A program made the position numbers and the translations under genes. The notes beneath the pieces are model-generated. The model did not search any database. It saw only the letters and a list, made by a program, of their open reading frames with translations, and was not told the origin of the DNA. A DNA stretch of 40,295 nt, taken from IMG/VR virus record IMGVR_UViG_3300032212_000054, positions 1 to 40,295 of that record. One strand, given 5' to 3'. Shown one piece after another: positions 1 through 40,295 of this stretch; position 1 is the first letter of the stretch; every line of letters begins with the position of its first letter. The DNA comes from a virus. Lineage: Duplodnaviria; Caudoviricetes.

Positions 1-126
1 GGTCATTTTGAGCCAGAGTCAGAAAAAGAATTAGATCGGATTGTTGAAGTTATGAATACAGTCGAATTCAACAAACGTAAAAAAAGCAATGAAAACTGGA
101 TAAACAACTTACCAGATTAACAGATA
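1..126 (+). repeat. Left copy of 126-bp direct repeat
   Basis: 1-126 is identical to 40128-40253 by direct comparison. The copies diverge after ...TTAACAGATA. Confidence 0.95.
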
Positions 127-146
127 CATGTTCGGGAGGACATAAC

Positions 147-389
147 GTGGCAACACTAGCTCAAGAAGCACAATTGCGAGAAGTCGCAAAAATGGTGGAT
201 AAGAAATTAAAGCGGATCTATGGCGAAAAGATGGGGTTCTTTTTGAACGTGTCACCGATGGGTGAGCAAGAAAGAATCGCTGATTATATTGGCAACACTG
301 AACGAGCTACAGCAATTGAGTGGATGAAAGAAACCGTCAAACGATTTGAAGGTGGTGAATTCATCCCAGCATCTAAAGGAGAAGCATAA
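147..389 (+). CDS. Hypothetical phage protein
   Basis: 80-aa ORF, GGGAGG RBS before a GTG start, stop overlaps next start. Confidence 0.75.
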   Translation: MATLAQEAQLREVAKMVDKKLKRIYGEKMGFFLNVSPMGEQERIADYIGNTERATAIEWMKETVKRFEGGEFIPASKGEA

Positions 390-616
390 TGCAACAAGCA
401 CAAGATTTATTGGGCTTTCCAATCGAAACGCCTAGCGATGAAGAATTAGCCAAACGTTTTGCAAAACAACAAGCAGACCTTACTGAAAGCTTTGGTATGC
501 CAAAACAAACGAAAGCTAAAAATCATAAGCGCACTAAGAAAAGTGCTAAGAAGTTAGCCAGAACTAATAAGCAGTTTCTTAAAGCCAAGTACAAGCGGTC
601 AAACGCAACCGTTTAA
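389..616 (+). CDS. Hypothetical basic protein
   Basis: 75-aa ORF, AGGAG RBS, Lys-rich C-terminal half. Confidence 0.7.
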   Translation: MQQAQDLLGFPIETPSDEELAKRFAKQQADLTESFGMPKQTKAKNHKRTKKSAKKLARTNKQFLKAKYKRSNATV

Positions 617-629
617 CCGATAGAAGGGC

Positions 630-863
630 GTGGAAATAATGAGCATTTATGATAAATCATTATCGGGGATTCCCGCAAAAGGTAACTACCACGAAGTTGA
701 AGCGGAAGAATTTGGTAGCGGTATCTACACGCATACTTGCCCTACTTGCAAGTCTGATTTTTTCGGGTATAAACGCCGCTATCTTTGCTCTTGCTGCAAC
801 GAAAAAAAGGCTAGAGAAGAAGCGAGCGATATTACATTACATGGCCTTAGTGGTCATTGTTAA
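630..863 (+). CDS. Small zinc-ribbon-like protein
   Basis: CPTC...CSCC motif; follows a boundary motif. Confidence 0.6.
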   Translation: MEIMSIYDKSLSGIPAKGNYHEVEAEEFGSGIYTHTCPTCKSDFFGYKRRYLCSCCNEKKAREEASDITLHGLSGHC

Positions 864-888
864 CAAAATAACAGATAGAGGTTTAGCT

Positions 889-1068
889 ATGGCTACAGTT
901 TATCACCGTAAAATTGGGTTTATGAAATGCCCTAAATGCAACGGCCAATTACAAAGCGCCTCGTTTGATCCTGATGGGCTACACGAAAATAGCGTAATTA
1001 GCTGTGTGAATTACTGCTTGTCAGGAAAGTTAAAACTCAATGACGGTAAATCAAGAATTGAATGGTAA
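889..1068 (+). CDS. Small Cys-containing protein (CPKC...CVNYC)
   Basis: Probable true start is ATG 889 after boundary motif and GAGG RBS. The track start at 649 overlaps the previous gene. Confidence 0.65.
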   Translation: MATVYHRKIGFMKCPKCNGQLQSASFDPDGLHENSVISCVNYCLSGKLKLNDGKSRIEW

Positions 1069-1120
1069 GGCAGCGCCGAACATACGTTGATTGAACCAAA
1101 AGAGTAGATAGAGGTTGAGC

Positions 1121-1252
1121 ATGAGATTAAGCAACTGCAATACATGTAAACACAAGCAGCACAACGATGAAGGGCATTGCTATATGTTCAGAGTTAAGCC
1201 GAAAGGCGTTTGTGCTCAATACCAAAAAATCAAAGTTAAACAAATTAACTGA
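1121..1252 (+). CDS. 43-aa Cys/His-rich protein (MRLSNCNTCKHKQHNDEGHCYMF...)
   Basis: Read manually; GAGG RBS at 1111-1114; CxxC...C...C pattern. Confidence 0.6.
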   Translation: MRLSNCNTCKHKQHNDEGHCYMFRVKPKGVCAQYQKIKVKQIN

Positions 1253-1265
1253 GAGAGGTTTCACG

Positions 1266-1391
1266 ATGGAATTAGTTTTTATCTCTAAAAAAGGCGTTAA
1301 GTTTAAATTATTCGGTAAACGCAAATGGGATTCTTGGACAGCACCTAAAGAATTTTGGGACTGTTGGCATTCAACAACTTTGGAATTTTAA
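1266..1391 (+). CDS. 41-aa Trp-rich hypothetical protein
   Basis: In frame with track ORF 1167-1391; GAGAGG RBS just before ATG 1266. Confidence 0.55.
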   Translation: MELVFISKKGVKFKLFGKRKWDSWTAPKEFWDCWHSTTLEF

Positions 1392-1392
1392 C

Positions 1393-1665
1393 ATGAAAGT
1401 ATACGTAGATTTTGCAATGGAAGTGGCTGTTGGTATTACAGGTTTTGCCTTAATGCAGTTGAAAGAAGAATTTGTTGATCCACCTCACGGCGCACCTGAA
1501 AAATGCGAATGCGTAAAAAATGATATCGACCATTTAGGTTTTGAAGATTGGGTTGATTGCCATTTAGATGATGTACCAACCGAGCCGGGTACTTACGCTT
1601 TTGCTGGTGAAGCTGATTTTGACGAAGACACGGCAAACTACAGTGCCACTTGTTTAAACATTTAG
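1393..1665 (+). CDS. Hypothetical acidic protein
   Basis: 90-aa ORF abutting the previous stop. Confidence 0.65.
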   Translation: MKVYVDFAMEVAVGITGFALMQLKEEFVDPPHGAPEKCECVKNDIDHLGFEDWVDCHLDDVPTEPGTYAFAGEADFDEDTANYSATCLNI

Positions 1666-1682
1666 AAAGGCGAAATTGAAAC

Positions 1683-1859
1683 ATGGCTAGATGGTACAGC
1701 AAACGCAATAAAATCAGACTAAGCAAAATTAAAAGATGGACGCGCTATTGCGGAAGTGTTTGGCCGGACTATGCCACACCAGTCTGCAATAGATTTCATG
1801 GGCAATGTTATGGCTGTTATAGCGACCAGCAGTCAGAAGAACTAAGGGGGTTAGCATGA
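1683..1859 (+). CDS. 58-aa Cys-containing basic protein
   Basis: Read manually (MARWYSKRNKIRL...CYGCYSD...); ATGA overlap with next gene. Confidence 0.55.
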   Translation: MARWYSKRNKIRLSKIKRWTRYCGSVWPDYATPVCNRFHGQCYGCYSDQQSEELRGLA

Positions 1860-2158
1860 GTAAAAGAAATCAAAACGCTAAATTTCAGATTAAGGATGGT
1901 CAGTTAATTATCTCTATCGGCCTTGATGCTTTCCAGCGCTCAATCGAGTTAGATACTGATTTAGTTATCACTGAACCTGAAAAAGCAGTTTTTGCGATCA
2001 AACATGAAATCTCGCACGAAGAAGAAAATGGTCGAACGCCTTTTCATCAAATGCTAGCTAGTGCCGCCTATTCAGCATATGAAAATGGTGAAGAAGGTTT
2101 TGACGAGTCTGACGACTCAAAACAACAGATAGAAGCGCGGAGGCGAACCAGTGATTAA
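1856..2158 (+). CDS. Hypothetical phage protein
   Basis: 100-aa ORF, AAGGGGG RBS. Confidence 0.7.
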   Translation: MSKRNQNAKFQIKDGQLIISIGLDAFQRSIELDTDLVITEPEKAVFAIKHEISHEEENGRTPFHQMLASAAYSAYENGEEGFDESDDSKQQIEARRRTSD

Positions 2159-2996
2159 TGAAAAAGAAGAAACATCACAATCAGCACTTTGGATTCAATT
2201 TGCACAACCAAAGTTTATCGCTATTGCCTTTGGTGGTGGCACTAATTCAACAGCAATGCTTGTTGGAATGTATGAGCGAGGTATTAAGCCTGATCTTCTT
2301 TTGTTTGCTGATACAGGTGGAGAAAAGCCACACACCTATCAACATATAACCCAGGTTAACAATTGGTTGTTTTCGATTGGGTGGCCGCAAATCATCACAG
2401 TGAAAAAGGTTGATCTACATGGTGATGCAATGACATTAGAGCAGCTTTGTTTGAATAAAAAGATGCTACCTAGCTTGGCTTATGGATTTAAAAGTTGCTC
2501 GCTTAAATTCAAAGTCGCACCACAAGACAAATTCTGCAACAACCATGAACCATGCAAGGCGGTTTGGAAGCTAGATAATAAAGTAGTTAAGTATATTGGC
2601 TATGACGTACATGAGGAGCGACGCGTTAATCGTGGTCGTGAAATTGAGCATAAAGATAAAAAGTATACGTATGAATATCCATTGTTCGATTGGGGCTGGG
2701 ATCGTGATGATTGTATTGCGGCCATCAAGAGAGTTGGTTTATCACAACCAGGTAAATCTGCTTGTTTCTTCTGCCCTGCTTCGAAAATTAAAGAAATACG
2801 CCAACTAAATGAAAACTATCCTGAGTTAGCAAATAGAGCTTTGGCAATGGAAGCAAACGCAGAGTTAATCAGCGTAAAGGGTTTGGGGCGAAGGTTCGCG
2901 TGGTCGGAAGTACTAAGTCAAATTGATATGTTCAACGGGTTTGATCGAGATTGGGAAATGCCATGCGATTGTTTTGACGGAGATGAGGCAGCGTAA
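2151..2996 (+). CDS. PP-loop adenine nucleotide alpha-hydrolase / PAPS reductase-like protein, probable Fe-S
   Basis: AFGGGTNST PP-loop variant, LFADTGGE, IGYD..E..R, YPL.DWGW.R.DC, KSACFFCP and C-terminal PCDCF. Confidence 0.8.
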   Translation: MINEKEETSQSALWIQFAQPKFIAIAFGGGTNSTAMLVGMYERGIKPDLLLFADTGGEKPHTYQHITQVNNWLFSIGWPQIITVKKVDLHGDAMTLEQLCLNKKMLPSLAYGFKSCSLKFKVAPQDKFCNNHEPCKAVWKLDNKVVKYIGYDVHEERRVNRGREIEHKDKKYTYEYPLFDWGWDRDDCIAAIKRVGLSQPGKSACFFCPASKIKEIRQLNENYPELANRALAMEANAELISVKGLGRRFAWSEVLSQIDMFNGFDRDWEMPCDCFDGDEAA

Positions 2997-2998
2997 TT

Positions 2999-3181
2999 AT
3001 GGAAAGCAAAGATTTCACAGTAATAGCTGGAAAATATGAAAGAGGCTATTCCGACGATGAAAACATTAAATACATTAGTGAGCCAATGACACTTGATGAT
3101 GCAATTGAAAAAGCAAAGGAATACATGAATTACCCGTTTTGCTTTATCGAATACAACGATCATCGTCTACAGGTTTACTAA
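2999..3181 (+). CDS. Hypothetical protein
   Basis: 60-aa ORF with GAGG RBS; followed by a boundary motif. Confidence 0.65.
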   Translation: MESKDFTVIAGKYERGYSDDENIKYISEPMTLDDAIEKAKEYMNYPFCFIEYNDHRLQVY

Positions 3182-3219
3182 ATAACGGATAGAAGCGCGG
3201 AGATAAGAAAAGGTAATTG

Positions 3220-3228
3220 TGGTATAGT
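3220..3228 (+). promoter_or_regulatory. Extended -10 promoter candidate (TGGTATAGT) heading the late/lysis region
   Basis: TGn-TATAGT about 30 nt upstream of ATG 3257, with an AAGGAGA RBS in between. Confidence 0.45.
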
Positions 3229-3256
3229 AATTATTTCAAACAAGGAGATTTAAAAA

Positions 3257-3325
3257 ATGGTTAAAAAAGTTACAGGTGGCGGCAAGAAGAAAACCCATAC
3301 ACCAAAGCCAAAACCTAAAAAATGA
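3257..3325 (+). CDS. 22-aa Lys-rich micropeptide MVKKVTGGGKKKTHTPKPKPKK
   Basis: Strong AAGGAGA RBS; ATGA overlap with next gene. Confidence 0.65.
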   Translation: MVKKVTGGGKKKTHTPKPKPKK

Positions 3326-3831
3326 TTGAAAACTATATGGCGCTAATTTTTTTATTGGCGCTTTATTTATTCTGCAAGTCACGCCACTTGTTGATTTTAA
3401 TAATAATCTACTACATATCCTACATGCTTTTAACCGCTTCACAGTACGGCATTCAATTCGACAGCATAATCTATACAAGCTTTAAAGAATGGAACTTAGA
3501 ATACTTATACACAATGGCTTTTACGTTTTTATTTGTTGTTTACGCCGCTGTTATTTACATGAGATTTAAAAAAATATCAGCGTTGCTTTACTGTTGCTGG
3601 TTGGTGTTAATGATGGGTTTAGATGGTTTGATGTCGCTTATGATGTCTATAGATTCAAATATTCTCATAACGTGTTATAATTATGTTCAAAATTCAAACT
3701 TAGTGATTGATGCGATGTTTGCACTGTTTGGGACTAGAAATGGATTTAAGGATCATACTATCGACTATTTTAGTCGTTATAATGCTATACGTTGCTTGTT
3801 CAATCGTTATGATATCAAGAAAGGTTGTTAA
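3322..3831 (+). CDS. Polytopic membrane protein (4-5 TM)
   Basis: Several long hydrophobic segments. Confidence 0.75.
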   Translation: MIENYMALIFLLALYLFCKSRHLLILIIIYYISYMLLTASQYGIQFDSIIYTSFKEWNLEYLYTMAFTFLFVVYAAVIYMRFKKISALLYCCWLVLMMGLDGLMSLMMSIDSNILITCYNYVQNSNLVIDAMFALFGTRNGFKDHTIDYFSRYNAIRCLFNRYDIKKGC

Positions 3832-4175
3832 AAGTGGAGCAAAGAGTAATAAGCTTAGAAAAGCAAATGGCTGTCATGGTGAGTACGCAAGAAGCGAATG
3901 CCAAGCAGCTAACGGACGTTGTTACAGAGATAAAAAACTGTACGAGGGCTATTACAGAGAATACCACTCAAACTCAAGTCCAAAGTCGTGATCATGAAAG
4001 GCTAATAAAACGAATAGACAAACAAGACCAGTTACTCAGGGCTACGCATGACGAAGTTGTCGAAAATAGGACGGTAATTAAATTAATGGCAGGGCTTAAC
4101 AGAAAGCTATTAGGCATGTCAGGCGCGATCATATTAACAGCAGCAGCGGTTATACTAGCAATTAAGGGTGTGTAA
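3825..4175 (+). CDS. Coiled-coil protein with C-terminal TM helix, holin/XhlA-like candidate
   Basis: Heptad-like N-terminus (RVISLEKQMA) and hydrophobic C-terminal helix. Confidence 0.55.
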   Translation: MLKVEQRVISLEKQMAVMVSTQEANAKQLTDVVTEIKNCTRAITENTTQTQVQSRDHERLIKRIDKQDQLLRATHDEVVENRTVIKLMAGLNRKLLGMSGAIILTAAAVILAIKGV

Positions 4176-4384
4176 TGAAATTTGAAGATGAAATCACGGC
4201 AGAAAATAACAGAAGTCAGTACAAACAATTAAAGTCTGACGCACAGCGCATAAACTCACAGCTTGCAGCGTGGGTTGGGACTCATACAAGCTTGCGCGAA
4301 AGCGTAGAAGCTGAAAAGCAGGCAGAACTAGATACTAAAAAGGCTCAGTTTGTTCAAATGCTACGGACTACGCTAGGTCTATAA
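4175..4384 (+). CDS. Hypothetical helical protein
   Basis: 69-aa ORF translationally coupled on both sides. Confidence 0.7.
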   Translation: MKFEDEITAENNRSQYKQLKSDAQRINSQLAAWVGTHTSLRESVEAEKQAELDTKKAQFVQMLRTTLGL

Positions 4385-5413
4385 ATGGCTTACGGATTCA
4401 CTAAAACACTACCGACAATAACTGGTAGTCATACAGATTATATACTACAGCTAAAAACGGCTGATTTTCCAGCAGCATCAATTGACGGAACCGCTAACGC
4501 TTTCGCAAATGGCGGCGGCGATATGATTGCTTATGAGGACGATACAAAAGCGGTTCAGCTACCATTACACATCAAAGAATTTGTAAGTTCTGGAACACCA
4601 TCGGCAGATGTAAGAATAAAATTAGATGCGTCAACAGGTGCTACAGTTTATCTAGAGGCTGATACTGTGCAAACAAGTCAGCCAGCGGTCGGTTCAACAT
4701 ACGGTAGAGATGCGGTATATTCAAATACTGAATACTCATTACAGTACGATACGGCATCGGCGGTAGATGCGTCCGGAAAAACATCGCCAACAACGTCCGG
4801 CTCGCCCACCTCAGATGGTGAGTCGTTAGATTTTGACGGAACAAATGACAGGGTAGATGTTCCAGATTCTACAGCTACTAGGTTACAGTCTATATTTAGC
4901 CTATATGCTGATGCGGACCCGACTGATGCAAACCAAAGTTATTATTTTTGGAAACGTGGCGGTACTAATGATGGTTTCGCCCTTAGGTATGACGCAGCCA
5001 ACACTAGATTAAGGTTTAGTTTATTTGGTATTTCTGCTTATAACAGTTCATCAATTACTATCAGCAGCAGAACCAAAGTGTGGGCTACAATTAATGGTAC
5101 AACGTTAAAGTTCTATGCAAATGGCTCACAAGTTGGCTCTAATATTACAATATCGGCAACACGCACAACGGCAGCGGTAGATACTCATGTTGGGGCTAAA
5201 ACAGATGATTTTGGCACTATAGACGGTTACAGCGAACAACAAATGTGGGAGTCTAGATTTTACACTGATGAAATAAGCGCTGACAGAATAGCGGCATTAG
5301 ATGATAACTACACTAGCTCAAGCTGGGGGACGAGTTCAGCTTGGGTTGATAGCGGAAGCGGTCCAACAATACCGATATTACAATATTACTATTCGAGGCT
5401 AAGAAATGGCTGA
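4385..5413 (+). CDS. Putative virion protein with LamG/concanavalin-like lectin domain
   Basis: LDFDGTNDRV, LKFYANGSQV and ESRFY..EIS resemble LamG-like beta-sandwich motifs; Ser/Thr-rich. Confidence 0.65.
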   Translation: MAYGFTKTLPTITGSHTDYILQLKTADFPAASIDGTANAFANGGGDMIAYEDDTKAVQLPLHIKEFVSSGTPSADVRIKLDASTGATVYLEADTVQTSQPAVGSTYGRDAVYSNTEYSLQYDTASAVDASGKTSPTTSGSPTSDGESLDFDGTNDRVDVPDSTATRLQSIFSLYADADPTDANQSYYFWKRGGTNDGFALRYDAANTRLRFSLFGISAYNSSSITISSRTKVWATINGTTLKFYANGSQVGSNITISATRTTAAVDTHVGAKTDDFGTIDGYSEQQMWESRFYTDEISADRIAALDDNYTSSSWGTSSAWVDSGSGPTIPILQYYYSRLRNG

Positions 5414-6404
5414 TTTAAGACAAAGCACATCACAGGTTATAAGGTTCGGGCCGTTTTTGGACTCTACGGACGGCATAACACCAGAAACAGCGTTGACAAT
5501 AGCGCAAGCAGATATGCAGATATCCAAAGACGGTGGCGCATTCGCACAAAAAAACACAACAGGCAATGCTACCCATGACGTTGACGGGTGGTATTCAACA
5601 ACTCTTGACGCAACAGACACAAACACAGCTACTATACTTGAATTTCAGGTTACAGTTTCTGGCGCATTACCTTACTTTAAAACTTATAATGTGTTAACAA
5701 CTACAGCTTATGATGCTATTTACACTGGTACGTTTAATAATTTAGGCGGCACAGCACAAACAGGCGATTCATTTGCAAGACTAGGGGCACCAGCAGGGGC
5801 GAGTGTAAGTGCAGATATAGCAGATGTTCCAACGGTATCAGAGTTCAACGCTAGGACACTAGCAAGTGCTGATTACTTCGATCCAGCAACAGATACAGTG
5901 GCGAACGTAACAACAGTAGCCACAACAACAACAAACACAGATATGCGTGGTACTGATTCAGCATTTCTAGCAAGTTCAGCACCAACTAATTTTAGCGCGT
6001 TAGGAATAAGTGTGGGCGGAGCAATAGATAACGTTACTCTAGTAACGACAACAACCACAAATACCGATATGAGAGGGACAGACAGTGCAGCAACGGCGGC
6101 AGCACTAGCAACGGTTGATGCTAACGTTGATGCTATACTTATCGATACAGGGACAACGCTACCAGCACAAATAACAGCATTGAATGATATTAGCACAGCG
6201 GATATTTTAGCCAGTGGTGATGTTGACGGGTACTCAATTGAAGAAACGTTAAAATTATTGGGTACAGCCTCTTATGGTACGCTGTCAGGCGCAGCAACAA
6301 CTACGGTGACGATAACAGCACCAGACGCAAGCAAGGCGAGACTAACGGCAACTGTTGACGCTGCCGGCAATCGTAGTGCTGTTGTTAAGGATGCTACGGG
6401 TTAA
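5406..6404 (+). CDS. Thr/Ala-rich putative virion fibre or decoration protein
   Basis: Composition typical of structural fibres; internal 20-aa repeat. Confidence 0.65.
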   Translation: MADLRQSTSQVIRFGPFLDSTDGITPETALTIAQADMQISKDGGAFAQKNTTGNATHDVDGWYSTTLDATDTNTATILEFQVTVSGALPYFKTYNVLTTTAYDAIYTGTFNNLGGTAQTGDSFARLGAPAGASVSADIADVPTVSEFNARTLASADYFDPATDTVANVTTVATTTTNTDMRGTDSAFLASSAPTNFSALGISVGGAIDNVTLVTTTTTNTDMRGTDSAATAAALATVDANVDAILIDTGTTLPAQITALNDISTADILASGDVDGYSIEETLKLLGTASYGTLSGAATTTVTITAPDASKARLTATVDAAGNRSAVVKDATG

Positions 6405-6808
6405 TGTTTCCTAGTAGGTACTTTAATCTTAGATATTGGGCTAGTAGGTATTGGCCAAAGGTCGGTGAAGACCCACCAGTATCAGGTGCGGACTGTTATA
6501 CTGTTTTTTCTGGTATAATCACAGATGAAGTAACGGCAGGCCAAGGACTAATAGCCGATGATTTTGCAGAAAACGGAATAATAACCGAATATTCTGCAAC
6601 AAACGGTTTAATAACAGAAGTAATCCAATGGACTAGTCAAGTAAATGTTACACAAGCCACTTTAGTGGGTGGTATAATCACACTATCACAAAGCGGTGAA
6701 CCAGTTGGTGATTCAATGAACGGCTTAATAGGTACAACAACAACGGCTGTTAACGGCTTAATAGATGATTCAGGCATAGCAGTAAATAGTAAGTTATGCT
6801 GTTGCTAG
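6404..6808 (+). CDS. Putative virion accessory protein
   Basis: N-terminal F/W-x-x-R-Y-F/W repeat followed by repeated G(L/I)I motifs. Confidence 0.6.
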   Translation: MFPSRYFNLRYWASRYWPKVGEDPPVSGADCYTVFSGIITDEVTAGQGLIADDFAENGIITEYSATNGLITEVIQWTSQVNVTQATLVGGIITLSQSGEPVGDSMNGLIGTTTTAVNGLIDDSGIAVNSKLCCC

Positions 6809-6817
6809 GAGATAAAG

Positions 6818-7153
6818 ATGGCTTTACATGTAGGCGAGATAGGTAAGAGCATAGTAGTTAACGCTGGTTATGATATGAGCGCTAACACTGATTTAAAGCT
6901 TATCTTCACAAAACCAGACCAAACAACGCTAACGGTTGATAAAGCTGGCGGAGTATCAGCACCAGCGAGTACGCTAGTGGTAACAATAGACGGTGAGAGT
7001 GTAACATTAAACGCTAATGAATACTGGTTATATGCTACATCTAGCGGTGATTTAGACCAAGCTGGTACATGGTCAGTGGTAGGTCAGTACATAGACGCAA
7101 CGCCAAAGACATTTTGTGGTGGATCCAGTACATTTACGGTTTTACCTTGTTAA
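6818..7153 (+). CDS. Putative Ig-like/adaptor (BppU-N-like) structural protein
   Basis: FTKPD...GDLDQAGTW pattern; AGGAG RBS. Confidence 0.55.
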   Translation: MALHVGEIGKSIVVNAGYDMSANTDLKLIFTKPDQTTLTVDKAGGVSAPASTLVVTIDGESVTLNANEYWLYATSSGDLDQAGTWSVVGQYIDATPKTFCGGSSTFTVLPC

Positions 7154-7180
7154 AACAATTTATGTTCGGGACCAAGTGAT

Positions 7181-7549
7181 ATGACTAAAGATAAAGGCGG
7201 CAGACCAACAAAAATGACACCAGAGACGGTGCAGAAACTAGAGGACGCATTTACATGGGGTTGCACAGATATGGAGGCTTGTTGTTATGCTGATATTTCA
7301 ATCAGAACTCTATATGATTACTGTGAGAAAAAACCAGACTTTTCGCATAGAAAAGAGTTATTGAAAAACCAGCCAGTGATGCAGGCTAGAAGAATTATAC
7401 AATCTAGTCTAACAGATGGTGACTTGGCCACAGCTAACAGGGTTATAGACCGCAAGGAAGGTCAGAAGATTAAACAGGATATTACATCGGCAGGCAAGCA
7501 GATTAATACATGGGTAATTAACCCAGTTACAACAAATAAAGATGGCTAA
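7181..7549 (+). CDS. terS: Terminase small subunit
   Basis: GGRPTKMTPE N-terminus with HTH-like segment; immediately upstream of TerL. Confidence 0.8.
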   Translation: MTKDKGGRPTKMTPETVQKLEDAFTWGCTDMEACCYADISIRTLYDYCEKKPDFSHRKELLKNQPVMQARRIIQSSLTDGDLATANRVIDRKEGQKIKQDITSAGKQINTWVINPVTTNKDG

Positions 7550-8999
7550 CGTAGACTTAAGAATACCTGAGGGTATAGCATGGCTACTTAGTAAGCCTAA
7601 ACGGATTAAGATTGCTGTAGGTGGTCGAGGTTCGGGAAAGTCCATTGGTGTTGGTGATATCATGCTTATGTGCGCCGACCACGGTGAAAGGATATGCTCA
7701 ACAAGGGAGTTCCAAAACTCTATTGATGACTCAGTACATGAAAGCTTAAAGCAAGAGATAGACAGGTTAGACGTTGAAGGCTTTGAAGTAACAAATACTA
7801 ATATAACATCATCTACTGGCGGCGAGATATTTTACAAAGGTTTGGCCAGAAACATAACAAGCCTAAAATCTATTGCTGGTATTAACAGGTTATGGATAGA
7901 AGAAGGCGAAAGTGTTAGCGAAAAGAGTTTAAAAGTATTAACTCCTTCTGTACGTAGTAGCGCAAAGAATAACAATGATGATAGTGCACCTCCTGAGATT
8001 TGGATCACGATGAACAGGAACAGCAGAGAAGATGCTATTGCTAAAAAATATCTATCTAGGGCCGAAAGCGAATTATCCAAAACTGGAAAGTATGAAGATG
8101 ATTTGATTATGGCAGTACAAGTTAATTATCAAGATAACCCTTGGTTCCCTGAGGAACTAGAGCAAGAACGGGCGGATGATAAAGAAAATTTAAGCAGTGA
8201 CGAATACGACCATATATGGAATGGCCACTATAATGAGACCGTTGAACGAGCAATAATCAAAAAAGCATGGTTTGACGCAGCAATAGATAGCCATATTAAA
8301 CTTGGTATAAAACCGACTGGCGCAACAATAGCTACACATGACCCAGCGGACGAAGGTGGAGATTCTAAAGGTTATGCTTGTCGCAAAGGCATTTACTATC
8401 ATGAGGTCGATGAAATAGTTGCTAAGGATGGTAACGAGGGTTGTGATGAGGCAACCAGTAGAGCGATAGCCTCTAATGCTGATTTGTTTGTGTGGGACGG
8501 TGACGGTATGGGCGCGTTGTTACGTAGGCAGATAGCTGAAAGCTTTAGCGGTATTAAGTGCGAGCTTAGAATGTATAAAGGTTCAAACGAGGTCGAGGAT
8601 AAAAAGGCCAAGTATGACGGGTTGCAAAGCTTAGGGAATAAAGATAAGCCTAAGACAAACGGCGATACATTTTTCAACAAGCGTTCACAGTATTACATGA
8701 AATTAGCCCAAAGGTTTTATAACACCTATAGAGCAGTAGTAAAGAAAGAATATGTTGATCCAGATACAATCATCTCTATCAACTCAGAGATTAAGCTACT
8801 AGATAAGTTACGCTCAGAGGTTTGCAGAATACCAAGAAAGGCGAACGGCACTGGTAAAATACAATTGATGAGCAAGAAAGAAATGAAAGACAAATACGAT
8901 ATTGATTCACCAGGCATGGCAGATTGTTTAGCGATGGGTGAAGAAATACCAGAGCCAGCACAAGAAACGCAGGCAATAGAATTCGACAGTCTATGGTAA
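7542..8999 (+). CDS. terL: Terminase large subunit (PBSX-family-like)
   Basis: Walker A GGRGSGKS, REFQNSI, Walker B WIEE, nuclease DPADEG and SPGMAD motifs. Confidence 0.95.
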   Translation: MANVDLRIPEGIAWLLSKPKRIKIAVGGRGSGKSIGVGDIMLMCADHGERICSTREFQNSIDDSVHESLKQEIDRLDVEGFEVTNTNITSSTGGEIFYKGLARNITSLKSIAGINRLWIEEGESVSEKSLKVLTPSVRSSAKNNNDDSAPPEIWITMNRNSREDAIAKKYLSRAESELSKTGKYEDDLIMAVQVNYQDNPWFPEELEQERADDKENLSSDEYDHIWNGHYNETVERAIIKKAWFDAAIDSHIKLGIKPTGATIATHDPADEGGDSKGYACRKGIYYHEVDEIVAKDGNEGCDEATSRAIASNADLFVWDGDGMGALLRRQIAESFSGIKCELRMYKGSNEVEDKKAKYDGLQSLGNKDKPKTNGDTFFNKRSQYYMKLAQRFYNTYRAVVKKEYVDPDTIISINSEIKLLDKLRSEVCRIPRKANGTGKIQLMSKKEMKDKYDIDSPGMADCLAMGEEIPEPAQETQAIEFDSLW

Positions 9000-9003
9000 T
9001 AAT

Positions 9004-11112
9004 ATGAATGATATAAATTATGGTGACCACACAGCTATTATGCAATTACTTCAAACCGCACAAAGCGCAGAGAAGGATATAAGGGACAAAACCAGAGAGT
9101 GTCACGACTTTATTGATAAGCGCGACGGTCAGTGGGAGCAAAGCGTTATTAAACGAATGACGGGCCGACCTCGTTACACGTTTGATAAGTGCAACCCTGT
9201 TGTTGATCAGATAGCTGGTGAGATGGAAGATGCTGACTTCACATTAAGAGTATCACCATCAGGCGGTGAAAGCTCAGAAGATACAGCTAAGACGCTAGAC
9301 GGGCTTATTAGAAACATTAGAAATATATCTAACGCTGAACACGTATTCAACCAAGCTAGTCGGTCTATGATAACAGGCGGCATTGATGGTTGGGAGGTTG
9401 TTCAAGACTGGGTAGATGCGGACGCATTTGAGCAAGATTTGTTTATCAGAAAGATACCAAACTTTGTCGATAGAGTATGGTTTGATGTTGGCGCAGAAAT
9501 GCAAGACATGAGCGATGCTAAATACTGCTTTGTTCTGCAAACGTTAACACCGCAAGAATACGATGAAAAGTTTCCTGAGGGGAGTAAAACTTCTGTTGGT
9601 GAAGATCGAAGCTATGAAACCTACTGGAATAAGGTCGAGTTTATAACTGTTGGTAGATTCTTATACAAAAAGCCAGTAAGTATTGATATTGTTAAAATGT
9701 CAAACGGCAAGGTTTATCGTGATAATGAAGAATACGCAAAGATTAAAGATGACTTGGCTGCTCAAGGCATAACGGAAGAAGATAGAAGAAAAAGAAAAAG
9801 TTGGCGTGTTTATAGTCGTCTGTTTGATGGTGGTGATTGGTTAAAAGAAGAACAAAAAACCGTTTTTGATTATCTCCCAGTCGTGCCTGTTTACGGTAAC
9901 TTTAAAATAACAAACAATAAAATCATTTATCGTGGTGTTGTTGAGAAGCTTATAGACCCCCAGCGTGTTTATAATTACGCCAAGTCTAGACAGATTGAAG
10001 AAGGGGCATTAGCTCCAAAAGGTAAATATTGGGGAACAAAAGAGCAGCGCAAAGGCAATGAGAGTTCACTAGCTACGCTCAACACCAACTCTGACCCGTG
10101 GCAAGACTACAACCACGTTGAAGGTCAGCCACCACCGTTCTTTCAGCAAGGCGGCACAACTAACCCAGGGCTTGAACAGACAGCTATATCAGCAGCCAAT
10201 GACTTGTCAGCAGCGGCTAACCAGTTCAACGCTCAGATAGGTAATGCTCCCGGTCAGCAATCAGGTATCGCTAACGAGCTACAGATACAGCAGGGCAATA
10301 TTGGTTCTGTAAAATACTTTAGTTCGCAAGAAGTCGCCATTTGCCAAACTGGTAAAATATTAATCAATGCTATACCGAGAGTTTACGATTCAACAAGACA
10401 AATAAGAATCATAGGCGAGGACGGCTCAACATCTCAAGCCAGTATTAACGACAATATTTTAGACGCTAAGACGGGTGAAGTAGTAGAAGTTAATAACCTT
10501 AAAATGGGTCAGTATGATGTTGTTTGTGAGGTTGGTGATGCTTTCAAGTCAAGGCAGAAAGAGACAGTTGATTCGTTTATTAATGTAGCGGCTATCGACC
10601 CGTCAATACTTCAAATGGGTGCTGATGTAATGTTGAAAAACATGAACGCGCCCGGCATGGATGTGATGGCAGAGCGTAAACGAGCGCAGTTGATACAGTC
10701 TGGCGTTATTCCTTTCGACCAGATGAACGAGGACGAGCAACAACAAGCCCAACAACAAGCGCAGCAACCACCACAGGCAGACCCAGCAATGATGTTAGCG
10801 GCACAGGCTGAAATGCAGAAAGCACAAGCTCAGACCTTGGAGGCTCAAAACAAAGAGGCATCGTTACAGATAGATAAGGCCAAGGTTCAACTACAGCAAC
10901 AACAGTTTGAGGCTACATTACAAGGTAAGTTTGGTGTTGAAGGTGCTAAGTTAGATCAGGAGCAGCAAAAGATAGATTTAGATGTAATGAAAGCCATAAA
11001 TGATATGGCCATCAAGATAGAAACACTTGAACAACAAGCTAGCCAAAACCTAAAAGCAGATATTAGAGAAAATCAAAAGCTAGCCAATGAACAAGCAAAT
11101 GACATTAATTAA
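9004..11112 (+). CDS. Portal protein, P22-like with C-terminal barrel coiled coil
   Basis: 702 aa after TerL; GQW...GRP.YTFD, DPQR.YNY; long Gln-rich helical tail. Confidence 0.92.
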   Translation: MNDINYGDHTAIMQLLQTAQSAEKDIRDKTRECHDFIDKRDGQWEQSVIKRMTGRPRYTFDKCNPVVDQIAGEMEDADFTLRVSPSGGESSEDTAKTLDGLIRNIRNISNAEHVFNQASRSMITGGIDGWEVVQDWVDADAFEQDLFIRKIPNFVDRVWFDVGAEMQDMSDAKYCFVLQTLTPQEYDEKFPEGSKTSVGEDRSYETYWNKVEFITVGRFLYKKPVSIDIVKMSNGKVYRDNEEYAKIKDDLAAQGITEEDRRKRKSWRVYSRLFDGGDWLKEEQKTVFDYLPVVPVYGNFKITNNKIIYRGVVEKLIDPQRVYNYAKSRQIEEGALAPKGKYWGTKEQRKGNESSLATLNTNSDPWQDYNHVEGQPPPFFQQGGTTNPGLEQTAISAANDLSAAANQFNAQIGNAPGQQSGIANELQIQQGNIGSVKYFSSQEVAICQTGKILINAIPRVYDSTRQIRIIGEDGSTSQASINDNILDAKTGEVVEVNNLKMGQYDVVCEVGDAFKSRQKETVDSFINVAAIDPSILQMGADVMLKNMNAPGMDVMAERKRAQLIQSGVIPFDQMNEDEQQQAQQQAQQPPQADPAMMLAAQAEMQKAQAQTLEAQNKEASLQIDKAKVQLQQQQFEATLQGKFGVEGAKLDQEQQKIDLDVMKAINDMAIKIETLEQQASQNLKADIRENQKLANEQANDIN

Positions 11113-11275
11113 TACTATCAAAGTATTTTATTAACTCTTCCTCACTAGCGCCGCACTCTATAGCTTTTTCAGCTATAGTTTGTAGCGCTGTTATAACATC
11201 CTCATACAAGACAAATTCAGACTTACGAAACCTGTCTGTTTGTTGGTTTATTTGCTTTCTTGTGTATTTAACCAT
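11105..11275 (-). CDS. 56-aa antisense moron protein (MVKYTRKQINQQTDRFRKSEFVLYEDV...)
   Basis: Read manually; AAGGA RBS on minus strand; fills the portal-scaffold gap. Confidence 0.6.
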   Translation of the reverse strand: MVKYTRKQINQQTDRFRKSEFVLYEDVITALQTIAEKAIECGASEEELIKYFDSIN

Positions 11276-11353
11276 TATCGAATCCTTATTAAAATTTAAT
11301 TGTAACGCACAATTGTAACCACAATTAGACTAATTTGTTATAAAAACAGTTTG

Positions 11354-11362
11354 TGTTATAAT
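11354..11362 (+). promoter_or_regulatory. Extended -10 promoter TGTTATAAT upstream of scaffold/coat
   Basis: Perfect TGn-TATAAT in the intergenic gap. Confidence 0.55.
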
Positions 11363-11436
11363 CAAAAACAAGGTTTACAGCTAACCTTTCTAATAGCTGG
11401 CACAGCCAATCGGCTATACCTTCAAGGGCGATAATC

Positions 11437-12249
11437 ATGAGTGAGCTACAAAGCGATTCTATTGAATCGGACTTAACCGAACAATCAGTAATCGAAAACC
11501 AGAATGATGGGGTAGATTTAGCAACTACTAGTGAAGCGGAGCACGAAGAAAAACCGCAAGTTGACGATGAAGTAGCAAAGCAAGAAGCTATTAACAAAGC
11601 CATCAACAAGAAGCATTTTGAAGCAAAACAGGCAGAGCGCGAGCGAGACGAAGCAAGGGCAAAGCTGGCAGAGTTACAAAAGGCTGAACAAGAACGGCAG
11701 GCGGCAACGGTTGGAAATATCCCACCAGCACCAGACCCATTTGATGATGACTACGAAGTTAAGGCAATGGCCAGAGAAGATGCCATAAGAAAGCAGGCAT
11801 CATTTGAGGCTGAGAACCAAGTCCTTTTGCAGCAGCAACAACGTCAACAACAAGAACAGGCGCAAGCTAAGGCAGTAGCACAAAGTGAGGCTATTACAGC
11901 TTACGCGGCTAAGGCTAACGAACTTGGTGTTAAACAAGATGAATTGCAGGCGGCAGGTAACACGGTTGCACAGTATGGTTTATCAGATGATTTGATAATG
12001 CACATATTAAAAGACAGTGAAGGTCCGTTGATTACTAAGCATCTAGCGGCTAATCCGCAAGAAGGTTTTCAGCTGGCTAGCATGTCACCTTACGCAGTTG
12101 GTTCATTTTTGGATGGTATCAAGCAAAAAGCAAGCGCATTAAAACCGAAAACGACAGAGGCACCACCACCAGCCGAAAGGCTATCAGGTAACGGGGTTGA
12201 TACAAACAAAGGTCAATTTCACCATATAGGCGGTGCAAAATTTGAATAG
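11437..12249 (+). CDS. Scaffolding protein
   Basis: Acidic N-terminus and coiled coil; position between portal and coat. Confidence 0.85.
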   Translation: MSELQSDSIESDLTEQSVIENQNDGVDLATTSEAEHEEKPQVDDEVAKQEAINKAINKKHFEAKQAERERDEARAKLAELQKAEQERQAATVGNIPPAPDPFDDDYEVKAMAREDAIRKQASFEAENQVLLQQQQRQQQEQAQAKAVAQSEAITAYAAKANELGVKQDELQAAGNTVAQYGLSDDLIMHILKDSEGPLITKHLAANPQEGFQLASMSPYAVGSFLDGIKQKASALKPKTTEAPPPAERLSGNGVDTNKGQFHHIGGAKFE

Positions 12250-12263
12250 AATAGGAGCCACTC

Positions 12264-13535
12264 ATGGCTAATAATTTTGAAAGTAACTTTACGCGAAAGC
12301 TAATGATGAAGGTCGCTGACCGATTTGAAGCTAACCGCATGATGAGTAAAAAAGTAGATTCGCAAACTTACTCAGGTTCATTTAATCCTAATACGGGCGA
12401 TACTATCGACATCAAACGCCCAACGGATTACAAGACGACTCGTACATCTAACGGTGATATCTCAGCAACAACAGCGCAATCAATTGTAACTGGTAAGGCT
12501 TCGGCAACAGTGCAAGATTACATTACTGTTGAAGTTGATTACGATGAAGCAGACCAAGCTTTAGAGATGGGAACAGACGCAGACCGATTCTTTGATGATA
12601 TTGCTAACCGCATTGTCATTGACTTGGAATTAGATTTTGCAGAGTTCGCAATGAAAAACGCTGGCTTGCTGCAAGGCACTGTTGGCCAAGGTGTTGATAG
12701 TTGGGCCGAGATTGCAGAAGCTGGCGCTTTAATGCAGTCAACTGGTGTATCAATGAATAAGCGCTGGAATTACTTCCTAAACCCTTATTCGCAAGTTGCC
12801 CTATCTACTGAACAACGCTCACTAGGTGTTAATCCAGAAGTACAAACAGCAACGCAACAAGCAATGGTTAATCAGAACTTTGCTGGCTTTGACGTATTTA
12901 CAGCGACAACTTTGCCTAGCTACACTACTCATAGTGCGGCAGATAGAGTTGGCGCGGTAGCATCTAATCCTGACGTTACCTATGTAACAGCTAAGGATTC
13001 GATGACACAGACTATCGCTGTTAGTGGCTTTGGCGCTAACCTTGAAATCCGAGCAGGTGAAACGGTTACGGTAACTGGCCGTAACAGGCTTAACCTATCA
13101 ACACGAAACAACGCTGTTGACGCATCAGGAACGCAAATCGTGTTTACTGGTACGGTTGTTAGCGCTGTTACATTGTCTGGTACGGGCACGGGTAACATTG
13201 TTATCACTGGCCCTGGCATCTATGAAGCATCAGGCGCTTACAATACAACTGACTCAGCTATCGTTGCTGGTGATGTTCTAACGCTAGGCGGTGCGGCTTC
13301 GACAGTTTACCAACCTAACTTGTTCTGGCATCCTGACGCGTTTGCTATTGCTTACGTTGATATCAAGAAGCTTCAGTCAACTGATACCATTTACCGATCT
13401 AAAGACGGTTTGGTTATGCGTTGCTCGAAAGATTCTGATGTACGGGCAAACAAACAGATTGTACGTTTCGATCTACGCCCAGCTTACGGTGTTACTAACC
13501 CGTTTATGGCTGGCCAAGGCTTCGGTAATCCTTAA
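12264..13535 (+). CDS. Major capsid protein (P22 coat family)
   Basis: MANNF start, GDTIDIKRP, NLFWHPDAFA, RFDLRPAYG; 423 aa. Confidence 0.93.
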   Translation: MANNFESNFTRKLMMKVADRFEANRMMSKKVDSQTYSGSFNPNTGDTIDIKRPTDYKTTRTSNGDISATTAQSIVTGKASATVQDYITVEVDYDEADQALEMGTDADRFFDDIANRIVIDLELDFAEFAMKNAGLLQGTVGQGVDSWAEIAEAGALMQSTGVSMNKRWNYFLNPYSQVALSTEQRSLGVNPEVQTATQQAMVNQNFAGFDVFTATTLPSYTTHSAADRVGAVASNPDVTYVTAKDSMTQTIAVSGFGANLEIRAGETVTVTGRNRLNLSTRNNAVDASGTQIVFTGTVVSAVTLSGTGTGNIVITGPGIYEASGAYNTTDSAIVAGDVLTLGGAASTVYQPNLFWHPDAFAIAYVDIKKLQSTDTIYRSKDGLVMRCSKDSDVRANKQIVRFDLRPAYGVTNPFMAGQGFGNP

Positions 13536-13553
13536 TCAGTAACCTAAATTATC

Positions 13554-13575
13554 AGGCGGCTTCGGTCGCCTTTTT
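13554..13575 (+). terminator. Rho-independent terminator after coat gene
   Basis: AGGCGGC-TTCG-GTCGCCT stem-loop followed by a T run. Confidence 0.85.
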
Positions 13576-13594
13576 AGGTAAAAAGAGGTGATTT

Positions 13595-13723
13595 ATGATC
13601 AAACTTAAAAAACCAAACGGAAAAGAAGTAGAAGTTAACGAAACTTCACTTGATTACGCATTATCTTTAGGTTGGAAGAAAGCAGCCAAGAAGAAAGCAG
13701 CACCTAAAAAAAAGGCTGAGTGA
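13595..13723 (+). CDS. 42-aa protein with basic tail
   Basis: GAGGTG RBS; MIKLKKPNG...LGWKKAAKKKAAPKKKAE. Confidence 0.7.
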   Translation: MIKLKKPNGKEVEVNETSLDYALSLGWKKAAKKKAAPKKKAE

Positions 13724-14205
13724 TGGAAACCGCACAATCAGTCGTATCTGATATCCTTCAAGAAATTCTCGTACAAAGCTCAGAGCAAGCTATTCAAGCT
13801 GTTGATGCACAAACTTGCATTAGATACATGAATCGGTTCATGGCTTCCTTAGCGGCACGTGGTGTTAATCTAGGCTACACAAAGGTAACATCGTTAGCTG
13901 ATGACATAACAATACCAGAGGGAGCGATTGAGGGGCTTATATACAACGTAGCTGTCAAGCTTTGCTCGTCTTATGACGTACAACCTAATCAATTCTTAAT
14001 CCTTAATGCTCGCGAAGGTCTAAAAGCAATGAATCAGCTAGGCGTTGCTAGAGTTGAATCAAGCATGCCAGCAACGTTGCCAATTGGCTCAGGCAATGAA
14101 AGTGAATCAACTTACAATACATGGCATTTCTACCCTGACTTACAAGATACTATCTTAACAGAGCAGAACGGCAACATATTACTAGAGGATGATACTAGTG
14201 AGTAG
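13720..14205 (+). CDS. Head-tail adaptor / DNA stabilization protein (P22 gp4-like)
   Basis: Position after coat; LGY...IP......YN.A..L and LPIGSGN motifs. Likely start is ATG 13723. Confidence 0.8.
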   Translation: MMETAQSVVSDILQEILVQSSEQAIQAVDAQTCIRYMNRFMASLAARGVNLGYTKVTSLADDITIPEGAIEGLIYNVAVKLCSSYDVQPNQFLILNAREGLKAMNQLGVARVESSMPATLPIGSGNESESTYNTWHFYPDLQDTILTEQNGNILLEDDTSE

Positions 14206-15820
14206 TAGTATTAAAAAGAGTGGCTTTAACGCACAGACAGCGGTGCTGGACTCAGATTATTTTGATTTTGTTCGAAACGGCACGAACTACAAGGTATCGT
14301 TTGCAGACGTAAAAAGCTCTATAGGTATCACGGTTGACTTGGCTAGTGTTGGTTCGCCACTTGGTAACCCGGTGATGTACAAAGAAACATCTACTAGTTA
14401 CAAGTTTAGAAGCATTGAAAGCGGTTCAGGTGTTATAGCTCAAATATCACCACAAAACGGTATCGAAGTTGGGCTGAATTTAACGCAAGATGTAACAGGC
14501 TCACCAATATTTGACGATGTTGGAGCAACTAAACCAACAGTGGCATCGTTAGTTGAAGGCCAAGGAATATCTATAACAAAAACCAATGACGCGATCACGA
14601 TACAGAACACAGTAGACCCAGCAACAGGGCTTTCAAATAGGGTTGTAGTCACACAGTCATCAGACTTAGCTGGAACACTTGACAGCACAAAAGAATATTT
14701 TATTGATGGTGTTATTGACATGACTGGCGTTGAGGTTGAGGTGCCAGTTGGCGGTCTAAATATAACTGGTTATGACTTCAATATATCAAAGCTTATTTGT
14801 GCCGATAACAGCTACACAATGTTTAAAAGTGGTGCGGCGTTAAGCGGTGATTTACTTATGAGAGATGTCGCTATTGAAGTAACTGGCACTGGCTCACAAG
14901 TTTACAACTTGACTGACGTTGACTCCACTCACGCAGTAGAGCTAGCAAGGGTCAATTTTAACGGTTGTTCTAGTCTTGGTGCTCTAACCAATTATAGGCA
15001 AGGGCTGGAAAGTGGTAACGGTCGCTTTGGTGGCATGCCAGAACTAACCTTAGCTGGTGCATGGGCTGGCGGCTACTTAATAGAGACAACCATTGTCAGA
15101 GGCTTGACCGATGGTAGCTATACGTTATTTAAGGCTGGTGCTGGCTTTTCAATGACATCTAGGTTTAGATGTGTAATCAATGTTGACTTGCCTGCTAGCG
15201 CTTCACTGACAGACTTTGTGACAGGTAACTTTGTTAACCCTTCAAGTTTACAGTTTAGAAATTGCTTTATTACTCGCAACGGGGTTTTTAACTCTAGTGA
15301 TACCAACCTAACGCCTAATGTGTCATCCAGTGATTTAGCTAGTGAATGGCTGTCAAATGATGGTCTGAATAACACCTTTGTTGGCGGCGAACTTATGATC
15401 ACATCAGAAGTAACAACAACAATAAGTACAGCAGGCGTATTTGTAGATTTAGACGGTACGTGGACTACGGCAGACTTACAGCATTTTGATGAACCAGCTA
15501 ACGGACAGCTTAGGCATTTAGGTGATTCGCCTAGAGACTACTCAGTTACGGGCGAATTGGTTTTAGATAGCACAAGCAATGATGAAATTGATTTAAAAGT
15601 TGTAGTGTATAGGGCCGCAACAACAACATTTGAAGATCAAAAAACAATTAGGCGAGTCATAAACAATTTACAAGGCGGTCGAGATGTGGCCTATTTTGGA
15701 TTAAAAAACAACATAACACTAGCTAATAATGATTACGTAAAATTACAAGTCGCAAACGTTAACGCAACAAATGATATCACAGCAGAACTCGATTCATTCT
15801 TTGATGTAGAGAAGCGATAA
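14189..15820 (+). CDS. Extra virion fibre/spike protein
   Basis: Fibre-like N-terminus (DSDYFDFVRNGTNYKVSF) and beta-rich body. Confidence 0.65.
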   Translation: MILVSSSIKKSGFNAQTAVLDSDYFDFVRNGTNYKVSFADVKSSIGITVDLASVGSPLGNPVMYKETSTSYKFRSIESGSGVIAQISPQNGIEVGLNLTQDVTGSPIFDDVGATKPTVASLVEGQGISITKTNDAITIQNTVDPATGLSNRVVVTQSSDLAGTLDSTKEYFIDGVIDMTGVEVEVPVGGLNITGYDFNISKLICADNSYTMFKSGAALSGDLLMRDVAIEVTGTGSQVYNLTDVDSTHAVELARVNFNGCSSLGALTNYRQGLESGNGRFGGMPELTLAGAWAGGYLIETTIVRGLTDGSYTLFKAGAGFSMTSRFRCVINVDLPASASLTDFVTGNFVNPSSLQFRNCFITRNGVFNSSDTNLTPNVSSSDLASEWLSNDGLNNTFVGGELMITSEVTTTISTAGVFVDLDGTWTTADLQHFDEPANGQLRHLGDSPRDYSVTGELVLDSTSNDEIDLKVVVYRAATTTFEDQKTIRRVINNLQGGRDVAYFGLKNNITLANNDYVKLQVANVNATNDITAELDSFFDVEKR

Positions 15821-17311
15821 ATGCCAAGAGTAACCTTGCCAATTGCCAACGGGTTTTATAACTCTGATAGCTTACCTATAAGCCATCAAGAGTGCATAAA
15901 CTGGCGGCCAAACATCGTACAAGCTCAAGGCGCGTTGAGCCCTGAAACATTGGTGGGGGTTGATGGGATAGCTCAAATATTAACGACTGGCCAAGTCAAT
16001 CAAGCCAATAGAGGATCACACGTTAAAGACGGGCTTCCTTATTTTCTTAATGGCGACACGCTAGTTAGGGCTGATAAGTCTGTTGATGGTGCTGGCGTTG
16101 TCACTTACACACAAGTAACACTTGGCACAATACCAGGTGACGAATTGGTTAGTATGGCTGATAATGGTACACAGTTAATGGTGTTAGTACCTAATGGTAA
16201 AGGCTACATCATTGATGAAAGCTCAGGAACACCATTCCAAGAAATAACAGATTCAGATTTTACAGCAAATGGCAATCCACAATACGTTGTATTTATCGAC
16301 TCGTTTTTTGTGGTGACTACTGATACCAAGAAGTTCATTAAATCAGCAGCAAATAACGGGTTAAGCTGGAACGCTTTGGATTTTGGTAGCGCAGAAGCCG
16401 ACCCTGATACAATAGTAGCGCCGATAGTCCATAGAAACAGACTTTATATTGCAGGCAGTGAAACAATAGAGGATTTTGTCAATAGTCCGCCATCGAATGA
16501 CCCAGCAGCATTTCCTTTTGTTAGGGGTGGTCTAGTCTTAAATAAAGGTGTATTTGCACCCTTATCGTTGATAGATACTGGCGATACTTTTTTATTTGTT
16601 GGCGGTGGCACTAACGAAAGTCCGGCTATCTGGGCCCTGTCTGGTAACTCTGTGCAGAAATTAAGCACAACAGCTATAGACGTTGTTTTAAACGATTTAA
16701 CGGATTCAGAAGTAAGCGCAATAACCTCACACAATGACAGCTCCAACGGTGGTTATTTTATTTATTTTAAACTACCTAAAACCACACTAGCCTACAACAC
16801 AACTAGCGGTAGGTGGCACGAGGAAAAGTCAACCATCATAAACAACAAAGGCTTGACGGAAATTATAGGTCGAAGGATAAGCGGAATAGTAACAGCTTAC
16901 GGATTAAGGTTGTGCGGTGACACTATAGATGGTCGAATTGGAAGTATAAGTTCAGACTTATACACAGAATACGGCGAACTTATACACAGGTCATTTACAA
17001 CACAGCCATTTAGCGACCAAGGTAATGTTATGACGGTCTCAGCTTTGGAATTAACAGTTCAAAGTGGTAGCGGTGATTTTACAACGCTAGACCCAAAGAT
17101 AAACATGAGTCAAAGCTTTGATAATAGAACATTTAACGATGAAATAAGTCGTAGTATTGGCGCTATAGGTGAATACGACCAACGTTTAATCTGGTATAGA
17201 CTAGGTAGGGTGCCAAGGTTTACAAGTTTTAGGTTTACGATGTCAGATCCGGTTAACCCAACTGTAATAAAGCTAGAGTCGAATATGAGGGGTCATGCAA
17301 TTGGCAGTTAA
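15821..17311 (+). CDS. Tail hub / packaged DNA stabilization protein (P22 gp10-like)
   Basis: SMADNG, DF.SAE..PD and W.RLG motifs; size and position. Confidence 0.88.
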   Translation: MPRVTLPIANGFYNSDSLPISHQECINWRPNIVQAQGALSPETLVGVDGIAQILTTGQVNQANRGSHVKDGLPYFLNGDTLVRADKSVDGAGVVTYTQVTLGTIPGDELVSMADNGTQLMVLVPNGKGYIIDESSGTPFQEITDSDFTANGNPQYVVFIDSFFVVTTDTKKFIKSAANNGLSWNALDFGSAEADPDTIVAPIVHRNRLYIAGSETIEDFVNSPPSNDPAAFPFVRGGLVLNKGVFAPLSLIDTGDTFLFVGGGTNESPAIWALSGNSVQKLSTTAIDVVLNDLTDSEVSAITSHNDSSNGGYFIYFKLPKTTLAYNTTSGRWHEEKSTIINNKGLTEIIGRRISGIVTAYGLRLCGDTIDGRIGSISSDLYTEYGELIHRSFTTQPFSDQGNVMTVSALELTVQSGSGDFTTLDPKINMSQSFDNRTFNDEISRSIGAIGEYDQRLIWYRLGRVPRFTSFRFTMSDPVNPTVIKLESNMRGHAIGS

Positions 17312-17573
17312 CATCGTACCACCAGACAGCCAAAAGCCCATTACTGAGCAAAACATGACAATGTTTTACGTGTTCAGAGAGTGGACTATAGCAATAACCA
17401 ACGAAGTCAACGACAGGGCTTTGTTGTTTGGTACTGGCAACCCTGAAAACGTGGTGTCAGCTAAAAAAGGTCAGGAATACATGGACGAAAGCGGCACAGC
17501 TTCGAATATTAAATACATTAAAAAGGTCGATGACATTGCAGGCGACACTAAACAGGGGTGGATTTTAATTTGA
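17295..17573 (+). CDS. Short tail needle-like protein
   Basis: Occupies the gp26 position; C-terminal GTGNPENVVSA..G..Y...YIK...GW motif. Confidence 0.6.
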   Translation: MQLAVNIVPPDSQKPITEQNMTMFYVFREWTIAITNEVNDRALLFGTGNPENVVSAKKGQEYMDESGTASNIKYIKKVDDIAGDTKQGWILI

Positions 17574-18031
17574 TTATCGAAAGGACTTTTGACGTTGGCC
17601 TGTTAATAGATATTCTAACTAACGAACATATATTTGATTCAATTAGCGAAGATGGTGCAGACCTAGAAACGCTTAAATTTGATGTTATAAACGAGTTTTG
17701 GGTAAGTATGGTAGTGGATGACGTGGTGATAGGCGTTACTAATTTTAGGCCAATGTTTAGACGAACTTATGATTGTCATATTCATATATTACCTGAGCAT
17801 AGAGAGCATTCTCTAGCGGCTGGTGATGGGTTGTTGAATTGGTGTAACGAAAAGCTACCTAACAGCACTCTATACACAAATGTTCCAGTATTTTGCGAGA
17901 ACGTTAAAAGATTCTTGCTTAACTTTGGTTTTGAACAAAGCGGACTAATTAAACAGGCGTGGCTTAAAAATGGTAAACGTAACGATATGTGGATATTAAC
18001 AAGGGGGACAGCATGCCAGCAGCAGCAGTAA
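17558..18031 (+). CDS. GNAT-fold protein (P22 gp14-like)
   Basis: CHIHILPE and FGFEQSG motifs; position before the ejection genes. Confidence 0.7.
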   Translation: MDFNLIIERTFDVGLLIDILTNEHIFDSISEDGADLETLKFDVINEFWVSMVVDDVVIGVTNFRPMFRRTYDCHIHILPEHREHSLAAGDGLLNWCNEKLPNSTLYTNVPVFCENVKRFLLNFGFEQSGLIKQAWLKNGKRNDMWILTRGTACQQQQ

Positions 18032-18576
18032 TGGCAGGCGCGGCAGTCGTTGGGGCGATATCTTCAAGAAACGCTTCAAAAAGGGCAGTAGCAGCACAAA
18101 AAAGAGGCCAAGACAAGGCAGCGCAACAGGTAAAGTCAGACGTTCAACAAGCCCAAGATGATATTAATAGGCTTTTCCCACAAGCACAACAATCAGCACA
18201 ACAAGGTTTTCAAAGTGCTATTGATGTGTTTGGCCAGACTTTACCGCAACAGGCGCAACAGTTTCAAGGTGGGAACGTAGCAGCACAGCAGGCGTTGTTA
18301 GCTGGAATGCCACAGTTTCAAAACTCCATATTAGGCGGTCGGGTTGATATGAGTGGTTTTCAGCCGTATCAAGCGCAACCTTTAGATTTTAGCTTCACAC
18401 AGCAGCAAGTTGGCGGTCAAAACGGTTTAAGTGGGGGGCTAGCTTCGGGTGGTTCAATCAGCCCTTTGGCAGGTAAATATATCCCAAACAAAGCGGCGGT
18501 ATTTGAACCTAGACCACAAGACCCAAACGGGCCAGCACCAATGGCAGACTTTAGAAACATATTCGGGGGCAGATAA
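17989..18576 (+). CDS. DNA ejection protein (P22 gp7-like)
   Basis: Hydrophobic AAAVMAGAAVVGA N-terminus followed by Gln-rich helix. Likely start is ATG 18013. Confidence 0.7.
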   Translation: MDINKGDSMPAAAVMAGAAVVGAISSRNASKRAVAAQKRGQDKAAQQVKSDVQQAQDDINRLFPQAQQSAQQGFQSAIDVFGQTLPQQAQQFQGGNVAAQQALLAGMPQFQNSILGGRVDMSGFQPYQAQPLDFSFTQQQVGGQNGLSGGLASGGSISPLAGKYIPNKAAVFEPRPQDPNGPAPMADFRNIFGGR

Positions 18577-20105
18577 TGGTAGCTTTAAACCCATTAGCAC
18601 AGGCGCGACAAAGACAACAAACAATGCAAGGTCAGCCATTGCTAAACCCTATTTTACAAAGCGGTGTAGCTACGCCCGTACAGCAACCGCCACAGGTTAT
18701 AAACCAATATGTTGATCCAAACACAGGAATGCAATTAGACCAACCAAGGGTTACTGGTGGTATAAAGCCACAGCCAACACAGGCAGCTATGCAGCAACCT
18801 AACCCAGCGATGGCACCAGTAGTACAAACGCCTTACGGCTTAACTGGCGCAGAGCAAGCCATACAGGGCGGATTAGGCGCAAGTCTAAATGCTGTACAAG
18901 GTGGTGCGCAATCAGCATTACAGGCGTTACTAGCTGGCGGCGGCATGGCGCAAAACCAATTTGAGCAAGGCTTGTCTGGTTTAGGTGCTCAAAACCAATT
19001 AGCACAACAGCAACTAAGTCAAACACAGCAACAGATACAAAACCAATTAGGTCAAGCACAAAGGCAGGGTTTAGGCGCGATAAGCTCAGGCATTAGTCAG
19101 GGGCAGGGAATGTTGAGTCCTTTTGCTCAAACTGGCCAACAAGCACAACAGTTACAAGCAGCACTGAGTGGTGCACTAGGGCCAGAAGCACAAGCGCAAG
19201 CTTTGGCGGATTTTCAAGAATCACCAGGCCAGAAATTCTTGCGCGAACAGGGCGAGCTAGGTGTAATTAATCAAGCGGCCGCTTTGGGTGGTTTAGGTGG
19301 CGGCAGAGTCCAAAGAGAACTAGCGAGATTTAGCTCAGGTTTAGGACAGCAATTTTTACGTGACCAACAGCAGCAGTTAGGGCAGTTATCAGGCCAAGGC
19401 TTGCAGGCGGCTGGTCAAGGGGCACAATTAGCTGGTCAAGGCGCATTGGCGCAAGGGAATTTAATCGGTTCATTAGGCGGTCAAGGCGCACAAGCTACTG
19501 GTCAATTAGGGCAGGCTGGTGCGAACTTATCAAGTCAATTAGGTGGTCAACAACTAGCAGCAAGGCAGAATCTCGGGGGCTTATTTGGCCAATTAGGTCA
19601 AACTGGCGCAGGCTTCCAACAAGCGGCAGGGCAACAAGCGGCTAATTTATTTGGTACAGCAGGGCAGCAAATTGGACAAGCTAGAATTGGCGCAGGGCGT
19701 GATATTGCGAGCAATATTCAAGGAACTACGCAAGGTTTGAGTCAGTTAGCACAACAGCAAGGCGCTGGTATTTCTGATATACTTGGAGGCGGCGCAGCTA
19801 ACGTGGCGAATTTATTATCTGGCGCAGGGCAATTTGACGCACAGCAACAGCAGCAATTAGCGCAACTTCTTTCTAATTTGCAAACAGGCCAAGGGACACA
19901 ATTGAGTAACATTGCTTTACAAGGTGGCGCGACTAATGCGAATTTAGCTCAACAGCAAGGGCAGAACCAGCAGCAGTTAATTAGTAATTTATTAAGTAGC
20001 TATGCTTTTTCACAAGCGCAACCAACAGCGGCAACGCCCGTAGCAACCAACACACCAGCGACAGGTTATGTACGGCCAGATGGTTTGCCAACGGTCATGA
20101 TGTAA
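18576..20105 (+). CDS. Gln/Gly-rich DNA ejection (pilot) protein
   Basis: FQESPGQKF...AAALGGLGGG motif typical of podophage DNA-transfer proteins; 11-residue periodicity. Confidence 0.75.
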   Translation: MVALNPLAQARQRQQTMQGQPLLNPILQSGVATPVQQPPQVINQYVDPNTGMQLDQPRVTGGIKPQPTQAAMQQPNPAMAPVVQTPYGLTGAEQAIQGGLGASLNAVQGGAQSALQALLAGGGMAQNQFEQGLSGLGAQNQLAQQQLSQTQQQIQNQLGQAQRQGLGAISSGISQGQGMLSPFAQTGQQAQQLQAALSGALGPEAQAQALADFQESPGQKFLREQGELGVINQAAALGGLGGGRVQRELARFSSGLGQQFLRDQQQQLGQLSGQGLQAAGQGAQLAGQGALAQGNLIGSLGGQGAQATGQLGQAGANLSSQLGGQQLAARQNLGGLFGQLGQTGAGFQQAAGQQAANLFGTAGQQIGQARIGAGRDIASNIQGTTQGLSQLAQQQGAGISDILGGGAANVANLLSGAGQFDAQQQQQLAQLLSNLQTGQGTQLSNIALQGGATNANLAQQQGQNQQQLISNLLSSYAFSQAQPTAATPVATNTPATGYVRPDGLPTVMM

Positions 20106-20117
20106 AAGGGGTTTATA

Positions 20118-21305
20118 ATGTTAGATGTAGCTAAGGCTTTTGCAGGCGGAACACAAGCGTCAAACCTGTTTGAGCAAACAAAAAGACAAAACGAAATAAG
20201 GGCTTTGCAGAAGCAAATATCCCAACAGGGTGCTGGTTTCGACCCTATGCAAAGTCAGATGATTGCACAATTGAGCGGTTTAGACCCAGCACTGGCCCAG
20301 CGAACAATAGCAACGTTTGAGGGGTTGTCACAGGGTAGGCAAAAGGCTTTCTTTGAGGATGCCAAGAAAGGGTTAGATTTTCTAAACCAAGACCGCATTG
20401 GCGATGCTATTAATCTTGTTAATGATCGCAAAGAGAAGATACTTAAAATGGGTGGCGATACTACAGACGTAGACTTTATCGGTACACTGTTGAATCAAGG
20501 TCAAGTTGATGCGGCTAAAAACGTATTACAAAAAACTGTACAACTAGGTATTGATAGTGAGTTATTGCCTGACACATTGGATGGGCAGCCATTATTTGCA
20601 CCAGACCCAGCGGAAAAGAAAGAGCGAAGAATACAAGTTTTAGAGGCTCAGCTTAGGGCAGCACAAAAAACAGGTGATCAAGCATCTATAAAAGCAGCAC
20701 AATCACAACTAAATCGATTTGAAAAGCTAGTTGGTCTAGATGAGCTTACGCCACAAGAAAAAGCTGATATAGAGGTTGATAAGGCAAATAGAATACAATT
20801 AGCAAAAAGCGCTTCAAAGGCATCATCGGATGCCTTTACAGGCTTAAAAACCGTTAGGTCTACAATACTAAACATAGGTGACGCGATACGAGCACTAGAT
20901 AAAGGCGCAGACACAGGGCCAATAGTTTCTAAGCTACCAAGCTTTAGAGAGGCATCAATTGAGCTTGATAACATAAGGCAAAGGATGGGTTTAGATGTTG
21001 TTGGCTCAACCACTTTCGGGGCGCTATCTGAAAGCGAGCTTGCTTTCGCATTGGACACAGCATTGCCTGATAACCTACAACCGCAAGCATTAAAAGCATG
21101 GTTACAAAGAAAGAAAAAAGCACAAACAAAATTAGCGAAAGGTTTGCGAGATGCTGCATCATTCTTAGGTAAGCCCGGTAACACTATTGCTGATTTTATA
21201 GAAAAACAGGAACTAAAAGCGGTTTCTGGTGATGCTGATTCTGGATTAACACCAGAAGAAGCTGAAGAATTAAGGCGGCTAGAAAAACAATTCGGTGAAC
21301 AATAA
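20118..21305 (+). CDS. DNA ejection / internal virion protein
   Basis: Helical; FGALSESEL motif; position. Confidence 0.7.
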   Translation: MLDVAKAFAGGTQASNLFEQTKRQNEIRALQKQISQQGAGFDPMQSQMIAQLSGLDPALAQRTIATFEGLSQGRQKAFFEDAKKGLDFLNQDRIGDAINLVNDRKEKILKMGGDTTDVDFIGTLLNQGQVDAAKNVLQKTVQLGIDSELLPDTLDGQPLFAPDPAEKKERRIQVLEAQLRAAQKTGDQASIKAAQSQLNRFEKLVGLDELTPQEKADIEVDKANRIQLAKSASKASSDAFTGLKTVRSTILNIGDAIRALDKGADTGPIVSKLPSFREASIELDNIRQRMGLDVVGSTTFGALSESELAFALDTALPDNLQPQALKAWLQRKKKAQTKLAKGLRDAASFLGKPGNTIADFIEKQELKAVSGDADSGLTPEEAEELRRLEKQFGEQ

Positions 21306-23236
21306 TGGCTGATAGAGATAGGTTAGACGCATTACGCAAAAAGAAAAGACTTGAAGAGCTTAGAGCCTTACAAGCACAGCAGATACAGCAACAAAAGCAA
21401 GATTTACTGAGCAAAATAGCGTCCGATGTAGGCCCTTTTGAGTCAACAGCTATCGGCATAGGTAGAGGCTTAACAGATATAGGTCGCGCCGTTGGCTTGG
21501 TTGACGAAGAACCAGCGATAGTACAGCAAGGGTTAACAGAGCTTGAAGAACAAAGACCGGTAACGCAGATAGGCGGCAGAGCAGTAGGTCAGAGTTTACC
21601 GTTTTTAGTTCCTGGCGTGGCAGCTGGTGGTATAGCATCAACGCCTCTTAGAATAGCGGCAGGGGCAACAGTTGGAGGGTTAGAAGGTGGAGCAATCGCA
21701 GCAGGAACAGGGCAAAGCATCGCTAAAGGGGCAGGTATTGGCGGCGCTATCGCTGGTACTGCTGAAGCTCTTTTTCCTATCATTAGTAGGCTTGGCGGCG
21801 CACTTGTAAGAAGAGTAAAGGGTAAGCAAGTAAGTAACCTATTCGATGAATCAGGACTTCCGACAAAAGATTTGCAAGAGGCGCTTGACGAATCAGGTAT
21901 TACACTAGCTGATTTAAACCAGCAGGCCCAGCAGCAGCTATTAGAGCAACCAGCAGGAGTATTGCCAGAACAAGCAGCAAGAGCAGCGCAATTTGAACAA
22001 TTAGGCGTAACGCCAACTAGAGCGCAAATAACAAGAGAGGCGGCAGACTTTCAAGCACAGCAGGAAGCAGCCAAAACATCTGGATTAGTTAGGGGTGCTT
22101 TAGAGCAACAAGAGGGTTTACTAGTAAATCGTTTTGATGAAGCTGTTGCTGGCACTGGTGGTCAGCCTGTAACTAGTGGATCACCAGTTATAGATAAGGT
22201 TGTAAATCTATCTACAGAACTAGACAACCAAATAAGCGATCTATACAAAGTAGCGAGAGAGGTAGCACCAGAAGCTCAAAACGTAAAGATGGATAGGCTA
22301 GGTAAGTCATTAAGAGAGAGCGCACCAAGCAACACTATCACGGGTGGGCTGATAAAGGCTATCAAAGGCGAGTTGCAGCAACGTGGAATAATGGATGATA
22401 AATTCAAGATAGTTGGTAAGGTTGATGTTGAAACGGCAGAGGAAGTTAGGAAGGTTATTAACTCATTCTTTAACTCAACAACCGATATAGGGCGTAAAAA
22501 AATACGAGACTTTAAAAGCGCACTTGATGACGATGTTCTAAGCGTTGCTGGTGAGGACGTATTTAATCAAGCTAGGAAGGCGAAGGCTGATTTTGAAAAG
22601 AAATTATCTAGAGCCAAAGTATCAAAATTTGATAGCAGAAAGGCTAACTTAGTAAGAGATGTCTTGGAAAATAAAATTAACCCTGATGACTTTGTTGATA
22701 GCGTTGTTAATAGTAAGAAATGGAGGGCATCAGACCTAGAGCAATTAAAGCAATTTTCTACGGACGGTGGTTCTGATTTAGCGCCGTGGGGCGATCTAAG
22801 GGCTGAGGTTTTGGATTCCATAAAGATAAAATCGTTTATAGGGCCAGAAGATGCAGCAGGCAACAAGGCATTGAGCAGGGCAGCGCTACAAAGAAGTATA
22901 GACAAAATAGGCACTGAAAAATTAAAAGTTATATTTGAACCAGAAGAATTGAAATTTTTGCGTGACCTAATGAACGTGGCAAAACTAAAAGAGCCTGTTA
23001 GGGGCACTGCTTTGGGTAAAGGCCCAAGCGCACAAGCAATAAAAAGTTTAGAAGATAGAGCAAAGGGGTTGCCTCTTGTTGGTGGGCTGGTTGATTTTAT
23101 AGATTTTGATACAGCAGGCAGAGTTGTTGTTAAGTCAAGCCCAGCAAGAAGAATAAAACAAAGAACCACCTTAGAGAAAGTTATACCTGGGGCTGTTTCA
23201 GTACCAGCGATAGCCTCAGCACAGCAGGAGCAATAA
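21305..23236 (+). CDS. Large DNA ejection protein (P22 gp16-like position)
   Basis: Gly/Ala-rich hydrophobic segment followed by helical body; last gene before the fibres. Confidence 0.7.
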   Translation: MADRDRLDALRKKKRLEELRALQAQQIQQQKQDLLSKIASDVGPFESTAIGIGRGLTDIGRAVGLVDEEPAIVQQGLTELEEQRPVTQIGGRAVGQSLPFLVPGVAAGGIASTPLRIAAGATVGGLEGGAIAAGTGQSIAKGAGIGGAIAGTAEALFPIISRLGGALVRRVKGKQVSNLFDESGLPTKDLQEALDESGITLADLNQQAQQQLLEQPAGVLPEQAARAAQFEQLGVTPTRAQITREAADFQAQQEAAKTSGLVRGALEQQEGLLVNRFDEAVAGTGGQPVTSGSPVIDKVVNLSTELDNQISDLYKVAREVAPEAQNVKMDRLGKSLRESAPSNTITGGLIKAIKGELQQRGIMDDKFKIVGKVDVETAEEVRKVINSFFNSTTDIGRKKIRDFKSALDDDVLSVAGEDVFNQARKAKADFEKKLSRAKVSKFDSRKANLVRDVLENKINPDDFVDSVVNSKKWRASDLEQLKQFSTDGGSDLAPWGDLRAEVLDSIKIKSFIGPEDAAGNKALSRAALQRSIDKIGTEKLKVIFEPEELKFLRDLMNVAKLKEPVRGTALGKGPSAQAIKSLEDRAKGLPLVGGLVDFIDFDTAGRVVVKSSPARRIKQRTTLEKVIPGAVSVPAIASAQQEQ

Positions 23237-23238
23237 TT

Positions 23239-25179
23239 TTGACTAGATCAATAAATCCAGTACCACAGTACACGCAAGGCGGCGAACCAATAGCAAATGG
23301 CAAGATGTATTTTTTCGAAACAGGGACAAACACGCCAAAAACCACTTACGCCGACAGCGCAGAAACAACAGCCAACACACATCCTGTTATATTAGACGCA
23401 GAAGGGCGCTTACCTAACTGCTTTTACAGCGGACTAGCCAAACAGATACTAACAGATGCTAACGATGTACAGGTATTTAACCGTGACCCAGTAGGGCAAG
23501 AAATTGCTATTGCAGCATTCGATACTTTTGCTATCAGTTCTACTTATCAAATACACAACATAGTAACCGCTAGTAACGGTACATTCTGGAAGTCATTAAT
23601 CAATGGTAACGTTGGCTTTAATCCGATAACAGACGATGGCACACATTGGCAGCAAATAGATTTTAACGAATTTTATGCGGCTGGTGTTACATTCTCTAAG
23701 AATGACTCAGCTATATCCACTGTCAACGGATTAACCTATATATCGGGAATAGATTCCAACATAGGTAACGAACCTAGCGCTAATTTGGATAAGTGGGCCT
23801 TAGATCGACCATCATTACCTTATGTGTCAGGAAAGACTTATGATATTGGCGAAAAGTGTATAGATGAAATAGACAGTCGCGAATATGTAGCGGTTATATC
23901 TAATACTGGTAATCAGCCAAGCTCAGACACAGGAACAAACTGGGATCCTACTGATGGTCGAGTTTCTAAACCAACCAACACAAGCCCAGCAGATACAGCG
24001 ACAGACGTTTCAAGAACGCCAACACTGATAGCATCAACTTACGCTATTAATGGCAGCACAGCACCGCATGAATACTCAAATTTTAAAATCTATTCTGATG
24101 CAGGCTTAACCTCGTTAGTTTATGACTCTGGGATAACATCCGACTTAGAAAGTCACGTTGTTGGTGAACAGCTAGGGGCTGGTACTCAATATTGGTGGTG
24201 TGCTAGCTACAAAGGTATTAGAACAAACGTTAGTGACGCATCAACAGCAACAAGCTTTACAACTACTTTAAACCTGTCAGAGTCGTTTGATAATTTAACC
24301 TTTACTGGTACGGGTGCTACACAGAGCATTACAGCAACGCCGGATTTAAGCACAAACACAGGCGCGGTTTTTATAGCTAACACCAGTACGACTGATTCAA
24401 TGAGGGTTGTTGATACTGTTAGAGGTGTTGGAAACGCCTATTTAGTACCCAGCATTATTAGCACAGCGGAGGCTACAGGTGTAACCGCGTTTAATTTTAA
24501 CGGTTATGATGTAGGGGCGGCAGCAGCTTACAATGGATCAGGTAATACTATTTGGTCCTTAGTTCTAAAAAAGACAGCCAAGTTTTTTGATATTGTCAAC
24601 TACACAGGCAACGCAACACCAAGAGTGATCGCTCACTCGCTTAATAACGAAGTCGGTTTTATTGTTGTCTTTCAAGAGACGGGAGCGGCGCCGGTTGCCT
24701 CACCTTCTTTATTTTGCTGGTTTAAAGGCATGGCAGGCAGTGATTATTTTAGATTTGGCTCTATATCAGCAAGCGGAAGCCTTTCTTCTGTATGGAACAA
24801 CGCGACCCCAACAACGACAGAGTTTAGCTTAGGTACGAGTGACAATGTGAACGGTACAGTGAGGGATTATACGGCATATTTGTTAGCACATAATCCGGCG
24901 GCTGGCGTATATTGCGATACTTTCGTGACCACTGGTACAGCAACAGATAAGATTACCACGGGGAAAGCTGGCGCTACGGTATTTTTAAAACAAGATGCGG
25001 CTGATGAATGGATTGTTATGGACAAACAACTAGGCACTAGCTCCCAGATTGATTTTGACAGCCAAGCGCAATTGGTGGCTGGTAACAATATTAGTTCTTG
25101 GGATAGTGACGGAGTAACTTTATCTAATTTATCGGCTGGAACATGGTCTGTTGTCGTGATAGCGGACCCTGATTTATAG
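23239..25179 (+). CDS. Tail fibre / receptor-binding protein
   Basis: N-terminal anchor (GEPIANGKMYFFETGT...PVILDAEGR), three Trp-ending repeats, FN3-like segment, FDIVNYTGN-type C-terminal domain. Confidence 0.8.
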   Translation: MTRSINPVPQYTQGGEPIANGKMYFFETGTNTPKTTYADSAETTANTHPVILDAEGRLPNCFYSGLAKQILTDANDVQVFNRDPVGQEIAIAAFDTFAISSTYQIHNIVTASNGTFWKSLINGNVGFNPITDDGTHWQQIDFNEFYAAGVTFSKNDSAISTVNGLTYISGIDSNIGNEPSANLDKWALDRPSLPYVSGKTYDIGEKCIDEIDSREYVAVISNTGNQPSSDTGTNWDPTDGRVSKPTNTSPADTATDVSRTPTLIASTYAINGSTAPHEYSNFKIYSDAGLTSLVYDSGITSDLESHVVGEQLGAGTQYWWCASYKGIRTNVSDASTATSFTTTLNLSESFDNLTFTGTGATQSITATPDLSTNTGAVFIANTSTTDSMRVVDTVRGVGNAYLVPSIISTAEATGVTAFNFNGYDVGAAAAYNGSGNTIWSLVLKKTAKFFDIVNYTGNATPRVIAHSLNNEVGFIVVFQETGAAPVASPSLFCWFKGMAGSDYFRFGSISASGSLSSVWNNATPTTTEFSLGTSDNVNGTVRDYTAYLLAHNPAAGVYCDTFVTTGTATDKITTGKAGATVFLKQDAADEWIVMDKQLGTSSQIDFDSQAQLVAGNNISSWDSDGVTLSNLSAGTWSVVVIADPDL

Positions 25180-25186
25180 GAATAAC

Positions 25187-27097
25187 ATGAAAAAATACAC
25201 TAATACCGCAATACTTAGGCAGGACTCATTAACCACTGGTAACGCTGACGAAGGCGCACCAGTTAAAGTATATATTGCCGGAACAGCTACAGAAGCGGCT
25301 ATATTTTCAGATGTAAGCGGCACAACGCCAATAGTTCAACCTTTTAATACGAACACGATAGGTGACTCAAACCCTGGTCAGTTTAGTTTTTACAGCGCTG
25401 GCGGCTTGTTTGATATTGTGATAAACGAAGGCGCGAACGAAACCAGGCTTGATTCTCAGTCAATATCAACAGAAGTAAACGTAAAAGACTTTGGTGCAAA
25501 GGGGGATGGTGTTACTGATGATACGGCAGCAATACAAGCAGCGTGTGACAGCCTAACAGGAGGCGGTACAGTATTTGTGCCAAAATCGGCCACAAGTTAC
25601 ATGATAGATCCGCAGCCATCTATAAAACCCTTAAGCAATACTACGATTATTATAGAAAAAGGATCCACTTTAGAGGCTATAACAAATGCCAATGACACAT
25701 ATGAGATCATACATATAGACTCTGTATCTAACGTTACTATAGAGGGTGGCGGCAAGATAAAGGGAGACCGAACTACCCATACAGGCGGAACTGGTGAGGG
25801 TGGTATGTGTATTAGGACAGATAACGCCACCAATGTAACAATAAAAGATTTAGAGCTAACAGAGGGTTGGGGGGACGGTGTTTATATCGGCGGCTCAGGA
25901 GGCCAAAGCTCCAATATCACTATAAAGGATAATTATATTCATAACAATCGAAGAAATAACATATCGGTAGTGGATGGCGATAGCGGCTTAATAGATAATA
26001 ACATTATAGCAAACGCCAATGGCACTAACCCGGAAACTGGGGTAGATTTAGAGGCAGGCTATCAAGAAAACGTAACAAATTGGACTGTAAGCAATAACAT
26101 TGTTAAAGACAATAATATTGGCGGCATAAGTGCCGTGACTCCATGGGGACCATTGATAAGCACCGTAAGAAATATAACTATAATAGGGAACACGGTATCA
26201 AATAACGGAAGCTTATCAGACCATATAGGCATATTTGCAGGAAGAATGCTCAATTGTTCAATAACGGGCAACACTGTATCAGGCACAACGGGTAGGGGGA
26301 TAGTGGTTGCATCTGGTGGCCACAAGATAGACTTAGTACCTAACTCAGTTGCAGCTATTACAGCGAATATAAACGTGACTGACAATAACGTATCTGATAG
26401 CACTAATCACGGGATTTTTTTAGATGCAAACGAATCTTTGGCTGATTTATCAAATATATTAGTGTCCGGCAATACTTGTAATGATAATGGTGGTAATGGG
26501 ATAGCAGTTGATAAAACCAGCGGACAAAGGTGTGAAGATATAACTTTAGATGCTAATACGTGTGAAAATAACACCTTGAGCGGAATATTTATTAACAGAA
26601 TTAATGATTTTAACATAACAGGCAACACCACTATAGCAAACACTGAAAGTGGAATACTGATAGGTGGAAGCGCTAGCGATACATTTGGCTGCGTAATTAC
26701 AGGTAACTTATCTAAGGGCAATACCGTATATGGAATGCAGTTAGCTTACGCTAATATATCAACAGTCACTGGCAATAAAGTACTTGGAAATGGTTCCCAT
26801 GGTATATGGTCATTTGAAGGTCATGATTCTACTATATCTTGCAACATAATCACGGGCAACAGCCAGACCACAGACGACACTTACAATGGCATACTAATAG
26901 AAAGGTCTGATAATTGTACGGTAGTTGGTAACGTTATACGACATGGCGGTGGCGCTAATCAGCAAAAGTATGGAATACTTATAGACGCAACAGCGCTAGC
27001 CAACTTGGTCGTGGGTAATAACTTGGTATCATCAGGCAGAACTGGGAGTATACAAGATGATTCTGGTGGTGCGACTATAGTTAACAATCTGGTTTAG
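25187..27097 (+). CDS. Tailspike with pectate-lyase-like right-handed beta-helix (depolymerase candidate)
   Basis: VNVKDFGAKGDGVTDDTAAIQAA followed by many (I/V)xGNxxxxNxxxGI beta-helix rungs. Confidence 0.9.
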   Translation: MKKYTNTAILRQDSLTTGNADEGAPVKVYIAGTATEAAIFSDVSGTTPIVQPFNTNTIGDSNPGQFSFYSAGGLFDIVINEGANETRLDSQSISTEVNVKDFGAKGDGVTDDTAAIQAACDSLTGGGTVFVPKSATSYMIDPQPSIKPLSNTTIIIEKGSTLEAITNANDTYEIIHIDSVSNVTIEGGGKIKGDRTTHTGGTGEGGMCIRTDNATNVTIKDLELTEGWGDGVYIGGSGGQSSNITIKDNYIHNNRRNNISVVDGDSGLIDNNIIANANGTNPETGVDLEAGYQENVTNWTVSNNIVKDNNIGGISAVTPWGPLISTVRNITIIGNTVSNNGSLSDHIGIFAGRMLNCSITGNTVSGTTGRGIVVASGGHKIDLVPNSVAAITANINVTDNNVSDSTNHGIFLDANESLADLSNILVSGNTCNDNGGNGIAVDKTSGQRCEDITLDANTCENNTLSGIFINRINDFNITGNTTIANTESGILIGGSASDTFGCVITGNLSKGNTVYGMQLAYANISTVTGNKVLGNGSHGIWSFEGHDSTISCNIITGNSQTTDDTYNGILIERSDNCTVVGNVIRHGGGANQQKYGILIDATALANLVVGNNLVSSGRTGSIQDDSGGATIVNNLV

Positions 27098-27103
27098 GGT
27101 TAT

Positions 27104-27430
27104 ATGACCAAACTACGCGGTACTTACTACAATAAGCGTGAATTTACTTATTATTCCAAACGGTATAATAAAAAAGTCACTGTGCCGAAAGGTTATAAAT
27201 CAGACGGTGCCACAGGCGCTATTGACATCAACTCTAAGGGTTGGTGGTGCCACGATGTGCTTTGCGAGTTTGGTATCTGGGATGATGGTACGCCATGTAA
27301 TAACTGGCAAGCATCCAAAGTATTAAGTGACATATTAAAAAGTGAGGGCCGCTGGTTTAGGCGGCATACTTGGTTCTGGTCTACTTGGCTTTTTGGTGGA
27401 GGAAAAGCCCGTGATAATGGAATGTATTAA
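27104..27430 (+). CDS. DUF1353-like protein
   Basis: VPKGYKSDGAT and HDVLC motifs. Confidence 0.7.
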   Translation: MTKLRGTYYNKREFTYYSKRYNKKVTVPKGYKSDGATGAIDINSKGWWCHDVLCEFGIWDDGTPCNNWQASKVLSDILKSEGRWFRRHTWFWSTWLFGGGKARDNGMY

Positions 27431-27663
27431 TCCAAAGGTTCCAAAACAGCATTGTCCACACCTTTGCATAGTTCGTTATATCTTCGTATATCATCAGGTG
27501 TATTAAACTTACGCCTAACAGACCCTACAGAGGCCGCGTAACAGATATTCCACAAACTAGACTCTATCATAGCATCCGACATTTCAGCACCTTTAGATTT
27601 AACTGTATCAAGCGCAGCACAACCACCCATTACCAAACACAATAAAATTAAAATAACCTTCAT
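27427..27663 (-). CDS. Lipoprotein
   Basis: Signal peptide with lipobox-like VMGG-C; AAGG RBS. Confidence 0.7.
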   Translation of the reverse strand: MKVILILLCLVMGGCAALDTVKSKGAEMSDAMIESSLWNICYAASVGSVRRKFNTPDDIRRYNELCKGVDNAVLEPLD

Positions 27664-27690
27664 AACTTTACCTTTTTAATTAAAAGCCCT

Positions 27691-27699
27691 ATTATAGCA
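27691..27699 (-). promoter_or_regulatory. Extended -10 promoter TGCTATAAT for the lipoprotein gene
   Basis: Perfect TGn-TATAAT about 28 nt upstream of ATG 27663 on the minus strand. Confidence 0.6.
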
Positions 27700-27732
27700 T
27701 GGTAGGTTTTATTTCCTTCCCTACTATTACAT

Positions 27733-27766
27733 AAAGCCCTTTCCATTTGGTTAGGGCTATTTTTTT
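27733..27766. terminator. Probable bidirectional terminator between late and early operons
   Basis: AGCCCT...AGGGCT stem with a T7 run on + and TTTAT on -. Confidence 0.6.
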
Positions 27767-28010
27767 ATGTATTTACATCTATATCGTGAACATTGCATAC
27801 TGGAACTATTTTTTTCTTACCTGTTGAAAGAACTATAAATTCAATCATACCATCATCCTTTTTATATCCGTTGGTCTCATAACCAGCAGCAGCAATGCTA
27901 TTCCCAATCCATATTGTATGAGTGCCAACAACTTCGGCCTTTTTATCTCCGCATGCCATAACAAATAAAGAAAAGCACAAAACCATTATTTTTTTCATTA
28001 TCCTCTCCAT
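27765..28010 (-). CDS. Lipoprotein
   Basis: MKKIMVLCFSLFVMA-C lipobox. Likely start is 27998. Confidence 0.7.
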   Translation of the reverse strand: MERIMKKIMVLCFSLFVMACGDKKAEVVGTHTIWIGNSIAAAGYETNGYKKDDGMIEFIVLSTGKKKIVPVCNVHDIDVNT

Positions 28011-28348
28011 TTATCTTGGCGCACATCAACATGAGTCCAACTACTATAAGCTTTTAACCCATATTTATTGGGAGCATAACCATCGACAAATTTATAAACC
28101 TCTTTAGGTGATACGCCTTTTACTTTAATATCTGCCGCAATACCTTCTAAATGCTTAGACCTGAAAAATCCCCCAACAGCCGTGTTATGTAATCGACAAC
28201 GACAGCCTGACGTTATCGTAACTGGAGCATCAAAACGCGCTCTAATCAATTCTAGAAGCTCTAACAACTCTATATCAACAGTAGAGAATCCGCAATTATT
28301 GCACTTACAGCGCATTTCTCGCCTGCTAAAGTTCTCTGATAATTTCAA
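27998..28348 (-). CDS. Endolysin, peptidase M15 (Zn) family
   Basis: ENFSRREMRCKC, ITSGCRC..HN..VGG...SKHLEGIAADI, WTHVDVR. Probable TTG start at 28348 after GGTGG RBS (track start 28381). Confidence 0.88.
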   Translation of the reverse strand: MKLSENFSRREMRCKCNNCGFSTVDIELLELLELIRARFDAPVTITSGCRCRLHNTAVGGFFRSKHLEGIAADIKVKGVSPKEVYKFVDGYAPNKYGLKAYSSWTHVDVRQDKWRG

Positions 28349-28373
28349 ACTAAACCACCAAGTGATACATAGA

Positions 28374-28718
28374 TTAAGCACCTAAACGCATAAATGGCAC
28401 GTCATCATTAAAGTTCATGTTAGCAGGCGGCTGTTGCGGCGCTTGCTGTCTTGGCGCTTGTTGTTGATTGCCTTGGCGTTGCTGGTGCGGCGAGTTGTCA
28501 TTGTCGTTTTCAAAAATTGAAGCGATAACGCTACTCTTTAGCGGCTTACCTAAATTATAAAGTTCAACGTTTTGCTGGGCCATTAGGCCAGATAAACTTA
28601 CGTTCGGGTCTAAAAGCACAAACTCACCGTTTTCATTAGACATAATTACGCCTACTTTTTTATAGATACCTTTACCGTCTTGCTTTGTACCTGTCTTAAC
28701 TACTATATTTTTACTCAT
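28374..28718 (-). CDS. Single-stranded DNA-binding-like protein
   Basis: Small beta domain, Gln/Pro linker and FNDDVPF acidic tip; located in the recombination operon. Confidence 0.65.
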   Translation of the reverse strand: MSKNIVVKTGTKQDGKGIYKKVGVIMSNENGEFVLLDPNVSLSGLMAQQNVELYNLGKPLKSSVIASIFENDNDNSPHQQRQGNQQQAPRQQAPQQPPANMNFNDDVPFMRLGA

Positions 28719-28738
28719 TTTATACTCCTATTTAATTA

Positions 28739-28831
28739 TTAACCGGAACCGTAACCGGAACCGTCACCGGAACCGTCACCGGAACCGGAACCGTAACCTT
28801 TCCAATTTTCTCTTATTGAATCAGCTTTCAT
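28739..28831 (-). CDS. 30-aa Gly-X repeat peptide MKADSIRENWKGYGSGSGDGSGDGSGYGSG
   Basis: Read manually; start overlaps the 3' end of the upstream gene; encoded by GGTNNC hexamer repeats. Confidence 0.65.
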   Translation of the reverse strand: MKADSIRENWKGYGSGSGDGSGDGSGYGSG

Positions 28832-29207
28832 TGGGTTTATGCTCTTTAATTGATTTCATAGCAACATCACTACACACAGTTATTGAATAATCCTCTACTA
28901 TGTATTTTTCTGGAACAGCAACAGATACCTTTGAATCTGAATGTAAACCACTAACAGCAACACCTTTATACCAAGCAGTTTTTGAATCTTTAGGCTTGTG
29001 ATACCAGATTCTTATCGCATCTTTAAGTATACACCCATCACTACCAGCGATGGATAAAATACCTGCATTAATACCTTCATTCCTACTCCTGACGATCACA
29101 TACTTACCGATAGCTGATGAAAATATATTTTGCGCCTCGGCTGTTTGCTGACCAAATAAACCGTTTAATTCTTTTACTTGTCTTAATGTCAAATCATCTA
29201 TATTCAT
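28821..29207 (-). CDS. Conserved phage beta-barrel protein (DUF6948-like)
   Basis: IGKYVIVRS...G..AG......ILKDAIRIWY motif; AAGGA RBS. Confidence 0.65.
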   Translation of the reverse strand: MNIDDLTLRQVKELNGLFGQQTAEAQNIFSSAIGKYVIVRSRNEGINAGILSIAGSDGCILKDAIRIWYHKPKDSKTAWYKGVAVSGLHSDSKVSVAVPEKYIVEDYSITVCSDVAMKSIKEHKPNES

Positions 29208-29325
29208 AACTATTTTCCTTTATTTAAAATTAAATTCTAACACTCAACAACTTACACGTATACATAACCAGCAAACAATCCGACTGATAACCCTAGCCAT
29301 ATTGTCAATTTAATAGTTTCTTTTT

Positions 29326-29664
29326 TCATAGCCCTATGCACTCCCCGTTGATAATTTGTTTAATATGTTCGTTACAGCAAGCGATACCACATAATCCTCC
29401 TTTTTCTTTGCAATCGTTTAACCTTTTTAACTGATCTTCTGACGCGCCGTAATCTTTGCTTGACCATGCTTTTTCGTCCTTAAATTCAATTAAAACTATC
29501 CTACCCTCTTGGTTATAGCCCGTAGCATCTGACCAGCCTTTTTTACAAAGCTGCATCCAACCACCGCGAACCTTAACCTTACCTGCATTTGTTCTGGTTA
29601 TTTCAATACCTAAACTTTCAGCATAAGCTATACCTTCCGCTTGTATTTGATTTTCACTTTTCAA
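29326..29664 (-). CDS. VRR-NUC / PD-(D/E)xK nuclease
   Basis: SENQIQ, GWSDATG, LIEFK and Q motif. Confidence 0.75.
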   Translation of the reverse strand: MKSENQIQAEGIAYAESLGIEITRTNAGKVKVRGGWMQLCKKGWSDATGYNQEGRIVLIEFKDEKAWSSKDYGASEDQLKRLNDCKEKGGLCGIACCNEHIKQIINGECIGL

Positions 29665-29926
29665 TTAACAAACCTTTTTCAATTAATTTCATTTGCGTTT
29701 CTTGCAACGCTCTAAGCTGGTCTTGATAATCAACCTTTGATGTGTCCAGTAGTTGATGGCACCAATAACAACCGTAAACACCAAATATGTCAGGCGACTT
29801 AATGCCAACGCCGCGATAATTAGAATTAAGATGGCATAACACAACCGTTTCACCATCTTGGCAATTATGCGATACGCGCAAGCTGCATGACTCACCTCTA
29901 GCTGACTTAGTTATCTTACTGACCAT
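29654..29926 (-). CDS. DUF1364/YbcO-like zinc-binding nuclease-fold protein
   Basis: SARGESC...C...ETVVLCH...G.G.KS.D..GVYGC..CH motif. Confidence 0.8.
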   Translation of the reverse strand: MVSKITKSARGESCSLRVSHNCQDGETVVLCHLNSNYRGVGIKSPDIFGVYGCYWCHQLLDTSKVDYQDQLRALQETQMKLIEKGLLIEK

Positions 29927-30807
29927 ATCACGCTATCTTTTTTACGGTAATCATCAAGGTTGACGTCAGATACGCCTGGTACTTTCTTGTAATCAATAGC
30001 GCCTTTTCTTACTGATTTAAAGGCCATCACGCCATTACCTGAGCATTTTTTATCGTGCTTTTTGGCCAGCTCTAACAGTTCTTTTTTGTGCTCGTTCATC
30101 AACTCGGTTGCCAGTTCCACTTCTAATTTAGCTCTCTTGTACTTTTCAGTAGCAACAAACCAGCTCATGTCTTTTGTTAAATCAATCTCTTTATCTTCAA
30201 GGTACGGCGCTGATAATTTTTCATCTTCGACAATCTCTAAATAATGATCGTAAAAACCCCTAAGCTTCTCTAGGTTATCATCGAACCATTTTTTTGCATT
30301 GATAAAGTAAACACGCTCACAGCTTATTTTATCATCGGTCCACACGTAAAAGTCACACCAGATACGCCCAGTACAAACAAGCTGTAAATATACTTGATAT
30401 AGATACATCGGTTTTTCATCTAGAGTGTAAGGTTTTTTTGTATAGTAAGGGCATTTAACCTCTATCATGCCATCTTTACCTATAAGTCCGTCTGGCGTAC
30501 ATCCTATCCAGTCGTGCTCCCTATGAATTACAAAGTCTGGATCTTCCTCAACCTCACAACCATACGTTTTTTTATATTCTGCAATTGCTACAGGTTCATA
30601 CTTCTGACCATGCTCAGTGGCCTCGTTACCTTTGAATTCTCTTTCAGCCTTATGGTATTGGCGGACCAATACACGCATTTGGTCATCAGCAGACTGATAA
30701 GGATTAACGCCAAGTATCGCACCAACAGCGCTGGCAGTTATTCTGTCAGCTCGCTTTTCACTTAATACACCCATCTTAATACAACTTATTAGCTTGCAAG
30801 AAATCAA
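29911..30807 (-). CDS. YqaJ / lambda-exonuclease family recombination nuclease
   Basis: RITAS...ILG.NPY, HG..YE, CTPDG, IEVKCP, Q..LQL. Likely start is 30774. Confidence 0.9.
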   Translation of the reverse strand: MISCKLISCIKMGVLSEKRADRITASAVGAILGVNPYQSADDQMRVLVRQYHKAEREFKGNEATEHGQKYEPVAIAEYKKTYGCEVEEDPDFVIHREHDWIGCTPDGLIGKDGMIEVKCPYYTKKPYTLDEKPMYLYQVYLQLVCTGRIWCDFYVWTDDKISCERVYFINAKKWFDDNLEKLRGFYDHYLEIVEDEKLSAPYLEDKEIDLTKDMSWFVATEKYKRAKLEVELATELMNEHKKELLELAKKHDKKCSGNGVMAFKSVRKGAIDYKKVPGVSDVNLDDYRKKDSVIWSVR

Positions 30808-31321
30808 TACAAGACTGTATATCTTGCACCTCGTTTAAAGATTTTAGCGCTGGGGTAAATGTAGTCAAAACCTGTTCCTCACGCCATCCACAATCATCAA
30901 TAGCTTTTCTTAGGTCTTTTATAGTCAAGCCCTTCTTTGAATTATCCATTGAATCAGCGTCCTTCGTATCGTCAATTAAAAACAAGCCGTTTAACGCGTA
31001 CTTTCTGGCATAACTCGAAGCAGTACCAGTTATTTGCGAATCATCCATACCTTTCTTGGTCAAAGACTCCCTAGCAAATGCTGAATTACTAATAGTGTCT
31101 ACGCCGTCTGTAACGCTCGCTGTTGCCTTTATGTAAATTCTTTCGCCAACCATTACAACATCATCACAAATCGTCACCACAAGCCCGTCAAGAACTAATT
31201 TAAGTCCTTCCAAGATATCCTCACAAGAACGATAGTTATATTTTCCGAACTTGTTAAATTGACCTTTAGGCGCTTTTAAATCAACCTGTACTTTAGCCAG
31301 TCTTTTAATTAACTTTTCCAT
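30776..31321 (-). CDS. erf: Erf-family ssDNA annealing protein
   Basis: KAPK...N.FGKYNYRSCEDI and SQITG..SSYARKYALNGLF motifs. Confidence 0.9.
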   Translation of the reverse strand: MEKLIKRLAKVQVDLKAPKGQFNKFGKYNYRSCEDILEGLKLVLDGLVVTICDDVVMVGERIYIKATASVTDGVDTISNSAFARESLTKKGMDDSQITGTASSYARKYALNGLFLIDDTKDADSMDNSKKGLTIKDLRKAIDDCGWREEQVLTTFTPALKSLNEVQDIQSCIDFLQANKLY

Positions 31322-31518
31322 TATTCCACTCCATTATCTGTTAACGCATCAAGTTTAGCGTCATGCTCATAAGCGCAAGCTTCACATAAGCCATCGTCAT
31401 TTATATCTGCTATATCGAACTGGTCCAAACAGCCTTCGCATAAATCTATATCATCCCAATTAATCATCGTCATTCTCCTTTCTTTCTTCGTAACATTCGT
31501 CACAAGCATCACCATCAT
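31321..31518 (-). CDS. Small CxxC...CxxC protein
   Basis: CEGC...CEAC. True start is probably near 31473. Confidence 0.6.
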   Translation of the reverse strand: MMVMLVTNVTKKERRMTMINWDDIDLCEGCLDQFDIADINDDGLCEACAYEHDAKLDALTDNGVE

Positions 31519-31645
31519 CTTCTGTTATTTGTTCACCACACTCTAAGCAATGGTAAACCTCCACTTCATTCCAAGGCGCGTTTGGGTGGTTCGCGCAGTC
31601 GTCAGTGATATTAAACATAATCTTTTTTCGCCTTCTTGATAGCAT
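31460..31645 (-). CDS. Small CxxC...CxxC protein
   Basis: PNAPWNE...CLEC...CDEC. Probable start is 31618. Confidence 0.6.
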   Translation of the reverse strand: MLSRRRKKIMFNITDDCANHPNAPWNEVEVYHCLECGEQITEDDGDACDECYEERKENDDD

Positions 31646-31787
31646 CTAGCATTATATGGATAAGCCCTTTAACCTGACTTACACTGTCAAACTTGTGTTC
31701 TTCGATATCTGCTAACACTTCTAGTAAAATGTCTTCACGGCCTTCAATGTAAGCAACAGAGAAAGCATCCTCCTTCTTGTTAATCAT
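31611..31787 (-). CDS. 58-aa hypothetical protein
   Basis: Read manually (MINKKEDAFSVAYIEGRE...); AGGAG RBS; coupled overlaps. Confidence 0.6.
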   Translation of the reverse strand: MINKKEDAFSVAYIEGREDILLEVLADIEEHKFDSVSQVKGLIHIMLDAIKKAKKDYV

Positions 31788-31920
31788 TAAAATTTAACTC
31801 CTGGGCTTCACTGTTTGCGGCTTTTTCTTTTTCTATTTCTTCCAAAGTACGACTATATTCATAGGAACCTTTCGGGACTTCTGCCAAGTATTCTTCCAGT
31901 AATTGTATATATGCGCTCAT
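31780..31920 (-). CDS. 46-aa hypothetical protein, first gene of leftward operon
   Basis: Read manually (MSAYIQLLEEYLAEV...); AAGGA RBS. Confidence 0.6.
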   Translation of the reverse strand: MSAYIQLLEEYLAEVPKGSYEYSRTLEEIEKEKAANSEAQELNFND

Positions 31921-31951
31921 TGTTATTTCCTTTTGTCTGAATCTGTAATTA

Positions 31952-31980
31952 ACAATAATACACTATTTAACTTATGTCAA
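31952..31980 (-). promoter_or_regulatory. Leftward sigma70-type promoter
   Basis: TTGACA (31980-31975), 17-bp spacer, TATTGT (31957-31952). Confidence 0.7.
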
Positions 31981-31987
31981 ACAAATA

Positions 31988-32016
31988 TTGACTTTATTTT
32001 AAGGCGAGTGTACAAT
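31988..32016 (+). promoter_or_regulatory. Rightward sigma70-type promoter
   Basis: TTGACT (31988-31993), 17-bp spacer, TACAAT (32011-32016). Confidence 0.75.
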
Positions 32017-32046
32017 TATCGAAACTAACATAAGGAAACAGCAAGC

Positions 32047-32241
32047 ATGAAAATAAAAGAAGTGATTAAAATAGCTATGGCCAAGAATGATATTGATGGT
32101 GTTATGGCTTTAGTAGATAAAACAGGTTTGAGCTATGACATAGTTAACAGAGCGTTAAAAGGTGATAACTCAATTAAGCTAAAGCATGTATTAGAAATAT
32201 TAAATTCTATGGGGTACGAACTAAAGGCGGTGTCAAAATGA
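32047..32241 (+). CDS. Cro/XRE-like HTH regulator
   Basis: LVDKTGLSYDIVNRALKG HTH-like segment; first gene after the promoter; TAAGGA RBS. Confidence 0.8.
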   Translation: MKIKEVIKIAMAKNDIDGVMALVDKTGLSYDIVNRALKGDNSIKLKHVLEILNSMGYELKAVSK

Positions 32242-32372
32242 AACTAGCAACAAGAAGGAAAGTAGGGAACGCAATATTCCAAATAGGGCTATTGGCATCG
32301 ACTTGCCTTGGAATGGTTGCAATTTACTATTCTGGCGTGTTTGTTTATTATTTACTAAGTGGCCTGTTGTGA
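32238..32372 (+). CDS. 44-aa membrane peptide
   Basis: Read manually; ATGA overlap with the HTH gene; hydrophobic. Confidence 0.55.
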   Translation: MKLATRRKVGNAIFQIGLLASTCLGMVAIYYSGVFVYYLLSGLL

Positions 32373-32572
32373 AATCTAAATTCCACTGGCGATACTTAAA
32401 AGCTTCGGCAGACGTGCAGCATCCTTGTAAAGACTGCAGTAGGAAAATAGAGCGTAAAGAGCCGCGCTACAAGGTAGGTAAAAACTATCATTGCGTAGCG
32501 TGTTCAATTAAACAAGATCCGGACCTGGTGGGTCTGGCGGAATCGGCGGCATCTTGTTTGCCGGAGCGATAA
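32369..32572 (+). CDS. Zinc-finger protein (CKDC...CVAC)
   Basis: In frame with track ORF 32303-32572; GTGA overlap start. Confidence 0.55.
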   Translation: MKSKFHWRYLKASADVQHPCKDCSRKIERKEPRYKVGKNYHCVACSIKQDPDLVGLAESAASCLPER

Positions 32573-32653
32573 CCATAACAACCTCTTAATTAGAATAGTT
32601 ACTCTAATATTGGTTAAATTTTAAGCAAACTTCAATAAAGAAAGGAAAATGAA

Positions 32654-32800
32654 ATGTTTTATGTGTTAGTTGTATTTGCAATAGCGAACTTAATAGGTTT
32701 AGTTCTTGTTACTAAAGTTTGGCCTGTGAACTTAATGGCCTTTATTGTTTGTTCTTTGGTCGCTTATCAAACTTACAAGATAGAAAAGGATAAATCATGA
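32654..32800 (+). CDS. 48-aa two-helix membrane peptide
   Basis: Read manually; AAGGA RBS; ATGA overlap. Confidence 0.5.
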   Translation: MFYVLVVFAIANLIGLVLVTKVWPVNLMAFIVCSLVAYQTYKIEKDKS

Positions 32801-32994
32801 GTGAAGAAATGAAACTACTATACGCGTTATGTGATGCGCTTGGTTTTCAGGTTTTAGTTGAAGTTAAGTCCGTTACAAAAAGAAAGCTTATTGATGTATT
32901 GGATCGAGATTCATTATTTGAGCAATGGTCAAAGCAATTTACAGACATTGAAGTGCGAGAAAAGTCTTACAAACTAATTAAAAAAGAGGGTTAG
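32797..32994 (+). CDS. Hypothetical protein
   Basis: 65-aa ORF with RBS. Confidence 0.65.
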   Translation: MSEEMKLLYALCDALGFQVLVEVKSVTKRKLIDVLDRDSLFEQWSKQFTDIEVREKSYKLIKKEG

Positions 32995-32997
32995 ATT

Positions 32998-33174
32998 ATG
33001 AGAACACTATTAATAATTATTATAGATATAGCGTTATTGTATTTCGTGTATCTGGAAACGGGTATTGCAACTACGCTAGCATTAACTTTGGTCATGGTTG
33101 ATATTTATCATCACAACTTGGCGTTAGTAAATAATCTTAAACTATTAAAAATGATAACAGGTAGCAAGCTATGA
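32998..33174 (+). CDS. 58-aa membrane peptide
   Basis: Read manually; GAGGG RBS; hydrophobic. Confidence 0.5.
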   Translation: MRTLLIIIIDIALLYFVYLETGIATTLALTLVMVDIYHHNLALVNNLKLLKMITGSKL

Positions 33175-33339
33175 CTAAGCTACCAGAACGCAACAAGATA
33201 GACTCTTTAATTTACACGACAGAAAGTCATAACCCTTGGCTACCAAGCAATTTAGTAACGCATAGAGAGTCTACATTTTTAACGCCTACTGAGTGCGTCA
33301 ATGTAATTACGGTAGATGCTATTATATTTAAAATAATGT

Positions 33340-33594
33340 ATGGAGAGTAATATGAAGTTTGAAATAACATTAGAGTTATTGGAAGAAATGGCAGAGTGTA
33401 TACATAATTGCAGTTGGTCTAGTAGTGATGAAATATACGATTACATGAAAAGTTGTGTTACTGGTTCAGAAAGTTACGATCCAGATGATTACATAAAAAC
33501 CAATATGAATACAACAACGATTGAAATTAGAGACCCAAAAGAAGTAATTGATAATGACCTTTTAAATATTATAAAGAGGAATACTTGCAAATAA
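33340..33594 (+). CDS. Hypothetical acidic protein
   Basis: 84-aa ORF; probable start at MKFEI after GGAG. Confidence 0.65.
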   Translation: MESNMKFEITLELLEEMAECIHNCSWSSSDEIYDYMKSCVTGSESYDPDDYIKTNMNTTTIEIRDPKEVIDNDLLNIIKRNTCK

Positions 33595-33821
33595 TAAAGG
33601 AGAGCAAGATGGAAGATGTGATAACTCTAGGCGATAATTTTGAGCCACCTGTTGTTTGTTCTGATACAGCAAAAGAGATTTATAATTGTGTGCGAACAGA
33701 GGAATTTGATATAGCCAAGTTTAATTCATTGTTATTCGCCATTGTTACTTATCTAGATATTCATGATGTTGAGTATGGCGATAAGGCATTGCCGTGGGCT
33801 GAACTAGTTAAAGGAGCTTAA
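33585..33821 (+). CDS. Hypothetical protein
   Basis: Probable ATG 33609 after AAGGAG. Confidence 0.6.
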   Translation: MQIIKESKMEDVITLGDNFEPPVVCSDTAKEIYNCVRTEEFDIAKFNSLLFAIVTYLDIHDVEYGDKALPWAELVKGA

Positions 33822-33853
33822 AAAAATACCTAACTATTGGCGTAGTTAGGTAT
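33820..33853 (-). terminator. Rho-independent terminator (minus strand)
   Basis: Perfect 11-bp inverted repeat ATACCTAACTA/TAGTTAGGTAT with an A run on + (T run on -). Confidence 0.7.
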
Positions 33854-33889
33854 AAGGGTATCAGTGTATGAATTTATATTATAACACAC

Positions 33890-33999
33890 TTGCAAATAAC
33901 AAGGCTATTAAATAAACTGTAGCTTACCTGTCGTGGTTGGATTCATTACCCAAGCGACATAAAACCCGAGAAAGCCGCCCTACCTTATGCGGCTTTTTT
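33890..33999 (+). ncRNA. Candidate ~75-nt small RNA with own promoter and terminator
   Basis: TTGCAA-18-TAAACT promoter; TGTCG/CGACA plus TTGG/CCAA stem; AAAGCCGC/GCGGCTTT terminator with T run; no ORF. Confidence 0.5.
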
Positions 34000-34014
34000 G
34001 TGCCTTAAATAAAG

Positions 34015-34152
34015 TTGCAAATAATAAGGTTGTTTAATATACTATAAGGGCATTACGGCTGTGGCGGCCTGATATGTAGATAAGGTTTTGTAGAGTTTTC
34101 TGAGGTGGCTAGCCCACCTATCGCCACCAGAGGATTCTACAAAGCCTTTTTT
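34015..34152 (+). promoter_or_regulatory. Promoter plus structured leader / attenuator
   Basis: TTGCAA-17-TATACT; 21-bp stem 34082-34102/34128-34148 with four G-U pairs, then a T run. Confidence 0.6.
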
Positions 34153-34459
34153 ATTACCTCAAGTTTGTCATTTCTCTTAATGCCGATATCTACGGCATAC
34201 ATCGTAAAAGTACCGTTCAGCATAAACGCAAGTTTTGTAAACAATAGTTTTATACAATAAACAGACTCCATGACGGTCTAAACAGCGTTACAAAGAAATA
34301 AGTTCCATATAGCTTCAAATGTGGAAGGGGCTAGAATACCAACTAGTAAACAAATAGGTTGCTGATATCGTTTGTTGTATTCGTGTAAGAACAAGATTTA
34401 TTAATAAAGGGTTTCTTTATAATAGTCATAGAGGCCTTATTGCCTAAAGGTTTATAAAT

Positions 34460-34693
34460 ATGAAAACAGAGAAACAACTAATGGGTTGGAACAACAGATT
34501 AAACAAGGATAATTTCAAAATGGAAGAAAAGATAAAAAGATTAAATAAAAAACTCCCTTGGGTGGCTAATGATTTAAACATGGTTTGGTCAATGAAAGAC
34601 AAGATCAAACAATACAAAAGAAATATCTTACTCAACCAACAACAAGTTAGGTTTAATTTAATGGCGCTATCACTTGGCAGCTTCGATAAATAG
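34460..34693 (+). CDS. Hypothetical basic protein
   Basis: 77-aa ORF, AAGG RBS. Confidence 0.6.
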   Translation: MKTEKQLMGWNNRLNKDNFKMEEKIKRLNKKLPWVANDLNMVWSMKDKIKQYKRNILLNQQQVRFNLMALSLGSFDK

Positions 34694-34708
34694 AAAGAGA
34701 AAAACAAG

Positions 34709-34801
34709 ATGAAGACACCAATAAAGTGGGTAATACTAGAAGCTATAGCACAATTAATTGCTTTAGCTATATTAGCATTAGTGGCGATACTTATTTTTTA
34801 A
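34709..34801 (+). CDS. 30-aa single-TM peptide
   Basis: Read manually: MKTPIKWVILEAIATLIALAILALVAILIF. Confidence 0.45.
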   Translation: MKTPIKWVILEAIAQLIALAILALVAILIF

Positions 34802-34908
34802 CTCACTTACAAACAAAGAGTAATAAAAGCGCCTAAACCTATAACTATTTATTCTTTCACATACGAACTAATAAATACTAAAGTTAATGCGTAATTAAGG
34901 AAAAGGAA

Positions 34909-36240
34909 ATGATGATGAAGCGAGTTTATAAGCCAGAAAAAAATGTATTCGAAGCTGCTTGGGAAAGAATAGATTTTGTTTTTAATAATTTTGAGCGTGT
35001 TTACCTTTCCTTTTCTGGGGGTAAAGACTCTGGCGTTATGTTGAATTTGTGTTTGGATTACATGAAAGCTAATAACATAAAGCAAAAGCTTGGTATTCAG
35101 ATAATGGATAACGAGGCAAACTATGAGCTTTCATATGAATTTATGCACCGCATGATGCGAGATAATAGAGATATGCTTGACATCTATTGGTGCTGTATGC
35201 CTATCACGCTACCTTGCACTGTTAGTGCTTATCATATTGATTGGCAGTGTTGGGGGAAAAGAGATAAAGACAGGTGGATTAGAGAAATGCCCACTGATGA
35301 TTACGTGGTAAATATCGATAATCACGAGTTTGATTTTTTTGAAGAAGATATGCACTACGATCATTTTTGGGACGGGTTCGCTGAATGGTACGCACAAGGT
35401 AAGACTTGCGCCAATTTAATAGGTATTAGGACTTCTGAGAGTCTAAATCGTTTTAGGGCGATACTGAACGAAAGAAAGGAGACTAAAGGCGGTATGATGT
35501 GGACAAAGAAAAATACAGAGCATGTTTACAATTGCTACCCGATTTATGATTGGATGAGTAACGATGTTTGGCGCTCTAACGCTGAATACGAATGGGATTA
35601 CAATAAGCTTTATGACGTGTTTTATAAGGCTGGGATTCCTGTTGGTTCAATGCGTGTAGCCAGTCCGTTTATGAGTGAAGCTAAATCATCGCTGAATTTT
35701 TATAGGGTTATAGATCCGCATATTTGGTCTAGATTGTGTGCAAGGGTTCAGGGGGCAAACTTTATAGCCACGTACGGGAAGCAAATGGGGTACAAAAGCA
35801 TTTCATTACCAAAAGGGCATACATGGAAGTCATTTACTAAGTTTTTACTTGATACGTTACCAAAGGAATCCTCTGAAAATTTTAGGCGGCGCTTTGCTCA
35901 ATCTATACGGTTTTGGGCTAGAGTAGGGCGAGGCCTTTCTAGTGAGGTTATAGAGGATTTAAAGAAAAATAACATACCTTTCAGGATAAACGGAAAGACA
36001 GCTCACGGAAGTAAGACGTTAGATAGGGTTGCTATAAGTAGGGTTCCAGACCATTTGGATATGCTTAAGTGCCACAACAGTGATGTAACAAGCTGGAAAA
36101 GGTTTGCTATAACAATTCTGAAGAATGACCACACTTGCAAATACATGGGCTTACAACCAACAAAAGAGCAAGCTGTTAGGCAAAGGCAAATAATGGAAAA
36201 ATATAAAAACCTAGGAGATAAGAAAAATGCTAATAAGTAA
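34909..36240 (+). CDS. ibrA: IbrA/YbdN-like PAPS-reductase-family (PP-loop) protein with DUF3440-type C-terminus
   Basis: SFSGGKDSG, IGIRTSESLNR, YPIYDW, YNKLYD, MRVASPF, RVQGANF, LPKGHTWKSF, ILKNDHTCK. Confidence 0.88.
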   Translation: MMMKRVYKPEKNVFEAAWERIDFVFNNFERVYLSFSGGKDSGVMLNLCLDYMKANNIKQKLGIQIMDNEANYELSYEFMHRMMRDNRDMLDIYWCCMPITLPCTVSAYHIDWQCWGKRDKDRWIREMPTDDYVVNIDNHEFDFFEEDMHYDHFWDGFAEWYAQGKTCANLIGIRTSESLNRFRAILNERKETKGGMMWTKKNTEHVYNCYPIYDWMSNDVWRSNAEYEWDYNKLYDVFYKAGIPVGSMRVASPFMSEAKSSLNFYRVIDPHIWSRLCARVQGANFIATYGKQMGYKSISLPKGHTWKSFTKFLLDTLPKESSENFRRRFAQSIRFWARVGRGLSSEVIEDLKKNNIPFRINGKTAHGSKTLDRVAISRVPDHLDMLKCHNSDVTSWKRFAITILKNDHTCKYMGLQPTKEQAVRQRQIMEKYKNLGDKKNANK

Positions 36241-36616
36241 CGTAAAAACATTAGATAAAGAAAGGAAAGTTAAATTTCATGCTGGTGAAAGCAATAGAAT
36301 AATACTTAAATCTGACGGTATGGGGTTTGGATTAACAAAGACGGTTGTACAGCCTGGAGCTGGAAGGGTTTTTCAGCACTACAAAAACCATTTAGAGTCT
36401 TGTTATTGCGTTTCTGGATATGCGATTTTAACAGATGCAACTGACGGTAAAGAATACGGCATATCTCCGGGCGTGACTTACACGTTAAATAATAATGATC
36501 CGCATTGGTTTGAGGCGATAGAGGAAACAGTTTTAATTTGTGTGTTTAATCCGCCTTTGATCGCAAGAGAAACACACAGAGAAGATGGTTCATATTCATT
36601 AGATGGGAGTAATTAA
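36227..36616 (+). CDS. ectC: Solitary ectoine synthase-like cupin
   Basis: DGMGF, HYKNHLE..YC..G, PG..Y.L...D.H and CVFNPPL...E.H.EDG.Y match EctC signatures. Confidence 0.88.
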   Translation: MLISNVKTLDKERKVKFHAGESNRIILKSDGMGFGLTKTVVQPGAGRVFQHYKNHLESCYCVSGYAILTDATDGKEYGISPGVTYTLNNNDPHWFEAIEETVLICVFNPPLIARETHREDGSYSLDGSN

Positions 36617-37175
36617 GATGACCGAATACAAATCACCAGTTTACAATGTGATACCAGTGCCTATTGAAAAGGTAACAGCGAACGACTACAACCCAAACAG
36701 CGTGGCACCACCAGAAATGGCATTGCTTGAAACGTCAATATGGGAAGACGGTTATACGCAGCCTGTTGTGACTGTTTACGATAAAGAAAATGACAAGTAC
36801 GTTGTTGTTGATGGGTTTCATAGATTTTTAACGCTAAAAAACTCAAAAAGAATATTAGAGCGCGAGGGCGGCGTTCTTCCTTGTGTTGTTTTAGATAAAA
36901 CGATGGAAAATAGAATGGCGTCAACAATCCGCCATAATAGAGCAAGAGGTAGTCACAATATTGAGTTGATGAGCACCATTGTTTCAGAGCTTGTTGAGAT
37001 GGGTAAGGGCGATAGGTGGATATGCCAACATATAGGCATGTCACCAGATGAGCTTTTAAGAATGAAGCAAATAACAGGGTTGGCGGCTCTGTTTCAGAAT
37101 ACTGATTTTTCAGATTCATGGGAAGTTGAGGAAGACGATGAAGAAATTGAGTCGGGTATATCATCCATACAATAA
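36603..37175 (+). CDS. ibrB: IbrB/YbdM-like ParB/Sulfiredoxin-domain protein
   Basis: ANDYNPNSVAPPEM.LL..SI.EDGYTQP, VVDGFHR, RMASTIRHNRARG.H. Start may be 36618. Confidence 0.9.
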   Translation: MGVIKMTEYKSPVYNVIPVPIEKVTANDYNPNSVAPPEMALLETSIWEDGYTQPVVTVYDKENDKYVVVDGFHRFLTLKNSKRILEREGGVLPCVVLDKTMENRMASTIRHNRARGSHNIELMSTIVSELVEMGKGDRWICQHIGMSPDELLRMKQITGLAALFQNTDFSDSWEVEEDDEEIESGISSIQ

Positions 37176-37551
37176 TTGGGAAGAAATTAATTTTAATATG
37201 TGGGGTGATGTAAAGGATGAGAAATCATGGTTGCAAAAAGCTATAGATTTTACTGGCGATCATGAATTATATGGTAGGCATATGTTTAGAGTAATAAAGG
37301 AATGGCCGGTAAGTTGTGAGAACGCACTAACAGATAGCTTTATAAATAAAAAAGCTTGGGTTGGCCATGCTGCGGCGGCTTTGGCTATAAATTGCCCTGA
37401 ACACATAACTAGAAAAGCATGGGGGTTTTTAACCGATGAGCAAAAATTTTTGGCAAATAAACAAGCAGAGCGAGCAATACGAACATGGCAAAACAGCTAT
37501 ATCGAGAGCAAAAAGCTATATTCAGGTGTGGGAGGGTCGTTGCTACTCTGA
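37126..37551 (+). CDS. Trp-rich hypothetical protein in ibrAB operon
   Basis: RVYHPY..WEE...MW, EWP.SCE.ALT, AW.GHAA; overlaps both neighbours. Probable start is 37138. Confidence 0.75.
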   Translation: MRKTMKKLSRVYHPYNNWEEINFNMWGDVKDEKSWLQKAIDFTGDHELYGRHMFRVIKEWPVSCENALTDSFINKKAWVGHAAAALAINCPEHITRKAWGFLTDEQKFLANKQAERAIRTWQNSYIESKKLYSGVGGSLLL

Positions 37552-37744
37552 CGGTATACCAGATGAGGTTTCTGATAGGTTAATGGAGTCTATGAGAGTG
37601 CCAAGCTATAAAGCTATTGCTTTGGCTGTGTTAGATAATGATCTTAGTTTGTACGGTCTTGGTTTTACGCCGCATGTTAGTCACTGGTACAGAACTGTAA
37701 AGCAGTTAAATAAGAAAGAAACAGATCAGATGGAGATGTTTTAG
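37436..37744 (+). CDS. Stand-alone paralogue of the IbrA C-terminal subdomain
   Basis: VPSYKAIALAVLDNDLSLYGLGFTP aligns without gaps to VTSWKRFAITILKNDHTCKYMGLQP of IbrA. Confidence 0.65.
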   Translation: MSKNFWQINKQSEQYEHGKTAISRAKSYIQVWEGRCYSDGIPDEVSDRLMESMRVPSYKAIALAVLDNDLSLYGLGFTPHVSHWYRTVKQLNKKETDQMEMF

Positions 37745-37745
37745 G

Positions 37746-38330
37746 ATGAAAAGGAAAATAATACAGCTACTAACTAACGATACGCACTCACTAATAGCTC
37801 TATGTAATGACGGCACAGTGTTAAGGGAAGATAGTAACCAGTGGGCTTTAAATAATTGGGACGTGCCGCAGCCCGACAATAAAAAAACTAAATCAACTAA
37901 AGAGGAGTTTGATTTTTCAAAGTGGCCTAATTCAGCAGATCCTAAAATATTCAATGAGCTATGTAGGTCTAGAAAATCAAAAAGAAGCGTTATCATGACG
38001 CAGGCTTATATAGATTCAGCGACTAAACACTTGCACGATCTAAACTCTAAAGGTGTTGATGTTAATAAGGCGCTTAGCATTGCCGCTAAACATGGCTGGC
38101 AAGGTTTTAAAGCTAGTTGGGTGCTAAATGAAATACAGTCAGAACCGGAGCGTTCAGAAGAGCAGCCTCAAACCGTACAAGACGTTGTTAATTTTCTCAA
38201 TGACGGAAGACTTAAAAATATTGCTGATATACCTACCAACCTAAGGAAAGAAGTAGAGACTTTGTATAGGGTTGGTAGGTTTAATCCAGAAACATGTAAA
38301 AAATTAGAGTTGATAGGTTTGGCAATATGA
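37746..38330 (+). CDS. Replication-protein-like (initiator C-terminal-type domain)
   Basis: FDFSKWP...RK.K...TQ...GWQGFKASW resembles C-terminal domains of phage replication proteins; no N-terminal HTH seen. Confidence 0.5.
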   Translation: MKRKIIQLLTNDTHSLIALCNDGTVLREDSNQWALNNWDVPQPDNKKTKSTKEEFDFSKWPNSADPKIFNELCRSRKSKRSVIMTQAYIDSATKHLHDLNSKGVDVNKALSIAAKHGWQGFKASWVLNEIQSEPERSEEQPQTVQDVVNFLNDGRLKNIADIPTNLRKEVETLYRVGRFNPETCKKLELIGLAI

Positions 38331-38521
38331 AGATTTGCAGAGATTGTAAAGAGAAAAAGAGGCACAGTGAGTTTTACACAAACGGCAGTAAAGGCTATAA
38401 GCCAAATTGCAAACAATGTGAATCATCGAAGTACGCAAAGGGCCGGCAGTTTAAAATAAGCAAACTCGATACGATGATAAATAATTATATTTCAGGTTCT
38501 AATTTTTGGAGCACGTTATGA
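38327..38521 (+). CDS. Zinc-finger protein (CxxC...EF...CxxC)
   Basis: KICRDCKEKK..SEFY...NCKQC. Confidence 0.65.
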   Translation: MKICRDCKEKKRHSEFYTNGSKGYKPNCKQCESSKYAKGRQFKISKLDTMINNYISGSNFWSTL

Positions 38522-38709
38522 CAGATAAAGCGAGAATAAAAGCATTAGAGAAAATGCTATCTTTTATTGAAAGTGAAAACGGAAAATTGCGAACAGCTCT
38601 ACAAACTAAACAGCTAGAATTAAATAGCGCTGATTTATATTACTCTTACGTAGAAAGTGAAATGTATAAACGTGGATTTAGCTTTGAGACTAACGAGAGG
38701 TTGCATTGA
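38506..38709 (+). CDS. Hypothetical coiled-coil protein
   Basis: 67-aa ORF coupled to neighbours. Confidence 0.6.
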   Translation: MEHVMTDKARIKALEKMLSFIESENGKLRTALQTKQLELNSADLYYSYVESEMYKRGFSFETNERLH

Positions 38710-39170
38710 TGGAGTACCAGGTTTCTAAAAATAACTTTAACGAGTTCCAAGAATCTATCCACCAGGAGTTACAAAAAGAACCGCTGTTGCTAATAGAAAC
38801 TAAAAGCCCAAAGATAGGCAAGTGGTCGATGAGTCGTATTTGGTTTGCATGGATGAGTAGCACAGCTAAGTTTATGGCTGAAAACGGCGTGACAATGCCG
38901 TTAATGATTAAATCAGACGGTACACCACACGGGCTAAGGCCATTTAACGCTGATGATGCACATTTATTGTTTACTTGCCATTGGTTAGGGCGTGACGAGC
39001 AAGGTGATAGGTTAAGTTGGTCTAGAAGCGGCAGGGATGGTATGAGGGCAGCAACAAAGGGTGAAAGGTTCAACGCACTACGTAAGCATGAAAGCTATTG
39101 TTTAGAGCGTGGTATTGAATTATTTCAGCCAAGGGATAGTGAGTACAAGGAATTACAAAGTGGGAATTAA
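38706..39170 (+). CDS. NinB/YbcN-like recombination-associated protein
   Basis: W.AWM, ATKGE.F..L...E....ERGI.L..P.DSEY pattern. Confidence 0.7.
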   Translation: MMEYQVSKNNFNEFQESIHQELQKEPLLLIETKSPKIGKWSMSRIWFAWMSSTAKFMAENGVTMPLMIKSDGTPHGLRPFNADDAHLLFTCHWLGRDEQGDRLSWSRSGRDGMRAATKGERFNALRKHESYCLERGIELFQPRDSEYKELQSGN

Positions 39171-39245
39171 TTCCAGTTTATCTACAGTAAGTAGGAATTA
39201 AACACGTAACCTTTTAAATAAACGGGGCAGCGTAGCAAGTCCGCT

Positions 39246-39470
39246 TTGATTTTGTTGTTATATGGCGACTTTAACCAACAGGTGAATAAAATGGATAATG
39301 TAATTGGAATTACTAAAGACACAGAAATACCAGAAAAAAGCAGTAAGGAATTATATTTAGAACTCTTGTATTGTGTAGAAGAAAAGCACGAAAACGAAAC
39401 AAGGCACGAAACGGCAAAAAGACTATTAACAGACGCACAAAATAAAAGCGAGGCTTGCGGAAATGGATAA
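39246..39470 (+). CDS. Hypothetical protein
   Basis: Probable start MDNVIG (~39291) after AGGTG; LYLELLYCV..K...ETRHETA.R motif. Confidence 0.6.
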   Translation: MILLLYGDFNQQVNKMDNVIGITKDTEIPEKSSKELYLELLYCVEEKHENETRHETAKRLLTDAQNKSEACGNG

Positions 39471-39747
39471 TGTAACAAAGGCAAATTTTAACACTAGATT
39501 TTCATCGCAAGAAGATTTAGAGCAAGATATAGCTAAATTGATAGAAAAGTATGACGGACAAATATCACTAGCACAGTTTATTGGGGTGCTGGATATTGTT
39601 AAATATAGCTTGCTAACTGGACACAGTAATTAAGCAATATAAAGTTAAATTACAGGGTACTTGCATCCCTGTTAAGGTTATAATAATTTGTTTATCTATT
39701 CTAAATCGGTATTTAACAAAATAAACATAAGCGATTATCATTAAGCA

Positions 39748-39954
39748 ATGAAACGAGCATGCAAGTCACCACAGCAAGAACTAAGTTTGATCTTTAGGCT
39801 AAGAAAGGAAATAGATTTTCTGAGTGAGTGCCAAGGGCAGGCAGAGCAGACGTATTTAATGCTAAAGGCTGAGCGTGATTTGTTGCAAATGAAGCTAGGC
39901 GAAGCTGAAAAAGAGAACGCTAGGCTACGTAAATTGATTTATAGAGCAGAATAA
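39748..39954 (+). CDS. Hypothetical coiled-coil protein
   Basis: 68-aa ORF with heptad pattern. Confidence 0.55.
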   Translation: MKRACKSPQQELSLIFRLRKEIDFLSECQGQAEQTYLMLKAERDLLQMKLGEAEKENARLRKLIYRAE

Positions 39955-40061
39955 ACGAAACATAACACAGTGATTTGCGACACTGATATTGATAGATAAT
40001 TTTAATTAATGGCGTTAATTGACAGATTTGGGTTAACGCAACAACAGAAAGAGGTTTCACG

Positions 40062-40247
40062 ATGAAAACATATACCAAAGGAAACGGACATCATAGTTAT
40101 TGGCTGTTAAAAAATGGCGAAGCTATTGGTCATTTTGAGCCAGAGTCAGAAAAAGAATTAGATCGGATTGTTGAAGTTATGAATACAGTCGAATTCAACA
40201 AACGTAAAAAAAGCAATGAAAACTGGATAAACAACTTACCAGATTAA
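40062..40247 (+). CDS. Hypothetical protein (3' part duplicated at window start)
   Basis: 61-aa ORF flanked by boundary motifs on both sides. Confidence 0.7.
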   Translation: MKTYTKGNGHHSYWLLKNGEAIGHFEPESEKELDRIVEVMNTVEFNKRKKSNENWINNLPD

Positions 40248-40253
40248 CAGATA
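40128..40253 (+). repeat. Right copy of 126-bp direct repeat
   Basis: Identical to 1-126. Confidence 0.95.
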
Positions 40254-40295
40254 GAAAAGCGGAGGAATTTATGGAAGAAACATCACTACAACGAT

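What the first reader, a model, noticed from the sequence alone, without database searches (positions are those of the whole stretch)
34909..37744. ibrA-ectC-ibrB-orf-orf: a solitary ectoine-synthase cupin inside a PP-loop/ParB operon, candidate new DNA or nucleotide modification system
Seen: five overlapping genes, with an EctC-like cupin wedged between an IbrA-type PP-loop protein and its IbrB ParB/Srx partner. No ectA or ectB is recognisable in the window. Known: IbrA/IbrB (YbdN/YbdM) normally sit side by side and their chemistry is unresolved as far as I know; PAPS-reductase-fold relatives DndC and SspD act in DNA phosphorothioation; EctC is an Fe-dependent cyclo-condensing dehydratase acting on N-acetyl-diaminobutyrate. 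Inference: this is unlikely to be an osmolyte gene. The operon could activate a substrate with ATP (IbrA/IbrB) and cyclise an amino-acyl adduct (EctC), giving a DNA modification, a modified nucleotide or an anti-defence metabolite.
Basis: partly seen in the sequence, partly recalled or inferred. Interest (0 to 1): 0.87.

Follow-up and report, generated by a model that had tools for sequence, protein, structure and literature searches.

The report
Phage IbrAB ectoine-ring enzyme cassette
Many phages carry this five-gene set, which pairs an ectoine-synthase-like enzyme, and in some relatives an ectoine-hydroxylase-like enzyme, with the unstudied ATP-using IbrA/IbrB pair but none of the genes that normally supply ectoine's precursor, so it likely builds an ectoine-type ring by a new route and possibly attaches it to the phage's DNA.

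Summary
Confirmed. Five overlapping genes in a 40-kb phage: IbrA (PP-loop), EctC-like cupin, IbrB (ParB domain plus HTH-like stretch), orf4 (no known fold found) and orf5 (copy of the IbrA C-terminal module). Not a one-off: 79 of the 80 closest IbrA loci carry the EctC-like gene; it is fused to IbrB in 37 of 96 contigs, including mycobacteriophage Gaia. The cupins form their own branch, keep the iron and amino-acid residues, and replace Trp21 (0 of 79). No ectA/ectB in 187 loci. Key result: five distinct EctD-like hydroxylases with the EctD signature core lie inside this cassette; all 4 viral EctD-like genes found do. So the pathway likely makes an ectoine-type ring without EctAB. Best reading (0.45): the ring ends up on phage DNA; rival (0.28): a free small molecule or nucleotide conjugate. 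Nothing is shown biochemically; the genome still avoids palindromes. The scan noted this cassette before on other DNA; the lines shown did not mention EctD. No describing paper found in ten searches. Gaia and XCL1123 are cultured, so it is directly testable.

The parts
34909..36240 (+). IbrA: PP-loop (SGGKDS) enzyme of the FAD-synthase/CysD/PAPS-reductase fold plus DUF3440 C-terminal part
   Evidence: model pLDDT 71.5; VIA Z 14.2 to human FAD synthase 8rom (rmsd 3.2, 170 aligned), Z 13.5 to CysD 1zun (rmsd 2.9, 167 aligned); motif conservation
36227..36616 (+). EctC-like Fe cupin of a cassette-specific clade; Glu57/Tyr85/His93 kept, Trp21 replaced, Cys59 and Phe95 fixed
   Evidence: residue roles from PMC6344544 (passages)
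36618..37175 (+). IbrB: ParB/Srx nucleotide-binding domain (DGFHR, HNRARG) followed by an HTH-like stretch; fused to the EctC-like protein in many relatives
   Evidence: fusions; start choice
37138..37551 (+). orf4: all-alpha protein, large unnamed family tied to IbrAB with or without EctC; likely adaptor
   Evidence: no Pfam/PHROG/NCBIfam hit; 816 representatives; model pLDDT 92, no clear fold match; beside IbrAB in EctC-free phages Mwe-JY13 and Amjad_SA; fusions
37436..37744 (+). orf5: stand-alone copy of the IbrA C-terminal module, overlapping the end of orf4 by 116 bases in the +1 frame
   Evidence: phrog_15645 E 1.5e-5; hits the C-termini of Amjad_SA and Mwe-JY13 IbrA; fused to IbrA in L040 and to orf4 in L082 and 7 of 150 representatives; start ATG in 22 of 22 comparable loci
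37746..38330 (+). replication-initiator-like gene directly behind the cassette (context, not part of it)
   Evidence: phrog_678 E 1.4e-11

Best explanation
The five genes are a conserved phage unit that likely makes an ectoine-type ring (a cyclic amidine of an amino acid) without EctA and EctB and likely leaves it on the phage's own DNA as a post-replicative mark. Shown: the genes, their linkage, four kinds of fusion, the kept EctC iron and amino-acid residues, the missing ectA/ectB, and an EctD-like gene inside five variants. Inferred, step by step: (1) IbrB binds an NTP and DNA and positions the complex, orf4 and orf5 acting as adaptors; (2) IbrA uses ATP to adenylate a phosphoryl oxygen, as FAD synthase, CysD and the phosphorothioate enzymes do, and a nitrogen of an amino-acid unit displaces AMP; (3) the EctC-like cupin closes the free alpha-amine of that unit onto an iron-bound amide carbonyl, with a pocket reshaped for an acyl group or chain other than that of N-acetyl-diaminobutyrate; (4) in some relatives, not in this window, an EctD-like dioxygenase hydroxylates the ring and a methyltransferase-like protein may cap it. 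Because both cupins have enclosed pockets for a free amino acid, the ring is more likely closed on a small precursor and then loaded than closed on DNA; the order of steps 2 and 3 and the amino acid are unknown. The purpose would be to blunt host nucleases.
For: Linkage: 79 of 80 best IbrA loci (of 286 found) have the EctC-like gene; all 79 metagenome EctC-like loci other than the window's own have IbrA or IbrB beside it; gene order is shuffled but content kept; locus G+C 0.31-0.62, cultured hosts Pseudoalteromonas and Mycobacterium. Fusions: EctC-IbrB 37 of 96 contigs, orf5-IbrA (L040), orf4-orf5, IbrB-orf4. Ring chemistry: Ser22, Arg24, Thr39, Tyr52, His55, Glu57, Tyr85, His93 and the lid residues in 79 of 79; EctD-like genes with the HSDFETWH core directly after IbrA in 4 of 4 viral hits and in L240, five distinct proteins 40-47% identical to the L240 protein, best family TIGR02408 E 1e-46 to 1e-51. 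No EctA/EctB in 187 sequences, against 6 and 24 hits in 44 control loci. DNA link: HTH-like stretch in IbrB; cassette among replication and recombination genes; more distant IbrA/IbrB pairs sit with SNF2 helicases, methyl-, glycosyl- and acetyltransferases or next to terminase; a phage ParB is required by a DNA thymine dioxygenase (PMC13229309, passages); TdpC alone suffices for backbone modification and DndC/SspD share the fold (PMC12914056, passages).
Against: No experiment. The window still avoids palindromes (GATC 0.46, CGCG 0.53, CCGG 0.55 of expected; six-base palindromes 0.75), so any protection is partial or recent. EctC binds a free alpha-amine and carboxylate under a lid (PMC6344544), which suits a small molecule better than DNA. 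The EctD-like gene is rare (3 of 187) and scores about half the equivalog cut-off (158-173 of 336.5 bits). One intact cassette has a 1-Cys peroxiredoxin where EctC should be (L056), so EctC is not always needed. E. coli ybdNM is chromosomal and co-regulated with citrate lyase genes (PMC9068703, passages). The HTH call rests on a weak match to a designed HTH repeat. The loci were seeded from this clade and include near-copies.
Confidence: 0.45

Rival explanations
1. The same enzymes make a free ectoine-type small molecule or nucleotide conjugate (for example IbrB phosphorylates an amino acid as SerK/SbnI do, IbrA turns it into an ADP-linked compound as FAD synthase does, the cupins close and hydroxylate the ring) that acts against a host defence, as a signal, or as a protectant; DNA is not modified.
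For: IbrA's best folds adenylate small molecules; IbrB has weak hits to SerK (E 0.0013) and SbnI; enclosed pockets of EctC and EctD; cellular solitary EctC proteins sharing Cys59 (4 of 5) sit in natural-product-like clusters with AMP-binding enzymes, ketosynthases or a halogenase; palindrome avoidance persists.
Against: SerK and Srx lack an HTH (10.1101/2025.10.10.680097, passages) while IbrB appears to have one; distant IbrAB pairs travel with SNF2 motors and packaging genes; no transporter or exporter recurs in 96 loci.
Confidence: 0.28
2. The complex puts the ectoine-type group on a host RNA or protein (host takeover or gene control), in line with the E. coli name 'co-activator of prophage gene expression'.
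For: TilS, TtuA and NcsA, tRNA-modifying PP-loop enzymes, are among the fold matches; GenBank labels for IbrA/IbrB; early-gene location.
Against: The phosphoryl-adenylating subgroup scores higher than TilS (Z 14.2 and 13.5 against 11.5); no tRNA- or protein-targeting gene recurs.
Confidence: 0.1
3. Ordinary osmolyte gene: the cupin converts host N-acetyl-diaminobutyrate to ectoine (and EctD to hydroxyectoine) and merely rides beside IbrAB.
For: Passes the Pfam and NCBIfam EctC cut-offs; Trp21 is replaced by Phe in 42 of 79, a mild change, and the window's subclade has Phe three places earlier, as solitary EctCs have Trp; a solitary P. syringae EctC made ectoine in an H. elongata mutant (PMC5924519, passages); EctC plus EctD is the normal end of the ectoine pathway.
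Against: In-frame fusion to IbrB in 37 of 96 contigs; no cassette-type EctC found away from IbrA/IbrB (0 of 79); separate branch from 27-33 cellular EctCs, SH-aLRT 99-100; Trp21Ala leaves 9.7% activity and Trp21 is invariant in 437 cluster EctCs; hosts that make the precursor already have EctC (established knowledge).
Confidence: 0.09
4. A compact phosphorothioate or other sulfur-transfer system, the cupin or a peroxiredoxin handling a sulfur species.
For: IbrA hits PADLOC DndC at E 1.6e-6; five cysteines are fixed in this IbrA clade; Cys59 beside the cupin iron ligand; peroxiredoxin in L056; DndB is a ParB-family partner of DndC (PMC10853773, passages).
Against: 18 bits on TIGR03183 (cut-off 290); only Cys409 is shared by 10 of 12 DUF3440-type IbrAs and by 0 of 6 distant ones; no desulfurase or P-loop ATPase in the cassette; does not explain EctD.
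Confidence: 0.08

Closest known systems
IbrA/IbrB (E. coli ECOR-9 island; K-12 YbdN/YbdM; phrog_2302 + phrog_2159; e.g. Streptococcus phage CHPC877, Escherichia phage PhiR5_2)
   Same: Same two families, same PP-loop, D-x-E, G-x-R-x-x-E-S-x-x-R and P-x-Y-D-W motifs; adjacent and co-oriented.
   Different: Here with an EctC-like cupin, orf4 and orf5; other IbrAB loci have an SNF2 helicase and a 110-130 aa gene, or transferases, and no EctC. No biochemical function found in print for any of them.
Ectoine synthase EctC and hydroxylase EctD of ectABC(D) clusters (PDB 5ONM/5ONN/5ONO, 5BXX)
   Same: Cupin, iron triad, alpha-amine and lid residues; EctD signature core in five variants.
   Different: No EctA/EctB; Trp21 absent; Cys59, Phe95, Lys/Arg38 and Trp/Gln50 instead of Val, Leu, Asp/Glu and Met/Phe/Ile; own branch; fused to a ParB-family protein. 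The EctD-like proteins have Gly-Trp in place of the signature's first Phe and score below the equivalog cut-off.
Solitary cellular EctC-type proteins (groups 2-3 of Czech et al., PMC5924519)
   Same: No ectAB; Gly at the Trp21 place with an aromatic three residues earlier, Cys59, Thr37.
   Different: They keep Trp and Leu95, lie outside the cassette branch, and sit in metabolic or natural-product-like clusters, not with IbrAB.
Dnd/Ssp/Tdp/BREX-4 phosphorothioation (DndC, SspD, TdpC, BrxP; DndB)
   Same: PAPS-reductase-fold enzyme with a ParB-family neighbour acting on DNA.
   Different: Far below the DndC cut-off, cysteines not conserved family-wide, no DndD/SspC ATPase, no restriction partner, phage-borne.
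ParB-dependent phage thymine dioxygenases (PMC13229309)
   Same: A phage ParB-fold protein serving a base-modifying Fe enzyme.
   Different: Those ParBs lack a DNA-binding domain and the enzyme is a TET/JBP dioxygenase; no PP-loop partner is mentioned in the passages seen.
Mycobacteriophage Gaia/Nebkiss gp103-107 and Pseudoalteromonas phage XCL1123
   Same: The same cassette, labelled 'PAPS reductase' and 'ectoine synthase/ParB multidomain protein' in GenBank.
   Different: Labels only; Gaia has the EctC-IbrB fusion and an inserted gene labelled GIY-YIG-like in Nebkiss; XCL1123's record does not annotate orf5.

Membership tests
IbrA/IbrB pair | PAPS-reductase-like domain plus DUF3440 | tested here: met
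IbrA/IbrB pair | Linked ParB/Srx protein of phrog_2159 | tested here: met
   (IbrB in 94 of 96 contigs)
IbrA/IbrB pair | Activates prophage gene expression (recalled phenotype; GenBank note) | not testable with these tools
   label seen; original paper not read
EctC protein family (PF06339) | Profile score above cut-off; iron triad Glu57/Tyr84/His92 | tested here: met
   79 of 79
Bona fide ectoine synthase | Trp21 (invariant in 437 cluster EctCs, shifted but kept in solitary ones) | tested here: not met
   no Trp in the six residues before Ser22 in 79 of 79; Trp in 27 of 28 canonical (PMC6344544)
Bona fide ectoine synthase | Carboxylate-binding Asn/His38 | tested here: inconclusive
   Thr in the window and 49 of 79, His in 18 of 79; His/Asn in 28 of 28 canonical
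Bona fide ectoine synthase | ectA and ectB in the cluster | tested here: not met
   0 of 187, one Vibrio query each; controls 6 and 24 of 44; 0 of 7 EctD-bearing loci
Bona fide ectoine synthase | Converts N-gamma-acetyl-diaminobutyrate to ectoine | not testable with these tools
   needs enzyme assay
Ectoine hydroxylase EctD (relatives only) | 17-residue signature | tested here: inconclusive
   W-H-S-D-F-E-T-W-H and D-G-M-P kept in 5 of 5, first Phe and usually the Glu changed
Ectoine hydroxylase EctD (relatives only) | TIGR02408 equivalog cut-off 336.5 bits | tested here: not met
   158-173 bits for 3 of the proteins, two of them cut by contig ends
Dnd/Ssp phosphorothioation | DndC/SspD orthologue | tested here: not met
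   18.4 bits, cut-off 290.4; PADLOC E 1.6e-6 over 63 residues only
Dnd/Ssp phosphorothioation | P-loop ATPase DndD/SspC/BrxC in the cluster | tested here: not met
   none inside the cassette; TdpC needs none, so a Tdp-like route is not excluded by this
Dnd/Ssp phosphorothioation | 4Fe-4S cysteines | tested here: inconclusive
   five fixed cysteines in this clade, not family-wide; geometry not measurable here
ParABS partition ParB | TIGR00180 above cut-off, parA partner | tested here: not met
   18.5 bits, cut-off 58.45; no parA among recurring neighbours

The most novel reading that the evidence does not exclude
Phages have joined the last two steps of ectoine synthesis (EctC, EctD) to the IbrA/IbrB machine to write an ectoine- or hydroxyectoine-type group onto their DNA: a new class of DNA hypermodification, a route to the ectoine ring that needs no EctA/EctB, and the first chemistry for the IbrA/IbrB (YbdN/YbdM) family, whose other versions would load other groups in the same way.
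Probability: 0.3. Interest if true: 0.95.

Novelty: new variant of a known kind. Interest (0 to 1): 0.8.

Why it matters
IbrA/IbrB homologues are spread over phages of many phyla (224 GenBank phage records hit) and E. coli K-12, with no chemistry found in print. This variant ties them to two enzymes whose reactions are known in detail, which narrows the product to an ectoine-type ring and gives masses to look for. It also warns against counting viral ectC and ectD as osmoprotection genes: all 4 viral EctD-like genes found lie in this cassette. Cultured carriers (Gaia, Nebkiss on M. smegmatis; XCL1123) make the test a routine LC-MS experiment.

Tried and rejected
One-off insertion: rejected. 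Programmed frameshift joining orf4 and orf5: not supported; many relatives have a separate start for orf5 and the frame offset varies; the conserved ATG lies in orf4's Asp-Glu codons, so it is weak evidence on its own. Fold of orf4: Foldseek no match at E 0.001, VIA best Z 4.5, ESM Atlas no usable hit; this shows neither a new fold nor a function. IbrA residues past about 290 were barely tested by the fold search; WD-repeat hits are spurious. IbrA-IbrB complex prediction: tool not available, no verdict. Sequencing runs: one DNA holder, possibly the source; no RNA holder listed. Promoter and terminator scan: no excess over shuffles. Genome-contig scan with the cupin: 2 loci, neither with the cassette; 272 genomes of two phyla gave only canonical EctCs above the cut-off in those searched. 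Single-sequence scan with the L240 EctD found nothing; the alignment found 4. Five 'orf5+IbrA' labels are profile cross-hits, not fusions. The careful EctC tree did not finish; quick trees were used (the second used 21 of 79 cassette sequences). Literature: ten searches gave no paper on this cassette; subscription journals are mostly not held, Iyer et al. 2013 on phage DNA-modification systems was not held, Sandt et al. 2002 and An et al. 2025 were not read, and no supplements were opened, so a mention there cannot be excluded. PMC12147183, PMC8092301, PMC12839542, PMC8813620 and PMC4541368 (passages) gave no mechanism.
Full report
Observation. The five ORFs are present as described in a 40,295-base phage record, between small early genes and a replication-initiator-like gene. 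IbrA carries PAPS_reduct and DUF3440, the middle gene passes the ectoine-synthase cut-offs of Pfam and NCBIfam, and IbrB matches phrog_2159. Neither EctA, EctB nor EctD is found in the window.

Conservation. A scan with the cupin gave 22 viral loci; with XCL1123, Gaia and one gut record that makes 25, of which 24 carry the cassette. Seeding with IbrA instead, 79 of the 80 best of 286 loci have the cupin; the seed alignment came from this clade, so this describes the clade, not all IbrAs. Of 96 distinct contigs 88 have all five genes; five of the other eight stop at a contig end, L030 ends after an EctD-like gene, L073 was not examined further and L056 has a peroxiredoxin in the cupin's place. 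In 79 metagenome loci (best 80 of 412, the window's own dropped; some overlap the viral set) the cupin always has IbrA or IbrB beside it and is fused to IbrB in 55. Order is shuffled in several ways while content stays. Four fusions link the genes: EctC-IbrB, IbrB-orf4, orf4-orf5, orf5-IbrA. A shared complex is inferred from these; it could not be modelled.

The cupin. In P. lautus EctC, Glu57, Tyr84 and His92 hold iron; Trp21, Arg25, Asn38, Thr40, Tyr52 and Glu57 hold the substrate; Trp21Ala leaves 9.7% activity (PMC6344544, passages). All 79 cassette proteins keep the iron triad, Ser, Arg, Thr, Tyr and the lid residues; none has Trp21 (Phe 42, Gly 34, other 3), and all have Cys59 and Phe95. 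They fall on one side of a branch against 27, then 33, cellular EctCs (SH-aLRT 100 and 99, quick trees). Five cellular solitary EctCs share some of these changes and sit in natural-product-like or catabolic clusters. So the ring-closing chemistry is probably kept and the substrate probably changed. EctC is known to accept glutamine weakly and to open ectoine analogues (PMC5924519, passages).

The EctD-like gene. A control search for ect genes found EctD-like proteins in three cassette loci. An alignment-based scan of the viral collection found four such genes, all directly behind ibrA in this cassette. Together they are five distinct proteins (L227 equals L251, L252 equals L030), all with the core of the EctD signature (PMC5924519, section 5.2.4), best family TIGR02408 but about half its cut-off. 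One (L253) is followed by a methyltransferase-like gene, recognised by eye only. None has ectA or ectB. Recruiting a second ectoine-pathway enzyme into the same operon is the strongest sign that the product is an ectoine-type ring, and that IbrA/IbrB stand where EctA/EctB would, or take the ring on.

IbrA, IbrB, orf4, orf5. The IbrA model (pLDDT 71.5) best matches FAD synthase, CysD and APS/PAPS reductases, ahead of TilS; the first two adenylate a phosphate or sulfate oxygen (established knowledge). It is far from DndC by profile, and its cysteines are not conserved across the wider family. IbrB has the ParB/Srx domain, weak hits to ParB, Noc, SbnI and SerK, and an HTH-like stretch at residues 125-153. 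orf4 is a confidently modelled all-helical protein with 816 representatives and no clear fold match; it also accompanies EctC-free IbrAB pairs. orf5 is a free copy of the IbrA C-terminal module.

Target. For DNA: the HTH-like stretch, the replication-gene context, the SNF2, methyl-, glycosyl- and acetyltransferase or terminase neighbours of distant IbrAB pairs, and precedents for ParB-assisted phage DNA modification and single-gene backbone modification by this fold (PMC13229309, PMC12914056, passages). Against: enclosed small-molecule pockets, persisting palindrome avoidance, a chromosomal, metabolically regulated ybdNM in E. coli (PMC9068703, passages) and no direct data. I put DNA at 0.45, a free metabolite or nucleotide conjugate at 0.28, host RNA or protein at 0.10, plain osmolyte at 0.09 and sulfur transfer at 0.08.

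Novelty. GenBank already labels the Gaia and XCL1123 genes, and this scan noted the five-gene cassette on other genomes (AI notes, the cassette re-tested here; the few lines shown do not mention EctD). Ten literature searches found no description of the cassette or of IbrA/IbrB chemistry, within the limits of the library. It is a member of the IbrA/IbrB kind and not a bona fide ect cluster or Dnd system; if the ring ends on DNA it would be a new class of modification.

Verdict. Real, widely conserved, not an ordinary osmolyte gene, mechanism narrowed but unproven, directly testable in cultured phages. Interest 0.8.

Noticed in passing
window 2151-2996 +: A second, unrelated PAPS-reductase-fold gene (phrog_424 E 3e-38; PADLOC SspD E 1.8e-15; cysteine-rich) among small late-early genes; a 50% identical relative lies near the cassette in L005.
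   Followed up: partly
L056 3868-4617 +: 1-Cys peroxiredoxin overlapping ibrA and ibrB in place of the EctC-like gene; curious because IbrB has the sulfiredoxin fold. Single case.
   Followed up: partly
L253 5864-6397 +: 177-aa gene between the EctD-like and EctC-like genes with SAM-methyltransferase-like motifs by eye; no Pfam hit.
   Followed up: partly
L251 5774-7270 +: EctC-IbrB fusion of 499 aa with about 200 unassigned residues between the two domains.
   Followed up: no
L024 7851-8225, L034 1391-1666, L040 6313-6648, L090 6293-6616, L116 4513-5262: GIY-YIG-like endonuclease genes inserted inside the cassette at several positions.
   Followed up: partly
L045 2918-5203, L046 2985-5185; L031, L040, L058, L077: The order ibrB-orf4-orf5 mirrors ibrB-orf4-ibrA of EctC-free phages, and orf5 resembles their IbrA C-terminus: orf5 may be the remnant of an older ibrA displaced by the present one.
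   Followed up: partly
L163, L165, L169, L170: Solitary cellular EctC-type genes inside natural-product-like clusters (AMP-binding enzymes, ketosynthases, carrier protein, halogenase, tryptophan genes): likely tailoring enzymes mislabelled ectoine synthase.
   Followed up: partly
L042 2406-4014, L043 2505-3984, L044 5792-7349, L051 1923-3454: EctC-free IbrAB loci share a short SNF2-like helicase and an unnamed 107-128 aa gene across Streptococcus, Lactobacillus, Fusobacterium and Flavobacterium phages.
   Followed up: no
window 33826-34260: Long non-coding stretch upstream of the cassette with an 11-pair hairpin at 33826-33853 and further inverted repeats by eye.
   Followed up: no
L025 1244-1633: A gut 'phage' record with a canonical actinobacterial-type EctC and no cassette; possibly host DNA.
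   Followed up: no
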